Assembly: GCA_965219455.1 (NCBI GenBank) | Contig: OZ244744.1 | Span: 2,592,001 to 2,656,000 of the forward strand | From: Candidatus Latescibacterota bacterium | Lineage (GTDB): Bacteria > Latescibacterota > UBA2968 > GCA-2709665 | Reading direction: 5' to 3' | DNA length: 64,000 nucleotides | Shown here: piece after piece, positions 1 through 64,000 of the stretch | Layout of the letters: every line of letters begins with the position of its first letter | Position numbering within the stretch: position 1 is the first letter of the stretch | Notes under the pieces: generated by a model | Databases searched by the model: none | What the model saw: the letters and a program-made list of their open reading frames with translations, nothing else | Told to the model about the DNA's origin: nothing | Program-made: the position numbers and the translations under genes

Positions 1-205
1 CAATGCAGGCAGGCTCAGGGCAGCGCATTCGACCCGTCGACAAGCTCAGGGACCGCAGGCTCAGAAAAAGGTCCACGGGGACCGGCTCGGCTTCTGCGAC
101 TCCCCCTCAAGGGGGAGTGATTACACAGTCAATCGGGCTCGCGCGTTCATTTCCACCTATTCAGTTGCGCCTGCCTGCCGTGCCGGGCACGGCGCAGGCA
201 GGGCC
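1..205. repeat. Cluster of short intergenic palindromes (tcgacaagctca, actccccctcaagggggagt, cctgcctg...gcaggcagg)
   Basis: Palindromes visible at ~37-49, 99-118 and 168-202; related motifs recur at 18091-18165, 18636-18652 and 30037-30070. Confidence 0.6.
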
Positions 206-271
206 GAACAACCAAAAGCCGCGACAGGGCGCGTACCGAATTTTGGCGCCTGATTCGCCCTCTATTGGCGG

Positions 272-964
272 TTAATTCGGCGCCTGCTCCCTGATATTCT
301 CGGATACCACGTGGCCGTCGAACAGGTGAACGACGCGGTGAGCGAATCCGGCATCGTGGGCTTTGTGCGTTACCATCACAATGGTCGTCCCGTTCTTGTT
401 CAGTTCCGTCAGCAGTCCCATCACTTCATTGCCGTTGGCGGAGTCCAGGTTCCCCGTGGGCTCGTCCGCGAGGATGATATTCGGATTCGAGATGACCGCC
501 CGCGCCACGGCCACGCGCTGCTGTTGGCCGCCTGACAACTGCTGCGGGAAGTGCTTCTCGCGGTGTTTGATGCCCATATATTCCATCGACTCGTCCACGC
601 GTTTTCTGCGTTCTTTGGACGGCATCTTGAGGTACAGAAGCGGCAGCTCGATATTCTCGGCCACGGTCAGCTCGTCAATCAGATTGAAGCTCTGAAACAC
701 GAAACCGATATTCGCCTTTCGCGCATCGGCTCTCTGCCTCTCCGTGTGTTTCGATACCTCCACGTCGTTCAGGTAGTACTCTCCATCGGTCGGGTTATCC
801 AACAATCCAAGCACGTTCAGCAGCGTGGATTTGCCGCAACCCGACGGCCCCATCACCGCCACGAACTCGCCTTCACTGATCTCCAGGTTGACGTTTCGCA
901 GCGCGGTTGTTTCGACTTCTTCGGTCCTGTACACCTTCTGTAAATCCACAGTCTTGATCATCAC
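272..964 (-). CDS. ABC transporter ATP-binding protein, MacB/LolD family
   Basis: Walker A GPSGCGKS, signature LSGGQQQR, Walker B ILADEPTGNLD, H-loop VTH; 230 aa. Confidence 0.95.
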   Translation of the reverse strand: MMIKTVDLQKVYRTEEVETTALRNVNLEISEGEFVAVMGPSGCGKSTLLNVLGLLDNPTDGEYYLNDVEVSKHTERQRADARKANIGFVFQSFNLIDELTVAENIELPLLYLKMPSKERRKRVDESMEYMGIKHREKHFPQQLSGGQQQRVAVARAVISNPNIILADEPTGNLDSANGNEVMGLLTELNKNGTTIVMVTHKAHDAGFAHRVVHLFDGHVVSENIREQAPN

Positions 965-1946
965 TAGGCTCCTATAAAAAGGGTAAACGTTAGACGGGAA
1001 ACGGGAGATGATGTGAGTACCTTATGAAAGGGTAGACGGTAGACGGGAGAGGGTAGAGGAAATGTGTGCCTGATAGTCTTATAGGCCGTAACAACAACGG
1101 CTACTGAAGCGGCACGGGCTAAAATGAAAGGCCGTTTGTCAATCTCAAAATCATGGCGCGCAAGTTTCAACATGGCGTTCAGGCTCTATCCTTTTTGACG
1201 TGGCGCCGCATCAGATGGCAAGGTCTTTCCTCTACCGCCCCCCGGCCACCTCACCCGGGGTAAGACGTTAGACGGAAGAGGGGAGAGATTGCCTGCCCCG
1301 TGCGGTTTCATTTCTTGCCGGTGGCATAAAGGAAGAACCAATCGGGCAAGGATGTCTTCTCCCGGTTCCCGGCTCCCGTCTCCCCGCTTTCAGGTTTTTC
1401 CTCTACCGTCTCCCAGCTCACCTCTTACCGAAGTTAGACGGGAGATGATGTGAGTGCCTTATCGTCTCAAAAGTCGCAAAAGACATTGGCTGAGTTTTCG
1501 GCACGGATTACGACGAAACCCTATTTGTCAGTCCTGGCAGTAACGCAATTTGGCTGAAAATCAGCATCGTGTCTTGGCGCTATCCCTTCTCGCTCTGGCG
1601 CCGCATCAGGTGGCAAGGTTTTTCCTCTACCGCCCCCCGGCTACCTCACCCGGGGTAAGACGTTAGACGGAAGAGGGGAGAGATTGCCTGCCCCGTGCGG
1701 TTTCATTTCTTGCCGGTGGCATAAAGGAAGAACCAATCGGGCAAGGATGTCTTCTCCCGGCTCCCGTCTCCCGTCTCCCCGCTTTCAGGTTTTTCCTCTA
1801 CCGTCTCCCGGCTCACCTCTTACCGAAGTTAGACGGGAGAGGATATGAGTGCCCTCTGGTTTTTCTTGTCGTTACGACAACGGCAATGAAACTGGCACGG
1901 GTTATGTGGGTTCTCGTTATGTCAATCTCAAGATCATAGCGCATAG

Positions 1947-2023
1947 TCTTCGTTCCTGCAAACCTTCTGTAAATTCACCGTTTGGATCATCTGGGAGCCC
2001 CTATAACAGGGTAGACGTTAGAC
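1947..2023 (-). pseudogene. Degenerate copy of the 5' end and leader of the ABC ATPase gene, inside array unit 3
   Basis: ATG at 1990 reads MIQTVNLQKVCRNED versus MIKTVDLQKVYRTEE at 961; upstream cctata-N3/4-agggtaRacgttagacgg also matches 970-996. Confidence 0.85.
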
Positions 2024-2255
2024 GGAAGTGGGGAGAGATTGCCCGCCCGTTCGGTTTCATTTCTTGCCGGTGGGATAAAGGAAGAACCAATCGAGCAAGG
2101 ACGTCTTCTCCCGGCTCCCGTCTCCCGTCTCCCCGCTTTCAGGTTTTTCCTCTACCGTCTCCCGGCTCACCTCTTTCCGAAGTTAGACGGGAGAGGATAT
2201 GAGTGCCCGTTCGTTTTATTAGCCGTAACAAAAATGGCTAAGGACCCGGCACGGG

Positions 2256-2615
2256 TTACGAGGAAACTCTACTAATCAATCCTGACAGCAAACCAAACAA
2301 TCGATTCATCGTTTCTGATATTGATTGAACGTCATCGTCCGAACACAATTGGAGGTTTAGTGAAATTTCAAGTTGAGTATCCAACTCAACCAGCGAACTC
2401 CTGGCTATTTCGAGAAATCTTCTGCGTTCAGCATTCGAAGATCTTGCTGATCCCTCGGCGATGTTAGACGGTATTGAGACAGCAGACCGACGTAACTGGC
2501 TGGTAATGCCATAGAGTTCGGTGGAAGGAAATTCAGAGGTCAGAGTATAAATCTCGTTCACCAGATCGATGCTCTTTTTCCATACTACAAGCTTCTTGTG
2601 GCTGAGTTCCATCAT
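2256..2615 (-). CDS. Four-helix-bundle protein (23S rRNA intervening-sequence protein / Avd-like fold)
   Basis: Family motifs HKKLVVWKKS, FPSTELYGITSQLRRSAVSIPSNIAEG, FLEIARSSLVELDTQL; 119 aa. Confidence 0.93.
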   Translation of the reverse strand: MMELSHKKLVVWKKSIDLVNEIYTLTSEFPSTELYGITSQLRRSAVSIPSNIAEGSARSSNAERRRFLEIARSSLVELDTQLEISLNLQLCSDDDVQSISETMNRLFGLLSGLISRVSS

Positions 2616-3702
2616 CGCGTTTGTACCTATCCTATAAGGGTTTGGCGCCGAACCGGTTGCGGGGGTTTTTCCTCTTTCGCCTTACTGAAGTTAGACGTAA
2701 GACGGAAGAGGGGAGATGATATGAGTGCCGTATCGTGTTATAGGTCGTAAATACAAAGGCTACGTTGTCGGCACGGATTATAATGGAACATTTTTTGTCG
2801 ATCTCGAGCTGATGGGGTTCGAGATTCGAAATGGCGTTCAGGCTCTATCCTTTTTGACGTGGCGCCGCATCAGGTGGCAAGGTCTTTCCTCTCCCGCCCC
2901 CCGGCCACCTCACCCGGGGTAAGACGTTAGACGGAAGAGGTGAGAGATTGCCCGCCCGTTCGGTTTCATTTCTTGCCGGTGGGATAAAGGAAGAACCAAT
3001 CGGGCAAGGACGTCTTCTCCCGGCTCCCGTCTCCCGTCTCCCCGCTTTCAGGTTTTTCCTCTACCGTCTCCCGGCTCACCTCTTTCCGAAGTTAGACGGG
3101 AGAGGATATGAGTGCCCGTTCGTTTTATTAGCCGTAACAAAAATGGCTAAGGACCCGGCACGGGTTACGAGGAAACGCTTTCTGTCAAACTCAAGCTCAT
3201 GGTGAACGAGATTCAAGATGGCGTTCCGGCGCTATCCCTTCTCGCTCTGACGCCGCATCAGGTGGCAAGGTCTTTCCTCTCCCGCCCCCCGGCCACCTCA
3301 CCCGGGGTAAGACGTTAGACGGAAGAGGTGAGAGATTGCCCGCCCGTTCGGTTTCATTTCTTGCCGGTGGGATAAAGGAAGAACCAATCGGGCAAGGACG
3401 TCTTCTCCCGGCTCCCGTCTCCCGTCTCCCCGCTTTCAGGTTTTTCCTCTACCGTCTCCCGGCTCACCTCTTTCCGAAGTTAGACGGAAGACGTTAGACG
3501 GGAGAGGATATGAGTGCCCGTTCGTTTTATTAGCCGTAACAAAAATGGCTAAGGACCCGGCACGGGTTACGAGGAAACGCTTTCTGTCAAACTCAAGCTC
3601 ATGGTGAACGAGATTCAAGATGGCGTTCCGGCGCTATCCCTTCTCGCTCTGACGCCGCATCAGGTGGCAAGGTTTTTCCTCTACCGTCTCCCGGCTCCCG
3701 TC

Positions 3703-5151
3703 TCACCGCTGTAAAACGAGTTTATCTATTTCCTCATAGTTCTCATACGACGACGTTACGACACGCTCTCCGGGCGACAGGCCCTCGAGTACCTCGAAAT
3801 ACTCCGGATTCTGGCGTCCGATGCGAACATCGCGCCGCACGGCCAGGTCGCCCTCGACCACAAAGACCCAGTTCCCGCCTGTGGTCTGATAGAAACCGCC
3901 GCGCGGCAACAACATAGCGACTTCCGGCGCGTCCAGTTCCAGCCGAATCTGCTCCGTCTGGCCGCGGCGAATGCTCTGTGGCGCTTCGCCGATGAAATCC
4001 ATGTCCACCTCGAATTGCCCTTCCTTCACCTCGGGAAACACCCGGCGGATCTTCAGCTCGAATTTCTCGTCGTCGATTTCAATTGTCCCTCTGAGTCCCG
4101 CTGTGATTCTCGTTATGTAGAATTCATCGATAGCCGCACGCATCTTGTAGGCGTCCAGAACGTCGATCTGGCCGATGCTGGTCCCTCTCGCGATCAACTT
4201 GCCGATTTCGGCGTTGAGTTGCGACAGTTGTCCGTCGATCGGCGCGCGGACAGTCAGGTTTCTCAATGGACGGCGCACGTCATCCAGTTGAAGCTGCAAG
4301 CTATGTGCGCGCTTCTGCAGGGCAGCGAGTTCATTGATTCGATACAGTGAGTCGCGTCTGACCGTCTCGAGCATAAATACTCTGAGTTTTTGGGCATGCT
4401 TGTAACTGTCTTCTGCCGACATGAAATTTTCTCGAGACGTGAAATTTCGTTCGAATAGCGCTTTCTGCCTCAGAAATTCGCGCTCTGACCTTTGCAATTC
4501 CAGTTCGATGTCCATCAATGAGCGTTTTCGCTGGATATCCTGTATTTCCTGGTTCAACCGCGTGTTTTCCATTCTGTTGATCTGCTCGAACAATTGCGCT
4601 TCCTGGCTCAGCACGGTCTGTTCCAGGGATGGGTTCGACATGCGCAAGATCCGCGTGCCTTTTTCTACCATTGCCCCCTCTTCAAGGAATATCTCCTCCA
4701 CCTGCCCGCCTTCGAGCGCATCCAGGTAGTGCGACTGAATGGGCATCACGGTGCCGCGCTGGGGGATAAACTCCTGAAAGGGACCGACGGTGACTTCGGA
4801 TATCGTGATTCGCTCCACCTGCACGTTGAGCCTGGCGCTGTGGTCGCCGAATATCGCCATATAGACCACTAAGCCCACAAATCCCGCGACCGCTGCAACG
4901 CTCATGATCCGCTTCGGCGTCCAGAATTTCCTTTCGAGTTTGCGGTCCGTGCCCGGAATTGTCTTGTCGCGTGCCCCTTCAGACGACGAGGTATCGGCAC
5001 TCACGAAACCGGGCATCGGTCTATCTCCGCCAACGGAGTCCGACGTGCCCTCGGATGATTCCCGACTGGAAGTCTGGCGACCAGCCGGCGCGCCTGCCTG
5101 ATCCAGCTTCAACACGCGTCCCTTGTCCTTCTGTGATTTTTGCTCTTCCAT
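3703..5151 (-). CDS. Efflux periplasmic adaptor (MacA/HlyD-family membrane fusion protein)
   Basis: N-terminal TM segment, lipoyl-like halves (GGQVEEIFLEEG; VRAPIDGQL), long coiled coil, C-terminal EVLEGLSPGERVV. Confidence 0.93.
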   Translation of the reverse strand: MEEQKSQKDKGRVLKLDQAGAPAGRQTSSRESSEGTSDSVGGDRPMPGFVSADTSSSEGARDKTIPGTDRKLERKFWTPKRIMSVAAVAGFVGLVVYMAIFGDHSARLNVQVERITISEVTVGPFQEFIPQRGTVMPIQSHYLDALEGGQVEEIFLEEGAMVEKGTRILRMSNPSLEQTVLSQEAQLFEQINRMENTRLNQEIQDIQRKRSLMDIELELQRSEREFLRQKALFERNFTSRENFMSAEDSYKHAQKLRVFMLETVRRDSLYRINELAALQKRAHSLQLQLDDVRRPLRNLTVRAPIDGQLSQLNAEIGKLIARGTSIGQIDVLDAYKMRAAIDEFYITRITAGLRGTIEIDDEKFELKIRRVFPEVKEGQFEVDMDFIGEAPQSIRRGQTEQIRLELDAPEVAMLLPRGGFYQTTGGNWVFVVEGDLAVRRDVRIGRQNPEYFEVLEGLSPGERVVTSSYENYEEIDKLVLQR

Positions 5152-5217
5152 ACGACTTACCTTTACAACTCTTGAGACGTTGGCTTACAACCATTCCAGG
5201 TCGATTCTTTCCAGTTC

Positions 5218-5850
5218 CTATAGACTCACCGCCATCCCCAGACGTTCGACCTCCCGTCTCAACTGATGCCTTCCCCGGTATAACCAGACTTTCAACGTTC
5301 CGATGGGAACCTGGAGTTCCTCGACGATCTCATGATAGGACCGTTCACCCACGTAATGCAACCAGACCGCCTCCCGATGCCGTTCCGGCAGCGCCCCGAT
5401 GCTCCGCATCACAATTTGCCGGCGCTCCTTTCGCACCATCACCGCTTCCGGATCCTCGTGAGTCGCCGGGCGCCACCGCGCCTGGAGTGCGGGCGCCGCA
5501 TCCTCGACCTCACTTAGCCAGTTCTTCCGCTTTCTCAAGGACCGAGAATAGGATGTACACACATTCATGGCAATGCGGGTCAGCCACGTGGAGAACGCTG
5601 CCTGTCCCCGAAAGCCAGCCAGTCCCTGAAAGGCCTTGATAAAGACCAGCTGAACCAGATCCTCGGTCTCATCTGCGTTCCTTGCACATCGGTGCACGAG
5701 CGCTCGCACACGGTCACGATGCCGCCTGAAGAGAACCTGATAGGCCCAGTCATCGCCGGCAACGGCCCTGTCGATCAGCGTCGCGTCAGGCTCAGGCGCG
5801 CAGTGCAACGTCTGGAATTCGCTTTTCTTTTTCATCACAACGGGACCCAC
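5218..5850 (-). CDS. ECF-type RNA polymerase sigma-70 factor (start may be 5835)
   Basis: Region 2 EDLVQLVFIKAF...FSTWLTRIAMN and region 4 SYHEIVEELQVPIGTLKVWLYRGR. Confidence 0.92.
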   Translation of the reverse strand: MGPVVMKKKSEFQTLHCAPEPDATLIDRAVAGDDWAYQVLFRRHRDRVRALVHRCARNADETEDLVQLVFIKAFQGLAGFRGQAAFSTWLTRIAMNVCTSYSRSLRKRKNWLSEVEDAAPALQARWRPATHEDPEAVMVRKERRQIVMRSIGALPERHREAVWLHYVGERSYHEIVEELQVPIGTLKVWLYRGRHQLRREVERLGMAVSL

Positions 5851-5901
5851 TCTTTTTTCAAATCGAAAGTCTCCAGGCTACCAGATTCTCTTCAGATGAC
5901 T

Positions 5902-6019
5902 AGCGACAACCGTGCCAACAGACATTTCTATATATTTTTCAATTGTTTAGGTCGATACTATCATGAAAGCTCGACAAACAAGTGTCCGTTTTCGATACAC
6001 TGATGTCCGAAAATGAACA
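5902..6019 (-). promoter_or_regulatory. Sigma-54 promoter with IHF-like site and tandem enhancer, upstream of the ECF sigma gene
   Basis: Minus strand TGGCACG-GTTG-TCGCT (5917-5902); TTTCAATTGTTTA at ~5937; TGTCCGTTTTCGATACA 5983-5999 and TGTCCGAAAATGAACA 6004-6019. Confidence 0.8.
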
Positions 6020-6142
6020 GTTGGCGGCGACCCGCAACGAAGCAAGGGTCCAACTGCAAAATCCGCCTGCGCCCCTCGGTATAAACCCGATTACCAGGCT
6101 GGGGAGGGCGCCAGGCTCAATATATGGGCACGACAAGCCTCT

Positions 6143-8482
6143 TCACTCGGTCCGTAGCGCGTCCACCGGATTCGCCCACGCCGCCCGGATGGCCTGGGCG
6201 CTAACGGTCAGCAGCACGGCCAGCAGCACCAATATCCCACCCAATACAAACGTGCCGATGCCCGGTTCTATCCGATACGCGAAGTCCTGCAACCATCGAT
6301 CCGTTGCATAATACGCCGCGGGGAACGCAATGAGACTTGCAATGACCACGAGCTTTACGAAATCCCTGGACAACAGGGAGACGATCCCGGATGCATGGGC
6401 GCCCAGGACTCTTCGAACGCCGATCTCCCGGGTCCGGCGCGCAACCGAAAGGGCCGTGAGCCCGAACGCTCCGAGACAGGCGATAAAGACCGCGAGCAGC
6501 GCGGAAAACCATAAGACCCGGTTCCAGCGATCCTCGTCCCTATATTGGCCCTTAACTTCGTCGTCAAGAAAAAAATGCTGAAACTCAAGGCCAGGCGCGA
6601 TCTCGCGCCATTTCTCTTCGAGGAAGGCCACCGTACCGGGGATGTTCTCCGGGCGGATCCTGACAAACAACATGCCCCATCCCATCCTATCGAGCCTCAA
6701 CACAGCCGGTCCGATCCTGTGGTGCAGAGAGCGAACGTGGAAGTCCTGGACAACCCCGATCACCGTAACATCCCGTTCTTCCACTCGCAGCATCCTGCCC
6801 ACAACCTGATTCTCCCACCCCAAGCGCCGGACCAGGGCCTCGTTCACGATTATCGAGGACCGAAAATCCGAACTCCGTGGAAAGAAATCGGCTCCCTCCA
6901 GGAGGGATAAGCCCATTGTCTTCAGAAAGTCATATCCGACATCAACCAGCTCGACATCCAATTTTTCTCCTTGATACTCTACGTTGCCGAGGTACCTCGT
7001 CCGGTTGCTCAGCGCATGCGTGGTGGTCGTTATCCCCAGGACCGTATGGTGACGTATCAACTCATTCCGGAACACGTCAACAGGGCCTGAATCTCTCTGC
7101 CACAGATCCCAAATCGGGATACGCAGGACATGTTCGCTTTTGAAGCCCAGCGGTTTTTTCTTCAGATACTCAAGTTGCCGGACCATCAGAAGCGCACTGA
7201 CAACCATAAAGACTGACATCGCTAACTGAAAAACCACCAGCGCCCTTGCGAACAGGCTGGTGGCTCCGAACCTGTGCCTTCCTCCTAACACCACAACCGG
7301 TTGAAACCCGGACAGAACAAAGGCCGGATAACCGCCAGCCGCCAGCCCGACGGCCGCCGAGAGTCCGACCAGAAAGGCCAGCCCAGCGCCATCCGTCTGA
7401 TCGCGAAGGGCGAGGTCCATCCCGACCAGGTTGTTGAATGCCGGCAGGAGGAGTTCCGCCAGAACTACCCCGGTAATCAGGGCCATCACGCTCAACAACA
7501 TCGACTCTCCCAGGAACTGCTGAGTCAGCTGCGTCCGAGATGCGCCCGACACTCTACGCATCGCGACCTCCCGGTCGCGAGAGAATGACCGGCCCACGGC
7601 AAGGGTCATGAAGTTCACGCATGCAATTACCAGCACCATAAGAGATATTCCAATAAGAACATATGAATAGACCGGATTGCTCACAGGCTTCGGTCCCCGA
7701 CCGCCGCGGTTGAGATGTACCTCCAGAAGGGGCTGAAGGCCAAACTTATTTTCCGCATTTTCACCGAACCATGTCTTTACAAGTCCCGGAAACTGCTCCT
7801 CCAGATCGGCCAGCCAGACGTGTTCCGAAAGAAGCACATAGGTCGCGATATTATAATGTCTCCAATTTCGGGGTTCACCCCTGGCGGCAAACGGAGCCAG
7901 AAAGTCGAACCGGATGCTGGAGTTTTTTGGAATGGTCTTAGCAATCCCGGTTATAACGAAATCCCGGTCCGCAGCCGGCGGCCCCCATAGTCTCACTGAA
8001 AGGACTTTGCCGAGGGGATCTTCATGTCCGAAGTATTTTCGGGCCGCCGCTTCGGTGATCACAAGAGAGGACGGATCTTCCAGCACGGTTGCAGGGTCTC
8101 CCTTCAGCAGGGGAAAAGTGAACACTTCGAGGATCGCCGGATCGGCAAAGTAGATACTTCGCCCTAGAGACCGGTCCCCCTCCTTCACAGATGAAGCGCC
8201 CCCGCCGATCCTTACGGCCGGGATGTCTGGAAACGCTGCCACCAGCGCGGGCCCCAGCGGATCCGGCGTCATGCCCGACTGTCCAAATCCCGTCTCAGTA
8301 TATACGCGGTAAATCCTATCCGCATAGTCGTGGAACGTGTCGTACGTCCACTCGTGCCGGACGAACAGAAATGTCAGGATGCAAAACGCAATTCCGATCG
8401 ATAGGCCCGCCACGTTGATCAAGGAGTAGACCTTGTGCCGCATGAGATTTCGATACGCCACGATCAGATAATTTCGGAGCAT
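6143..8482 (-). CDS. ABC transporter permease, duplicated MacB/FtsX type (paralogue P1)
   Basis: MLRNYLIVAYRNL start, two periplasmic domains plus two FtsX domains (REVAMRRVSGA; RRTREIGVRRVLGA), NPVDALRTE end; 779 aa. Confidence 0.95.
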   Translation of the reverse strand: MLRNYLIVAYRNLMRHKVYSLINVAGLSIGIAFCILTFLFVRHEWTYDTFHDYADRIYRVYTETGFGQSGMTPDPLGPALVAAFPDIPAVRIGGGASSVKEGDRSLGRSIYFADPAILEVFTFPLLKGDPATVLEDPSSLVITEAAARKYFGHEDPLGKVLSVRLWGPPAADRDFVITGIAKTIPKNSSIRFDFLAPFAARGEPRNWRHYNIATYVLLSEHVWLADLEEQFPGLVKTWFGENAENKFGLQPLLEVHLNRGGRGPKPVSNPVYSYVLIGISLMVLVIACVNFMTLAVGRSFSRDREVAMRRVSGASRTQLTQQFLGESMLLSVMALITGVVLAELLLPAFNNLVGMDLALRDQTDGAGLAFLVGLSAAVGLAAGGYPAFVLSGFQPVVVLGGRHRFGATSLFARALVVFQLAMSVFMVVSALLMVRQLEYLKKKPLGFKSEHVLRIPIWDLWQRDSGPVDVFRNELIRHHTVLGITTTTHALSNRTRYLGNVEYQGEKLDVELVDVGYDFLKTMGLSLLEGADFFPRSSDFRSSIIVNEALVRRLGWENQVVGRMLRVEERDVTVIGVVQDFHVRSLHHRIGPAVLRLDRMGWGMLFVRIRPENIPGTVAFLEEKWREIAPGLEFQHFFLDDEVKGQYRDEDRWNRVLWFSALLAVFIACLGAFGLTALSVARRTREIGVRRVLGAHASGIVSLLSRDFVKLVVIASLIAFPAAYYATDRWLQDFAYRIEPGIGTFVLGGILVLLAVLLTVSAQAIRAAWANPVDALRTE

Positions 8483-8704
8483 GGTGCCAGTGCCTCTATC
8501 CTGGTTATTTCATGAATTGTCGCTGTAAGAATCCTACCATAAGACGTCAACGCAAAATGCGTGTAGATTTGGTCACGCTGCTTGCATACGGTAAAGCGTT
8601 GAAAGGGTGCGCGCATTCACTTGCGACTATTCGGTTGCGGCTGAGCATAGCGAAGCCCCGCTAGGTCGTACATATGTAAGATACCCGCGTCTCGATTATA
8701 CAGA

Positions 8705-8823
8705 AGCGACAACCGTGCCAGCGAACATTTCTATATATTTTTCAACTATTTACGGACGGCGCCCTTTAAAAAAAGCAACAAATAAGTGTTCGATTTTGAT
8801 ACACTAATGTCCGAAAACGAACA
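8705..8823 (-). promoter_or_regulatory. Sigma-54 promoter with tandem enhancer, upstream of permease P1
   Basis: Minus strand TGGCACG-GTTG-TCGCT (8720-8705); TGTTCGATTTTGATACA 8787-8803 and TGTCCGAAAACGAACA 8808-8823. Confidence 0.8.
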
Positions 8824-8946
8824 CTTGGCGGCGGCCCGCAACGACGCAAGGGTCCAACTGCAAGATCCACCCGCGCCCCCAGGTAGAAACCCGATTACCA
8901 GGCTGAGGAGGGCGACAGACTCAATACATGGGCACGACAAGTCTCT

Positions 8947-10493
8947 TCACTCGGTCCGCAGCGCGTCCACCGGATTCGCCCACGCCGCCCGGATGGCCTG
9001 GGCGCTAACGGTCAGCAGCACGGCCAGCAGCACCAATATCCCACCCAATACAAACGTGCCGATGCCATGTTCTATCCGATACGCGAAATCCCGCAACCAT
9101 CGATCCATCGCCCACCAGGCGACCGGCCACGCGATTACGTTGGCAACCCCTACCAGCAGCACGAACTCGCGCGACAGCAGATTCACCACGTCTGTGACAC
9201 TGGCGCCCGATATCTTGCGAATGCCGATCTCCTTCGTCCTCCGCGTTACGGCAAACGCTGTCAATCCAAACGCCCCCAGGCACGCAACAAAAACGGCAAG
9301 TAGCGTGCCGTACCCGATAATGCGATGGAGTCGCTCTTCGGTTCGGTATTGGCGATCGATGCTCTCATCAAGAAAGAAATATCGGAATCCGGGAGACTGT
9401 GTGGCGGCTTCCCATTGATCCTTCATATATGCCAGTGTACCGGGGATATCGTCGGGACGAACCCGAACCACCAGTCGGCTGAATGGATAATCCGGCTCGC
9501 ATTTCAGGAGTGCGGGACCGATCTTGTGATGGAGCGAACGAAAGTGAAAATCTTTCACCACCCCGATCACCGTCATTTCATCGAAAAATCTCAATGTCTT
9601 TCCAGTCGGTGACCCCGGCCCCAATTGCCTGGCCAGCGTTTCATTGATAATCACGGACGCAGCAACGTCTGTCCCAAGGTCCCGTGAAAAATTCCGCCCT
9701 TCGATCAATTCGACGTCAAGAGTTGGCACAAAGTCGTAATCAACAAAGAAGATCTCTACGCCCTTAAAGACTGTTCCCTCAAACGCCACACCACCGCGCG
9801 ACTGTTGCCTGTTGTCCATCAGGTGGAACATCCCGGTCACGCCGAGAATCGCGTGATGAGATAAGAGGGCGTTCCGATAGGCTTCAATGCCTTCGTTTTC
9901 CAGCTCTCGAAGCTTGCCTGCTTGCCGGACGGCAATCAGGTGTTCACTGTCAAAGCCAAGGGGTCTGGTCCGCAAATAGTCGTGCTGATAGGTCACGATC
10001 AGGGCACAAATGACCAGAGCCACGGACATCGCGATCTGGAAGACTCTGTAATAACGATGGCATCCTTGCGATCAAGCGCTGTTTCAGGGTTGCCCTTCAA
10101 CATCGGAAATGTAAAGACATCCCGGAAACCCGGATCGACATATGCAATTCGTTCCCGAAATGAACGGTCTTCGTATTTGAATGTGCGAGACGTGGTATGG
10201 ATTCTCACGACCCGCTGCATTTGAGTGGGAAATGCTTCCGCCAACGCCGGACCGAGAGGTCCCGGCATCGTCGCCGTGGCGACACTTCCTTCCCCCACTT
10301 CTCCCTTGATGTACACGCGATATATCCGATCCGCCTTTTCGTGAAACGCGTCAAAAGACCATTCGTGCCGCACATACAGAATCGTCAGAATGGAAAACGC
10401 GATTCCAATCGCAAGCCCGACGATATTTATAGCTGAATACACCTTAAATCGCACCAGATTCCGGTATGTTGCGATCAGATAATTCCAGAGCAT
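8947..10493 (-). pseudogene. Internally deleted, frameshifted ABC permease (P2)
   Basis: N-terminal part (MLWNYLIATYRNL...DAIVITES) joins out of frame to VFQIAMSVALV at ~10043; roughly 270 codons missing relative to P1; C-terminal ORF 8947-10029 is open. Confidence 0.88.
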
Positions 10494-10575
10494 CAATTTC
10501 CTCTCAGCGCAGCCCCCTGAGACCACACAGGATCGGAGGATGAGGATCGTCGGACTTCCCGGCGGTCTATCCTCT

Positions 10576-10692
10576 TGCGATTATCGTGCCATGAATTCAA
10601 CTTATTAAATAACAACTATATATGTAATCCTTGTCCAATAACACTGTCCGACAAGTGTTCGGTAATGATACACTATTGTCCGAAAACGGACA
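10576..10692 (-). promoter_or_regulatory. Sigma-54 promoter with tandem enhancer, upstream of permease P2
   Basis: Minus strand TGGCACG-ATAA-TCGCA (10591-10576); TGTTCGGTAATGATACA 10656-10672 and TGTCCGAAAACGGACA (perfect inverted arms) 10677-10692. Confidence 0.8.
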
Positions 10693-11025
10693 CTTTGCCA
10701 ATGACTCGGCTTTCCGCGTATTGTCGATTGCCAGCTTTGAACACCGATCGAACGGACCATCTTGCACCGCTTTTTACCCGTACAGCATGCTTATAAATCC
10801 CCACGTCCCGCGCTCTTTCAAAGTGAAGGATAGGGTATTTTTACGGCATTTGGCTTTCAGGCAGAAGGCCGAAATGCTGGCCATTCAGCGATACGCGAAC
10901 GGTCTGTGTGCATCAGGAGAAAATCCACGCCGCAAATTTTTCGATTTGGAATTGCAGGAATGCTCGAAATTTGCGATATTTAAGTGTGCAACCGTCTCAA
11001 ATCAGAGTACATAGAGGGATTAGAA

Positions 11026-11253
11026 ATGCAAAAAATCTCACTGACAGAAGCCGAATCCTGTCTCGCCGAATTGGTGAAGGAAGCTACGAATGGCGAAGAG
11101 GTCATTATTACCCAGACAGATGGCTCTGCCGTTAAACTCGTGCCACTTTCGCCACAAAAACCACTTCCACTATTCGGGAGCGCAAAGGGGCTCGTCAAGA
11201 TGTCGGATGACTTCGACGAACCCCTTGACGATTTCCAGGATTATTCTCCGTGA
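11026..11253 (+). CDS. vapB: Type II antitoxin, Phd/YefM N-terminus with DUF2281-like C-terminus
   Basis: MQKISLTEAE...GEEVIIT...FGSAKGLVKMSDDFDEPLDDF; overlaps the toxin start (GTGA). Confidence 0.85.
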   Translation: MQKISLTEAESCLAELVKEATNGEEVIITQTDGSAVKLVPLSPQKPLPLFGSAKGLVKMSDDFDEPLDDFQDYSP

Positions 11254-11645
11254 AGTTGCTCCTCGACACCCATACGTATCTTTGGTTCATCAACGGCGAT
11301 TCCAATCTCAGTTCAATTGCCAGACAATTAATCGAAAGTCCGGAAAACGAGCGCCTTTTGAGCATTGCAAGCTTGTGGGAAATGGCGATAAAGATCAGCA
11401 TTGGAAAGCTGAAACTTAACACCTCTTTTTCGGATTTGGTTGAAAGACAGATCGCGGGAAATGCGATTGAACTTCTACATATTGATCCTCTGCATCTCGA
11501 TGTCGTCAAAACGCTTTCTTTTTTTCATCAGGACCCCTTCGATCGGCTGATAATCGCTCAGAGTATTGCAGAAAACGTCCCAATCATAAGTCGAGATGCA
11601 ACGTTTGACTTGTATCCAATTGAGCGAAAGTGGACGACTATATAG
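11250..11645 (+). CDS. vapC: PIN-domain toxin VapC
   Basis: LLLDTH, SIASLWEMAIK, HQDPFDRLIIAQ, IISRD motifs. Confidence 0.93.
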   Translation: MKLLLDTHTYLWFINGDSNLSSIARQLIESPENERLLSIASLWEMAIKISIGKLKLNTSFSDLVERQIAGNAIELLHIDPLHLDVVKTLSFFHQDPFDRLIIAQSIAENVPIISRDATFDLYPIERKWTTI

Positions 11646-11925
11646 CCACTGCACAAAGCGTTTTTTCTTCTATTTCTCTCTGGTCTTTCAGGTCCCGCCG
11701 TTTTCGTCTACCGTCTCGCGCCTCACCGCCTCTTGGCCTTTCCTCTCCCGTCTACCTTCTCCCGTCTCCCCGGCTCTTGCCTTTCCCTTTGTGTCTCTGT
11801 GTCTCCGTGTGAGTCGGGGTTTTCTTCCGTCTCACCGTGAGGTCATTAATTCCTGGAACAAATCTACACGGAAAACGATCAAATCTATTAAACCAATATT
11901 CTTACTCCAAAAGGGGGTGGTGACC

Positions 11926-12000
11926 GTGCCACAGATCAAACGGCGAAGACGCCGCCCGAGGCTCATATTCGTCAAAGGTCAAAGGCGACTAAAGGGATAA
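11926..12000 (+). CDS. Putative 24-aa Arg/Lys-rich small protein MPQIKRRRRRPRLIFVKGQRRLKG
   Basis: SD-like GGGGGTG 6 nt before GTG; terminator follows 11 nt after the stop. Confidence 0.5.
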   Translation: MPQIKRRRRRPRLIFVKGQRRLKG

Positions 12001-12011
12001 ATTAGCGCAAT

Positions 12012-12050
12012 GAACCACCGGACTCGGAAATAGGCCGGTGGTTCTGTTTT
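12012..12050 (+). terminator. Intrinsic terminator
   Basis: GAACCACCGG/CCGGTGGTTC 10-bp stem followed by TGTTTT. Confidence 0.7.
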
Positions 12051-12465
12051 CCCAATCAAGCCTCTGCCTTCTCCCCGCCCTTCAGCCCTATCCTCTTCCC
12101 TCTACCGTCTCACGTCTCCCCTCCTTTTGCCTTTCCCTTTGTGTCTCTGTGTCTCCGTGTGAGTCGAAGTTTTCTCCCGCCTCCCCGCCTTAGCTGGCCG
12201 CCAAATATTCGCAGCGCGCATGTATCTATAACCCGCGAACTAACAGTTCGCGCTACGGTCGGACACTAAATTGCGGGGACGCTGGACGGTTTGGCGGCTG
12301 GGCGTGGCCTTCTTCCTTCTTCCCGCTCTTCGCCTTTCCCTTTGTGTCTCTGTGTCTCCGTGTGAGTCGAAGTTTTCTCCCGCCTCCCCGCCTTCAGCCC
12401 TTTCCTCTTCCTTCTACCTTCTTCCTTCTTCCTTTTTTTCGCCTTTCCCTCTACCCTCTCCCGTC

Positions 12466-13626
12466 TCACCGCTTTTCAGGTATTTTCAATACCAGCGCGA
12501 CCCCGACCAACATCAGAACGGCGCTGACTTCGAAAGCCCGCCGCAGGCCATACGCGTCGCCCATCATGCCGAGCAGCAACATCGCCACACCCCGAAGCGC
12601 GAAACCCCCGCCCATATAGATCCCGTTGGCGAACGCCCGGTTTTCGGGGCAGCTTTCCTGAACCATCGCCATGACCACGGGGCCGGTCGCGAGCGCGACA
12701 AAGCCCAGGACGACCAGGACCGGAAACAGGACCCAGCCCGTACTGTCGAGGAAGACGAATAGTAGAATGGGGGTCGCAATCATGGAGAAGCCAAGCACCT
12801 GCTTGCGCCCCATCCGGTCGCTCGCCCATCCGCCGATGAGGGCACCCGCGATACCCGCGCCTTCCAGCACCGAAAGCGACGCGCCGGCAAGCCACAGGCT
12901 GACGCCCTCTTCGCTCAGGAATGTCGGCAGGAATGCAGTGAGCGAAGCCATCGTAAACGCACGAACAAACACGATGCCGGACAGCGGTACCATAACCGGG
13001 GCCATGCGTTTCAGCGCGGATCGCCACGGTAGCGCTTTGTAGAATGAAAACGACTGCGCCGCAACGGACCGCATGCGCAACAACAGGACGAGCGACGCCA
13101 CAAGGCCGACGGGGATCAGATAGGCTGTACCGGCGATCCCCCACAGGCCGATGACGCTCACGATCAGAATCGGCCCCATCGTGCGACCGAGCTCACCACA
13201 TAACATCCAAATTCCCATGCCGCGACCCAGATTCGGGCCCGAGAGCGTTCCGGCCATCGCCGGTCCAACCGCGTGAAAGGCCGCCGAACTGAAGCCGACG
13301 ATTACCAGGAGGGCTACGAGAGTCGCGTACCCACCGGCCACGCCGAGCAGACTCATCGCGATGCCCGTAACCGCAGGTCCGAGAATGACGAGGGCGCGCA
13401 GATTCGAGCGGTCCGCGCGAAGTCCGACAATCGGCTGAAACACGGACGGCGCCTGTCTGACCACCATCAGCATGCCGGCCTCGGTCTTGGTCAGGGACAG
13501 GGACTGGATAAAAACCGGCAACAGCGGCGCCAGGAATCCGCTGTACGTATCGTGCACGGCGTGCCCGCCCGATATCATCATCACGTCGGTTGTCTGGAAT
13601 CGTTCTTCCTGGCGTTTCCGGGACAT
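12466..13626 (-). CDS. MFS transporter, Fsr (fosmidomycin resistance)-like
   Basis: HAVHDTYSGFLAPLLP, QPIVGLRADR, SAAFH, GWASDRMGRK; about 12 TM segments. Confidence 0.88.
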   Translation of the reverse strand: MSRKRQEERFQTTDVMMISGGHAVHDTYSGFLAPLLPVFIQSLSLTKTEAGMLMVVRQAPSVFQPIVGLRADRSNLRALVILGPAVTGIAMSLLGVAGGYATLVALLVIVGFSSAAFHAVGPAMAGTLSGPNLGRGMGIWMLCGELGRTMGPILIVSVIGLWGIAGTAYLIPVGLVASLVLLLRMRSVAAQSFSFYKALPWRSALKRMAPVMVPLSGIVFVRAFTMASLTAFLPTFLSEEGVSLWLAGASLSVLEGAGIAGALIGGWASDRMGRKQVLGFSMIATPILLFVFLDSTGWVLFPVLVVLGFVALATGPVVMAMVQESCPENRAFANGIYMGGGFALRGVAMLLLGMMGDAYGLRRAFEVSAVLMLVGVALVLKIPEKR

Positions 13627-13643
13627 GGGTTGCCCGCAAATGA

Positions 13644-13667
13644 AAAGCGGTCCTGACTGACCGCTTT
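13644..13667 (-). terminator. Intrinsic terminator-like hairpin (possibly bidirectional)
   Basis: AAAGCGGTC/GACCGCTTT stem with T runs on both strands. Confidence 0.55.
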
Positions 13668-13749
13668 CTTAATCTCCATTCGATGGTCGGATTCGGATTG
13701 CACCAAGATAACGCGCGCCGGCCGTTCAGGGAATGAGAAATATTCTGCG

Positions 13750-13828
13750 CAGGCTGTCATGCCGAGGACGCGGGTATGAAGGTGGGGTAGACATTCCTGT
13801 CTGCCCGCTTCTACTCATAACGCAGCAC
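13750..13828 (-). pseudogene. Permease 3' end remnant (VLRYE*) with its downstream REP
   Basis: ctactcataacgcagcac 13811-13828 next to ggtggggtagacattcctgtctgcc, the same junction found after P3, P6, P7 and P8. Confidence 0.7.
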
Positions 13829-13946
13829 CGCGATGCAGTCCTATTTCCACAACGGTTGTCCAACGTCGATACGGTTTCCGCCCACGTCAGCAAAGATGAA
13901 GTCTCTTAACGATCCGTTGATAAAGTCGCTCTGCAGGCGCATCGAT

Positions 13947-15320
13947 TTAGACGCGTACCCAGTACAGGTGGTTGTCGATGGTCTCGCCCTCGTCCGCGTA
14001 TCGAGAATCGCCCAGCGTGTAGATGAATGACGGACGGGCGCCTGGCGGGATAGGATTGGCGCCGTTTGGGCGTTCCAGGGAAGACATAACCTGACCTTGT
14101 TCAGGGTCGAATGCGAGTACCTCACGCGGCGTGAACGTCTCCCCGTAATCGGACGATTCGAGCCAGACGACGCGTGAGAGTTCATCATGCTCGCGCAGCC
14201 AGAAGGAGGGCAGGCCATGGATGCCCGGGGCCCAGTTCGCGTCCGGATGCCCCAGGGCAACGAGCTGGGCGAGAACGCAAAGGACGTCATCGGACGTCAT
14301 TACCGGCTTGAAGGCGAGTATCCCCCAACCGGGCCAGTGCGACGCCACGGCCTCACTCAACGGCAGTCCACGCCACCTCCCTGCATCGGACGTCTTCAAG
14401 AAGGCGCGACAGGGCGTGGGTGTATGGCGAACGTAGCCGACGTAGGGTCGGCCCTTCGAATCGACGGCCAGGCCGCAGTGCTCGATGCCGGGCTTGGGGT
14501 TGTTGCTCTCACCCTCCTCCAGCAGGTCAAGCGTGTCCGGCGTCGCCGGAAGCGGAACCGGCGTCCCGTCGTCTTTCCGCCAGGTGCGGCCGAAGTCGAA
14601 GGAGCGCATGTAGCCCACGGCCTGGTACAGACCGGATACGTCACGTGAGTGCTCCCCCGCATTCGGCTTGCGACCCAGGAAAAAGGCCATGCTCATGTGC
14701 ATTGTCTTCCGGCCCGGGCCCCAGGCCACGTCGTTGTTCATGCCGGTGTACCCGGTGAAACGCCGCTGCCGGGTCACGACCAGGCCACGGCTTTGCCACG
14801 GACCGGTAGGTGGTCTTTCCCACATCTCCATGCCGTTGTGGCTGCCGTCCCGGGCCATGAGGTGAAGCGTGTCGTCGGGGCCGCACAGGAGCACGGGATA
14901 GGTGTTTCGGCCAAAGGCTTCGACGGAGGTCCAGGCCGACGCATCGTGCGGCCGCAGCGATCGCTGGTACTGCAGAGGCGAGTTGTGTCCGCCCATGACC
15001 ATGTGCAGGTAGCCCTGGCTATCGATCGCAAGGGTGGGACGAGAATGCTCGTCGACGCCCTCGGCCAGGAGTGCGCCGGCGGTCCACCTGCCCGTTTCGT
15101 GATCGAGCGTGCGTACCCGAGCGAAGTACCTCTGATTGTACGAGTCCTGCCAGGCAACGTGGGTTCTACCGCGGCAGACAACAATCTTGTTCCCCGGCCC
15201 CTGGCTTGCGCGTTCGCCAGCGATCACGGACAGCAAGGCGTCGCCGCGGTTTCGATTGGCAGCGGCGAACGGGTCGCCCACGTTGCAGGTCTTGATACGT
15301 TCAGACAATTCAGTCTCCAT
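13947..15320 (-). CDS. BNR-4 repeat / beta-propeller (sialidase-like fold) protein
   Basis: DEHSRPTLAIDSQGYLHMVMGGHN, TYP, Asp-boxes SFDFGRTW and SSDYGETF; RBS GGAGGAG before ATG 15320. Confidence 0.8.
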   Translation of the reverse strand: METELSERIKTCNVGDPFAAANRNRGDALLSVIAGERASQGPGNKIVVCRGRTHVAWQDSYNQRYFARVRTLDHETGRWTAGALLAEGVDEHSRPTLAIDSQGYLHMVMGGHNSPLQYQRSLRPHDASAWTSVEAFGRNTYPVLLCGPDDTLHLMARDGSHNGMEMWERPPTGPWQSRGLVVTRQRRFTGYTGMNNDVAWGPGRKTMHMSMAFFLGRKPNAGEHSRDVSGLYQAVGYMRSFDFGRTWRKDDGTPVPLPATPDTLDLLEEGESNNPKPGIEHCGLAVDSKGRPYVGYVRHTPTPCRAFLKTSDAGRWRGLPLSEAVASHWPGWGILAFKPVMTSDDVLCVLAQLVALGHPDANWAPGIHGLPSFWLREHDELSRVVWLESSDYGETFTPREVLAFDPEQGQVMSSLERPNGANPIPPGARPSFIYTLGDSRYADEGETIDNHLYWVRV

Positions 15321-15403
15321 TTGCTCTCCTCCCTCGCTATTCATCGAGCGCCAGATGCTGTTTACGCGGCAAGAGTCAGGGATATCCGAAGCACAACAGA
15401 AGC

Positions 15404-15550
15404 CGCGGGAGATTCTTCGGAGAATGACATGACTTTCAATAGGCATCGTCGAAATGTATCCGTCACTCGCCGGCTCTGGCTGTCATGCTGAGGAAGCGGG
15501 TTTGAGGAAGTGTGTGTGAAGGTGGGGCAGACATTCCTGTCTGCCAGCCG
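15404..15550. repeat. Composite REP-like cluster
   Basis: gagattcttcg..agaatgac, tgtcatgctgag, gtggggcagacattcctgtctgcc. Confidence 0.85.
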
Positions 15551-17914
15551 TTACTCATACCGCAACGCGTCCACGGGATTCCCCCGGGCTGCCCGGGTAA
15601 CCTGCAGGCTCACCGCCAAGAGCACAACGAGAAGCGTGAGCGACCCGCCAAGGAGAAACGTCCCTATCCCCGGATCCACGCGATAAGGGAAATTCTGAAG
15701 CCAGCGATCCGCCGCGACGTAGGTCACGGGCCACGCAACCAAGCAGGCTATACCAACGAGGACCACATATTCACGGGTCAGCAAGGAGATGATACCGATT
15801 GTTGGCGCCCCCAGGACTTTCCGAATCCCTATTTCCTTCGTCCGCCTGGCAACGGTGAGCGACGTCAGCCCGAAAGCGCCAAGGCAGGCGATGAATACCG
15901 CGAAGAAAGTCCCGTAGCCCGCGATTTTGAACCACCGCCGTTCCTCCCGGTATTGACGGTCAATGTCGTCCTCGAGAAAGGAAGAGTAAAACACTTCGTC
16001 GGGCGCCATTTCCTCCCACTTCTCTTTCAAGAAACGAACGGTGCCCGCCCTGTCGTCCGGTCGGATGCGAACCATCAGCATTCTTGTACGACGAGATCTG
16101 GGATTGAGGCTCATCACAGCAGGCTTTACGGAACGATGAACTGAATGAAAGTGAAAATTGCGAACCACGCCGATCACGGTATATTTCCGGCTACCGCTGC
16201 CTAACTGTAGTGTCTTTCCCAGAGGCGCTTGCCATCCCAGCTTTTCAACCAGAGCTTCGTTAACGAGTACGGATGTTTTGGCGTCGCCGTCTCTCTCGAA
16301 TCCTCGACCCGATCTCAGCCGCACACCCAGCGTTTCCAGCAAGCCCAGATCACCGTCAAGGATCTCGACGTCTTTCATGATCGTGCCGTTTGATCTTACA
16401 TCTGCAAAGCTCTGGACCCTGTTGCTAAAGGCGTGCCCTGTTCTTGTGGTCTTCAACACGGCATGGTAGGACCGGGCTGCCTCCTGATAGGCTCCGGCGA
16501 CACCCTTATCATCCAGTTTATCCATTTTATGGACTATTAAAACATCCTTCGGACTAAAACCTAACGGTTTTGTCGTCATCAGATTCAATTGCCGGCCGAC
16601 GACAGTCGTGCACCCAACCAATAAAATCGAGATGGCAACCTGGAATACCACAAGCACCCGTCTAATGCGGCCCAATCGTTCCAATCTCATCTGCCCTTTA
16701 AGCGCTTCAGCCGGCAGAAATCTTGACGCAATAAGCGCGGGATAACTGCCCGAAACAATGCCTACCACCAACAACAGGATAACCAGAAAAACCGGTGCGG
16801 TGGAATCCACCAGATCGGAAATTGAAAACTCCATTCGGGTCAGACTGTTGAAGCCCGGCATGAACAGTTCGGCCAGCGCCAGGCCAAGCCCAAGCGCGAT
16901 CAATGTCAGCAGTACCGATTCTGTCAGAAACTGCGTTGCCAATTGGGTTCGCAGACCACCGGCCACTTTGCGCAAACCAACTTCGCGGGCACGGGAGAAT
17001 GACCTGCCTACCGAGAGGTTTGTATAATTGACCGAGGCTACAACCAGCACAAGCATTGCAATGCACGCCAGGATGTATGAATACACGGGATTGCCTGCAG
17101 GTTGTAATCCGACGCCCATGGAATCGAAGTGAATGTCGCTAAGCGGCTGCAGTTTCAATTTCTCCCATATTGGGCTTTTGGGCCACGTCGACACAAGATC
17201 TTTCAACCGCCGCTCGACTTCGGAGGGGCTCACGTAGTCTGGCAGCAATATGTAGGTTCCAAATAATCTGTGTTTCCACCGTATAGGTTCATTTAGGCCC
17301 GCAACAACAAGCCTGGTAAGAAATCCGAATCGAATACTCGAGTTCTTGGGTATTGTCTCAACTATTCCGGTAACCGTTAGATCCCGGACCCACCAATCCC
17401 TGCCATCGCTAACCTGGATTGATAGCGTCTTGCCCATCGGGTCTTCACCCTGAAAATACTTTTCGGCGATCTTCTCGGTAATAACGACATTCTGCGGATC
17501 CATAAGTGCCGTTGCCAGGTCCCCTTTCAGAAGCGGAAAGGAGAACATTTCGAATATGTCGGAATCTGCAACGCATATCGTTTCCGCTATCTTCGTACCT
17601 CGGTGTTGAATGAAGTGGTATTTCCAATCAAAATCAATTCGCACGATGCGAACATCCGGATGCGCCTCCGCCAATGCCGGCGCCAGTTCAGCCGGAGCGC
17701 CGCCAATACTTCGTCCTCGATCATTAACAGCGTAGACCCTGTAAATGCGATCGGCGTTTTCGTGGAACGCATCGTAGGTCCACTCGTGCCGAACATACAG
17801 GAACGCCAGCAGACAAAATGAAATTGCGATGCCCAAGCCCACCACGTTGATCGCGGCATAAAGCCAGTGCCGCAGCAGATTCCGCCAGGCTACCTTGAGA
17901 TAATTCCAGAACAT
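15551..17914 (-). CDS. ABC transporter permease, duplicated MacB/FtsX type (P3)
   Basis: Same architecture as P1; 787 aa; NPVDALRYE end. Confidence 0.95.
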   Translation of the reverse strand: MFWNYLKVAWRNLLRHWLYAAINVVGLGIAISFCLLAFLYVRHEWTYDAFHENADRIYRVYAVNDRGRSIGGAPAELAPALAEAHPDVRIVRIDFDWKYHFIQHRGTKIAETICVADSDIFEMFSFPLLKGDLATALMDPQNVVITEKIAEKYFQGEDPMGKTLSIQVSDGRDWWVRDLTVTGIVETIPKNSSIRFGFLTRLVVAGLNEPIRWKHRLFGTYILLPDYVSPSEVERRLKDLVSTWPKSPIWEKLKLQPLSDIHFDSMGVGLQPAGNPVYSYILACIAMLVLVVASVNYTNLSVGRSFSRAREVGLRKVAGGLRTQLATQFLTESVLLTLIALGLGLALAELFMPGFNSLTRMEFSISDLVDSTAPVFLVILLLVVGIVSGSYPALIASRFLPAEALKGQMRLERLGRIRRVLVVFQVAISILLVGCTTVVGRQLNLMTTKPLGFSPKDVLIVHKMDKLDDKGVAGAYQEAARSYHAVLKTTRTGHAFSNRVQSFADVRSNGTIMKDVEILDGDLGLLETLGVRLRSGRGFERDGDAKTSVLVNEALVEKLGWQAPLGKTLQLGSGSRKYTVIGVVRNFHFHSVHRSVKPAVMSLNPRSRRTRMLMVRIRPDDRAGTVRFLKEKWEEMAPDEVFYSSFLEDDIDRQYREERRWFKIAGYGTFFAVFIACLGAFGLTSLTVARRTKEIGIRKVLGAPTIGIISLLTREYVVLVGIACLVAWPVTYVAADRWLQNFPYRVDPGIGTFLLGGSLTLLVVLLAVSLQVTRAARGNPVDALRYE

Positions 17915-17944
17915 CGACCGACTCCTCGCGGATTGGATTCATAG

Positions 17945-18760
17945 ATGATGTGTCCGCGCATATGATTTTGCCCGGGTGTCGGACGTATGGACAGTCCAGA
18001 AGACGGGAGATTCTTCGCTGCGCTCAGAATGACATGCTTTGCAATAACCATTGGCGAAACGTCTCCGTCACCCGCTCGGCCTGTGCCGCTCCCTGAGCTT
18101 GTCGAAGGGTCGGCACAGGGCTTTCAATGAGTCCCGAAGCGCGCGCATTTCGACAAGCTCAATGACCACGCTTCGGTGTGCGATATTCGACTCCGCTCAG
18201 AATGACCTGACTTTCAATGGCCATCGTCGAAATGTATCCGTCACTCGCCGGCTCTGGCTGTGATGCTGAGGAAGCCGTCGAGCCGACGAAGCGTCCGCGC
18301 AAATGGGCTGGTGAAGGGCTTCCGCTGCACGTCCAATTGAGTAGACGGGAGATTCTTCGCTGCGCTCAGAATGACATGCTTTGCAATAACCATTGGCGAA
18401 ACGTCTCCGTCACCCGCTCGGCCTGTGCCGCTCCCTGAGCTTGTCGAAGGGTCGGCACAGGGCTTTCAATGAGTCCCGAAGCGCGCGCATTTCGACAAGC
18501 TCAATGACCACGCTTCGGTGTGCGATATTCGACTCCGCTCAGAATGACATGCTTTGCAATAGCCATCGTCGAAATGCGCCCGTCACTCGTCGGCGCTGGC
18601 CGTCATGCTGAGGACGTCGTCAGGCAAACCAAGCGCCTGCCTGCGGCAGGCAGATCCGCGCAAATGGGCTGGTGAAGGGCTTCCGCTGCACGTCCAATTG
18701 AGTAGACGGGAGATTCTTCGCTGCGCTCAGAATGACAGGTTGGCCACTTTTCAGTCCTGA
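17945..18760. repeat. Composite REP-like cluster with an internal 342-bp tandem duplication
   Basis: ~18000-18205 repeated at ~18342-18547; gagattcttcgctgcgctcagaatgac x3; ccctgagcttgtcgaaggg and ttcgacaagctca. Confidence 0.9.
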
Positions 18761-18779
18761 ATGGTGAACCGGGTTCGCG

Positions 18780-21152
18780 TTATTCGCTGCGCAGTGCTTC
18801 CACGGGGTTGGCCGTCGCGGCGCGGATCGCCTGTCCACTCACAGTCAACAGCGCGATCCCCATCACCAGGCCTCCGGACGCCGCAAACATCCACCATTCG
18901 ATATTCGAGCGATAGGCGAAATCCTGCAGCCAACGGGACAGGACGTAATACGCGATCGGCGACGTGAAAACAAAAGCGATCAGCACGTGCCGGGCAAAGT
19001 CCCTGGTCAGCAGGAACACGATGTTCGCCACCGTGGCGCCCAGCACCTTGCGAATGCCAATCTCTGTTTTCCGCTTCGCAGTCGCGAAGGAAGCCAGCCC
19101 CAGGAGACCAAGGCAGGCGATGAAAATCGCGAGGCCGGAAAATACATGCACGACACGAATCATCCGTTGCTCGTTTTCGTAGAGCCGAAGATAGTCGCTG
19201 TCCAGAAAGGAATAATCGAATGGCTGATCGGGTGCGAATTTCTCCCACAAGCCTCGCACCGATGCAGCAGCGTCGGCCACGTTGCCGGGATGCAACCGAA
19301 CGACGACATAAGTACGGCCCCAGCGGAGAAAGGGAAGCACCAGTGGTTCGATCCGATGGCGAAGTGACTGGTAGTGGAAGTCCTCGACGACTCCTATGAC
19401 CTTTCCTTCACGACCCGCAAGTACCATTCGCTTACCAACCGGGTCTTTCCATCCTAGTATCGAGGCGGCCGAACGATTGATCAGGAAGGCCGTTGAATCC
19501 GAAGGGAATTCTTCAGGAGCAAAATTCCTACCCCGAATGACCTCCAGCCCCAGGGCTTCCGCGTAGTGCTCATCAACCGTCGCGAAGGCGAGAGATGTCT
19601 GTTCGTAGTTGGCCGGTTGCTCCAGCCGGAACAGCACAGAGCCGAATTCCTTTCCCGGCACGCTTTGTGCAACTGAGGCGGCGACCACGAAAGCAAGCGA
19701 TGTGAGTCGTTCTTGGAATGCGTGTGACTGCCGCCCAAGAGCCCTGGCGCCGTGTACGACAAGTACGTTTTCTCTATCGAATCCGAGTCGCTTGTGTTGT
19801 ACAAAGAGAAGCTGGTCGCGAATCACGAATACCCCGATGAGCATGCCTATCGAGACGCAGAATTGCGCCACGACGAGCCCGTTGCGCAACCGCTCTCCCC
19901 CAGGGCCCGCCGCAAGACGCCCGGTAAACACGTCCGAAGGCCGAAAGGAAGACAGCACGAGCGCGGGATACAGGCCGGCCAGCGCGGCGACCACGACGAA
20001 TACCCCGCACAGAGCCAGAGCAACCGGCGGAGAACTCAGGCTGCTCATCGCCAACTGTTTTCCCGTGAGGCTTACCAGATGGGATATTGCCAGTTCGCTG
20101 AGCCCCATCGCCAGAACGAGCGCCAGGACAAAGTGCATGGACGACTCAATGAGAAACTGGCGGACGAGTCTCCCGCGTCGTGAACCCAGCACCATTCGAA
20201 TACCAATCTCTCGAGTCCGGCTGGTTGACAACGCCGTGTGCAGATTTACGAAATTCACGCACGCCAGGAACAGAACAAGCACGGCAACCAGGGTGAAGAT
20301 ATATACGTGCGCAATCTCGCTATTCTGTTCGAGTTCGTAGTCGTACTGCGAGCGCAGGTGAATATGCGTCATCGGCTGCAAGCAGAACCGGCTGTAACCA
20401 CCCGATCGGGTAAAGCTTGCCGCCAGCCCTTGACGATTAACGTACTCTCGGAGTTTCGTTTCCACCTCGGAAGCGTTAGTCTGCTCCCTCAAAGCGACAT
20501 ATGTAAATACGGTGGCCGACCCCCATTGCGTCTTGCGTTGCTCTACAATGGGAAGCGTCCACAATGGCGCAAGAAAGTCGAATTGAAAATGGGACTGCTG
20601 AGGGAACTCTCGCACCACGCCCGTGACCCGCAGAGTCGTACCGTCGGTCAGGTTCAGCGGCTGACCCAGCGGGTCCTGACCCCGGAAGTATCGCCGCGCC
20701 GTCTGTACGGTAATCACAACAGAATCGGGGTCCCGAAGCGCGGTCATCGGATCTCCTGATATAAAACGCACGGTAAACACGTCGAAGAAGCCCGTCTCCA
20801 CGTAAAAAAAGCGGGGCTCGTTTGCGCGCGTCTGTCCGACCCGAAGCGTGCGCCGTTCCCGGCGCATGCGCACGGTGCGCTCCACTTCAGGAAAGCTGGA
20901 CAGCGCTTCAGCTACCGGAACAGGACTCAACGGCGGCGTCCACGCGTTGTCTCCGAACTGCCCGTCCCAGAGGACGCGATGGATTCTGTCCGCCTTCTCG
21001 TGAAACCTGTCGTAGCTGACTTCGTCCAATACGAGCATCAGAACCAACAGACAACACGCAAGCCCGACGGCCAGACCCACCACGTTGATCGCGGCATACA
21101 GCGGATGCCGCAGCAGATTTCGCCAGGCTATCGTGACGTAATTCCAGAACAT
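18780..21152 (-). CDS. ABC transporter permease, duplicated MacB/FtsX type (P4)
   Basis: MFWNYVTIAWRNL start; REIGIRMVLGS; NPVEALRSE end. Confidence 0.95.
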   Translation of the reverse strand: MFWNYVTIAWRNLLRHPLYAAINVVGLAVGLACCLLVLMLVLDEVSYDRFHEKADRIHRVLWDGQFGDNAWTPPLSPVPVAEALSSFPEVERTVRMRRERRTLRVGQTRANEPRFFYVETGFFDVFTVRFISGDPMTALRDPDSVVITVQTARRYFRGQDPLGQPLNLTDGTTLRVTGVVREFPQQSHFQFDFLAPLWTLPIVEQRKTQWGSATVFTYVALREQTNASEVETKLREYVNRQGLAASFTRSGGYSRFCLQPMTHIHLRSQYDYELEQNSEIAHVYIFTLVAVLVLFLACVNFVNLHTALSTSRTREIGIRMVLGSRRGRLVRQFLIESSMHFVLALVLAMGLSELAISHLVSLTGKQLAMSSLSSPPVALALCGVFVVVAALAGLYPALVLSSFRPSDVFTGRLAAGPGGERLRNGLVVAQFCVSIGMLIGVFVIRDQLLFVQHKRLGFDRENVLVVHGARALGRQSHAFQERLTSLAFVVAASVAQSVPGKEFGSVLFRLEQPANYEQTSLAFATVDEHYAEALGLEVIRGRNFAPEEFPSDSTAFLINRSAASILGWKDPVGKRMVLAGREGKVIGVVEDFHYQSLRHRIEPLVLPFLRWGRTYVVVRLHPGNVADAAASVRGLWEKFAPDQPFDYSFLDSDYLRLYENEQRMIRVVHVFSGLAIFIACLGLLGLASFATAKRKTEIGIRKVLGATVANIVFLLTRDFARHVLIAFVFTSPIAYYVLSRWLQDFAYRSNIEWWMFAASGGLVMGIALLTVSGQAIRAATANPVEALRSE

Positions 21153-21388
21153 CGCCTTAATCCCGTTTGATTGCAATCTACAAAAACCACGTGGGTACGT
21201 TTGGCAGGACCGCGAAAACCAAACAACGCTGCAGAAAACATTGTACTTGACCCTGTTTCCCGCGGATAGGCCGTACTCTTATCGAGGATTCTTCTCGCCG
21301 TTTTATCTCCCAATACCAGGCCCCGCGCTTCCGTCGCCCCAATCGATGAGGCAGCTTGAACCGGCCGCCAGAGAAAGTGTGCCGTGCG

Positions 21389-23739
21389 CTAATCGTACCG
21401 CAAAGCATCTACTGGATTTGCAGTTGCGGCTTTGAACGCCTGGGTAGTAGCTGTGAACAACACCATGGCGAATGTCAGGAATCCACCTAACACAAACACC
21501 TGTGGTCCGATATTAATCCTATATGCGAAATCTTGAAGCCAATGGCTTATGGTGAAGTAAGCCATCGGCCAGCCGACTAGATTAGCCAGGACCAATAGCT
21601 TCATGAAATCTTTCGAAAACAGTAAGACCGTGTTCAGGGTTGACGCCCCCAGGGCCTTCCGAATACCTACCTCCTTTGTGCGTCGAACTACAGCGAGGGC
21701 TGTCAACCCGAAGGCCCCCAGGCAAGCGATGAAGATTGCAAAAAGGGCCGAATACCCCACAATTTGTCCCCAACGCTGGTCCGACCTGTAGAGTCTGTCT
21801 ACATGTTCATCCAGGAATTCAAAGTCGAAAGGCAGATTCGGTACAACCTGATGCCATTTGTTTTTCAAGAGCTCAATGGTCGCCGCAATTTCGTCTGCAC
21901 GTATCTTGACAAACATGTAGGATGGAGTCGATGTGAGAGAAAATGCCACGGGTTCAATCGGAAGATGGAGGGATTGATAATGGAAGTCCTTAACCACACC
22001 GATAATGGTCTGATCCGTAAAAGCTCCCTTCATTTGTTCAGAGGCGCCTAAACCAAATGTCTGCATCCAGGTCTCATTAACCACGACCCCCTCGACACCA
22101 GATTCGTCTGAGAAACCCCTCCCTGAGACCAGTTCAATCCCCATAAAATCGAAGTACCCATGGTCAACCTGGTACATCCCGAAACTTACCTTTTCATCCT
22201 TGTAGGTAGTCGTATATCTTCTTAGTCCCCAGCCAAGGAGATCCGATGCACCAGAGATCTCCAAAATACCCTCGTGCTGGACCAACTCATTCTTGAATCC
22301 TTCCATAACCCCGGCTCTGTCGAGTTTCGATAAGGGCATAACCAGGACAGGCTCACCGTGAGATCCCAGGCTTTTAGTCTTTAAGAACTCGACCTGTTCA
22401 AACACAAGGATGGCACTGATGATAAAAAAGATGGACAAAGAATATTGAGTAATTATAAGAGTCTGAACCAAAACGCCGGTTCCACTGATCCGCGGTGTTT
22501 TTTTCAGTACCTCTACAGGTTGGTAACGCGACAATTCAGCAGCGGGATACCCCCCGGTGGCCAAACTTACCAGGAACATGAGTCCAGCCAGGATCCCTGC
22601 AGTCCATCCATCCATTTCGAATTCGAACGGTGGTGTCATTTGGACCAGATCGTTGAAATTCGGTAAAAACAGTTCTGCTATTGCAAATCCCAGCAACAGT
22701 GCTACAAAACTCAGTATAAGGGACTCACTCCAAAACTGCACCACGACCTGGGTTCTTGAAGCGCCTGCTACTTTGCGCACACCCACTTCTTTGGCACGAA
22801 CCACAGACCGGCTTATGGAGAGGTTCGCGAAATTGACACATGCGATCAATAGGACCAGTAGCGCAATTCCAGTTAGAACGTAGGAATAGACCGGATTACT
22901 CGCCGGCTCTGGTCCGTAGAGGACATAGTTGGCGTGGTGAACGTCGGTAAGTCTCTGGAGACGCAATATCCATCTTTCTGGATCCCCCAGAATTTTTCCA
23001 CTATCGCGGGGAATTTTGCTTCAACCTCGGAGGGAAGGGCCGTCTCCGCCAACCGTACATAGACTGTATGGCCGTAAATGTGCGTGGACCTGCTGCGGAT
23101 GTCTACTTCCAAAATGTCTATCAGCCGTTCGTATGGTAGAAGACAGTCGAATCGAATGCTGGAGTTCGCCGGTATGCGATGGGCCACACCTGTCACGAGA
23201 AAATCGTGAAACTGGCTGCCCGAGCCAAGAATCGCAATCTGTTTACCCACCGGATTTTCGTTGCAAAAAAACTTCCTCGCCACCTCCTCCCCCAATACGA
23301 CTGAATTCTTATTCCGAAGGGCCGTACTTTGATCGCCCACTCTGAGCGGAAAGCTGAGAATATCGAACAGGGAAGCATCAGCAAAGAGAAGATCCTGCTC
23401 AAACATCCTCTCCCCGACCCTCATCCATTTCCTGCTTGCCTTCAGCCTGACCGTATGGACTATTTCCGGGACATTCTCAGCTAATACGGGTGCCAAAGGT
23501 GGATTCTGGGTAACAAAGTACCGAAGGTCTCCGTCCGGCTCCTTCCAACCTATATAAAGTCGGTAAATGGAATTCACGTGTTTGTGGAAGGTATCGTAAG
23601 ACCACTCGTGACGCACATAAAGGAACGCCAGCAGACAGAACGCAATCGCGATGCCCAGACCCACCACGTTGATCGCGGCATAAAGCGGGTGCCGCAGCAG
23701 ATTCCGCCAGGCCACCTTGAGATAATTCCAGAACATCAA
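21389..23739 (-). pseudogene. ABC permease (P5) split by a one-base frameshift in a G5 tract
   Basis: ORFs 22873-23739 and 21389-22966; adding one G at 22984-22988 gives continuous KFWGDPERWILRLQRLTDVH. Confidence 0.85.
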
Positions 23740-23799
23740 TCGATACCTCGCGAATTGAATTCTTCAAGGACAGTTCGTTGTCCCGCGCCGGCGAATCAG

Positions 23800-24057
23800 C
23801 CGCGATACGGATCCGCTATTCGTGCGCCCCACTGTCATGCTAAGGAGGCCGAACGGCTGATGATGTATCCGCGCCAATGTGTTTACGTGGGTATCTGCCT
23901 TTCGAACAATCGAGTAGACGGGAGATTCTTCGACTCCGCTCAGAATGACATGCTTTGCAATAACCGTTGACGAAAACTGTCGGTCAAGTGTCGGTACAAA
24001 CTGTCATCCTGAGGAAGCCGATGCGAGGGTGGGGCAGACATTCCTGTCTGCCCTTCA
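23800..24057. repeat. Composite REP-like cluster
   Basis: Same tgtcatNctga / tcagaatgaca and gtggggcagacattcctgtctgcc motifs. Confidence 0.85.
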
Positions 24058-26442
24058 TCACTCATACCGCAGCGCGTCGACGGGATTCGCGCGGGCTGCT
24101 TTGAGCGTCTCATAGCTTACGGTAATCAGCGCAATGCATAGCGCCAGCAAGCCCCCAAGGACAAACGTCGAGATGGCCAGATCAACCCGGTAGGCGAAAT
24201 TCTCCAACCAACGGTCCATCGCGTAATAGGCAATCGGCCAGGCGACCAGATTGGCAACACCGACAAGCAGGACATATTCTCTGGACAAGAGCAAGACAAT
24301 ACTGCAAACAGATGCCCCCACTGCCTTCCGGACACCGATTTCCTTTGTGCGTTGTTGCACGGAAAGAGAAACCAGGCCAAACAGTCCAAGACCGGCTATA
24401 AGAATCGCAAGCAACGAGAAACTGCCAAATAGAACCCCCAGCCTAGCTTCCGATCGGTATAGCTGATCAAAAGACACATCCAGGAATGAATATTCAAACG
24501 GCGCACCTGAAGACACCTCACGCCATTGTGCCTTCAAAAAAGCGAGTGTGCCTGCGACATCGTCGGGGCGGATCCGGACGGAGATGTAGTTTGTCCAGCC
24601 CCCTTCGACTAACATGATAACGAGCGGTTCAATAACGTGATGGAGGGACTTGTAATGAAAGTCCTTCACAACGCCCACGACGTCACCTTGAACGTTTAAC
24701 TTGAATTCGCCGTTTTCCGCAAAGACATGAGCGAACTTTTGATTAGCGCGCGACGTCCATCCCAATTTCCTCATAGCCGCATGATTCAGAATAAATGTGC
24801 CATGTCGATCAACATCCTCCGAGAATACTCTCCCATCCAGAAGTTCAAAACCAAAGGTCTCGATGAACTCGTGATCTACAAACATCACATTCATTACCAA
24901 TGGTTCTTTGTGCGTAGCGTCCGTAAGCGGGCGGAAATAATGGCTGGCAATCTCCCGCCCAGGCACGGTCGAAGAAGCAGACACATTCAACACGGTACTA
25001 TGCGTTGACACTGTGTTTCTAAAACGCTCCGTTACATCGCTATTTCCGTACGGCACCATGATGACATGGTCAGGCCGAAATCCAAGTCGCTTGTTTCGAA
25101 TGTAACCGGCCTGGTCATTAACCACTCCGGTCCCAACTATCAGTATGGTCGAGACGGCAAATTGAACAATCACAAGCGTCTTTTGCAGGCTTGTTTTTTT
25201 TGGAACGGCGTCCGAAACACCCCCTAACGCACCGACCGGTTGAAAGGAGGACAGAAACAGGGCGGGATAGCTTCCGGACAGCACACCGGCAAACAGCAAT
25301 ACTGCTATTAGAACCAGCAAAATATCCCGGCTTTTCAGGTAATTAACAACCAGGTCGCGTTCCACAAAGGCGCCGAATGAGGGCAGCAGAATCTCAACCA
25401 ACACGACAGCGACAACAAGGGCAATTAAGGCCAGTAATATCGCCTCTCCGAAAAACTGAAAAATCAGCTGCCCTCGATACGCGCCGGCCACTTTTCGCAT
25501 ACCGACCTCTTTCGACCGATACGCCGAGCGGGCGGTCGAAAGGTTCGCGAAATTGATACACGCAAGCAGTAAAACAAAAGCGGCAATGACGAGAAATAGG
25601 TAGACATATCGAATATCTCCGTGCTGGCCGATCTCAAACTCCAGACCGGAATGTAGATGAATATCGGCTAACGGCTGCAGAAACGGTTTCAACTGAATAC
25701 CTGCCGTCTCGATTCTGGCCCCAATGTGTCGCTCTACGAAATCCGGCAGCTGCATTTCCAACAAGGCGGCAGACGCGTTGTCTTGCAAGAGCAGATAAGT
25801 ATGATAACTTTGAGCGATCCAATCATCACCGTGACGTTCGATCGGCGATGCCAGAAAATCGAAGCGCAAATGGGAATTATAGATGGGGTTTTCCAGGATG
25901 CCGGTTACCTTAAACAACTTTCGGTCCACCGAGAGGGTCCGCCCCATCGGATTGTCGTCGCCGAAATACTTCCGAGCCATTTCTGCAGTCAGCACAATGG
26001 AATACGGATCCTGAAGCGCCGTATGAGGATCTCCCTTGCTCAGTGGAAAATCAAAGACCCGGAAGACATTCCAATCCGTGAAAAACACGCCCTGTTCGTA
26101 AAAGAAATCCTCCTTTGTTCCAACCAGTGTCTTTCCGAAGACTTTCCGGAAGAACCGCACGGCGTCCACAACGACCGGATAATCCTGGACGAGTGCCGGA
26201 CCCATCCGGAACGACGTAATCGCAACACGATGCGTTTTCCCGCTCACACGAAGCTCATTGGCAAGCCGGAAGATTCGATCCGCGTTTTCGTGGTGCCGAT
26301 CATAGCTCAGATCATCCTGAACGTAGAGTAGGATAAGCATGCAGCACGCCATGCCGATTGCAAGTCCGAGGATATTTATCGCCGAAAAGCTCTTGTTCCT
26401 CATCAGGTTGCGAGCGGCAACTTTCAGGTAGTTTGCGATCAC
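24058..26442 (-). CDS. ABC transporter permease, duplicated MacB/FtsX type (P6)
   Basis: MIANYLKVAARNL start; 794 aa; NPVDALRYE end. Confidence 0.95.
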   Translation of the reverse strand: MIANYLKVAARNLMRNKSFSAINILGLAIGMACCMLILLYVQDDLSYDRHHENADRIFRLANELRVSGKTHRVAITSFRMGPALVQDYPVVVDAVRFFRKVFGKTLVGTKEDFFYEQGVFFTDWNVFRVFDFPLSKGDPHTALQDPYSIVLTAEMARKYFGDDNPMGRTLSVDRKLFKVTGILENPIYNSHLRFDFLASPIERHGDDWIAQSYHTYLLLQDNASAALLEMQLPDFVERHIGARIETAGIQLKPFLQPLADIHLHSGLEFEIGQHGDIRYVYLFLVIAAFVLLLACINFANLSTARSAYRSKEVGMRKVAGAYRGQLIFQFFGEAILLALIALVVAVVLVEILLPSFGAFVERDLVVNYLKSRDILLVLIAVLLFAGVLSGSYPALFLSSFQPVGALGGVSDAVPKKTSLQKTLVIVQFAVSTILIVGTGVVNDQAGYIRNKRLGFRPDHVIMVPYGNSDVTERFRNTVSTHSTVLNVSASSTVPGREIASHYFRPLTDATHKEPLVMNVMFVDHEFIETFGFELLDGRVFSEDVDRHGTFILNHAAMRKLGWTSRANQKFAHVFAENGEFKLNVQGDVVGVVKDFHYKSLHHVIEPLVIMLVEGGWTNYISVRIRPDDVAGTLAFLKAQWREVSSGAPFEYSFLDVSFDQLYRSEARLGVLFGSFSLLAILIAGLGLFGLVSLSVQQRTKEIGVRKAVGASVCSIVLLLSREYVLLVGVANLVAWPIAYYAMDRWLENFAYRVDLAISTFVLGGLLALCIALITVSYETLKAARANPVDALRYE

Positions 26443-26469
26443 TTATGGCCACCTCCTTTGTTTTCCCTG

Positions 26470-26975
26470 GCGCGGCTTCGCTCAGAATGACAGCACCGCC
26501 GATCACCATCGGCGAAACGTATCCGTCACCCACTCGCCAAACCTGTCATCCTGAGGAGGCCGCCAGACGGCGAAGCCTCCGCGCATATGGGCTGGTGAAG
26601 GCTTCCGCTGCACGTCAATCCGAGTAGACGGGAGATTCTTCGACTGCGCTCAGAATGACAACCTGGGCGATGAACATCCACGAAACGCATCCGTTACGCC
26701 CTCGCCAAACATGTCATCCTGAGGAGGCCGCCAGGCCGACGAAGGATCTACTGCGGCATTGGATCATCCCCACGCGATTTGCACGTGTCAATACCTGAGA
26801 GGCAGCACGGCCGCCTCCTGCGTGGAACGGCAGTAGACGGGAGATTCTTCGCTGCGCTCAGAATGACAGGTCGACCGATCAGCATTCGCGAAATGCGTCC
26901 GTCACACGTGCGCACAAACTGTCATGCTCAGGAAGCCAGTGTGAAGGTGGGGCGGACATTCCTGTCTGCCCGCCC
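26470..26975. repeat. Composite REP-like cluster
   Basis: Alternating inverted tgtcatcctgagg and gctcagaatgaca units. Confidence 0.88.
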
Positions 26976-29360
26976 TTACTCATACCGCAGCGCGTCCACG
27001 GGATTTGCCCTGGATGCTTTGAGCGTCTCATAGCTCACGGTGAGAAGCGCAATGCACAACGACAGCAATCCGCCAAGGACAAACGTCGAAATCGCCGGAT
27101 CAACCCGGTAGGCGAAATTCTCCAGCCACCGGTTCATCGCATAGTAGGCGACTGGCCAGGCAATCAAATTGGCAGCCCCCACAAGCAGGACATATTCTTT
27201 GGACAAAAGCAAAACGATACTGGAAACAGATGCCCCCACCGCCTTCCGGACACCGATTTCCTTGGTACGTTGTTGCACACTGATAGACGCCAGGCCAAAC
27301 AGACCAAGGCCTGCCACGACAATCGCCAGGACGGAGAAACTGCCGAATAGCATGCCCAACCGGGCTTCCGTCCGGTATAGCCGGTCGAATGACGTATCCA
27401 GGAACGAATAGTCAAACGGCGTATTCGGTACGGCCTCGCGCCATTGGGTTTCTAGAAAATCCAGCGTGCCGGCAATGTCGTCCGGGCGTATCCGGATGGA
27501 AAGGTAGTCTCTTGTCCACCCCCCGCCCATCATGATCACAAGCGGTTCAATCTGATGATGGAGAGACTTGTAATGAAAGTCCTTCACAACCCCCACCACG
27601 TCTCCCTGCAGTCCCGCTCTCATTTCAGCACCTTCTCCATAGACGTCCATTCCAAACTGTCTATTCGCACAGGAAGTCCACCCTAAATTCCTCATCGCTG
27701 CTTGATTCAGCATAAATGCTCCCTTGCGATCGCTTGCAACGTCATCCGACAATGCCCTTCCCTCCAATACTTCAATGCCAAACGTCTCGATAAACCCGTG
27801 ATCCACGTACATCACGTTCATCAGCACAGCATCTTTGTATGCGCCATCCGTGACGGGGGAAAACACATTGGCGGGCATCACCCCGCCTGGTACAGTCGAA
27901 GAGGCTGTTACATTCAGTACGGCGCTGTGTGCCGACACTCTATTTCGGTAGCGTCGCTCCGGCTCGCCGCCGCCGTTCGGCATGACAACGATATGTTCCT
28001 TTCGAAATCCAAGACGCCTGTTTCGAATATAATCTGCCTGGTCATAGACCAGACCGGTCCCAATGACCAGAATGACGGATATTGCGAATTGGACAATAAT
28101 AAGCGTCTTTCGCATAGCAGATTGTTTCGAACCGGCGTCCATCACCCCTTTAAATACCAGGACCGGTTTAAGCGCTGAGAGAAAAAACGCTGGATAGCTC
28201 CCGGAGAACAAGCCAGTAAACAGCGCAATGCCGATCAAAGCCAACAAGACGTTCCGGCTTTTCAGGTAGTCGATGACCAGGTCGCGTTCGACAAAGGCTT
28301 CAAATGAGGGAAGCAGGATCTCCACCATCACACAGGCGATAACAATGGCAATTGAAGCCAGCAATGTCGATTCGCCCAAAAACTGACCGATCAACTCGCC
28401 CCGGTTTGCGCCGACCACTTTCCGCAGCCCGATCTCCTTTGAGCGGTTCTCCGAGCGGGCGGTCGAAAGGTTCATAAAATTGATACACGCGAGCATTAAT
28501 ACAATAAACGCGATAACCAGAAAGAGATAGATATACCGGATATCCCCGTTGGGACTGATTTCAAAATCCAGGTGTGAATGAAGATGAATATCGGTCACAG
28601 GCTGCAGAAAGAGTTTCAAATGTATACCCGCAGCTTCGATTTCTGCTCCGAGGTGCCTGTCGATGAAACCCGGCAACTTCGTTTCGACCTCGTCGGCAGC
28701 CTGCGTGGACTGCAGGAGCAGATAGGTATAGAAGTCTATGCTGAGCCAGCCCTTGCTGATGTTTAGCGATGCGAGAAAGTCGAATTGTAAATGCGATCTG
28801 TGTTTTGAGTTCCTCAACACACCCGTAATCTTATACGTATTGCCGCCCAACGAAAGCGTCCGCCCCATCGGATCCTCGTCTCCGAAATATTTCCGAGCCA
28901 TCGCTTCCGTCAAGACAATGGAATTGGGTTCCTGGAGTGCGGTTTGAGGATCTCCCTTGCTCAGGGGAAAATCGAAGACCTGGAAGACGTTTGCATCCAC
29001 AAACAGGACGCCTCTTTCGTAGAAATGACGCTGCTGATTTGCAACAAGCGTCTTTTCATCTTTCAGGTGAAACCTGACCGCGTCTTCTACTGACGGAAAT
29101 TCTTGAACGAGAGTTGAACCCATCGGGAATGATGTAAGGGCGAACCGACCGGGCGCACCTTCCGATTGTATCTCTGCGGCAAGCCTGTAGATCCGGTGCG
29201 CGTTTTCGTGGTGCCGGTCATAGCTCAGATCATCCTGAACGTAGAGTAGGATAAGCATGCAGCACGCCATGCCGATTGCAAGACCAAGGATGTTGATCGC
29301 CGAAAAGGTCTTGTTCCTTATCAGGTTGCGAATGGCGACTTTCAGGTAATTCGCGATCAC
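26976..29360 (-). CDS. ABC transporter permease, duplicated MacB/FtsX type (P7), close paralogue of P6
   Basis: GTG start VIANYLKVAIRNL; extensive identity with P6. Confidence 0.95.
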   Translation of the reverse strand: MIANYLKVAIRNLIRNKTFSAINILGLAIGMACCMLILLYVQDDLSYDRHHENAHRIYRLAAEIQSEGAPGRFALTSFPMGSTLVQEFPSVEDAVRFHLKDEKTLVANQQRHFYERGVLFVDANVFQVFDFPLSKGDPQTALQEPNSIVLTEAMARKYFGDEDPMGRTLSLGGNTYKITGVLRNSKHRSHLQFDFLASLNISKGWLSIDFYTYLLLQSTQAADEVETKLPGFIDRHLGAEIEAAGIHLKLFLQPVTDIHLHSHLDFEISPNGDIRYIYLFLVIAFIVLMLACINFMNLSTARSENRSKEIGLRKVVGANRGELIGQFLGESTLLASIAIVIACVMVEILLPSFEAFVERDLVIDYLKSRNVLLALIGIALFTGLFSGSYPAFFLSALKPVLVFKGVMDAGSKQSAMRKTLIIVQFAISVILVIGTGLVYDQADYIRNRRLGFRKEHIVVMPNGGGEPERRYRNRVSAHSAVLNVTASSTVPGGVMPANVFSPVTDGAYKDAVLMNVMYVDHGFIETFGIEVLEGRALSDDVASDRKGAFMLNQAAMRNLGWTSCANRQFGMDVYGEGAEMRAGLQGDVVGVVKDFHYKSLHHQIEPLVIMMGGGWTRDYLSIRIRPDDIAGTLDFLETQWREAVPNTPFDYSFLDTSFDRLYRTEARLGMLFGSFSVLAIVVAGLGLFGLASISVQQRTKEIGVRKAVGASVSSIVLLLSKEYVLLVGAANLIAWPVAYYAMNRWLENFAYRVDPAISTFVLGGLLSLCIALLTVSYETLKASRANPVDALRYE

Positions 29361-29454
29361 GTCGGGACACCTCGTGCGTCTTCCGTGGCGCGGCTTCGTT
29401 AGGCTCAGCCCCAACAAAAACTGTATGGCGCTAATATACACCGTTGGATCATCC

Positions 29455-30148
29455 GCGAAATGCGTCCGTCACACGTGCACCCACACCGTCATGTTCAGGA
29501 AGCCGTCTGGCCAACGAAGCGTCCGCGCAAATGGGCTGGTGAAAGGCTTCCGCTGCACGTCCAATCCAGAAGACGAGAGATTCTTCGCTGCGCTCAGAAT
29601 GACAGGTGGCCGGTCATCATCACTGATATGTTCCGGTCACACGTGCGCCCACACTGTCTTGCTGTGGCTGCCGCCAAGCAAACCAAGCGTCCGCGCAAAT
29701 GGGCCGGTGAAGGCTTCCGCTGCACGTCTATTCGAGAAGACGGGAGATTCTTCGACTCCGCTCAGAATGACATGCTTTGCAATAACCATTGGCGAAAACT
29801 GTCGGTCAAGTGTCGGTACAAACTGTCATCCTGAGGAAGCCCTGTCTGCCGTGCCCGGCACAGGCAGGCGCCAGGCTGACGAAGGATCTACTGCGGCATT
29901 GAATCATCCCCGCGCGATTTGCACGTGTCAATACCTGAGAGGCAGCACGGCCGCCTCCTGCGTAGAACGGCAGTAGCGAGAGATTCTTCGACTTCGCTCA
30001 GAATGACATGACTTTCAATAGGCATCGTCGAAATGCGCCTGCCTGCGCGGCGCACCGCGCTGCAGGCAGGTCCGTCGCTCGCCGGCTCTGGCTGTCATGC
30101 TGAGGAAGCGGGTGTGAAGGTGGGGCGGACATTCCTGTCTGCCCGCCC
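29455..30148. repeat. Composite REP-like cluster
   Basis: Same motifs; 29880-29975 matches 26740-26835. Confidence 0.88.
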
Positions 30149-32629
30149 TTACTCATACCGCAGCGCGTCCACGGGATTTGCCCGGGCCGCCCGGTTGACT
30201 TGAAGGCCCACCGCGAGGAGCACCATGAGGAGCATGAGCAGGCCTCCCAGCAGAAACGTCCCCACCCCGGGATCCACGCGGTACGCGAAATCCTGCAGCC
30301 AGCGCTCCGCCGCGACGTACGTGGCAGGCCATGCGATCACAGCGGCGATGCCGACGAGGACCACATATTCCCGGGCCAGCAGGGAGACGATTCGTGACGT
30401 TGGCGCGCCCACGACTTTCCGGATCCCGATTTCCTTCGTGCGCCGGGCGACGGTGAGTGACGTCAGCCCGAAAGCGCCCACGCAGGCGATGAATACGGCG
30501 AAGAACGTTGCGTAACCCGCGATTCTGAACCATCGTCGTTCCTCACGGTATTGACGGTCTATTTCCTCATCCAGGAAATTATGGTCAAACGGAACATCCG
30601 GAACGATTTCACCCCACTTCTCTCTCAAGAAATCAAGTGTGTCGTGGACATTGTCCGGGCGAATCCGAATCATGAGCAGGAATCTGAAGTCCGGCAGGGG
30701 CCGGGCGGACGACGAGGTCGCCTGCAATTGCAACACCGCGGGGCCGATGGCGTGGTGAAGGGACCGGAAATGAAAATCCCGGACGACACCGATAACCGTC
30801 TGTTCCATCCTGCCAAGTCGAATCGTCTCGCCGATAGGCGCTTCCCATCCCAGTTTCCTGGCGAGAGATTCGTTTACAATGACCGATGTCTCCGCGTCGC
30901 TATCTAGCTCGAAATTTCGACCCTCCATTAGCCCGATACTCATGGTTTCGAGGAAACGCGTATCACAGAAAATGCTCTCAACACCTTCCAGTGTCGTCCC
31001 CTTCCAACTGACGTGAGAGCTACTTCGCATTAAACTGCTGAATCCGTGTGCTGTTCTCGTCGTATTCAAGACGGAATGGTATGGCCGGATGGCCGTCTCG
31101 AACGCTTTGGCCAGGTCCATTCTCTGGGATATCCCGAATAGCCGAACGACGACGACATGGCTGGGCTCGAAACCAAGCGGTTTTGATTTCAGCATGTTCA
31201 TCTGTATGGACGCTATGGTCATGCATGTCACCAATGACGTGGAGATGGTCATTTGGAATGCCACGAGCGCACGGCTGAAAAAGCCCATTCGATCCACCTT
31301 GTACCGCCCTTTTAACGCATCGACGGGAAGGAATCCGGACATGAATATTGCCGGGTAACCACCGGCGACGATGCCCACAATCAGAGCCAGGACAAGTAGA
31401 AACACGAGAGAGGTCGAATCCGCCAGATCGGACAGTGCGAATTTCCGGCTGATCAGGCTGTTGAATCCCGGTAGGAACAGTTCGGCCAGCGCCAGCCCGA
31501 GCGCAAGTGCGATCAGTGTCAGCAGGACCGATTCCGCCAGAAGCTGCCTCGCCAACTGCGTTCGCAGACCCCCGGCCACCTTGCGCATTCCGACTTCTCG
31601 GGCACGGGAGAACGACCGGCCAACCGAGAGGTTCGTATAATTGACCGCGGCCACGACCAGCACGAGCATCGCAATGCCCGCCAGGATATACGAATGGGCT
31701 GGATTCCCTGGACGACCTATAGCGCGGCCGAAGCCGACGCCGGTGCCGACGACGTTGGAATTAAAGTAAATGTCTCTAAACGCCAGCAGTTTCAGCTTCT
31801 CCGGCTGTCGGCTTCTCGGCCACGATATCGAAAGGCCGTCAAGCCGGCGCTCCATTTCCATGGGACTCAGATATTCCGGCAGCAAAACATAAGTGTTCAA
31901 GGTGTTCGATTCCCGTTTCTGAACCGCAGGGTTTAACGCGGAGAGAAAGTCAAAGCGAAGGGTGGAATTTTTGGGAATGTCCCTTATCACACCGGTTACC
32001 GTCAATTCCTGAGTCGGACGTTTATCCGACTCGTCCTCTTTGGTTTCAGATGATGGTAGGTTTAGTCCGAAGGAGATCATCCTCACACCGGATCCTCCGC
32101 TTCCAAATTTCAATACCATCGGCTCGACATCCTGAACGGTAATCGACTTTCCGATCGGATCCTGTCCTGAGAAATATCTCTCAGCCATGGTTTCGGTAAT
32201 CACCACATAGTCCGGAGCCTCCAGCGCGGTGGCGGGGTCTCCCTTGATCAGAGGAAAGGTGAAGACGTCCAGAATTGATGGATCTGCCTGAAGGATGTTT
32301 ACCTTCGTGGTCTGACCTCGATCATGGACAATGCGCAGCCCGGAATGCATCCTCACGGAACGGACGTCCGGAAAGGCCCCCGACATTGCAGGCCCCAATA
32401 CCAATGGCGTATTTTCTGAAGTTATGCGGCCTTCAAATTCCGCGTAGACCCGGAAAATTCGATCAGCATTTTCGTGAAACGCATCGTAGGTCCACTCGTA
32501 TCGCACGAACAGGAACGCCAGCAGGCAAAATGATATCGCGATACCCAGACCCACCACGTTGATCGCGGCGTAAACCGGGTGCCGCAGCAGATTCCGATAA
32601 GCCACCTTAAGATAATTCCAGAACATCAA
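30149..32629 (-). CDS. ABC transporter permease, duplicated MacB/FtsX type (P8), close paralogue of P3
   Basis: 826 aa; ~30-aa insertion in the first periplasmic domain. Confidence 0.95.
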   Translation of the reverse strand: MMFWNYLKVAYRNLLRHPVYAAINVVGLGIAISFCLLAFLFVRYEWTYDAFHENADRIFRVYAEFEGRITSENTPLVLGPAMSGAFPDVRSVRMHSGLRIVHDRGQTTKVNILQADPSILDVFTFPLIKGDPATALEAPDYVVITETMAERYFSGQDPIGKSITVQDVEPMVLKFGSGGSGVRMISFGLNLPSSETKEDESDKRPTQELTVTGVIRDIPKNSTLRFDFLSALNPAVQKRESNTLNTYVLLPEYLSPMEMERRLDGLSISWPRSRQPEKLKLLAFRDIYFNSNVVGTGVGFGRAIGRPGNPAHSYILAGIAMLVLVVAAVNYTNLSVGRSFSRAREVGMRKVAGGLRTQLARQLLAESVLLTLIALALGLALAELFLPGFNSLISRKFALSDLADSTSLVFLLVLALIVGIVAGGYPAIFMSGFLPVDALKGRYKVDRMGFFSRALVAFQMTISTSLVTCMTIASIQMNMLKSKPLGFEPSHVVVVRLFGISQRMDLAKAFETAIRPYHSVLNTTRTAHGFSSLMRSSSHVSWKGTTLEGVESIFCDTRFLETMSIGLMEGRNFELDSDAETSVIVNESLARKLGWEAPIGETIRLGRMEQTVIGVVRDFHFRSLHHAIGPAVLQLQATSSSARPLPDFRFLLMIRIRPDNVHDTLDFLREKWGEIVPDVPFDHNFLDEEIDRQYREERRWFRIAGYATFFAVFIACVGAFGLTSLTVARRTKEIGIRKVVGAPTSRIVSLLAREYVVLVGIAAVIAWPATYVAAERWLQDFAYRVDPGVGTFLLGGLLMLLMVLLAVGLQVNRAARANPVDALRYE

Positions 32630-32654
32630 TCGACTCCTCGCGAATCGGATTAAT

Positions 32655-33300
32655 AGATGATGTGTCCGCGCATATGGGCTGGTGAAGGCTTCCGCTGCCC
32701 GTCAACCCGAGAAGACGGGAGATTCTTCGCTCCGCTCAGAATGACATGCGTTACAATAGCAATTTGCGAGATGTTTCGGTCTTACGTTTGCCAGTACTGT
32801 CATCCTGAGGAGGCCGCACTGCCTGCCAGAGAATCACCGGCAGGCTGGCCGACGAAGGATCTACTGCAGCATGGCTTGATCCCCGAGCTTATGGCACTGA
32901 GCCCGACTTGGCAGGCGGCACGTTTGCGCCTACACAGTCAGGGTGAGGCGGCGCGAGTGTTGATGCGTCCTCCCAAACTGTCATCCTGAGGAAGCCGGTG
33001 TGAGGGTGGGGCGGACATTCCTGTCTGCCCACGTCATTGGCGTTCTGTCGGCATGGATACAGATTGACGACGCCGCCAGGCGACGATGTGTCCGCGCATA
33101 TGGTTTTGCCCGCGTGTCGGACGTATGGACAGTTCAGAAGACGGGAGATTCTTCGACTCCGCTCAGAATGACACGACGGTCGATCACCATCCTCGAAAGG
33201 CATCCGGCACACCCTCGCCCAACATGTCATCCTGAGGAGGCCGCTAGGCCGACGAAGGATCTACTGCAGCATCGCTCGATACCTGACCGACAGTCATTCT
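32655..33300. repeat. Composite REP-like cluster in the operon leader
   Basis: Same motifs; 33085-33170 matches 17948-18033. Confidence 0.88.
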
Positions 33301-33432
33301 CACGGACCCAACAGGCGGCACGTCCGCGCCGCTTCAGGGGGCTCAGGAAGACAGGGCAGCGAGCAACAGACTCCGGATGTCCCGCTACGACTGCATCCAG
33401 CATATGACGTACATCGATCCAATAATACCCTG

Positions 33433-33652
33433 AGCAACGGGCGTGCCAAGTGTTTTCGGCTCGATTTTACAGGTACTTAGTGATGCGACGGCGCAAGGGT
33501 CGGCTTTCGGATGTCCGAAAACGATACAGTCATGTCCGAAAATGAACACATGGGGGGCGCCGGTCCTCGAACCGCTTGACACGATAAGTCTCTGTGATCA
33601 TTATGGTTGTGCGCAAATTCGATTCAAGAGGCCTATTGGCACGAAAAATGCG
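33433..33652. promoter_or_regulatory. Divergent sigma-54 promoters sharing a central tandem enhancer
   Basis: Minus TGGCACG-CCCG-TTGCT (33448-33433, consensus); plus TGGCACG-AAAA-ATGCG (33637-33652); TGTCCGAAAACGATACA 33512-33528 and TGTCCGAAAATGAACA 33533-33548. Confidence 0.88.
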
Positions 33653-33693
33653 TCTCTTGATGTGGACTGAGACATTTCCAGCATGAGGCTTCA

Positions 33694-35070
33694 ATGAAAT
33701 CTTTTGATAAGATCCTTATCGTCGATGACGACTGCGACGTGCTGTTGGCCGCACAGCTCTTTCTCAAGCAGCACGCCGGGCGGGTGGATACCGAAACCGA
33801 TCCCAACCGCATTCCCGAACTGCTGCAGAACGACGCCTACGACGTGATCCTCCTGGATATGAACTTTGCCCGGGACGCCACCTCGGGCAGGGAAGGATTT
33901 CACTGGCTGCGGCGGATTCTGGAGATGGATCCCTCCGCCGTGGTCGTCCTCATCACGGCGTTCGGCGACGTCAAGACGGCCGTGCAGGCCATCAAGGAAG
34001 GCGCGACAGACTTCGTCCTCAAGCCCTGGCAGAACGAGAAACTGCTGGCCACGCTGTCCGCGGCGGCCAGGCTACGCCGGTCGCGCCTCGACGTCGTTCG
34101 GCTTCGCTCTCGGCAGAAGCAACTCCACGCCGACCTGGACAGGCAGTTTCCCGGCATCGTGGCCGTCTCTCCGGTCATGCGCGACGTCTTCGAAACCATC
34201 CGGAAGGTCGGCGCCACCGACGCAAACGTGCTCATCCTGGGCGACAACGGAACGGGCAAAGACGCGGTTGCGCGCGCCCTTCACCGGAGATCCGGCCGCG
34301 CGGACCAGGTCTTCATCCACGTCGACCTCGGCGCCGTCCCCGAAACCCTTTTCGAGAGCGAACTTTTCGGGCACAAAAAAGGCGCCTTTACAGACGCCAA
34401 AGAAGACAGGGCGGGGCGGTTTGAAACCGCGTCGGGCGGAACGTTCTTCCTGGATGAAATCGGCAACCTCTCACTGCCGCTTCAGGCCAAGCTGCTCACC
34501 GTACTCGAAAAACGCACCGTTTTTCGCCTGGGCGCCAACAAACCCGTCCCGATCGATATCCGGCTCGTATGCGCCACCAATACGCCCATCCACGAACTGG
34601 CCACCCGCAACGAATTCCGCCAGGACCTGCTCTACCGCATCAACACCGTTGAAATCCGTCTGCCGCCTCTCCGGGACCGCGGCGAAGATCTGCCGCTCCT
34701 CGTCGGCAATTTCCTGGACAGGTATTGCAGGAAATACAAGAAGCCCCGCATCGGCCTGCACCCCCGCACCCTGGGAAAACTCAAAGCCTATTCCTGGCCC
34801 GGAAACGTCCGCGAACTCCAGCATGCCATCGAGCGCGCCGTCATCATGAACGAAAACGGAACCCTGCAACCGGCGGACTTTCCGCTCAGCACGTCAGAAA
34901 CGACCGCGGGCGACCACATTCACTGCGAAGACTTCAACCTCGAACGCATCGAAAAAACCGCGATTCGCAAAGCCATCGAGAAACATCAAGGCAACATCAG
35001 CCACACGGCCGGGGAACTGGGCATCACACGCAGCGCTCTATACCGCAGGCTGGATAAATATGGTCTATAG
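33694..35070 (+). CDS. Sigma-54-dependent response regulator (NtrC family: REC-AAA+-Fis HTH)
   Basis: VDDD and LLDMNF receiver, GDNGTGKD, GAFTDA, FLDEIG, WPGNVREL, C-terminal HTH. Confidence 0.96.
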   Translation: MKSFDKILIVDDDCDVLLAAQLFLKQHAGRVDTETDPNRIPELLQNDAYDVILLDMNFARDATSGREGFHWLRRILEMDPSAVVVLITAFGDVKTAVQAIKEGATDFVLKPWQNEKLLATLSAAARLRRSRLDVVRLRSRQKQLHADLDRQFPGIVAVSPVMRDVFETIRKVGATDANVLILGDNGTGKDAVARALHRRSGRADQVFIHVDLGAVPETLFESELFGHKKGAFTDAKEDRAGRFETASGGTFFLDEIGNLSLPLQAKLLTVLEKRTVFRLGANKPVPIDIRLVCATNTPIHELATRNEFRQDLLYRINTVEIRLPPLRDRGEDLPLLVGNFLDRYCRKYKKPRIGLHPRTLGKLKAYSWPGNVRELQHAIERAVIMNENGTLQPADFPLSTSETTAGDHIHCEDFNLERIEKTAIRKAIEKHQGNISHTAGELGITRSALYRRLDKYGL

Positions 35071-36403
35071 ACACTTTCGAACGCTCTGCATCCTGAGGGT
35101 GGCCTTTCTGTGCGCCACGATCTGCGCCCTTGTGTTCGTCCTCTTTCAGACGTCGTACTACACCACCGTCTTCATCCTCGCCGGCATTGCGGTCTACCAG
35201 GCCTATGCCCTCATCCACTACGTGGAGCGCACGAACCGGGATCTCACCCGCTTTCTGCAGGCCGTCCGGTACGAAGACTTCTCCCAATCCTTCAGCGGCC
35301 GTGGACTCGGGTCCGCTTTCGACGACCTCAAGGAGGCGTTCAACGACGTGTTGAACGCTTTCCGGAGGACACGGGCGGAAAAAGAGGAAAACTTCCAGTA
35401 CCTCCAGACCGTGGTCCAACACGTGGGCGTGGGACTGGTCTGTTACGAACCCGACGGACGCATCGAACTGATGAACACCGCGGCCCAGCGCCTGCTTCGC
35501 AGACCCCATATCCACAATGTACACGAACTTGAACCGGTAAGTAAAACCCTCTCTGAAACATTGCTCGGCCTTCGCCCGGGCGACAGAACCCTGGTCAAAG
35601 TTCAGGACGAGGACGAACTTCTGCAGATCATCATCCACGGCACCGAGATTCGAATGCGGGGCGATACGTATATTCTGGCCTCCGTACAGGATATACAAAG
35701 CGAACTCGAGGAACAGGAAATAGAGGCGTGGCAGAAACTCATCCGCGTGCTGATCCACGAAATCATGAACTCGATCACTCCCATTTCGTCCCTCGCCTCA
35801 ACCGTGCGCGGCCATTTCCCCGAACCCGGACACCCCTCGTCGCTCGATCCCCAAACCCTGACAGACGTGCATACCGCCCTGCAGACCATCCAATCCCGCA
35901 GCGAAGGCCTGCAGCACTTTGTGGACACCTACCGCCAGCTGACGCGGATACCCCGTCCCGACTTCAAGATCTGTCCGGTCGCGAATCTCTTTAACCGCGT
36001 TGTGTCCCTCATGCAACCGGAATGCGACGGTAATCGCATCGCACTGCGCACTGAAGTCGATCCCGAGTCTCTCGAGGTCACCGCCGACCCCGACCTCATC
36101 GAGCAGGTGCTCATCAATCTTCTGCGCAACGCCATGCACGCGCTGGCCGGACGCGACGGGGCCCGCATCGACCTGGTTGCCCTTCTCGACCGGCGAGGGC
36201 GGGTACTCATCCGCGTGCGGGACAACGGACCGGGCATCCTCGAAGACGTGCAGGAGCGCATCTTCATACCGTTTTTCACGACCAGGCACGAAGGATCGGG
36301 TATCGGTCTGTCGCTGTGCCGCCAGATTATGCGCCAGCACCGCGGCGCCATCAGCGTTCAATCCACACCCGAAGAAGAAACCGTATTTACCCTCCGATTC
36401 TGA
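35060..36403 (+). CDS. Sensor histidine kinase (PAS + HATPase)
   Basis: Two adjacent N-terminal TMs, H-box HEIMNS, NLLRNA, DNGPG, FFTT, GSGIGL. Confidence 0.95.
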   Translation: MVYRHFRTLCILRVAFLCATICALVFVLFQTSYYTTVFILAGIAVYQAYALIHYVERTNRDLTRFLQAVRYEDFSQSFSGRGLGSAFDDLKEAFNDVLNAFRRTRAEKEENFQYLQTVVQHVGVGLVCYEPDGRIELMNTAAQRLLRRPHIHNVHELEPVSKTLSETLLGLRPGDRTLVKVQDEDELLQIIIHGTEIRMRGDTYILASVQDIQSELEEQEIEAWQKLIRVLIHEIMNSITPISSLASTVRGHFPEPGHPSSLDPQTLTDVHTALQTIQSRSEGLQHFVDTYRQLTRIPRPDFKICPVANLFNRVVSLMQPECDGNRIALRTEVDPESLEVTADPDLIEQVLINLLRNAMHALAGRDGARIDLVALLDRRGRVLIRVRDNGPGILEDVQERIFIPFFTTRHEGSGIGLSLCRQIMRQHRGAISVQSTPEEETVFTLRF

Positions 36404-36476
36404 TCTCCAGCCTGCCGGGTGGGAGAATTTTGTTGCATCTGAGTCAAGCTTCATGCTGAGAGCACTCAAGTGGCCT

Positions 36477-38015
36477 CTATCCCCAATCCTCCAGTATGGC
36501 CTTCGCGGCGTTGTGCCCCGGCGCCCCGGTCACCTCGCCGCCTGGATGGGTGCCCGCGCCGCAGAGATAGAGGTTTTCGATGGGCGTCGCGTAATGCGCC
36601 CATCCGCCAAGTGGCCGTTGCGCGAGGAACTGGTCCGGCACGATGTCCAGATGCCTGATATTGCCGTCGGTAAGGCCCACCCGGTCCTCCAGGTCATGCG
36701 GTGTGAATAGCGACCAGTCCACAAGAATGTCCCGGAGGTTCGGCGCATACACCGAGAGCGTATCGATCAGACGTTCTCCCACCTCCTCCCGTCGTTCGTC
36801 CCAGGTGCCGTCGCGCGGGCTCACGGGCGCATACAGGACCCAGACGGACATCACATGGTGGCCTTCCGGCGCCATCGTGTGGTCGTAGACCGATGGGATC
36901 TGCACTTCCATCACAGGTTCCATGGCGGGATCTCCACGCCGGGCGTCGTCCCAGGCGCGGGCGAAGTAGTCAATGGACGGGCAGATTTTAATCTCGGCCA
37001 TCCATCGCGGATCAACGTCCGATTCGCCCCTCGCGAAGTCCGGCAGACCCGCGAGCGCCGCGTGGAATTTCAGATAGGCCGTCCTGGTCTTCAGACGGCC
37101 CGCCCTGGCCAGGAATCGCGCATCCAGCGCCTCGGCCGGCAGCAGCTTCAGAAACGTGCGTTTCGGATCCGCGTTGGAGACCACGATCCGGCTGCGAATC
37201 TCCGTGCCGTCGGCAAGCGCCACACCACACGCGCTTCCGTTTCTGACCAGGATTCTTGACACCTCGGCGCCTGTCTGCAACACCGCTCCACGCGCCCTCG
37301 CCGCCCTCGCGAGGGCGTTGGCGATTCCGCCCATTCCCCCCTTCACAATGCCAATGTTCTCCGGCCGGCCGAACACGTTGCATTTGATATACGCATAACA
37401 CCACGCGCTGCCGGTCGCCGCGGGATCCCCCACGTCCTGGGCCTGGATGAACGCGCCCTGAGCCTCGTCGGACTCGAAGAAGTCGGTCACGATATCGGTC
37501 ATACTGGTCGTCAGCAGGCGGTCCAGAAGCGCCTCATCCGGCGTACCCCTCACCCGCGAGGCGATCTCGCTGACCGTCGGCGGCGGCGTCAGGAAATAGG
37601 GATAGATGATCCCGGCGGCGCGTTCCCAGAAGGAAAGCCATTCCGGATAGGCCTCCGCGTCCCTTTGCGAGAATCGGGCGAGTTCCGCCTGGCTGCGTTC
37701 CAGGTCGTCCCAGAGCCGGAGGGCGGAGCCGTCGGGGAAGGGCTGATACCGGGAGGGGTCCAGGTGATAGACGTCGAACCCGTGCTCTCGCAGGCCCAAC
37801 TCGTCGATCACCCGGTCCTGCAAAAGGTGGCAAATGTAGGAGCAGGACGAAAACCGGTAACCGGGAAAGAGTTCCTCGGTCGCACAGGCGCCCCCAAGGA
37901 GGTCCCGCCGTTCCAGTAACAACACATCCATTCCGGCATCCGCAAGGTAGGACGCCGCAACCAGCCCGTTATGCCCGCCTCCCAGGATCACCGCATCGCA
38001 ATCTACCATGGCCAT
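36477..38015 (-). CDS. Phytoene-desaturase-like FAD oxidoreductase (PYROXD2-like)
   Basis: GGGHNGLVAA, LGGACATEE, GGMGGI, YLCGAGTHPGGEVTGAPG. Confidence 0.9.
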   Translation of the reverse strand: MAMVDCDAVILGGGHNGLVAASYLADAGMDVLLLERRDLLGGACATEELFPGYRFSSCSYICHLLQDRVIDELGLREHGFDVYHLDPSRYQPFPDGSALRLWDDLERSQAELARFSQRDAEAYPEWLSFWERAAGIIYPYFLTPPPTVSEIASRVRGTPDEALLDRLLTTSMTDIVTDFFESDEAQGAFIQAQDVGDPAATGSAWCYAYIKCNVFGRPENIGIVKGGMGGIANALARAARARGAVLQTGAEVSRILVRNGSACGVALADGTEIRSRIVVSNADPKRTFLKLLPAEALDARFLARAGRLKTRTAYLKFHAALAGLPDFARGESDVDPRWMAEIKICPSIDYFARAWDDARRGDPAMEPVMEVQIPSVYDHTMAPEGHHVMSVWVLYAPVSPRDGTWDERREEVGERLIDTLSVYAPNLRDILVDWSLFTPHDLEDRVGLTDGNIRHLDIVPDQFLAQRPLGGWAHYATPIENLYLCGAGTHPGGEVTGAPGHNAAKAILEDWG

Positions 38016-38227
38016 GGTTAAGTTCTCCGCTATAGGTGTGGCGCTGTCATCAGTCAGTGATCGGCTCACTGATCGGTTAATTCATGCCGGGAGAGGTGAG
38101 ACGGGAGACGTAAGAGGGCCGCACCACCCGACCATGGATTCGCGGTGTCGTATTTGCAAGGATTGTGGTGTTTGGTTTTTCGGTTCAAGCTGAACGCTGA
38201 TGGCTGACAGCTGACATTCTTGTTCTA

Positions 38228-38548
38228 TTATCGAACACCCCAACCATTCTCCAGAAGCCACGCCCTGACCTGCCGCCGGCAATCTCCCTGCAATTCAATC
38301 GTATCCCCGCGCATCGTCCCGCCCGTACCACACGCTCCCCGCAATGCCCGCGCCAAGTCCTTCATATCTCCCTTCGCCAGCACCAGACCTCCGGCCAGCG
38401 TTACCACCTTGCCCCGCTTCCGTTTCTCCAGCGAAATCCGAATCCGCTGCTCCTCCGGCGCGCGGGAGACCAGCACTTCTACGTCAATGTCAGGCACATC
38501 GTCGGAAACAAACGCCCATCCCTCTCCATAAGTTCGCTTAACCGCCAT
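38228..38548 (-). CDS. yciH: SUI1/eIF1-family translation factor
   Basis: RKRGKVVTL...LRGACGTGGT...IELQGD. Confidence 0.9.
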   Translation of the reverse strand: MAVKRTYGEGWAFVSDDVPDIDVEVLVSRAPEEQRIRISLEKRKRGKVVTLAGGLVLAKGDMKDLARALRGACGTGGTMRGDTIELQGDCRRQVRAWLLENGWGVR

Positions 38549-38599
38549 ATTTCTCCCCTAAAGACAGCCTGAAAGAACAACCATGCGTCTCTTTAATGT

Positions 38600-39796
38600 T
38601 CACTTTCTCTTTGTGCCATCGCCAAAATCGGGCACTGCCGTTAACGCGCCTCCATTCATCGCGGACTCGTGCGCCACCAGCCCCGGAAGCAGGTACCGCG
38701 CCGCCTGCCACACATTATTCGGCGGCGTTTCGCCCGTCGCACACGCCGTCACGAAATCGTGTACCAGGAACTGATGGGCCCCTTTGTGCCCGTTTCCCAG
38801 GCCGATAAACTCCCTCGGCAGCAGGTGTACCGGATGGACCCGCGACACCCCCTGGTGCGTGCCGTCATCTCCCGTGACCGCGCCCATCGGGTCGTCGGCC
38901 GGACCGGCCGGCACGCCTTCACAAGACAATTCCGCAGTCAAATCCACGCACGTTTTCCGGTCCCTGGTGATCCAGATCTGTCCGCCCACCTGCTCCTCGT
39001 ATCCGGCATCGGTTCCATAAAGACTCATTCCCACCGTACCGGGATGCCCGATCCGCCGGAACTCGTTGAAGCGCGCCATACTACCGTCCGACATTCTGCA
39101 CATCATCGTCTGGTTGCTGAACGGGTTCTTCCAGACATTGTCTTCACGCGCATATAGATTATCTTCATGGCGATCCACGAACCCCATTCCGCTCACGTGC
39201 GTGGCATGCGCCCCGGTGACCGACACGATCATACTCGTGGAATGGGTGGGATAATAGAGCGGCGGCGCCCCGTAATACCGCTTCCATTTCTCACCGTGCC
39301 GCCACTGCGACACCGCATACAGTCCGTGAGAATAATCGTGGTAATACTCCGCCTCCCCGTAAACGACATGTCCGAAATCTCCCTTCTGAAAACGGTCCCG
39401 GCAGTAGATCGTACACGGGTAATAGTAACTCGTCTCGCCAATCATATAGATCAAACCGGTCTCCTCCACGGCCTGTACAAGCTCGGAGACCTCATCCGGG
39501 CTCACCGCCGACGGGACCGCCGAATACACGTGTTTGCCGCTGCGCAACGCCTGGACGGCCTGCGGCCCGTGCAGATGATGCTGGGTGATAATCGCAATCG
39601 CGTCAACCTCGGATCCGCACAGTGCATCCAATGACGGATATGTATCCGAAACGTCGAAACGCGTCGATTTCTCCCGCAGTTTCTCCGCGTCCAGATCGCA
39701 CAAAACCAGGTGGTCGACATCCGGATGCGCTTTGAACAACGGGATGAACGAATTCGCGAACGCTCCGGTGCCGCAAATTCCTATACGGATACCCAT
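38600..39796 (-). CDS. Gfo/Idh/MocA family oxidoreductase
   Basis: GICGTGAF Rossmann motif, GKHVYSAVP, YPTHS. Confidence 0.9.
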   Translation of the reverse strand: MGIRIGICGTGAFANSFIPLFKAHPDVDHLVLCDLDAEKLREKSTRFDVSDTYPSLDALCGSEVDAIAIITQHHLHGPQAVQALRSGKHVYSAVPSAVSPDEVSELVQAVEETGLIYMIGETSYYYPCTIYCRDRFQKGDFGHVVYGEAEYYHDYSHGLYAVSQWRHGEKWKRYYGAPPLYYPTHSTSMIVSVTGAHATHVSGMGFVDRHEDNLYAREDNVWKNPFSNQTMMCRMSDGSMARFNEFRRIGHPGTVGMSLYGTDAGYEEQVGGQIWITRDRKTCVDLTAELSCEGVPAGPADDPMGAVTGDDGTHQGVSRVHPVHLLPREFIGLGNGHKGAHQFLVHDFVTACATGETPPNNVWQAARYLLPGLVAHESAMNGGALTAVPDFGDGTKRK

Positions 39797-39810
39797 GAAA
39801 ACCCCATAAG

Positions 39811-40045
39811 TAGCGGTCAGCTATCAGCCATTAGCTATCAGCTTGAAGCAAAACCGAAAGACAAACAGCAATCAGCGGTCAGCGGTCAGCGGTCAGCCAA
39901 AAGAAATAGGCGAGAACCAGATTCAAAATCCACTTCTCCCCAAATTCCCTGCCTTCGGCGGGACAGAGAATCCTCACACGAAGACACAAAGGGAAAACCG
40001 GAAATCGCGACAAGGCGGGCAACCACAAGGGTTGCCCCTACAAAT
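39811..40045. repeat. AGCNNTC heptamer runs and one GTAG-type REP
   Basis: agcggtc/agctatc tandems at 39812-39843 and 39868-39898; gggcaaccacaagggttgcccctac at 40017-40041. Confidence 0.8.
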
Positions 40046-40572
40046 TCAACAACGTCGCAAAGCATCCAGCGATAGGCGGTACGATTGCAAATCCACGCGG
40101 CGGTCCATGGGGGTATACCTCACGTCCGACCGGTGGCGTGGGGGGTTTTTCCACGCTAATCCGTCCGGCATTGAAGCACGTGGGTATCTAATCGCACGAA
40201 GGGCACAATCGCTCGTCTACGCCACTAAAGAGATTCGTGGAAAAACCGGCCCCGCGCCGAGCGGCGCCGTTCTTTTTGGTCCTTTCTCTTGGCGTACAAG
40301 AAAAAGGACAAAGAAAAATAAGAATTGGAGGGAAGTGGTGAAGATTCTGATTTTCCCCAAATCGCCTTTGGTTTCCCAATGAATACTAAACCCATTACGA
40401 TAAGAAATACGCGAGACACCTAAAGCGCAAGCCCTAAACCTGACCTCTACGTGAGCCCGTCGACCAGCACGGTCGGCGGCAAATAAGGAAAGCGGCTCTT
40501 TTCAGCATACGCGATGGATCTTGAATACCGACATCACATTTCGTAAATTGACACCATCGAAAGGAGACCCCC

Positions 40573-42897
40573 ATGGACCTATCCATGTTCAAGGACGACG
40601 CCATTGAGTCCGAATGGACCCTGTCCGATGCCGAACAGGGTGAACAGATCAATCTCCCAATGGAAGCCGGCGACTGGATCCGGGCGAACGAGATCCGCGC
40701 CGAGATCTACCTGCCTGAAGGGGTAGACGACCAGATCTACTGCACCCTCACGTCAGGACATCGCACCGAAGGCATGAGCCAGGACGACGGCTATTGGTTC
40801 AACGCCATCGTCTCCCCCCGCGGCGGCAACGTCTGGCGGGGCTGGCGCGAGTTCCGTTTCCCCGCAGAGTGTTTCTATACCGCCGGAATCCCGACCGCGG
40901 GGTGGGGCGATATGTCCTCGGGAGAGGTCCGTCTACCGCCCGGAAGCCGGATCCGAAACGTCCGCCTGGTCCGGCGCCGGATCGTCCAGGGTCCGCGCAT
41001 GACCGATGAGGCCCTCATCGCCGCGGTCGATCTGAGCCATCCGGGACTCGAAACCGCGGCTCGGGCAACCGGCAGCGAAGCCCGGCTGTCGGCAATCGCG
41101 GCGCACTTCCGCTCCAGCGCCTTCGACCGGCGGCACACGACACCCGATCCCTCGCCCGATGCCGACCTTGAAGAGGCGGACCGTATCCTGGCCGGTTACA
41201 TCATGGACCACCACTGGCCCGACGGCGTGGACTGGGACGCCAATCCCTACGGATATATCGAGTGGTCCATCATCATCCACGCTTTCTACTATTTCAAATC
41301 ACTTGAACTCGCCTGGGAAAAGACCCGGGACCCGAAATACGTGAAAGGTATCGAAGCCATCCTGTGCGACTGGATGCGCAAAACTCCCTTGCCCGTCGGC
41401 GTACGTGCCGGCGGCCTGGCCTGGGGGCACTCTCTGATTGTGAGCATGCGGGGGTTCAACACGCTCGTGGACGCATTCACCGTGCTTTGCGACTGTCCGG
41501 AAACCGAAGACCGGACGATCCTGGACCTGCTCAAATCCGTCTACGAGCACGCCGTCTACCTCCTGAAATTCGAGTCCTTCCCACCCTCCAACAAAACCAT
41601 ATCGGAAGGCAGGTCTCTGCTCGCCACGGCCTGCTCCTTCCCCGAATTTCAAGAGGCCGAAGCCTGGTACGACGCAGCCAGCCGGCGTCTTATGGACGAC
41701 ATGAACATCCAGGTGATGCCGGACGGGGCCTCGTACGAACTCACCCCGGGCTATCAGATCTCAATCGCCTCGTGGTTCCTCGATGCCTATAAAGTGGCCG
41801 GGAAGTTCGGCCGGTCACTGGATCCGGAACTGGAAGCCGGCATCCGGCGCATGTACGACTGGTGCGTCTCCATCAACCGGCCCGACTTCTCCTGCCCCTC
41901 CATTTCCGACGCCGGCAGCCTGGACGGAAAATACGGAGGCGCGCTCTCCGGCCCGGGCGCCATTCTCAACGACGAAGAAGCCACCTGGATTGCCAGCGAT
42001 GGTGAAAAAGGCAGCGCGCCGGCCTACACCTCGATCGCCCGCCGGGACTCCGGTTACTTCGTCATGCGCAGCGGCTGGGATCGAGACGCCCGCTACCTCC
42101 TGTTCGAAGGAGGCCCGTTCGGTCGTTTTCACCAGCACGAAGACATGCTCTCCTTCGATCTCTACGCCCACGGCCTGCCCTTCATCGTGGACCCCGGTAT
42201 TACGTCGTACTACCCGAATGCGTGGACCTCGTTCTACAGGACAACCGAAGCGCACAACACGGTACTGGTGGACGGCTGCGGCCAGAACCGCCGGGCCCGT
42301 ACCATCCCGGAATGGGTTGAGTCCGCCCGGGACAAGACCGTGTGGCGCTCGGATGACCGCTCCGACGTCGCCATCGCCACATACGATGCCGGGTATGCCG
42401 GGTTGGACGCGTCCGTCGCCCACCGCCGGATTGTCATGTTCGTCAAGCCCGATTACTTCCTGATTTTCGATGAACTCACGGGCGAAGGCCGCCGCACCTA
42501 TGAAGCCCTCTTCCACTTCATGCCCTACCGGGTGCTGATCGACCCGGACACCCGCGCCGTCCGTACGGGCCGGATGAATCCGCCCAATCTGGAAATCCTT
42601 CCCCTCGTCAAAATGACGCCCCACGTCGTCTGCGGCCAGAACGATCCTGTACAGGGTTGGCTCGCGATCGGCGGGCAGGATGTTCCGGCGCCGGTCGTCG
42701 TCTACAAGAAACGCACGGCGCTGCCCTTCCGGACCGGCTACGCCCTCGTGCCTTTCACGGACGGCGTCAGCGCAGGCGTCACTCCGCGGATCACCCGCCG
42801 GGGCGAGGCCTGGAACGTACGCCTCGCCCATCCCGACGGCAAAGTGGATCGGATCCGGATGGACTGGTCCGACAGCAACGGACCGGTACTGATCTAG
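40573..42897 (+). CDS. Heparinase II/III-family polysaccharide lyase
   Basis: SGYFVMRSGW, HQHEDMLSFDLY, IVDPG, HNTVLVDG; alpha-toroid N-terminal part. Confidence 0.88.
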   Translation: MDLSMFKDDAIESEWTLSDAEQGEQINLPMEAGDWIRANEIRAEIYLPEGVDDQIYCTLTSGHRTEGMSQDDGYWFNAIVSPRGGNVWRGWREFRFPAECFYTAGIPTAGWGDMSSGEVRLPPGSRIRNVRLVRRRIVQGPRMTDEALIAAVDLSHPGLETAARATGSEARLSAIAAHFRSSAFDRRHTTPDPSPDADLEEADRILAGYIMDHHWPDGVDWDANPYGYIEWSIIIHAFYYFKSLELAWEKTRDPKYVKGIEAILCDWMRKTPLPVGVRAGGLAWGHSLIVSMRGFNTLVDAFTVLCDCPETEDRTILDLLKSVYEHAVYLLKFESFPPSNKTISEGRSLLATACSFPEFQEAEAWYDAASRRLMDDMNIQVMPDGASYELTPGYQISIASWFLDAYKVAGKFGRSLDPELEAGIRRMYDWCVSINRPDFSCPSISDAGSLDGKYGGALSGPGAILNDEEATWIASDGEKGSAPAYTSIARRDSGYFVMRSGWDRDARYLLFEGGPFGRFHQHEDMLSFDLYAHGLPFIVDPGITSYYPNAWTSFYRTTEAHNTVLVDGCGQNRRARTIPEWVESARDKTVWRSDDRSDVAIATYDAGYAGLDASVAHRRIVMFVKPDYFLIFDELTGEGRRTYEALFHFMPYRVLIDPDTRAVRTGRMNPPNLEILPLVKMTPHVVCGQNDPVQGWLAIGGQDVPAPVVVYKKRTALPFRTGYALVPFTDGVSAGVTPRITRRGEAWNVRLAHPDGKVDRIRMDWSDSNGPVLI

Positions 42898-42950
42898 TCG
42901 TTCTATTGCGCCACGTGAAAAAACTCGATACCCGACAAAGGAGGAAGAGA

Positions 42951-43142
42951 ATGAAAATGCAAAAGTACATTTACTGGCAAGACGACCCTATGTTTCTGGG
43001 ATATCTTGAAGCGTATCCCGACTATTGGACGCAAGGCGAATCCATTGATGAGTTGAAGGCGAATCTGATCGACATTTACAACGAACTCACGGGCGGCGCC
43101 ATTTCCTGTGTGCGCCGGGTTGCTGAGCTACAGGTATCATGA
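42951..43142 (+). CDS. hicB: Short HicB-like antitoxin
   Basis: YWQDD..FLGYLEAYPDYWTQGESIDELKANL; RBS AGGAGG. Confidence 0.85.
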   Translation: MKMQKYIYWQDDPMFLGYLEAYPDYWTQGESIDELKANLIDIYNELTGGAISCVRRVAELQVS

Positions 43143-43228
43143 AAAGACGAGACTTGATAAACGAACTAAAGGATCCGGGCTGTGTGTTTTTTCGACATGG
43201 GCGTAGATTAATAGATCCATTGGAATAA
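43139..43228 (+). pseudogene. hicA: Truncated HicA toxin
   Basis: ATGA overlap with hicB; MKRRDLINELKDPGCVFFRHG, then diverges and stops at 29 aa. Confidence 0.75.
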
Positions 43229-43248
43229 AATGCATTGGAGAGTCCGAC

Positions 43249-44559
43249 ATGCTGAGGCGAATACAGATCCGAGGATATAAGTCTCTTGACGACGTCGAAG
43301 TGTCTCTATCGCAGCTGGTCGTGCTATTCGGACCAAATGCCGCCGGTAAGAGCAACTTGCTCGACGCCTTGCAGTTACTGTCGAAGCTGGGGACAAGTCG
43401 GACGGTCAAAGAAGCGTTTGATCCTCCCTATCGAGGGAAACCGCTAGAGTCCTTTACCATCGGAAAAAACGGCATCAAGGGTCTACTCGAACAGGAAAGA
43501 CTGTCGTTCTCCATTGAAGCGGACCTTAGCTTGTCCGCCGCGGTTGTCGAGACTGTGAATCGCCAGATTCTGGAAATGCGTCGTCCAAGCGTCGAGGCCG
43601 AGTTCAAATCCGGGGGGAAAATCCCTGCCCGGGTGCGTGAAACATATCTCCGATACCGCATTGAGATAGAGATGCTGCCAAAATCTGGTGTTCTGCGCGT
43701 AGCTGATGAATACTTGGCTGCATTGAATGCCGATGGGCAACCCACCGGAAAACGCAGGCCATTTATCGAACGCCAGGATCAGAAGATACACCTGCGCTTG
43801 GAGGGACAGGCGCATCCCACCTATTACGATCGTTTCCTTGACCACAGCGTTCTCTCGATGCCACATTATCCGCCTCACTATCCGCACCTGGCGGCGGCTC
43901 GGCGTGAGTTGGAGAGTTGGCTGTTCTTTTACTTCGAACCTCGCGAACGTATGAGGGCCGCGAATCCAGTAAAAGAGGTACGACACATCGGTTTGATGGG
44001 CGAAGAACTCGCCGCCTTTCTGAATACAATGAAAGCAACCGATGCCAAGCAATTCAAGGGCGTCGAAAAAGCTCTACGCGCATTGATGCCCAACATCGAA
44101 GGAATCGAGGTAGAAGTGAGCGGTCTCGGAGAGGTGGAACTGAGACTTAAGGAAGGGGGTGTTGCAATTCCGGCTCGAGTGCTCTCAGAAGGAACCTTGA
44201 GGATGCTTGGACTTCTGGCCCTCTCTGGCGTTGCCGACACCCCTGCATTGGTCGGATTTGAAGAGCCGGAGAATGGCATTCACCCGCGCCGCATCCAGTT
44301 GATCGCGGAATTGCTCAAGACTCAGGAGGTCCTGAACCAGACTCAACATATCATTACCACCCACTCACCGATCCTGCCCGACCTGATTGATGACGACTCC
44401 CTGTTTGCGGTCCGGCGCCTTAACAGGCAAACTCGCATTGATCCGTTCTCTTCGTGGGGGTCACTGGCGAGACGCAATGATATCAGCCAGGCGCTATCCG
44501 ACGATGAAGACGGACTCCCGGTTTCAGCACGCATTCTGAGAGGGGATTTCGATGCGTGA
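43249..44559 (+). CDS. ABC-type AAA ATPase (AAA_21/RecF-like)
   Basis: GYKSL, GPNAAGKSN, LSEGT, FEEPENGIHP, ITTHSP. Confidence 0.92.
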   Translation: MLRRIQIRGYKSLDDVEVSLSQLVVLFGPNAAGKSNLLDALQLLSKLGTSRTVKEAFDPPYRGKPLESFTIGKNGIKGLLEQERLSFSIEADLSLSAAVVETVNRQILEMRRPSVEAEFKSGGKIPARVRETYLRYRIEIEMLPKSGVLRVADEYLAALNADGQPTGKRRPFIERQDQKIHLRLEGQAHPTYYDRFLDHSVLSMPHYPPHYPHLAAARRELESWLFFYFEPRERMRAANPVKEVRHIGLMGEELAAFLNTMKATDAKQFKGVEKALRALMPNIEGIEVEVSGLGEVELRLKEGGVAIPARVLSEGTLRMLGLLALSGVADTPALVGFEEPENGIHPRRIQLIAELLKTQEVLNQTQHIITTHSPILPDLIDDDSLFAVRRLNRQTRIDPFSSWGSLARRNDISQALSDDEDGLPVSARILRGDFDA

Positions 44560-45154
44560 AATCGCGCTTTTTGCCGAGGACTACGCACATCAGCTTGTCA
44601 TAGGCGCCCTCGTCAGCAGGGTCGCCGGCGAATACAACATCGATGTGCGTCTGGACTGGCGGAGCGCAGTAGGCGGCTATGGGAGAGTCATTACCGAATA
44701 CAACAACTATATACGTGACCTTATACGGCAAGGGAACCCACGACCCGATGTGATCGTCGTCGCTACAGACGCCAACTGCAAAGGACTTAACGAGCGAACG
44801 CGGGAGATTATCGACCGAGGAGAACTCGCAACAATGATCCATGCCATTCCCGATCCGCATATCGAGCGTTGGCTTCTACTCGATGGATCGGCATTCAAGG
44901 CCGTGTTTGGAATGGGGTGCGATGCACCCGATCAGAAATGTGATCGCAGACGATATAAGCGACGTTTGATTGAGGCCATTCGTGACACGGGAACGATTCC
45001 CAGACTTGGGGGCATCGAATACGCGGAAGACATCGTACAGCACATGAACATCAAGCGGGTAGCACGATCGGACCGATCTTTTCGGCGTTTCGTCGAGGCT
45101 CTGCGCAACACATTTCAGGAATGGAGACTCCAAACCCGAACATCCAGCATATAG
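44552..45154 (+). CDS. DUF4276-like (TOPRIM-like) partner of the ATPase
   Basis: LFAED, VVATDAN, IERWLL motifs; overlaps the ATPase end. Confidence 0.7.
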   Translation: MREIALFAEDYAHQLVIGALVSRVAGEYNIDVRLDWRSAVGGYGRVITEYNNYIRDLIRQGNPRPDVIVVATDANCKGLNERTREIIDRGELATMIHAIPDPHIERWLLLDGSAFKAVFGMGCDAPDQKCDRRRYKRRLIEAIRDTGTIPRLGGIEYAEDIVQHMNIKRVARSDRSFRRFVEALRNTFQEWRLQTRTSSI

Positions 45155-45250
45155 TTGAAATCGCTTTTCCCTGGGTGGGCGTATGTTGAAATTGGAGTCG
45201 CAACACTCAGGGGACTGTTAACCGGTAATATCTGGCCTGGAGGGAAATCA

Positions 45251-46927
45251 ATGCTGCCCAACTACGATGTTGACATGCGGCTGGACGTAAAGGTCCCGAT
45301 GCGCGACGGGGTGAATCTTTCGGCCGACATATACCTGCCTCGTGCGCACGGGAGATTTCCAACGGTACTCATGCGCACGCCCTACAGCAATAATGCCGAC
45401 GGGATGGTCGATAAGGCCCGGCGGCTGGCCAATAACGGATACGCCTGCGTCCTCCAGGACTGCCGCGGGCGCTGGGACTCCGAAGGCACCTATTATGCCT
45501 TTCGGGAAGGTGAAGACGGATTCGACACCCAGGAGTGGATCGGAACACAGGAATGGTGCAGCGGCAATATCGGGATGGCCGGCAGTTCCTATGGCGGCGC
45601 CGTACAGTGGCGCAGCGCGCCGTACGGGAATCGTTATCTCAAATGCATGACGCCCCGGGTCATCTGCACCGACTACTACACCGGCCTCGTCCACCCCGGC
45701 GGCGCCTTCCAGCTCAACGTGATGCTTACCTGGGGCATGCGCACCAACGCACGCACCGGCCAGAACATCGAGTTTCACAACTGGACCGAAGCCTTCCGCG
45801 CGTTACCCCTCAACAAAATGGACGAACATGCAGGCCGCGACGTCGATTTCTGGAAAGACTGGGTCGAACACGCCGCTTACGACGACTACTGGGAAGAATT
45901 CAACGATGAAACCAGGTGGGGCGAAATTGCCGCCCCCGCGTTCAATATGGGCGGGTGGTACGACCTCTATGCCGCCCAGACCTTCAGCAACTACAACGGT
46001 CTTCGTCTGAATGGAGGCACGGAAGAGGCAAGGAAGAGCAAACTCATCGTGGGGCCCTGGCCGCATGCCCTCAGCACGTCGCCAAAAACCGGCGACGTCG
46101 ACTTCGGAGCGCCTTCCATGGTCGACCTCGAAAGCCTCGAACAGCGCTGGTTCGATTACTGGCTCAAGGGCATCGACAACGGCATCGTGGACGAACCGCC
46201 GCTGAGGCTGTTCATCATGGGTGTCAACCAGTGGCGAGATGAATGCGAATGGCCCCTGGCGCGAACCCAGTGGCAAAAATGGCAACTGCATTCCGCCGGC
46301 CACGCCAACACGCTGCTTGGCGACGGCTGCCTCTCGACCGATCCACCGGGCCAGGAGCGCCCCGATCATTACACCTATGATCCGCGCTACCCCGCGCCGA
46401 CGATGGGCGGTAACAACTGCTGCTCGCCACATATCGTCCCCTGGGGGCCGCAGGACCAGCGCCCGGCCGAAATGCGGAGCGACGTGCTCTGTTATACCAG
46501 CGACCCTGTGGAAACAGACCTGGAAGTCACGGGACCCGTCAAGGCCGTACTCTACGCCGCCACCGATTGCACGGACACGGACTGGACCGCCAAACTGGTG
46601 GACGTATCCCCCTCCGGGTACGCCATGAACCTCTGCGACGGCATCCTGAGAGCCCGTTTTCGTGAAGGCTTTGCCAGCCCATCCCTGCTCGAACCCGGCA
46701 GCGTCTACGCCTATGAAATCGACCTGGGCGTCACGGGAAACGTCTTCAAAAAAGGTCACCGCATCCGCCTCGAGATCTCGTCTTCCAACTTTCCGCGGTT
46801 CGACCGCAATCTCAACACGGGCCGCAGCCTGGGAAGCGAGACCGAAATGCGCCAGGCCCATCAGACCGTCCATCACTCAAAAGCATATCCGTCCCACATC
46901 GTCCTGCCGGTTATTCCGGCCACGTAA
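45251..46927 (+). CDS. CocE/NonD family serine hydrolase
   Basis: VPMRDGVNL, RTPY, GSSYGG, GGWYD, GPWPH, SSSNFPRFDRN. Confidence 0.93.
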   Translation: MLPNYDVDMRLDVKVPMRDGVNLSADIYLPRAHGRFPTVLMRTPYSNNADGMVDKARRLANNGYACVLQDCRGRWDSEGTYYAFREGEDGFDTQEWIGTQEWCSGNIGMAGSSYGGAVQWRSAPYGNRYLKCMTPRVICTDYYTGLVHPGGAFQLNVMLTWGMRTNARTGQNIEFHNWTEAFRALPLNKMDEHAGRDVDFWKDWVEHAAYDDYWEEFNDETRWGEIAAPAFNMGGWYDLYAAQTFSNYNGLRLNGGTEEARKSKLIVGPWPHALSTSPKTGDVDFGAPSMVDLESLEQRWFDYWLKGIDNGIVDEPPLRLFIMGVNQWRDECEWPLARTQWQKWQLHSAGHANTLLGDGCLSTDPPGQERPDHYTYDPRYPAPTMGGNNCCSPHIVPWGPQDQRPAEMRSDVLCYTSDPVETDLEVTGPVKAVLYAATDCTDTDWTAKLVDVSPSGYAMNLCDGILRARFREGFASPSLLEPGSVYAYEIDLGVTGNVFKKGHRIRLEISSSNFPRFDRNLNTGRSLGSETEMRQAHQTVHHSKAYPSHIVLPVIPAT

Positions 46928-47011
46928 CTGTCAAGACCCTTCAAGGCGCCCGGCTGGGGCGTGGCTGGCGATGCCGTCCCGACCCGGCGCGCATGAACAG
47001 GATTTCCAGAC

Positions 47012-48400
47012 ATGCCCGAACCCCATCTCGTCATTGCCATCCCCAAAAAGAGCTTCGGCTTCGTTCCCGGCCAGCGGATTTCCATAGACATTCATGTCAA
47101 CGGGCTGGACAAACAGACGGTCCGCGTCCGGTTCGCTGTCAACGATCCTCTCGGCGCCACGCGGCTCTCATTCCGCGATGTAGACCGGGACCTGGACGGC
47201 GAGCACTCTGTCCTCCCGTTCCACTGCGACCTGGAACCCGATTTTCCGCCTGGCGCATATCTCATCACCGCGCAGGTCCTCTCGGAATTGCAGAATACCA
47301 GGGCAATCGCCACCGAATCCTTTGAGGTGGTCGTGCCCGGGCGCCGCCTGTCCGACGGCTTCCCGGTTGCGCCCCGGGACTGCATCGTCGACGCTTCGTG
47401 TGCCTTTGAACCCGTTGACCCGGAGACGCTCGCGGCGGCGTTTCATACGGCCCATACAGCCTGCCAACGCTGCCGCAACGCGGACGGGGGCTGGGGCAAG
47501 GACCCGAACCTCGCAAAACCCGCGTACCGCTGGCCCGCGAATGTCACCCTGGGTTATCTGTACGGGTACGAAGCGCTCGGTGACGTGCAATACAAAAGGC
47601 TGGCTCTCGGCGGCCTGGACTATCTCCTTGCCGAACAGGATAGGAACGGCGCCTTCCGCTGGTGGTACAAAGGCGTTTCGGGCGGCGTGATGAACCAACG
47701 CGATAACTTCTATGACACGGGCTGGGCCGGGCTGGCCCTTGCAGAGGGCTTTCGCGTTACGGGCGAGGAGAAATACCTCGATGCCGTTCGAAGGGCCGCC
47801 GACTGGACGATGACCTGCCCCTTTACCGGGAACAACAATTACGATGCATTCGCCCTCTGGTTTCTCTCCCTGCTGTATACTTTCACCGGCGAAGACAAAT
47901 ACCTGGAGACGGCCATCTGGCGTACCCGAGGCGGCGTCTTCTTTGCGCAGCTTCCCCGGGGCGGTTGGCCGGGTCACAATTTCCATATCGGCTATCAATC
48001 CATTACCGCCAATGGCCTCGCCTCCCTGTACGACGTCCTCCCCCGGGACCATTCCTTTTCCAAGCCGCTCAGGGACCGACTCTGTGCAGCCCTCAATTTC
48101 GCGACCTTCCTTCAGGCGCCAACGGGGGATTATTACGTTGGCTGGGAATATGACCGGGACTTCCGTCTCGACAGCGACGGCAACCCCGTGGGCAACGCAG
48201 GCCCCGCCCGGGCCGAACTCATCCGCGCCTTCTACAAGACCCGCAACCGCGTGCCCGTGCCGCCCAATATCTTCAACGGTCTCTGCCGTTCCACCACGGC
48301 CAGGATCGAGTCCCTGGAGAATCTCACCGGAAGTGAAGAATCAGACCACACCTATCTGATGGATATTGGCACGCTGCTCAAATGGCGCCATAACAGATAA
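47012..48400 (+). CDS. Uncharacterised protein: N-terminal beta domain plus (alpha/alpha)-barrel repeats
   Basis: Repeated Q-x-x-x-G-x-W/F motifs (RNADGGW, QDRNGAF, QLPRGGW, QAPTGDY); TGEEKYL and TGEDKYL. Confidence 0.65.
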   Translation: MPEPHLVIAIPKKSFGFVPGQRISIDIHVNGLDKQTVRVRFAVNDPLGATRLSFRDVDRDLDGEHSVLPFHCDLEPDFPPGAYLITAQVLSELQNTRAIATESFEVVVPGRRLSDGFPVAPRDCIVDASCAFEPVDPETLAAAFHTAHTACQRCRNADGGWGKDPNLAKPAYRWPANVTLGYLYGYEALGDVQYKRLALGGLDYLLAEQDRNGAFRWWYKGVSGGVMNQRDNFYDTGWAGLALAEGFRVTGEEKYLDAVRRAADWTMTCPFTGNNNYDAFALWFLSLLYTFTGEDKYLETAIWRTRGGVFFAQLPRGGWPGHNFHIGYQSITANGLASLYDVLPRDHSFSKPLRDRLCAALNFATFLQAPTGDYYVGWEYDRDFRLDSDGNPVGNAGPARAELIRAFYKTRNRVPVPPNIFNGLCRSTTARIESLENLTGSEESDHTYLMDIGTLLKWRHNR

Positions 48401-48474
48401 GGCACGGCTTTCACCGTGCCTCTGACATCTCCCACCGGGCCTGGGGGCCCACGTCCCGAACGACCGTTCCGTCT

Positions 48475-49371
48475 TTACCTGGGCACCGCTTCAATCTCGA
48501 ACAGCTTGGGCCATCGTTTCCCGGTCACGAACAGGCGCTTCCCCTTTGCATCGTAAGCAATCCCGTTCAACGTGGCATCCGCGGCGAGTCGTTCCCGCCC
48601 CGCCAGCAAGCCAGTCAGGTCGATCCAGCCCACCACCCTGCCGGACTCCGGGTCGATCCTGGCGATCAGGTCCGTTTCCCAGACATTGGCGTAGACTTCG
48701 CCTTCAACGTATTCCAGTTCATTCAGCCGGGTCACCGGCCCCATATCGTCCCGGACCTCAACCCGCCCGACCTCCTCAAACGTTTCGGGATCTTTAAAAT
48801 ACAGCGTCGGCGTCCCATCGCTGACGATCAACCGCCGGCCGTCGTGTGTAATCCCCCACCCCTCGGTGGAATAGGTGAACGACCGCAAGCGTTCGAACCG
48901 TTCCTTATCGTAGACGAATCCGGTCCGCCCCACCCAAGTTAACTGAATGATGTGATTTCCGAATATTGTTATTCCTTCTCCGAAAAACCGGGATTCCAGC
49001 GGATGCATCCGTGTAACCTTGCCTGTTTCCAGTACGATCTTGCGCAACGACGACCGCCCGTACAGCCCCGTTCCCTCGAAAAGAAATCCGCCTTCATACA
49101 CAAGCCCCTGTGTAAATGCGGTGGCGTCGTGCGGATAGGTGCGTATTACGCGGTACGTGTACCACCGCGGCTTCCCTGCGGAGGTCGAGTCCGCCTGTGT
49201 TGAAACCGTACCGTTATTCCGTGCGGACCGGACCTCGCCCACATCCGACGCCGATACACCCACTGCACCCGCCACGCCGAGAACAAACAGCGTAATTCCC
49301 GGCAGACGGCAAAGGCACCGGAAAATTCGGAAAGGCAAATGATCGGTTGTGCTCCGGGACTGTAAGGTCAT
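48475..49371 (-). CDS. Glutaminyl-peptide cyclotransferase (plant/bacterial type); start uncertain
   Basis: PHDATAFTQGL, FFGEG, EGWG, LNELE, LNGIA, TGKRW. Confidence 0.92.
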   Translation of the reverse strand: MTLQSRSTTDHLPFRIFRCLCRLPGITLFVLGVAGAVGVSASDVGEVRSARNNGTVSTQADSTSAGKPRWYTYRVIRTYPHDATAFTQGLVYEGGFLFEGTGLYGRSSLRKIVLETGKVTRMHPLESRFFGEGITIFGNHIIQLTWVGRTGFVYDKERFERLRSFTYSTEGWGITHDGRRLIVSDGTPTLYFKDPETFEEVGRVEVRDDMGPVTRLNELEYVEGEVYANVWETDLIARIDPESGRVVGWIDLTGLLAGRERLAADATLNGIAYDAKGKRLFVTGKRWPKLFEIEAVPR

Positions 49372-49404
49372 TTGATAGACCGGGCAGAACCGCTGCGCGG
49401 TATC

Positions 49405-49606
49405 TGTAGGGGCGACCGGCCGGTCGCCCCTACAAAACGGAAACACCTTTGAATTAACATCGACTGTCCGCATCGCTGACGGCTGTCTGTTGGACGCTAA
49501 AGACAGGGCGGTTCGCGAACCGCCCCTACAAAAACCAGACATCCGTAAATTGCCATCGCTGGGCCGTATTGCCGACCGCTGTAAGCTGATTGCTGACCGC
49601 CGACAG
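49405..49606. repeat. GTAG-type REPs and GCTGA heptamers
   Basis: gtaggggcgaccggccggtcgcccctac at 49406-49433; agggcggttcgcgaaccgcccctac at 49505-49529. Confidence 0.8.
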
Positions 49607-50098
49607 CTATCTGCTGCCCGCTATCCCTTGAGGCGCAGAAGGATCGCCTTCAATCCATTCTTCTCCGTCCGTCCAGACTTCTTTTTTCCAGATGGGCACC
49701 GTTTCCTTCAGTCGGTCAATCGCGTAGTGACAGGCCGCCAGGGCCGCTTTCCGGTGCGGCGCGGAAATCGCAATCAACACACTCGTCTCGCCGATTTCCA
49801 ATCGACCCATCCGATGCAGCATGCCCACCCGGTCCACGTCCCACTTCTCCTTCACCTCCCGGCCAATCTCCTCCATCTTCTTCTCGGCCATGTCTTTATA
49901 GGCATCGTACACCAGATACCTGGTCGGGCGGCCCATCGCATGGTCTCGCACCACCCCGGCGAACGTCGCCACCGCGCCATCCGAATCTCTCAGCACAGCG
50001 TCGTGCAGCGCGTCGGCCGGTATGGGGTCTTCCAGGATACGGTACAGATCACCGGACATGCGATCGTCCCTTCTGCGATTGACCTTTTTCAACGCCAT
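49607..50098 (-). CDS. moaE: Molybdopterin synthase catalytic subunit (start may be 50059)
   Basis: GAVATFAGVVRD, HRMGRLEIGE, HRKAA, LKETVPIWKKE. Confidence 0.93.
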   Translation of the reverse strand: MALKKVNRRRDDRMSGDLYRILEDPIPADALHDAVLRDSDGAVATFAGVVRDHAMGRPTRYLVYDAYKDMAEKKMEEIGREVKEKWDVDRVGMLHRMGRLEIGETSVLIAISAPHRKAALAACHYAIDRLKETVPIWKKEVWTDGEEWIEGDPSAPQGIAGSR

Positions 50099-50352
50099 CA
50101 GCCAGCGCTTCCCCCGCTTACCGGCGGTATAAACGCCACCTCGTCCCCATCATTAAGCCGCTGGGACCTATCCACGTACGCCTGGTTGACCGACACCATC
50201 AGGCTGGCTTCCATTTCCCTCAACCGGGGTCGATCCTCCGCCAACCGCGCCAGCAGGTCGGCCACGCAGGCGCGTTCGGGAAGCGATACCGACGCCTCCC
50301 GTGTTCCAACAAGATCCCTGCACGTCGCGAAAAAAAGAACTTTGACCTCCAT
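50098..50352 (-). CDS. moaD: Sulfur carrier protein MoaD/ThiS
   Basis: VKVLFFA...VNQAYV...GDEVAFIPPVSGG followed by SAG. Confidence 0.92.
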   Translation of the reverse strand: MEVKVLFFATCRDLVGTREASVSLPERACVADLLARLAEDRPRLREMEASLMVSVNQAYVDRSQRLNDGDEVAFIPPVSGGSAG

Positions 50353-50406
50353 CTCCCTGCTCTGCTCCCTGTCTGTGGAATTTCCGGTGGCGGCGAAACC
50401 GTCCCG

Positions 50407-51387
50407 TCAACACACTTTACTCAGCCTGGCATTCTCTGTTACCCCCGGCCTCCGCCCCCGCTTGGCCACGGACCGCGTTCCGATTGCTTTGATATCGGCC
50501 GTAAAGTCAATCGGTGGCGCTCCGCTGATTGCGCTGCCTACGCCGAACCCGTCCACCGCGGAACCGGCCTCTACGAATTCCCGGATCCGTTCCGACGTCA
50601 TCCCGCCGCTCACGTAGATCTTCACCTCTCGATGCCCGGAGCGATCCAGCCGGTTTCGAACCCGACCCACGAGATCGGGCGTCACGCCACCCAGTTCAGA
50701 GGGTGTGTCCAGGCGCACGCCCAGCAGCCGTCCTCCCATTGCCCTGGCCAACCGAACGCTCTCCTCCTCTTCATCCATAAATGTATCCACCAGCACGATC
50801 CGCCGGATCGATTCCGGCATGTGCCGTTCGAAGGCCTGCGCCGCCGTCAACGTATCTCCCATGATCAACATCAGTGCATGCGGCATGGTGCCCGTCGCAT
50901 CCTGCCCCGCCAACCGGGCCCCCGCGGGCGTGGCGCAGCCGGAGCATCCGCCAACCAGGGCCGAATATTCCATGAGATCCGAGACCGCGGGATGGACATG
51001 GCGCGCACCAAAGCTGATTACCGAAATGCCCGCGGCGGCCACGACGCATGCCCCCGCCGCCGTTGCCCAGCCGCTTTTCTGGGCAAGCGTGCCGAGAAAA
51101 GCGGTCTCGAAGATACCAAAACTGCTGTAACAGGCCCGAATCCGAAGCACCACCTCTTTACGAGACATCGGCATGCCTTCGCCGAGCGCCCACACGGACG
51201 CATCCTCCGGCCACACCTCAGCCAGGTTCTCAAGCACCTCGGCGATTCCGCAAAGGATGCCGTTCCCGTTCGGAAACACCTCCATCGTGACAACAGGATC
51301 GATCTCCTCCCGCGCCAACACCTCGCGGGTATTCACAAAATAGAGATCGGCCCGGTCCTCGTCGAAAAAAGCCCTTCCCGACCGCAT
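50407..51387 (-). CDS. pncB: Nicotinate phosphoribosyltransferase (archaeal-like short type)
   Basis: DLYF, SFGARHVHP, GTMPHAL, LVDTF, GVRLDTPS, SGG, FGVGS, KRGR. Confidence 0.85.
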   Translation of the reverse strand: MRSGRAFFDEDRADLYFVNTREVLAREEIDPVVTMEVFPNGNGILCGIAEVLENLAEVWPEDASVWALGEGMPMSRKEVVLRIRACYSSFGIFETAFLGTLAQKSGWATAAGACVVAAAGISVISFGARHVHPAVSDLMEYSALVGGCSGCATPAGARLAGQDATGTMPHALMLIMGDTLTAAQAFERHMPESIRRIVLVDTFMDEEEESVRLARAMGGRLLGVRLDTPSELGGVTPDLVGRVRNRLDRSGHREVKIYVSGGMTSERIREFVEAGSAVDGFGVGSAISGAPPIDFTADIKAIGTRSVAKRGRRPGVTENARLSKVC

Positions 51388-51442
51388 CGGTTCGCCCTAT
51401 CCAGACTCACGAAACGATAAGCCCGCGATCCTGCATGGCGAA

Positions 51443-52276
51443 CTATTCGTTTTCTCTGGTTTTCAACCGTTCCCGCATCGCCTCAAAATAGGATATCGGT
51501 ACATCCACGCTCCCGATTACCGGATCCCCCCTGCCGTCGCCGTGGCAGTCCGAGCCCCCCGTGCACAGAAGGTTGTGCTGCCTCGCAATCTTCGAATACC
51601 GGGCGACGTGCGAGGCGTTGTGCTTGGTGTGCCGCACCTCGATGCCATCCAGCCCTTCTGAGACCATTCCCGAAATCAGATCGTCCCTTCGGCACAGCCC
51701 CGGATGCGCAAGACAGGCCAGCCCGCCCGCGGCCCGGATCACCTGAATGGCCTGGGACGGGGACAACGAATATTTGCTTTGATAAGCCGGTTTCGAATAC
51801 CCCAGGTACTTATGAAACGCTTCGTCGACCGAAAAAACCAGGCCTTCTTCCACCATCACATCGGCGATGTGAGGACGTCCGATCGCACCGGAACCCGCCC
51901 GCGCAAGGACCTGCTCCATGGACACCCGTAACCCCAGACGATTCAGCTTTATCACCACTCGTTGCGCCCGCTGCAACCTTGCCTGTCGATAGGTGTCAAG
52001 ACATGCGATCAAATCCGGATTATGGGGTTCGATGAAGTATCCCAGAATATGCACGTCGGTGCCGTCGCACTGGGCGCTCAACTCCGTCCCTGGCACCACC
52101 TCGACACCCAGCCGTTCGCCCTCCGCCTGCGCGGCGGATATTCCTTCGGTCGAATCGTGATCCGTCAAACTGATCACGCTGAGTCCGGCATCTGCGGCCC
52201 GGCGCACCATTTCCCGGGGCGTGGACGTTCCGTCGGAGCATGTCGAGTGCAGATGAAGGTCGATACGCGGATTCAT
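51443..52276 (-). CDS. PHP-domain phosphoesterase (TrpH/YciV-like)
   Basis: DLHLHSTCSDG, LTDHD, HILGY, GRPH, LAHP, GGSDCHG. Confidence 0.92.
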   Translation of the reverse strand: MNPRIDLHLHSTCSDGTSTPREMVRRAADAGLSVISLTDHDSTEGISAAQAEGERLGVEVVPGTELSAQCDGTDVHILGYFIEPHNPDLIACLDTYRQARLQRAQRVVIKLNRLGLRVSMEQVLARAGSGAIGRPHIADVMVEEGLVFSVDEAFHKYLGYSKPAYQSKYSLSPSQAIQVIRAAGGLACLAHPGLCRRDDLISGMVSEGLDGIEVRHTKHNASHVARYSKIARQHNLLCTGGSDCHGDGRGDPVIGSVDVPISYFEAMRERLKTRENE

Positions 52277-52872
52277 GGCCCGGCCTTCGCCTCACCCGGG
52301 CGGCCGCCTTCCGCGCTTGCCGTGCGGATTGCTTCCAGGTACGTCGACCCTCGCTTCTGGCGGATGCCTTCCCGTTTCAAGGTGACGAGTTGGCTGCGAA
52401 TGAGATTCCGTTTGATTGCACTGAAATGGTCCGTCACCAGAACGCCGTTCAGATGATCAACCTCGTGCTGTACCGCTCGGGCGGCAATATCCGTTATCAC
52501 CCCGCTGACAACGTTGCCGTCCCGATCCAGGGCGTTTACATGAACCTGCGCCCAGCGCTTTACATCTCCGACAACCCCCGGCAGGCTCAGGCATCCCTCT
52601 TCTCCCACGACTTCACCCTCTCCCCCGACTAATTCCGGGTTAATCAATACCATTGCCGCCCCCCCTTCCGAATCGCCGGGACTCACGTCCAGAACGACGA
52701 CGCGCCGGCTTACGCCTACCTGGGGCGCCGCCAGCCCGATCCCCTCTGCCGCATACATCGTCTCAAACATATCGTCCACAAGCGTTCGCACCTCTTCCGT
52801 TACCGACTCAACGGGCTGCGCCTTCCTCCTGAGTGTGAGACACCCGAATTTTTTTATCTCAAGCAAAGCCAT
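52273..52872 (-). CDS. def: Peptide deformylase
   Basis: GIGLAAPQ, EGCLS, QHEVDHLNG. Confidence 0.96.
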   Translation of the reverse strand: MALLEIKKFGCLTLRRKAQPVESVTEEVRTLVDDMFETMYAAEGIGLAAPQVGVSRRVVVLDVSPGDSEGGAAMVLINPELVGGEGEVVGEEGCLSLPGVVGDVKRWAQVHVNALDRDGNVVSGVITDIAARAVQHEVDHLNGVLVTDHFSAIKRNLIRSQLVTLKREGIRQKRGSTYLEAIRTASAEGGRPGEAKAGP

Positions 52873-52914
52873 TGTTCAGGTTCCGTGTAATCTGTCAATC
52901 TTCTGCGATGGCGA

Positions 52915-53793
52915 CTACTTACCCCGAATGGTCAGTAACGTCTCGTTCAAACTCCCGCTTCGGTACCCCTGCATATCCACCGTGACGTACCTATATCCGA
53001 TTTCCTTCAAGCGCGCCACAACCCGGTCGACGAGTCCTTCCAGGAAAAATCGGGCGACCTCCCCGGGAGGAACTTCAATGCGGGCGATATCGTCATGGTG
53101 CCTCACCCGGACCAGGCTGAATCCCAGCGTCTTGAGAAAAGCCTCGGCCCGGTCAACCATCGACAGCGCTTCCACGGTCACAGGCGTACCATAGGAAATG
53201 CGGGATGACAGACACGCCGACGCGGGCTGATCCCAGGTGGGCAATCCCCAGGTTCTGGATAACAGCCGAATGTCCTCTTTTGTCAAGCCCACCTCGACCA
53301 TCGGCGCCCGCACGCCCCGGTCCCGGGCCGCCTTCATGCCTGGCCTGAAGTCACCCACGTCGTCCGCGATGGCCCCGTAAATCAGAAATCGATGCCGTCC
53401 CCCGTACTCTTCGAGGACTTCATCCAGCTTGTCCGCCAGCGCCGTCTTGCAATGATAGCATCGGTCGGGCTCGTTTTTTACGTAGTCCGGATTCTCCATT
53501 TCCCGCGTGTGGACCACTTCCATCGAAATACCGATCCGTGCCGCGAGAGCCTGCGCGTTCTCGAGTTCTCCGGTAGCGTAGCTGGCCGAAACCGCCGTCA
53601 CCGCCAGCGCCTTCGTTCCCAGCACGCCGTGCGCCGCCGCGGCCAGAAACGTGCTGTCCACGCCCCCTGAGAACGCCACCACGACGCTCCCCATCCGCTC
53701 GAGGAGGTTCTCGAGCCGCCGCAGTTTTTCTTCAGCCGACAAGAGCCCGGTTCGCGTATCTTCACTCATATGGCGTTCCACTGGAGACTTCAC
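52915..53793 (-). CDS. larE: LarE-family ATP-dependent sulfur transferase
   Basis: PP-loop AFSGGVDS, RCYHCK, DFRPG, ACLSSRI, VRVRHH, GYRSGS. Confidence 0.93.
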   Translation of the reverse strand: MKSPVERHMSEDTRTGLLSAEEKLRRLENLLERMGSVVVAFSGGVDSTFLAAAAHGVLGTKALAVTAVSASYATGELENAQALAARIGISMEVVHTREMENPDYVKNEPDRCYHCKTALADKLDEVLEEYGGRHRFLIYGAIADDVGDFRPGMKAARDRGVRAPMVEVGLTKEDIRLLSRTWGLPTWDQPASACLSSRISYGTPVTVEALSMVDRAEAFLKTLGFSLVRVRHHDDIARIEVPPGEVARFFLEGLVDRVVARLKEIGYRYVTVDMQGYRSGSLNETLLTIRGK

Positions 53794-55238
53794 TTGCGAT
53801 TCTCCACTCCGCCCGGCATCACCACCGCATCGACCATCCCGTGCAATACTTTCTTATCCGGCGGACAAACCGTGGCCTGCACGCCCGACAACACGGGCTG
53901 ACCATCCACAACGAAATAGTAAGGCTGGATACGCACCCGACCCTTGAGGCGCACCATGCGATCCGTCTCGAAATCATAGTACGCCACCGAAAACCGGGAA
54001 CCCGTGTGGAATTCCTGCAGAATGTGGGGCGACTTGTGATAATCGGCAAGCGCGGACTCGATGGTAGCCTGCCAGTCCGTCTCGGACATGTCGTGGCCGA
54101 CCGCGACGCCCCGGCTTCCCCAGGCCTGGTCCGAGAACCCGGACGGCTTAATGACAAAATGGCGCTGTTTCTGTCGCAAGGAGCCGAGGTCCTTCCAGTT
54201 ACCGAAAATCCGGCCGTCCACGCTCAATCCTGGAATAACGCCGTGCGGCGGCAGGAGACGCGGGTCCAGAATCCAGGTCTTCGGAAAGGTCTGCATCAGG
54301 AATTCCACCCCTTCTTCTCCAAGTTCGCGAATCCAGAACGAACGCAACAGGGGGTGGTGGAACAGGGCCATTAGCATTTTCTCTTCCATGTGGGCCTTCA
54401 GCGGCGGCGTTGCTTTTACCGTTCCCTTTCGAATGGCATATAGAATCAGATCCATCTTCGCTATGTTTTTCAGGTCGAACAATTCAAAAAACCGGTAAAG
54501 CACATCGATCTGCCGCCTTCCACCCGCGCCATTCACGAACAGTCCGGCTTCGCTGAAAATCACCTCTTCCGGGCGCACAACATAGGTTTCCAGTCCCGCC
54601 CGGTTCAAGGCCTCGCCCAACCAGGTCATTTCGGGACGGTACCCTGAAGATTCCTCCGAAACCACAATACCCAGCACCGGCTCTCCCATCCCGGCGACCG
54701 ACCGCACCATCCCAATGAATCCGTTCACCATTCCGTCGACGCCACCCACGATTTCAAACCCGAATCGGCCATACCGCTCCGCCAGGCTGGTGGTAAACCC
54801 GATGCCTCCCGGCACCGAATCCAACTCCGAAGCGATGGTTCCCGTACGGGTCGGAATCAGGTCCGGACGGATCACCAGGGGCAGATGCTGCTTGAAACGG
54901 TTCATCCGGCCGTATCCGATCACGGTCTCCGGCTTCCCCTGGTCCAGGTAAGCCGCTACCCACGCGGGCTGAATATTCCGGACGCTCTGAGAATACAGAA
55001 CGTTGCAGGCTTTATAGAAATTGTACAAATAGCTGCCCAGGCGTTCCAGATGGTCGATAACCCGAGGTGGCATCCAGAACGGTTCGGGCGACACCCGCCA
55101 CGGGCTGTTCGAATTGGGATGCACCGTGCGCTGCACATCCGTATACAGGCCGCCAGAGGGCGTCATCCTGTCAATACAGAGGCTGCGCTCCTTCGCGTCG
55201 GTCTCTTGAATCGATTTTTCCTGTGCACAGATTCCCAT
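53790..55238 (-). CDS. Uncharacterised ATP-grasp protein (glutathionylspermidine-synthase-like); start uncertain
   Basis: IRPDLI, SELDSVPGG, VLYRFFELFD, VIKPSGFS..WGSRGV, ILQEF. Confidence 0.65.
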   Translation of the reverse strand: MGICAQEKSIQETDAKERSLCIDRMTPSGGLYTDVQRTVHPNSNSPWRVSPEPFWMPPRVIDHLERLGSYLYNFYKACNVLYSQSVRNIQPAWVAAYLDQGKPETVIGYGRMNRFKQHLPLVIRPDLIPTRTGTIASELDSVPGGIGFTTSLAERYGRFGFEIVGGVDGMVNGFIGMVRSVAGMGEPVLGIVVSEESSGYRPEMTWLGEALNRAGLETYVVRPEEVIFSEAGLFVNGAGGRRQIDVLYRFFELFDLKNIAKMDLILYAIRKGTVKATPPLKAHMEEKMLMALFHHPLLRSFWIRELGEEGVEFLMQTFPKTWILDPRLLPPHGVIPGLSVDGRIFGNWKDLGSLRQKQRHFVIKPSGFSDQAWGSRGVAVGHDMSETDWQATIESALADYHKSPHILQEFHTGSRFSVAYYDFETDRMVRLKGRVRIQPYYFVVDGQPVLSGVQATVCPPDKKVLHGMVDAVVMPGGVENRK

Positions 55239-55452
55239 ACATGCTCACCTGAAGGGGTGGCGTCCAATAACGAATCATCGACGTCGGGTGCGGATACTCG
55301 TTACGATTTTTCTCTATAAAAATGGGACCGGATGGTGTCGAAGCCATACCCATCGCGTTGGTAAGATAGCAAAAAACAGGGCCTGCCGTCCTTCTATCTC
55401 CGCGAGCGAGCCCTGTATACGGCGTTATGGCCCCTCTTCCAACCGCGAAAGC

Positions 55453-55899
55453 TCAGGATGCCCGGCCCCCGCGCCGGCCCTGACGCCGTTTCGGCTTCTT
55501 TACTTTTTTCCATACCACGGTGGACCCGCCAATCTGCAGCCGCCGCCATGGCTCACGCGCGTCGTCGGTCTCGCCGCTCTGTCTCCCGGTCTCCGCCCCG
55601 GCTTCCAGCGGGTTTCGGGCGGGAGGCCGCGGCACCGCGGGTTCGTTAACAGCCAGAAGCGCCTGAACGGATGACAGTGTTTCCGAAACGGAAAGACCCT
55701 GGCCATCCGATTCATCTTCCAGATTCAGGCGCGCGGCAGCAGCTTCGTAAACGGCCTTCGCCGCCTCAACGCGCGCTTCGAGAAGGCCGAGCGTGCGTCT
55801 CAGTTCCTCAACCTGAGATGCTGAGGCATCTATTTCGCGACGGGCGTGCTCCAGCACCTGTTCGTAGAGATTGTCTCGTTCGCCGTTTGGTCCATCCAT
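55453..55899 (-). CDS. Hypothetical coiled-coil protein with basic C-terminal tail
   Basis: Heptad-rich N-terminal half; same orientation as neighbours; GGAG RBS. Confidence 0.55.
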   Translation of the reverse strand: MDGPNGERDNLYEQVLEHARREIDASASQVEELRRTLGLLEARVEAAKAVYEAAAARLNLEDESDGQGLSVSETLSSVQALLAVNEPAVPRPPARNPLEAGAETGRQSGETDDAREPWRRLQIGGSTVVWKKVKKPKRRQGRRGGRAS

Positions 55900-56203
55900 C
55901 GTCTCCACCCACGCATTGACGGTACCGATTGGCACACGCTTCGCGGGAAACCCGCACATACTGCGCGTGTTCACCTGTCTGAGTCGCAGCAATTCGACGG
56001 CCGACGCGGTGAGGTTATAACTATATTAGATGGTGTTTATTAAAGTATTTGATTCTATCCAGCGCTCTAATTATATAACACGCGTTGAAAAACGACAAGC
56101 CAGAACTTCGCGCCGGATCCCGCATTCCGTGACAGAAACGGCTCGTTTTTTGTTGTAACGCACTTTCTCTATACACATATGGATCGCGCCAGGGGTTCCA
56201 CGT

Positions 56204-58141
56204 TCAGCGCCCGTTCTCGTCGGCAAGCGCCAACTTCATACTCTTTCTGTATCTTTCGGGGTCGTTGAGAATGCGAACGGCCTCCTGATACTGCTCATCT
56301 CCCCTCAGCCGCGCCAGAATACGCCCCCTCTTGCCCCAGACCCGGTTTCCCAGTTCCCTTCCGATTTCCAGCCTGATAAACGGTTCCGCCTTTTCAAACT
56401 CCGCCTTCCGCTCCGAATCAACAACGTTCCGCAGGACATCCAACGCCTCGCCGGCTTTCGCCTCGAGGCCTGCGGCCGCCAGCGCCCGGGTCAGATTCTC
56501 CAGTTCGTTTCCGGCCGGCGTGCGGTATCGGCGGAAATTCCCGAGATTCGACGAGTCTGCGAGAAATGCCCGGAACGCGGCGGTCTCCATATCCCCCACC
56601 TCATACCCCTCCGGACTCGTCGGAAACGTGTTCCGCGCGGCGTATTCAACGGCAAAATCGAAAAAGAGACCGGCTCGGTACATTTCGAGTATCAGCCGCG
56701 GCCTGCGCTTCGGCTTCACCACCACGTCGGGTGTGATACCGCCTCCGCCGTAAACCGTGCGGCCGCCAGCGGTCTTGAAAGCCCTGGTCGAGTCCGAAAC
56801 TTCCGTATCGACACCATCCTCTCTCATCGCCATTCCCAACATCTGCCCCAGTTCGATCTCTAGAAGCTGCTCCGCCTGCTTCGTGGATTCCAGATCGAAC
56901 TGTTCGAAAAGCCGTGTGATCGCGTCCTCCCGGCTCTCTTCCCCGGCAATCGTCGCAACCGTCTGATACAGAGGCACCCGAGTGTCACCGACATTCAACG
57001 CCAGGTTGCCCAGCCGTCCAAACCGTCTGTTTTTGTGGATACTTCGCCCGCTGGGGGTATAGTAAAGGGCCGTTGTCCACTTCAGCGCTTTGTCCTGGCT
57101 AACGTGCTGGAAGGATTGCACGGATCCCTTTCCAAAAGTCGGCACCCCCAGGATCAAACCACGGTCTGAATCCTGAATTGCACCCGCGACGATCTCCGAG
57201 GCGCTGGCGCTGTGTGCGTTGACCAGAACCACCAGTGGAATATCTTTAACCCGAGACCTTTCTGCGGTACGGTACTCCTTGTTTTGCGAGTCCACACGAC
57301 CCCGGGTGGTGACGACCAGACGACCGGGTTCCAGAAACACGTCGGCGACGGCGACGGCCTGCGCCAGCAGCCCGCCGGGATTCCCCCGCAAGTCCAGTAT
57401 AATGCCCCGCACATTCTTCGCTTTCAGCTCATCGACTGCCCCCTTCAGCTCATCGGGCGTGGATTCCGAAAACCTGCTGCTAATCAGGCCGGACATGGCA
57501 ATGTAACCGATGCCGTCTTCAATCCCGGCAATGCTCGCCACGCTTTTTACGCGAATGCGCGCCCGGATAATCTCCTGGTCGAACGGCTCGGACTGACCCA
57601 CTCGGTCGATCGTAATCACGACCCGATTGCCCGGCGTCCCACGCAGCACATCCACAACTTCCTCCAATTTCTTGTTGGGGGTGGGGTCGCCATCCACCGC
57701 GACGATCCGATCGCCGACCACAAGCCCGGATGTGTCCGCGGGCGTACCCTCGATCACACTCAGAACGACGGGCACCTCGATTCCATTCCGCTTCATGGTG
57801 CTGATCGTGATACCCAACCCACCGAATTTACCCCTGGTATCGATCATAAGATCTTCGAAGCCGCGCCGATTGAGGATTTGCGTATACGGGTCCAGTTCGT
57901 CCAGCATGCCTTCAATGGCTGAAGTCGTGAGCGAGTCGGATGCCAGTGGCTTATAGTAGCTCGTGGTCAGCAGTTTCAGCGTTTCGATGTATTCGTTTAT
58001 GCCACTTTCGACGGTGGCGTACCCGTCTTGCCCTTTGACAAGCCGCGAGTCCAGAACCAGGCAGGTTCCCAAAAGGCCGAAAAGTGCCACTCCAACCCAT
58101 ATTCGTCTGCGTTTCCGCCCGCTCATATTCCGCCTCCGCAT
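56204..58141 (-). CDS. ctpA: S41 family C-terminal processing protease
   Basis: LDPYT, FGGLG PDZ, DLRGNPGG, SASASEI, TFGKGSVQ, GGGITPD. Confidence 0.93.
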   Translation of the reverse strand: MRRRNMSGRKRRRIWVGVALFGLLGTCLVLDSRLVKGQDGYATVESGINEYIETLKLLTTSYYKPLASDSLTTSAIEGMLDELDPYTQILNRRGFEDLMIDTRGKFGGLGITISTMKRNGIEVPVVLSVIEGTPADTSGLVVGDRIVAVDGDPTPNKKLEEVVDVLRGTPGNRVVITIDRVGQSEPFDQEIIRARIRVKSVASIAGIEDGIGYIAMSGLISSRFSESTPDELKGAVDELKAKNVRGIILDLRGNPGGLLAQAVAVADVFLEPGRLVVTTRGRVDSQNKEYRTAERSRVKDIPLVVLVNAHSASASEIVAGAIQDSDRGLILGVPTFGKGSVQSFQHVSQDKALKWTTALYYTPSGRSIHKNRRFGRLGNLALNVGDTRVPLYQTVATIAGEESREDAITRLFEQFDLESTKQAEQLLEIELGQMLGMAMREDGVDTEVSDSTRAFKTAGGRTVYGGGGITPDVVVKPKRRPRLILEMYRAGLFFDFAVEYAARNTFPTSPEGYEVGDMETAAFRAFLADSSNLGNFRRYRTPAGNELENLTRALAAAGLEAKAGEALDVLRNVVDSERKAEFEKAEPFIRLEIGRELGNRVWGKRGRILARLRGDEQYQEAVRILNDPERYRKSMKLALADENGR

Positions 58142-58153
58142 TGTTTCGTCCCG

Positions 58154-58777
58154 CTACTCCTCGCCGGCCAGCCGTTTATGTGTCTCGTTGTAGATCCTGC
58201 ACGCCAGATCCTCGACAGAAAGCCGGCCGTCAACCCGAAAAATACGCTCCGGTTCCGCCCGCCACATCCTTCGATACCCTTTCCCTACCTTATCGAAAAA
58301 CGCATCGCCGGCCGCTTCGAGCCTGTCGGCATCTCCAGATATCCATCGCTTTTTGGCGGTTTCGAGATCCATGTCGATCCAAACGGTCAGGTCCGGCCCG
58401 AGCCCCCCGGTGGCCACCGCCTGAACCGCCTGAATACGATTCAGTTCCAGCCCGCGCCCATAGCCCTGATAAACGACGGTGGAATCGACATACCGGTCTG
58501 AAACCACCACTTTCCCCTGCATCAATGCAGGCCGGATCACCGTGTTGACATGCTGAGCCCGATCTGCCGCGAATAACAGCATCTCGGCGGCGGGGTCCAC
58601 CTCCGATCGACGCGCCAGAACAAGACTGCGGACCCTCCGGCCCAACCCGGTGCCCCCCGGCTCCATGGTGAACACCACGGCTCGACCCTCCGCGCGCAGC
58701 CGCTCGACCAGCCGCTCGGCCTGCGTGGTTTTCCCGCTCCTGTCGATGCCTTCAAACGTAATAAACAGTCCGGCCAC
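58154..58777 (-). CDS. tmk: Thymidylate (dTMP) kinase
   Basis: FITFEGIDRSGKTT, EPGGT, DRYVDS..YQG. Confidence 0.95.
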   Translation of the reverse strand: MAGLFITFEGIDRSGKTTQAERLVERLRAEGRAVVFTMEPGGTGLGRRVRSLVLARRSEVDPAAEMLLFAADRAQHVNTVIRPALMQGKVVVSDRYVDSTVVYQGYGRGLELNRIQAVQAVATGGLGPDLTVWIDMDLETAKKRWISGDADRLEAAGDAFFDKVGKGYRRMWRAEPERIFRVDGRLSVEDLACRIYNETHKRLAGEE

Positions 58778-58815
58778 GCCGATCCATACTCCCGTGCCGC
58801 GTGTGGGTGGCGCCG

Positions 58816-59724
58816 TTATCCGAGCAATTGCGTCAGGATCGCCTTTTGAACATGCATCCTGTTTTCCGCCTGATCCACCGCCACGCATCTCGGGCTTGCC
58901 ATCACTTCCGCCGTCAACTCGTACCCCTTGTGTGCGGGCAGGCAATGCATTACCAGCGCTCGGGTCTTGTCCATCAGGTCCGTATTTATCTGATACGGAG
59001 CAAACGCCTCAACGCGCCGCTTCCTCTCCGCTTCATACGCAGGATCTTGGAAAAACTCCATGTCGATCCAGGTGTCCGTATAGAGAAAATCCGCCTCCGC
59101 CACCGCCGCCTCCAGGTCCAGGGTCTCCTCAAACAGCCCGGTCGTCCGTGCCTGTTCGGTGAGATCCTCGTCCTCGGAAGGTCTGTTCACCTCCGGCGTC
59201 ACTGACGTGATTCGCACACCGGCTTTGGTACATCCTGCGATCAACGAATTGCACACGTTGTTCCGAATGCCCACGTAAACCAGATGAGCGCCCTCCAGTT
59301 TCCCCCGGATCTCCCGGATGGTCATCAGATCGCCAAGCGCCTGGCACGGATGGTACCGGTTGCAGCACCCGTTAATCACAGGCACCTCAGCCCCGTCGGC
59401 AAGTTTCCGCAGGTCGCAGTGATTCAACATCCGGGCCATAATGACGTCCGAATACCGGGAAAGCACCTGGGCTTCGTCTTTAAGATCCGCCAACTGGAAA
59501 TTGGTAGCGCGCCAATCCAGATTCATGGCGTACCCGCCCAGTTGGTGCATCCCCGTTTCAAACGAACATCGGGTCCGCGTCGATGGCTTCTGAAACAGCA
59601 TCGCCAGCGTTCGGCCCTTTAATGCTCCCGAAAACCGTTTCGGGTCTGCCTTCATCAACAGACCCGCCTCAACCGTATCCAGGATATCCTCAGCCGACCA
59701 TGTCTTGAGCGTAATCAAATCCAT
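58816..59724 (-). CDS. argF: Ornithine carbamoyltransferase family
   Basis: FQKPSTRTR, HPCQ, MHCLP, QAENR. Confidence 0.88.
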   Translation of the reverse strand: MDLITLKTWSAEDILDTVEAGLLMKADPKRFSGALKGRTLAMLFQKPSTRTRCSFETGMHQLGGYAMNLDWRATNFQLADLKDEAQVLSRYSDVIMARMLNHCDLRKLADGAEVPVINGCCNRYHPCQALGDLMTIREIRGKLEGAHLVYVGIRNNVCNSLIAGCTKAGVRITSVTPEVNRPSEDEDLTEQARTTGLFEETLDLEAAVAEADFLYTDTWIDMEFFQDPAYEAERKRRVEAFAPYQINTDLMDKTRALVMHCLPAHKGYELTAEVMASPRCVAVDQAENRMHVQKAILTQLLG

Positions 59725-59809
59725 GGGCGAATGACCTTCCTCCTCACCAGGGCGCGTGATCGTTTGCCGGCCGCAGGTCGTTTCAACGCAAATGGATCGA
59801 CCCGGTTCA

Positions 59810-60766
59810 TCACAGTTGCCGCTTTACTTCGGCCAACAATAACCGTTTCGCTTCTTCAATCGGCTTTTCGATTTTGCACCCTGACGCCCGCGTGTGCCCG
59901 CCGCCGCCAAACGCCACGGCGATGCGGTTCACATCCACTGCTCCACGGGAACGCAGGCTGACGCGGAACCGTCCCGGCGTCTCTTCCTTGAAAAACAACG
60001 CCACCTGAATCCCGTCGATTGCCATGGCGTGGTCCACCACAGGATCCAGATTACCGCCCTTTCGGTAAGTCGCGTGGTCCACCAACAGGGTATTCACCCG
60101 ACCGTCGAAATGAAGTTCCAGGGTACCTAAAGCGGCCGCCAACGTCATCATGGTTTCATGGCTTTCCCGGGCGAACAGCGCATCGGCGATCGCCTCCGGA
60201 TTCGCGCCGAAATCCACCAGTTCGCTGCAGACTTTTAGCGCTCGTTCCGGCTGGGAGAACCTGAAAAGCTTGGTATCGAACGCGATTCCCGCGTAAATCT
60301 GGGTGGCAATCGCCGGATTGATCGCCGCACCCGCCGCCAGAAGCAGCCCGTAAACCAGTTCACTGGCGGCACTGGCCGCCCGGTCGATGATACGGACGTC
60401 GCCCTCCGGCTTCCGGCCCGCATGATGATCGATAATCATCGTGCGCGCGTTCTCACCGAGCAGGCAACCCACGTTGCCCACTCGCCCAGGATCGAGCGTG
60501 GGCGTGTCCACGAATACCGCCCGGCAAAAAGCCGGTCGATCCGCGAGAGACCTGTACAACTCAATATGCTCAAATCCCGGAAGAAAAGCAAATTTCGGAT
60601 TTAAGGTCTCGTCGCCCACCACAAGCCGGCACACCCGCTCCTTCTGGACCAGCATTTCCCTCAATGCCAGAAGGCTTCCAATCCCATCGCCGTCTGCATT
60701 GACGTGGGTTGAAAGCAGATACGGTTCATCCGGCTCGAAAAAAGATATCGCCTCGGTAAAATCCAT
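59810..60766 (-). CDS. nrnA: DHH/DHHA1 oligoribonuclease / pAp phosphatase
   Basis: HVNADGDGIGS, IDHH, SLRS, GGGGH. Confidence 0.9.
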   Translation of the reverse strand: MDFTEAISFFEPDEPYLLSTHVNADGDGIGSLLALREMLVQKERVCRLVVGDETLNPKFAFLPGFEHIELYRSLADRPAFCRAVFVDTPTLDPGRVGNVGCLLGENARTMIIDHHAGRKPEGDVRIIDRAASAASELVYGLLLAAGAAINPAIATQIYAGIAFDTKLFRFSQPERALKVCSELVDFGANPEAIADALFARESHETMMTLAAALGTLELHFDGRVNTLLVDHATYRKGGNLDPVVDHAMAIDGIQVALFFKEETPGRFRVSLRSRGAVDVNRIAVAFGGGGHTRASGCKIEKPIEEAKRLLLAEVKRQL

Positions 60767-60839
60767 AGCCTGGTTTCAGGACCGTCCCAATAGTTCCCGA
60801 TTATTGACTCTTCGCAAGCCACAGCGCCGGATTGATCGG

Positions 60840-61030
60840 CTCCTCGCCCCGCATAATCTCAAAAGGGCGAGCGTGCGCCGCTTTACAACCGAGCGCGGCG
60901 TCCCCGTTACTTCCATGGCGAATGCCACGTTCTCGTAGACTGTCCGGTCCTGCAACAGACGGTGATTCTGAAAAACCATACTTACGCTTCGCCGCAAAGC
61001 CGGGATATCCCGGTGCCGAAACGCAATCAC
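60840..61030 (-). pseudogene. ftsE: Internal fragment of cell-division ATPase FtsE
   Basis: DIPALRRSVSMVFQNHRLLQDRTVYENVAFAMEVTG; no Walker A, signature or Walker B. Confidence 0.7.
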
Positions 61031-61100
61031 AAGACCTCCTGCCGCGGGAACCCCTTTGAAGTCAAATATGGCAGGTTTTGATGCATCAAGCCGCACGCCT

Positions 61101-61892
61101 TCAGCTCACGTGGTCGATTCCGCTATCCTCACCGACTTTCCGCAATACGAAATGCACCCGGTCCGACCCTTCGTCGGGCTCGCAAAAGCCGAATCCGTCG
61201 TAGGCCCCTTCCAGCGAAAACGGAGACCGCTCCAGCGCAGTCTGTATATCCGCCAGTGCATATATTCGCTGGCGATGCACCTCTTCCACGGCTTCGTCCG
61301 TCTGTTTGAACCGGATGTCAAATCGATTGAACTGGATCCCGTTCCTGTAAAAGCTCTCGCGGACGTAAGTAAATCCATCCCCGCTGTCATTATCCGTCAG
61401 CCTGCGAAAATATCGCAGCGAATTCGTTTCGGTACAAACGTCGAATACAAAAACGCCGTGTGGCAGCAAAATCGCGTGGACTTCGTTCAATGCACGGGAG
61501 ACGTCCTCAATCGTCATCAGGTAATTTATGCTGTCGTACAGACAAAGCGCTGCTTCGAACCGGGGCAGGCCTGACAGATCCAGCAGGTTTCTGTGGAAAA
61601 ATTCCATGTCGTAACCCGCTTTCCGTGCCTTTTCCTCCGCCACGTCCAGCATCTCCCGGCAACCGTCCGTCCCTGAAGCACAATAGGCCCGCTTTCGCAA
61701 TTCCAGCGCCATACTGCCCGTACCACACGCGAGATCGAGCACCCGCGACGGCGCCACGTTATGTCGAGCGAAGACGGCCTCCATGTAATCCGCCCACTGC
61801 GCATAGTCCACATGCCGCATCACAAAGTCATAAATTTCCGCAAGCCGGGTGTAGGGTTGCGCCTTGCGTTTGTCTTTTTTTCGTCCGAACAT
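61101..61892 (-). CDS. Class I SAM-dependent methyltransferase
   Basis: VLDLACGTG, CLYDSINY, GVFVFD. Confidence 0.92.
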   Translation of the reverse strand: MFGRKKDKRKAQPYTRLAEIYDFVMRHVDYAQWADYMEAVFARHNVAPSRVLDLACGTGSMALELRKRAYCASGTDGCREMLDVAEEKARKAGYDMEFFHRNLLDLSGLPRFEAALCLYDSINYLMTIEDVSRALNEVHAILLPHGVFVFDVCTETNSLRYFRRLTDNDSGDGFTYVRESFYRNGIQFNRFDIRFKQTDEAVEEVHRQRIYALADIQTALERSPFSLEGAYDGFGFCEPDEGSDRVHFVLRKVGEDSGIDHVS

Positions 61893-61962
61893 AAATTCAA
61901 TATAAACAGGTCACAGGGAAAGGGCAAACGACTAGCCCGCGCACCTTCGACGCCGGGTATGA

Positions 61963-61990
61963 GAAAAAAAAACAGCCCCTGTGGGGCTGG
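61963..61990 (-). terminator. Intrinsic terminator after the S4-domain gene
   Basis: Minus strand CAGCCCC-ACA-GGGGCTG followed by T9. Confidence 0.8.
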
Positions 61991-62024
61991 ACTCGCCGGC
62001 TTGACGTCCTGGCTTCGGATGCCG

Positions 62025-62297
62025 TTAGAAGTCGGTGACTTCACACGCCTCGTCCCGAAGCACTTCGTAACATGATCTGGCGGCCGCCCGGGAGACGTTT
62101 CCGGCAGGCAGCTTGAGAATTTCCAGTTCCAGGTATCGATCCAGAAAGGAGATGCTCACCCGCTTACCCGGCGCAACGGCCTGTCCCGGCTTCGCCCGCC
62201 GCCCGTCGAGCATCACGATCCCGTTCTCGCAGGCACGTTTTGCCTCGGACCGTCGACGCGTCAAACAACATCGTTTTAAGAATAAATCCAGCCGCAT
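62025..62297 (-). CDS. hslR: S4-domain RNA-binding protein (Hsp15/RqcP-like)
   Basis: MRLDLFL...RRSEAKRACENG...AKPG. Confidence 0.8.
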   Translation of the reverse strand: MRLDLFLKRCCLTRRRSEAKRACENGIVMLDGRRAKPGQAVAPGKRVSISFLDRYLELEILKLPAGNVSRAAARSCYEVLRDEACEVTDF

Positions 62298-62405
62298 ATC
62301 GAATTAGACGTTCGTTGTGGATACCGAATTCAGGAACTTCCCGTTGCCCGATCCGGAGGCGCAGGCCACGGACCGTCAACCATGAAACCGCGGCCGCGGG
62401 GCGCG

Positions 62406-63752
62406 TCATTTTTGCAACTGGCCTCCGTACCCCAGATCGTACGGCCGAACTTCCACGTAAAGACGTGCTCGTGTTTCCGCGAGCACCTCTTCAAACCGCT
62501 CTTGCAGGCGCTCCTGTTGTATGATATTCCTAACGGCGCCCTGGTCGTCATTCACCTTTACCACATGCCATCCGTACTCCGTCTGTATCGGCGCGCTCAC
62601 TTCGCCCATGTGCATCGTTTTCAGTACATCCGAGAATTCGGCTGGCAAATTTTCCAGCGTGTTCGGCCCCGGAATCCGCCCGCCCTTTTTGGCCGTCTCC
62701 TCATGCGTGGAGTGTTTTCGAGCCAACTCCGCGAAATCCTCTCCCGCCTGAGACTTTTTCGCGAGTTCAAGCGCCTTGTCGTAGGCCGTCTTCACGTCCC
62801 GTGGCGAGGGCTGCAGCGGAATGAGAATGTGCCGTGCCCTTACCTGGTCGCCGGACGCCGCTTCCACCTTGATGACGTGGTAACCGAACTTTGTCTTTAC
62901 CGGCGCACTGATCTCCCCGGGCCGCAGCGCGAAGGCCGCTTCCTCAAACGCCGGGACCATTCGTCCGCGCGGGAAATAACCCAGGTTACCGCCATCTTCC
63001 CTGCTTCCCATGTCGCTCGAATACTGCTTCGCCAATGCCGCGAAATCTTCGCCTTTGCGCAAACGTTCAATGATCGCGTTCGCCTGGGCCTTGACCTCCG
63101 CATCGCGATCGTCGGAGGCTTCAATTGCCAACAGAATATGACTGATACTCACCAACGGCGGAAGCCTGTCCTGATACAGCGCGATATAATCCTGAACGTC
63201 CTTGAACGACACTTCGACCTGTTCGCTCAGGCGTATGTACATCCTCTCCCGCAAAAAATCCTTTCGAAACTCCTGGCGATATTGTTCGCGAAGATCCCGT
63301 TCCGTTACACCGCCTTCGGCAAGTTGGCCGGCAAACGCCTCTTCGCCATGTTCCGCCTTAAGTTCCCGGACGCGGGACCGGACCGCACGTTCGATGACTT
63401 CCTCGTCCACCTCGATGCTGTCCTCTTCCGCCCTGGCCAGCAGGAGTTTTTCCTGGATCATGTTCCCCAGAATAAGCTCGAACATCTCACTGACCCTATC
63501 CGGCGTGAGATCCTCCCTGCTCAGCCCCTGCTGCATGGAAACCAACGCCATGTTCGACATCACGTCAGAACGCAATACGATCTGATCGTCCACCACCGCC
63601 ACGATCTGATCGAGGAGCTGTGGCTTCGCCGCGGCGCTGGCCGCGCACATCAACACCAGAGCCGCCACAAGGGCGCCACACACACCTTTTGGAAAGCTTG
63701 TAACCATCATGTCCAGTCTCCGAATGCCAGAATCGTCCCCCATGGCCCTCAC
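62406..63752 (-). CDS. surA: SurA-like peptidylprolyl isomerase (start probably ~63710)
   Basis: DQIVAVVDD, two parvulin domains (SHILL..FAALAKQYSSD..GGNLG..FGYHVIK; ARHILI..YGWHVVK). Confidence 0.88.
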   Translation of the reverse strand: MRAMGDDSGIRRLDMMVTSFPKGVCGALVAALVLMCAASAAAKPQLLDQIVAVVDDQIVLRSDVMSNMALVSMQQGLSREDLTPDRVSEMFELILGNMIQEKLLLARAEEDSIEVDEEVIERAVRSRVRELKAEHGEEAFAGQLAEGGVTERDLREQYRQEFRKDFLRERMYIRLSEQVEVSFKDVQDYIALYQDRLPPLVSISHILLAIEASDDRDAEVKAQANAIIERLRKGEDFAALAKQYSSDMGSREDGGNLGYFPRGRMVPAFEEAAFALRPGEISAPVKTKFGYHVIKVEAASGDQVRARHILIPLQPSPRDVKTAYDKALELAKKSQAGEDFAELARKHSTHEETAKKGGRIPGPNTLENLPAEFSDVLKTMHMGEVSAPIQTEYGWHVVKVNDDQGAVRNIIQQERLQERFEEVLAETRARLYVEVRPYDLGYGGQLQK

Positions 63753-64000
63753 GGCGATGCCCTAAACCTAATGTCCCGTCCCAGAAATAAGTCACCCTTC
63801 TTCCGCCTGTCTGCGTGCAGGTCTTCCGCACAGGCAGGCCGATTCATCCCGTCTGGCTTCGTTGCCATCGCTCGACGGCCGAATTTGCGCAATTTATTTC
63901 CGGGACAGAACACTAACCCGCCGTCCTATATGTGACTGCCCGGGCATCGTATGGTTCCGAGTAAGGACGAGAATATATGCGCTCAAACGAGGCTCTGCAA

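Follow-up and report, generated by a model that had tools for sequence, protein, structure and literature searches.

The locus and its array

The window analyzed here, a stretch of 64,000 nucleotides from a Candidatus Latescibacterota genome, carries on its reverse strand a HlyD-family membrane-fusion (adaptor) gene (3703..5151; Pfam HlyD_3, E 7.9e-13) and an intact ABC-transporter ATPase gene (272..964; Pfam ABC_tran, E 2.3e-36), the protein of which is 96-100% identical across the genus. Based on sequence comparison, the 2.7 kb between these two transporter genes appear to consist of a small selfish gene cassette stacked seven times, with the gene missing from six of the copies. The original prediction had placed a repeat array inside an efflux operon, between adaptor and ATPase, and this location is borne out by the two Pfam matches. 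All seven starts that it gave for the variable parts (1066, 1454, 1849, 2203, 2725, 3112 and 3514) fall on the G of a GTGCC motif.

In its full form the cassette is ordered as left arm, leader, four-helix-bundle (4HB) gene, 3' motif and right arm. The left arm is made of tandem 7-nt repeats resembling GAGACGG and the right arm resembles CCGTCTC; the leader is ~50-100 nt long and includes an RBS-like GGATAG, and the 3' motif is GTGCC-N42-GGCAC. TRF and the sequence itself reveal period-7 runs of about four copies at every arm, left and right runs being mutually complementary. One of the seven copies is intact (2203-2662), five have internal deletions that leave the first 6-10 and the last 5-12 codons of the gene, and the seventh carries a fused copy of the ATPase 5' end. 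When the units are aligned, the 360-nt gene falls exactly where the other units carry ~55 nt. The cassette's sole gene is the PF05635 4HB gene, and the six other ORFs of the array, all of which were scanned, have no Pfam match.

Read from the HlyD side, and always on the same strand, the array begins with a 7-nt arm that directly abuts the TGA stop of the HlyD gene. The module map then places unit 7 (3514..3676), a gene-less or ghost cassette of type B consisting of leader, ORF-end remnant and GTGCC-N42-GGCAC, followed by constant block 7 (3275..3513), which holds a junction hairpin, a 130-nt dispersed repeat (core 3334-3418), a second junction hairpin and one additional heptamer pair. Next come unit 6 (3112..3274), a type B ghost assigned from the module map and from its 99% identity to unit 7, constant block 6 (2887..3111; hairpin repeat core 2946-3030), delimited by module map and folding, and unit 5 (2725..2886), again a type B ghost in the module map. 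Units 5 and 4 are separated by a simple arm junction, read from the sequence, without the dispersed hairpin repeat (2663..2724). Unit 4 (2203..2662), identified by its PF05635 match, is the intact cassette, with leader (2616-2662), 4HB gene (2256-2615, 119 aa) and 3' motif (2203-2255).

Beyond constant block 4 (1992..2202 in the module map; hairpin repeat core 2037-2121) lies unit 3 (1849..1991), which repeat family, module map and sequence identify as a chimaera: a copy of the ATPase RBS and first ~15 codons (1943-1991, 77-84% identical to 918-982) stands in the leader's place, and is followed by a type B ghost of which only the 3' part is present (1906-1942) and, last, by the 3' motif (1849-1905). 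Constant block 3 (1623..1848), placed by module map and identities, has a hairpin repeat core of a second subtype (1682-1767). Unit 2 (1454..1622) is a type A ghost, assigned from its sequence and its likeness to units of the sister genome G013; its mini-ORF, MLIFSQIALLPGLTNRVSS up to the stop, retains the gene start and the last 11 codons in frame. The module map finally gives constant block 2 (1228..1453; hairpin repeat core 1287-1371) and unit 1 (1066..1227), a type B ghost shared with sister genome G003 (87% over 155 nt). The sequence of the tail (965..1065) contains two short right-hand-arm modules and then the ATPase RBS (AGGAG), without the 130-nt hairpin.

Several quantities of the original prediction could be refined. 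It had described ~390-bp units with ~270 bp of constant and ~125 bp of variable sequence; the period stands (TRF finds a period of 388 over 2695-3695, with 88% matches, and a repeat finder a 276-nt family in five copies and a 92-nt family in six), but better boundaries divide a unit into a cassette remnant of ~165 nt and a hairpin block of ~225-240 nt. Its variable part is the cassette remnant, and its constant part is inter-cassette DNA made of arm-to-arm junction hairpins plus a 130-nt hairpin repeat with the same arms. Seven cassettes are indeed present, but only five full constant blocks with the 130-nt hairpin, which is missing at the junction of units 5 and 4 and in the ATPase-proximal tail. 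Pairwise identity among these five blocks averages 90.8%, in keeping with the proposed value above 90%, but ranges from 84 to 97%. Identity among the five gene-less cassette blocks is 66-79%, apart from units 6 and 7, which at 99% are near-identical rather than identical as first stated. The five distinct remnant versions all agree at 30 of the first 75 columns, close to the earlier hand count of about 33.

Hairpins and the 3' motif

A constant block comprises three hairpins formed from the same 7-nt arms; one of the three is the 130-nt repeat, copies of which are scattered across the genus. In block 6, the core of this repeat folds with -64.2 kcal/mol (z -4.07; none of 200 shuffles as good), and the two junction hairpins with -31 and -31.9 kcal/mol. 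Among 22 copies of the 130-nt repeat, compensatory changes occur in 6 of 25 pairs. Whole units fold no better than shuffles (z -1.77 and -0.97), and in the minimum-energy folds each arm pairs with the nearest neighbouring arm, no stem being formed across the cassette (z -0.97). The only conserved structure in the variable parts is the 5-bp pair of GTGCC with GGCAC, both invariant in 17/17 cases at fixed spacing, with no covariation. This invariance is unexplained by decay and hints that a protein may recognise the motif.

We also considered that the 130-nt hairpin repeat may be a further-deleted cassette, an idea that sequence comparisons half support. Two copies of the repeat elsewhere bear cassette-type ends. 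A profile of the 3' motif only matched none of the dispersed hairpin copies in the genome studied here (G000), and with the arm added only its last ~45 positions match.

Other features resemble scars of recombination. The adjacent units 6 and 7 are near-identical, units 4, 6 and 7 have the very same 3' motif despite unlike adjacent remnants, unit 3 includes a piece of the ATPase 5' end, the HlyD end is doubled in sister genome G008, and in G013 three perfect 49-nt modules starting at GCAC lie in tandem. We found no terminator-like site on the operon strand of the array, and no promoter-like or terminator-like sites within it beyond chance; the ATPase RBS is retained. A search of window positions 1-6000 against Rfam at a permissive threshold gave no match and no rRNA.

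The four-helix-bundle gene

PF05635 genes are widespread in bacteria. The gene at 2256-2615 on the reverse strand matches this family (23S_rRNA_IVP) over residues 7-111 with 127.3 bits, against a gathering cut-off of 33.8 (E 3.4e-37), which agrees with the earlier assignment of an intact four-helix-bundle gene to unit 4, and its 119-aa product aligns with PDB 2GSC (E 4.5e-29). It is the sole PF05635 match in the 5.84-Mb genome. Purifying selection acts on the gene, with dN/dS of 0.10-0.33 in all seven comparisons. Among relatives sampled from many phyla, period-7 runs lie on both sides at 29 of 78 loci, and are complementary at 20 of those.

Gene-less units as deletion derivatives

What remains in the variable parts comes from the two ends of the gene itself, and the frames are broken. 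The sequences indicate that the gene-less units are internal-deletion derivatives that keep both ends and fall into two lineages, A and B. The ghost of sister genome G011 matches the intact G013 gene in its leader and, within the ORF, at 29 of the initial 31 bases; after these 31 bases it jumps to the last 15 ORF bases and the 3' motif. In type A mini-ORFs, such as that of unit 2 and that of G005 (MMELSQIALLSGLTESISI up to the stop), the gene start is still in frame with the C-terminal codons. Altogether, 19 ghosts from 11 genomes have one or other of the two junction types. The array captures such cassettes in decay towards gene-less repeat units like those found in related genomes.

The same spacer and other loci in sister genomes

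Some element occupies the HlyD-ATPase spacer in all 15 genomes of the genus, and in nine of them it includes an intact PF05635 gene, four with the present allele and five with a second (type-2) allele that is 43-46% identical and has GCTGnnn arms. The spacer measures 35 nt in the outgroup G027. Its content differs between species, the smallest being one gene-less element, either a hairpin or a ghost, and the largest seven units. The original prediction had proposed a search for similar arrays near 4HB homologues, and these do recur: at this same spacer, G003, G013 and G014 have arrays in which 2-3 cassette units combine an intact gene with ghosts, and gene-less forms are present at other loci. 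In G006-G009 the type-2 gene is flanked by 2-3 gene-free hairpin elements. A by-eye likeness to the second-allele gene in the gene-free hairpins of G001 and G006-G009 was dropped because BLAST found no such gene remnants at E 1e-3. The spacer of G010, 3.9 kb long, has two extra ORFs (827 and 161 aa) and no array.

The same gene also lies in two operon spacers besides the HlyD-ATPase spacer, which makes three loci altogether. In G006, G010 and G014 the present allele (84-91% nt identity) adjoins rplI, downstream of the H+-PPase gene, and in G012 it is found between the L25 and Pth genes; the homology of unit 4 to these copies takes in as much as 104 nt before the gene and ends 71-77 nt after it. 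Complete ghosts, with both types represented, are present in seven spacers other than HlyD-ATPase across eight sister genomes. G005 and G011 have single ghosts and no PF05635 match in either genome (both 95% complete).

These comparisons suggest that the cassettes move laterally, because they are much more alike between species than the flanking genes. Between G000 and G013, dS is 0.10 for the 4HB gene and 0.61 for the ATPase gene, and between G000 and G003 the corresponding values are 0.16 and 0.31. Similarly, the unit 2 ghost is 98.2% identical over 169 nt to two G013 units, whereas between the same genomes the ATPase is 89% and HlyD 86% identical. We could not find a target-site duplication or a clean empty site in three occupied-versus-other comparisons, where the whole spacer is replaced instead.

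No mobilising enzyme for the cassette was found. Genome matches to PF00078 (16), PF01797 (2), PF01548 (0) and PF00589 (5) include none within 2592001-2656000, consistent, as far as these four families go, with the earlier remark that the window encodes no RT, integrase or transposase, and an IS110-type transposase has no match in the genome. Two partial Y1-transposase and 16 RT matches were considered as candidate mobilisers and set aside, all being distant from the window with nothing that ties them to the array.

Origin of the array

We consider it likely that the array is a local pile-up, in the spacer of the HlyD-ATPase efflux operon, of a small selfish cassette of a type initially known from the ORF-bearing intervening sequences (IVS) of 23S rRNA. 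Such an array would grow as its repeated arms and hairpins recombine with one another, unequally and illegitimately, and through exchange with related lineages. The remnants would differ because their ancestries differ, some having been exchanged with other species, and the hairpin blocks, on which recombination acts, would for that reason be young or homogenised. The operon would be read through, and the hairpins would render the insert tolerable at the RNA level, probably via RNase III cuts as in rRNA IVS; for the array transcript, processing of the RNase III type is inferred only. The 4HB protein would be functional. This scenario is close to one of the two options in the original prediction, a self-amplifying cassette: the units are one cassette and its deletion derivatives, arrays recur, and copies exist elsewhere.

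We find it rather unlikely that the cassette is an autonomous mobile element of an undescribed kind with the Avd-like 4HB protein as its own mobility factor. The protein may then act on GTGCC-N42-GGCAC and/or on the 7-nt arms, possibly through excised RNA and a host reverse transcriptase. Ghosts may be non-autonomous derivatives moved in trans, the 130-nt repeats (for which this is half supported) and other heptamer hairpins may be further derivatives, and tandem arrays may be preferred landing sites.

The other option of the original prediction, a functional array in which each unit yields one structured RNA, cut from the operon transcript and bound by the central Avd-like protein, has become improbable. 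It would fit the position of the genome's only PF05635 gene at the centre of the array, the purifying selection on this gene, and the GTGCC-N42-GGCAC motif that stays unchanged in every unit while the interior drifts; moreover, the 4HB family shares homology with Avd, a protein that works together with nucleic acid in DGRs (PMC10053308). However, the variable parts are frameshifted remnants of gene ends, the 3' motif shows no covariation, and nothing in the array matches Rfam. Nor does a conserved function agree well with a spacer content that varies between species from a single gene-less element to seven units, or with the single ghosts of G005 and G011, two genomes that are 95% complete and have no PF05635 match.

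Quite improbable, too, is a site-specific cassette system comparable to integron attC or Xer-dependent dif modules, in which GTGCC-N42-GGCAC or the heptamer arms would be the recombination site, the recombinase would be encoded elsewhere and the array would result from serial insertions. Two invariant inverted cores at fixed spacing around a variable centre (17/17) are what such a site could look like, and conserved structured blocks do alternate with variable cassettes; the tandem 49-nt modules from GCAC in G013 and the presence of the same cassette at three loci point the same way. Against it, all five tyrosine recombinase matches of the genome lie outside the window, the cassettes are all mutually homologous rather than unrelated, no defined junction was found at the other loci, and the copied ATPase piece and doubled HlyD end suggest recombination of an illegitimate or homologous type.

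It is very unlikely that the array arose by plain local tandem duplication and then decayed neutrally, without mobility and with constant parts kept alike by gene conversion only. Units 6 and 7 are near-identical neighbours, and unit 3 does resemble a duplication joint that took in the ATPase start. However, this reading is contradicted by the multi-locus and dS results, namely the same allele at three loci, ghosts of both types in seven other spacers, a cassette dS of 0.10 next to a gene with 0.61, and a unit 2 ghost 98% identical to G013; in addition, five sister genomes have in this spacer an allele that is 45% identical and bears other arms.

The original prediction had itself named an assembly artefact as a possible refutation, and wrongly collapsed or expanded repeats are conceivable in a repetitive array that none of the contigs of public runs spans; unit order and copy number therefore depend on a single assembly. 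Nevertheless, in runs X1 and X2, from one study and possibly from the source sample, contigs match the unique segments with no differences (857-1201; 1385-1628 in X1 and 1416-1632 in X2; 1825-2062 in X1 only; 2238-2860; 3657-4000), so that every distinct variable segment and its junctions into constant blocks are recovered in one or both. Runs X5 and X6, from two other studies, have most unique segments with a few differences, as well as alternative joints in the array. The parts of the array that no contig covers are present in single runs. With comparable arrays in several sister genomes, an artefact is hardly credible.

Finally, the variable parts are not a decayed ATPase N-terminus, a copy of which is present in unit 3 only, the others being 4HB gene remnants.

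Comparison with known systems

The closest parallel is found in the ORF-bearing IVS of 23S rRNA, for instance those of Coxiella burnetii (S23p) and Leptospira, in which a PF05635 four-helix-bundle ORF is flanked by inverted repeats; according to PMC4990558, these elements are sporadically distributed with signs of horizontal transfer, and are regarded as selfish and tolerated by the host thanks to removal by RNase III. The cassette has in common with them a PF05635 ORF between inverted repeats, a patchy occurrence and indications of lateral transfer. However, it lies between two protein genes of an operon and not in helix 45, 25 or 9 of 23S rRNA, it has tandem 7-nt repeats for arms, it forms a tandem array with gene-less derivatives, and its predicted folds join neighbouring arms instead of enclosing the gene, processing being here a matter of inference. 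The description of the element as undescribed holds only in part: the tandem array and the explicit deletion series are new, while the gene family and its packaging in inverted repeats were already known (PMC4990558). Full-text literature searches found no papers on PF05635 genes as hairpin-flanked operon-spacer cassettes or arrays.

The likeness to Avd of DGRs lies in the homologous four-helix-bundle family (PMC10053308). A DGR or Avd role is unsupported here because there is no RT in the window and differences are not adenine-specific, mismatches involving all four bases in 8/8 unit pairs; a template/variable repeat pair is likewise absent from the array.

MITEs and REPINs are non-autonomous hairpin repeats that arise as internal deletions keeping the ends of a longer element. 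The ghosts resemble them in that they keep the ends, sit in unrelated intergenic spacers, can form hairpins and outnumber the full element. They differ in that the full cassette encodes only a 119-aa 4HB protein and no transposase, and in that target-site duplications were not found in the three comparisons.

Integron cassette arrays and Xer-dependent dif modules are built of variable cassettes set between conserved structured sites. The present array similarly alternates structured blocks and variable cassettes, free of internal promoter-like or terminator-like sites beyond chance, but it has no integrase nearby (all five PF00589 matches are outside the window), all its units are versions of one gene cassette, and it carries scars of general or illegitimate recombination. 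An integron array was rejected on these grounds, as was a CRISPR array, taken as short (about 24-48 nt) identical repeats with unrelated spacers, since the period is 388 nt, the "spacers" are mutually homologous and there is no Rfam match.

REP sequences are intercistronic hairpins of enterobacterial operon spacers. As with REP, stable intercistronic hairpins lie here within a co-oriented gene pair and could uncouple the mRNA stability of the two genes; they belong, however, to an unrelated sequence family and are tied to a gene cassette.

Implications

This locus ties together PF05635 genes, the intervening sequences of rRNA and the 7-nt tandem repeats of many genomes. In one place it presents an intact cassette, two ghost lineages that still have the gene start and stop, and a hairpin repeat with the cassette's arms, and dated evidence from the sister species shows both full and gene-less forms passing from lineage to lineage and from locus to locus with no recognisable transposase. 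What moves the cassette, and whether operon transcripts are cut at the arms as rRNA is, are questions testable from this locus. For genome annotation, long "intergenic" stretches of operons in this group may not be regulatory regions but graveyards of cassettes.

Genomic context and repeat structure

The source genome (G000) is a single contig of 5.84 Mb, and every gene around the array lies on the minus strand, with a MacB/FtsX permease gene (6143-8482) upstream of the genes for an ECF sigma factor (5218-5850) and an HlyD-family adaptor (3703-5151), the array itself, and the ABC ATPase gene (272-964). The four-helix-bundle gene of unit 4 (2256-2615, minus strand) is, as first proposed, a clear member of its family (PF05635, E 3.4e-37; PDB 2GSC, E 4.5e-29), as well as the only PF05635 match in the genome, and has evolved under purifying selection (dN/dS 0.10-0.33 in 7/7 comparisons). 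The nearest named public record with such a gene (L079), labelled as a Gemmatimonadota metagenome-assembled genome, encodes a protein that is 95% identical.

The repeat units laid out in the original prediction are recovered by repeat finders (TRF period 388 nt), and each of the seven unit starts that it named is the G of a GTGCC. Its constant and variable parts differ in conservation, the blocks between remnants being 84-97% identical (mean 90.8%) and the cassette remnants 66-79%, units 6 and 7 excepted. These two units, described as identical, are near-identical at 99%, and we count 30 invariant columns in the first 75 of the five versions against the roughly 33 counted by hand. An assembly artefact had been named among the outcomes that would refute this picture; public contigs hold each distinct variable segment with its junctions. 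The runs containing most of the window come from three studies: over the array segments, contigs of X1 and X2 do not differ from the window, and those of X5 and X6, which belong to two other studies, have a few differences. None of the contigs in the public runs examined spans the whole array. X5 and X6 also contain alternative unit joints (e.g. 1519 to 1920, 2012 to 3489), a kind of joint that in metagenomes can stem from relatives or repeats.

The variable parts are remnants of the gene

Read in the operon direction, the units run from a left arm of 7-nt repeats through a leader (AAGACCTTGCCACCTGATGCGGCGCC...GGATAG...), a short remnant and a 3' motif (CCGTGCC-N42-GGCACTCA) to a right arm. 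When the units are aligned, the 360-nt gene of unit 4 falls exactly at the place of ~55 nt in the others, and these remnants are, judged by alignment, both ends of the four-helix-bundle gene. Unit 2 holds a mini-ORF, MLIFSQIALLPGLTNRVSS*, in which the start is joined to the final eleven codons for the intact protein (...LLSGLISRVSS*), and a gene-less cassette, or ghost, with the same junction in sister genome G005 encodes MMELSQIALLSGLTESISI*. The second junction type is plainest in a ghost of G011: it matches the intact G013 gene in the leader and at 29 of the first 31 ORF bases, after which come the final 15 bases of the ORF and then the 3' motif. Nineteen gene-less units, from 11 genomes, belong to two junction types, A and B. 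Several of them have lost the reading frame, and are therefore not kept as peptides. Unit 3 is a chimaera: a stretch 77-84% identical to the ribosome-binding site and first ~15 codons of the ATPase gene runs into the 3' half of a type B remnant.

GTGCC and GGCAC are invariant in 17/17 copies and their spacing is fixed, with no covariation between them in these copies; this pair is the best lead to a candidate recognition site. On the plus strand, opposite to the operon, the conserved leaders of units 7 and 2 contain a terminator-like hairpin with a T-run (3654-3668 and 1600-1614), which may be due to chance, as 200-5400 contains only 3 terminator-like sites where 5.8 would be expected.

The constant parts are hairpin blocks

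Three predicted hairpins lie between two cassette remnants. The first forms between a right arm and the left arm that follows it (-31 kcal/mol, z -2.99). The second, of ~130 nt, reaches -64.2 kcal/mol (z -4.07; matched by 0/200 shuffles), and the third again joins two arms (-31.9 kcal/mol). The 130-nt hairpin is a repeat in its own right: four solo copies occur in unrelated spacers of G000, and it is present in 14/14 sister genomes, with 33 to 188 first-look candidates per genome. Compensatory double changes affect 6/25 of its predicted pairs (22 copies, 13 genomes). It has two subtypes, one in the HlyD-proximal and the other in the ATPase-proximal half of the array, the second also found in G003, and it is missing from the unit 5/unit 4 junction and from the ATPase-side tail.

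Hairpin repeat and cassette have their arms and arm-adjacent sequence in common, and two copies outside the array have cassette-type ends. Descent of the hairpin repeat from the cassette is plausible on these grounds, but the solo copies are missed when the search profile covers just the 3' motif.

A second dispersed repeat of ~200-300 nt, unrelated to that of the array (L062:1064-1311 in G006), has >30 matches in G000 (e.g. G000:C1:2396213-2396477); one copy of this family lies in the rplI/PPase region, where sister genomes carry the four-helix-bundle cassette.

The cassette at other loci

Copies of the window's allele, 84-91% identical in nucleotide sequence, occur elsewhere too: next to rplI on the downstream side of the H+-pyrophosphatase gene (G006, G010 and G014), and in G012 between the genes for L25 and peptidyl-tRNA hydrolase. 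Homology with the window copy begins as much as 104 nt ahead of the start codon and ends 71-77 nt past the stop, which defines a cassette of ~540 nt. Complete ghosts of both types occur in seven further spacers, such as rpiA-sucD in G008 and G005, usually beside a hairpin repeat and arranged as they are in the array.

The synonymous distance between G000 and G013 is 0.61 for the ATPase and 0.10 for the four-helix-bundle gene, and between G000 and G003 0.31 and 0.16, respectively. Unit 2, a non-coding ghost, is 98.2% identical to G013 over 169 nt, as compared with 89% for the ATPase and 86% for HlyD. Since divergence of cassette and ghosts is so far below that of the ATPase and HlyD genes, both appear to have been exchanged between lineages after these had split, and this contrast is the strongest argument for movement of the cassette. 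We found no mobilising enzyme: the reverse transcriptase, Y1-transposase and tyrosine-recombinase matches of G000 all lie outside the window, and a profile search of the genome gave no IS110-type match. Comparison of occupied with other loci revealed neither a target duplication nor a clean empty site.

G000 also has about a dozen reverse transcriptase ORFs of 458-466 aa spread genome-wide (near-identical profile scores of 125-129 bits; e.g. G000:C1 571544-572209, 1947481-1948146 and 4793776-4794441). They probably make up a single active family of retroelements and, judging by size, may be group II intron-like.

The HlyD-ATPase spacer in relatives

In G027, which represents an outgroup genus, 35 nt separate the HlyD gene from the ATPase gene, and in 15/15 genomes of the window's genus their spacer contains an element of the cassette/hairpin kind. 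Arrays do recur beside homologues in sister genomes, at this same spacer, which is the check that the original prediction had set. There is a lone hairpin repeat in G012, a lone hairpin of another arm type in G001, one type A ghost each in G002 and G005, one type B ghost in G011, an intact gene plus one ghost in G003, a ghost plus an intact gene in G014, and seven units in G000. In G013 two type A ghosts accompany an intact gene, and a 49-nt module is repeated perfectly three times in tandem (L065, spacer 737-885); it combines the end of the 3' motif (GCAC TCATATCC) with a right arm and ACCCTTTCATCAG. The tail of the window array (965-1065) is made of two modules of a similar kind; slippage or repeated crossover could have left such modules behind.

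In G004 and G006-G009 the spacer holds a PF05635 gene whose protein is only 43-46% identical, next to an ATPase that is 96-100% identical. The arms of this second allele are GCTGnnn repeats, and two to three gene-free hairpins flank it in G006-G009, the contig of G004 stopping at the gene. The first 45 nt past the HlyD stop in G008 (L055) begin with an arm stub of the GAGACGG type, followed by repeated last HlyD codons, in the version of the second-allele genomes, and then by GCTGnnn arms. Such a joint reads as the mark of allele replacement by recombination.

G000 contains 127 tandem period-7 runs with at least three copies, most commonly of the GCTGnnn family; four period-7 runs lie in the window (11744-11770, 12402-12434, 38088-38216 and 39817-39897). 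GCTGnnn is the arm type of the second allele, which G000 lacks, its sole PF05635 gene being of the first type, and these runs resemble orphaned hairpins from a cassette type that is foreign or has been lost.

In another genus (G022, L057), a HlyD-ATPase spacer of ~1.43 kb has about ten CTCGCCT heptamers followed by an ORF of ~330 codons that by eye resembles an IS110-type transposase. G010 alone has extra ORFs of 827 and 161 aa between the HlyD and ATPase genes (L054:1650-4702), the former resembling by eye the FtsX/MacB permease of the window, and all that remains of the 3' motif before its ATPase gene is a match of 75%.

Array growth and transcription

The array probably grew by recombination among repeated arms and hairpins, as suggested by its scars: units 6 and 7 are adjacent and near-identical, units 4, 6 and 7 have one and the same 3' motif beside differing remnants, the two hairpin subtypes occupy different halves, and unit 3 carries a copied ATPase gene start. 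The hairpin blocks would have served as a common recombination substrate and so been kept alike, and the remnants between them would have had separate histories, which would account for the alternation of constant and variable parts in the original prediction. Unit-to-unit differences have no adenine bias, ruling out DGR-type mutagenesis.

Read-through of the array is plausible, as there is no terminator-like site on its operon strand, promoter-like sites are not above chance, and the ATPase gene retains its own AGGAG. By analogy with rRNA intervening sequences, whose terminal 28-bp stem is cut by RNase III (PMC4990558), arm duplexes would be RNase III substrates. Predicted whole-unit folds are no better than shuffles and pair neighbouring arms rather than forming a stem around the cassette.

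Relation to intervening sequences

In a wider sample of 80 relatives, from many phyla, 78 loci had sufficient flank; period-7 runs lie on both sides of the gene in 29/78, and are complementary in 20/29. A gene-end remnant is found nearby in 3/80. Full-text literature searches listed no paper on a gene between heptamer arms outside rRNA. We class the cassette with the ORF-bearing intervening sequences, its derivatives being MITE-like. Unlike those of rRNA, predicted folds of the array join neighbouring arms and do not enclose the cassette. To this group our analysis adds a tandem array, ghosts in which the start and stop of the four-helix-bundle gene are still visible, two ghost lineages across several loci, an apparent allele replacement at one spacer, and a contrast in dS between cassette and flanking genes.
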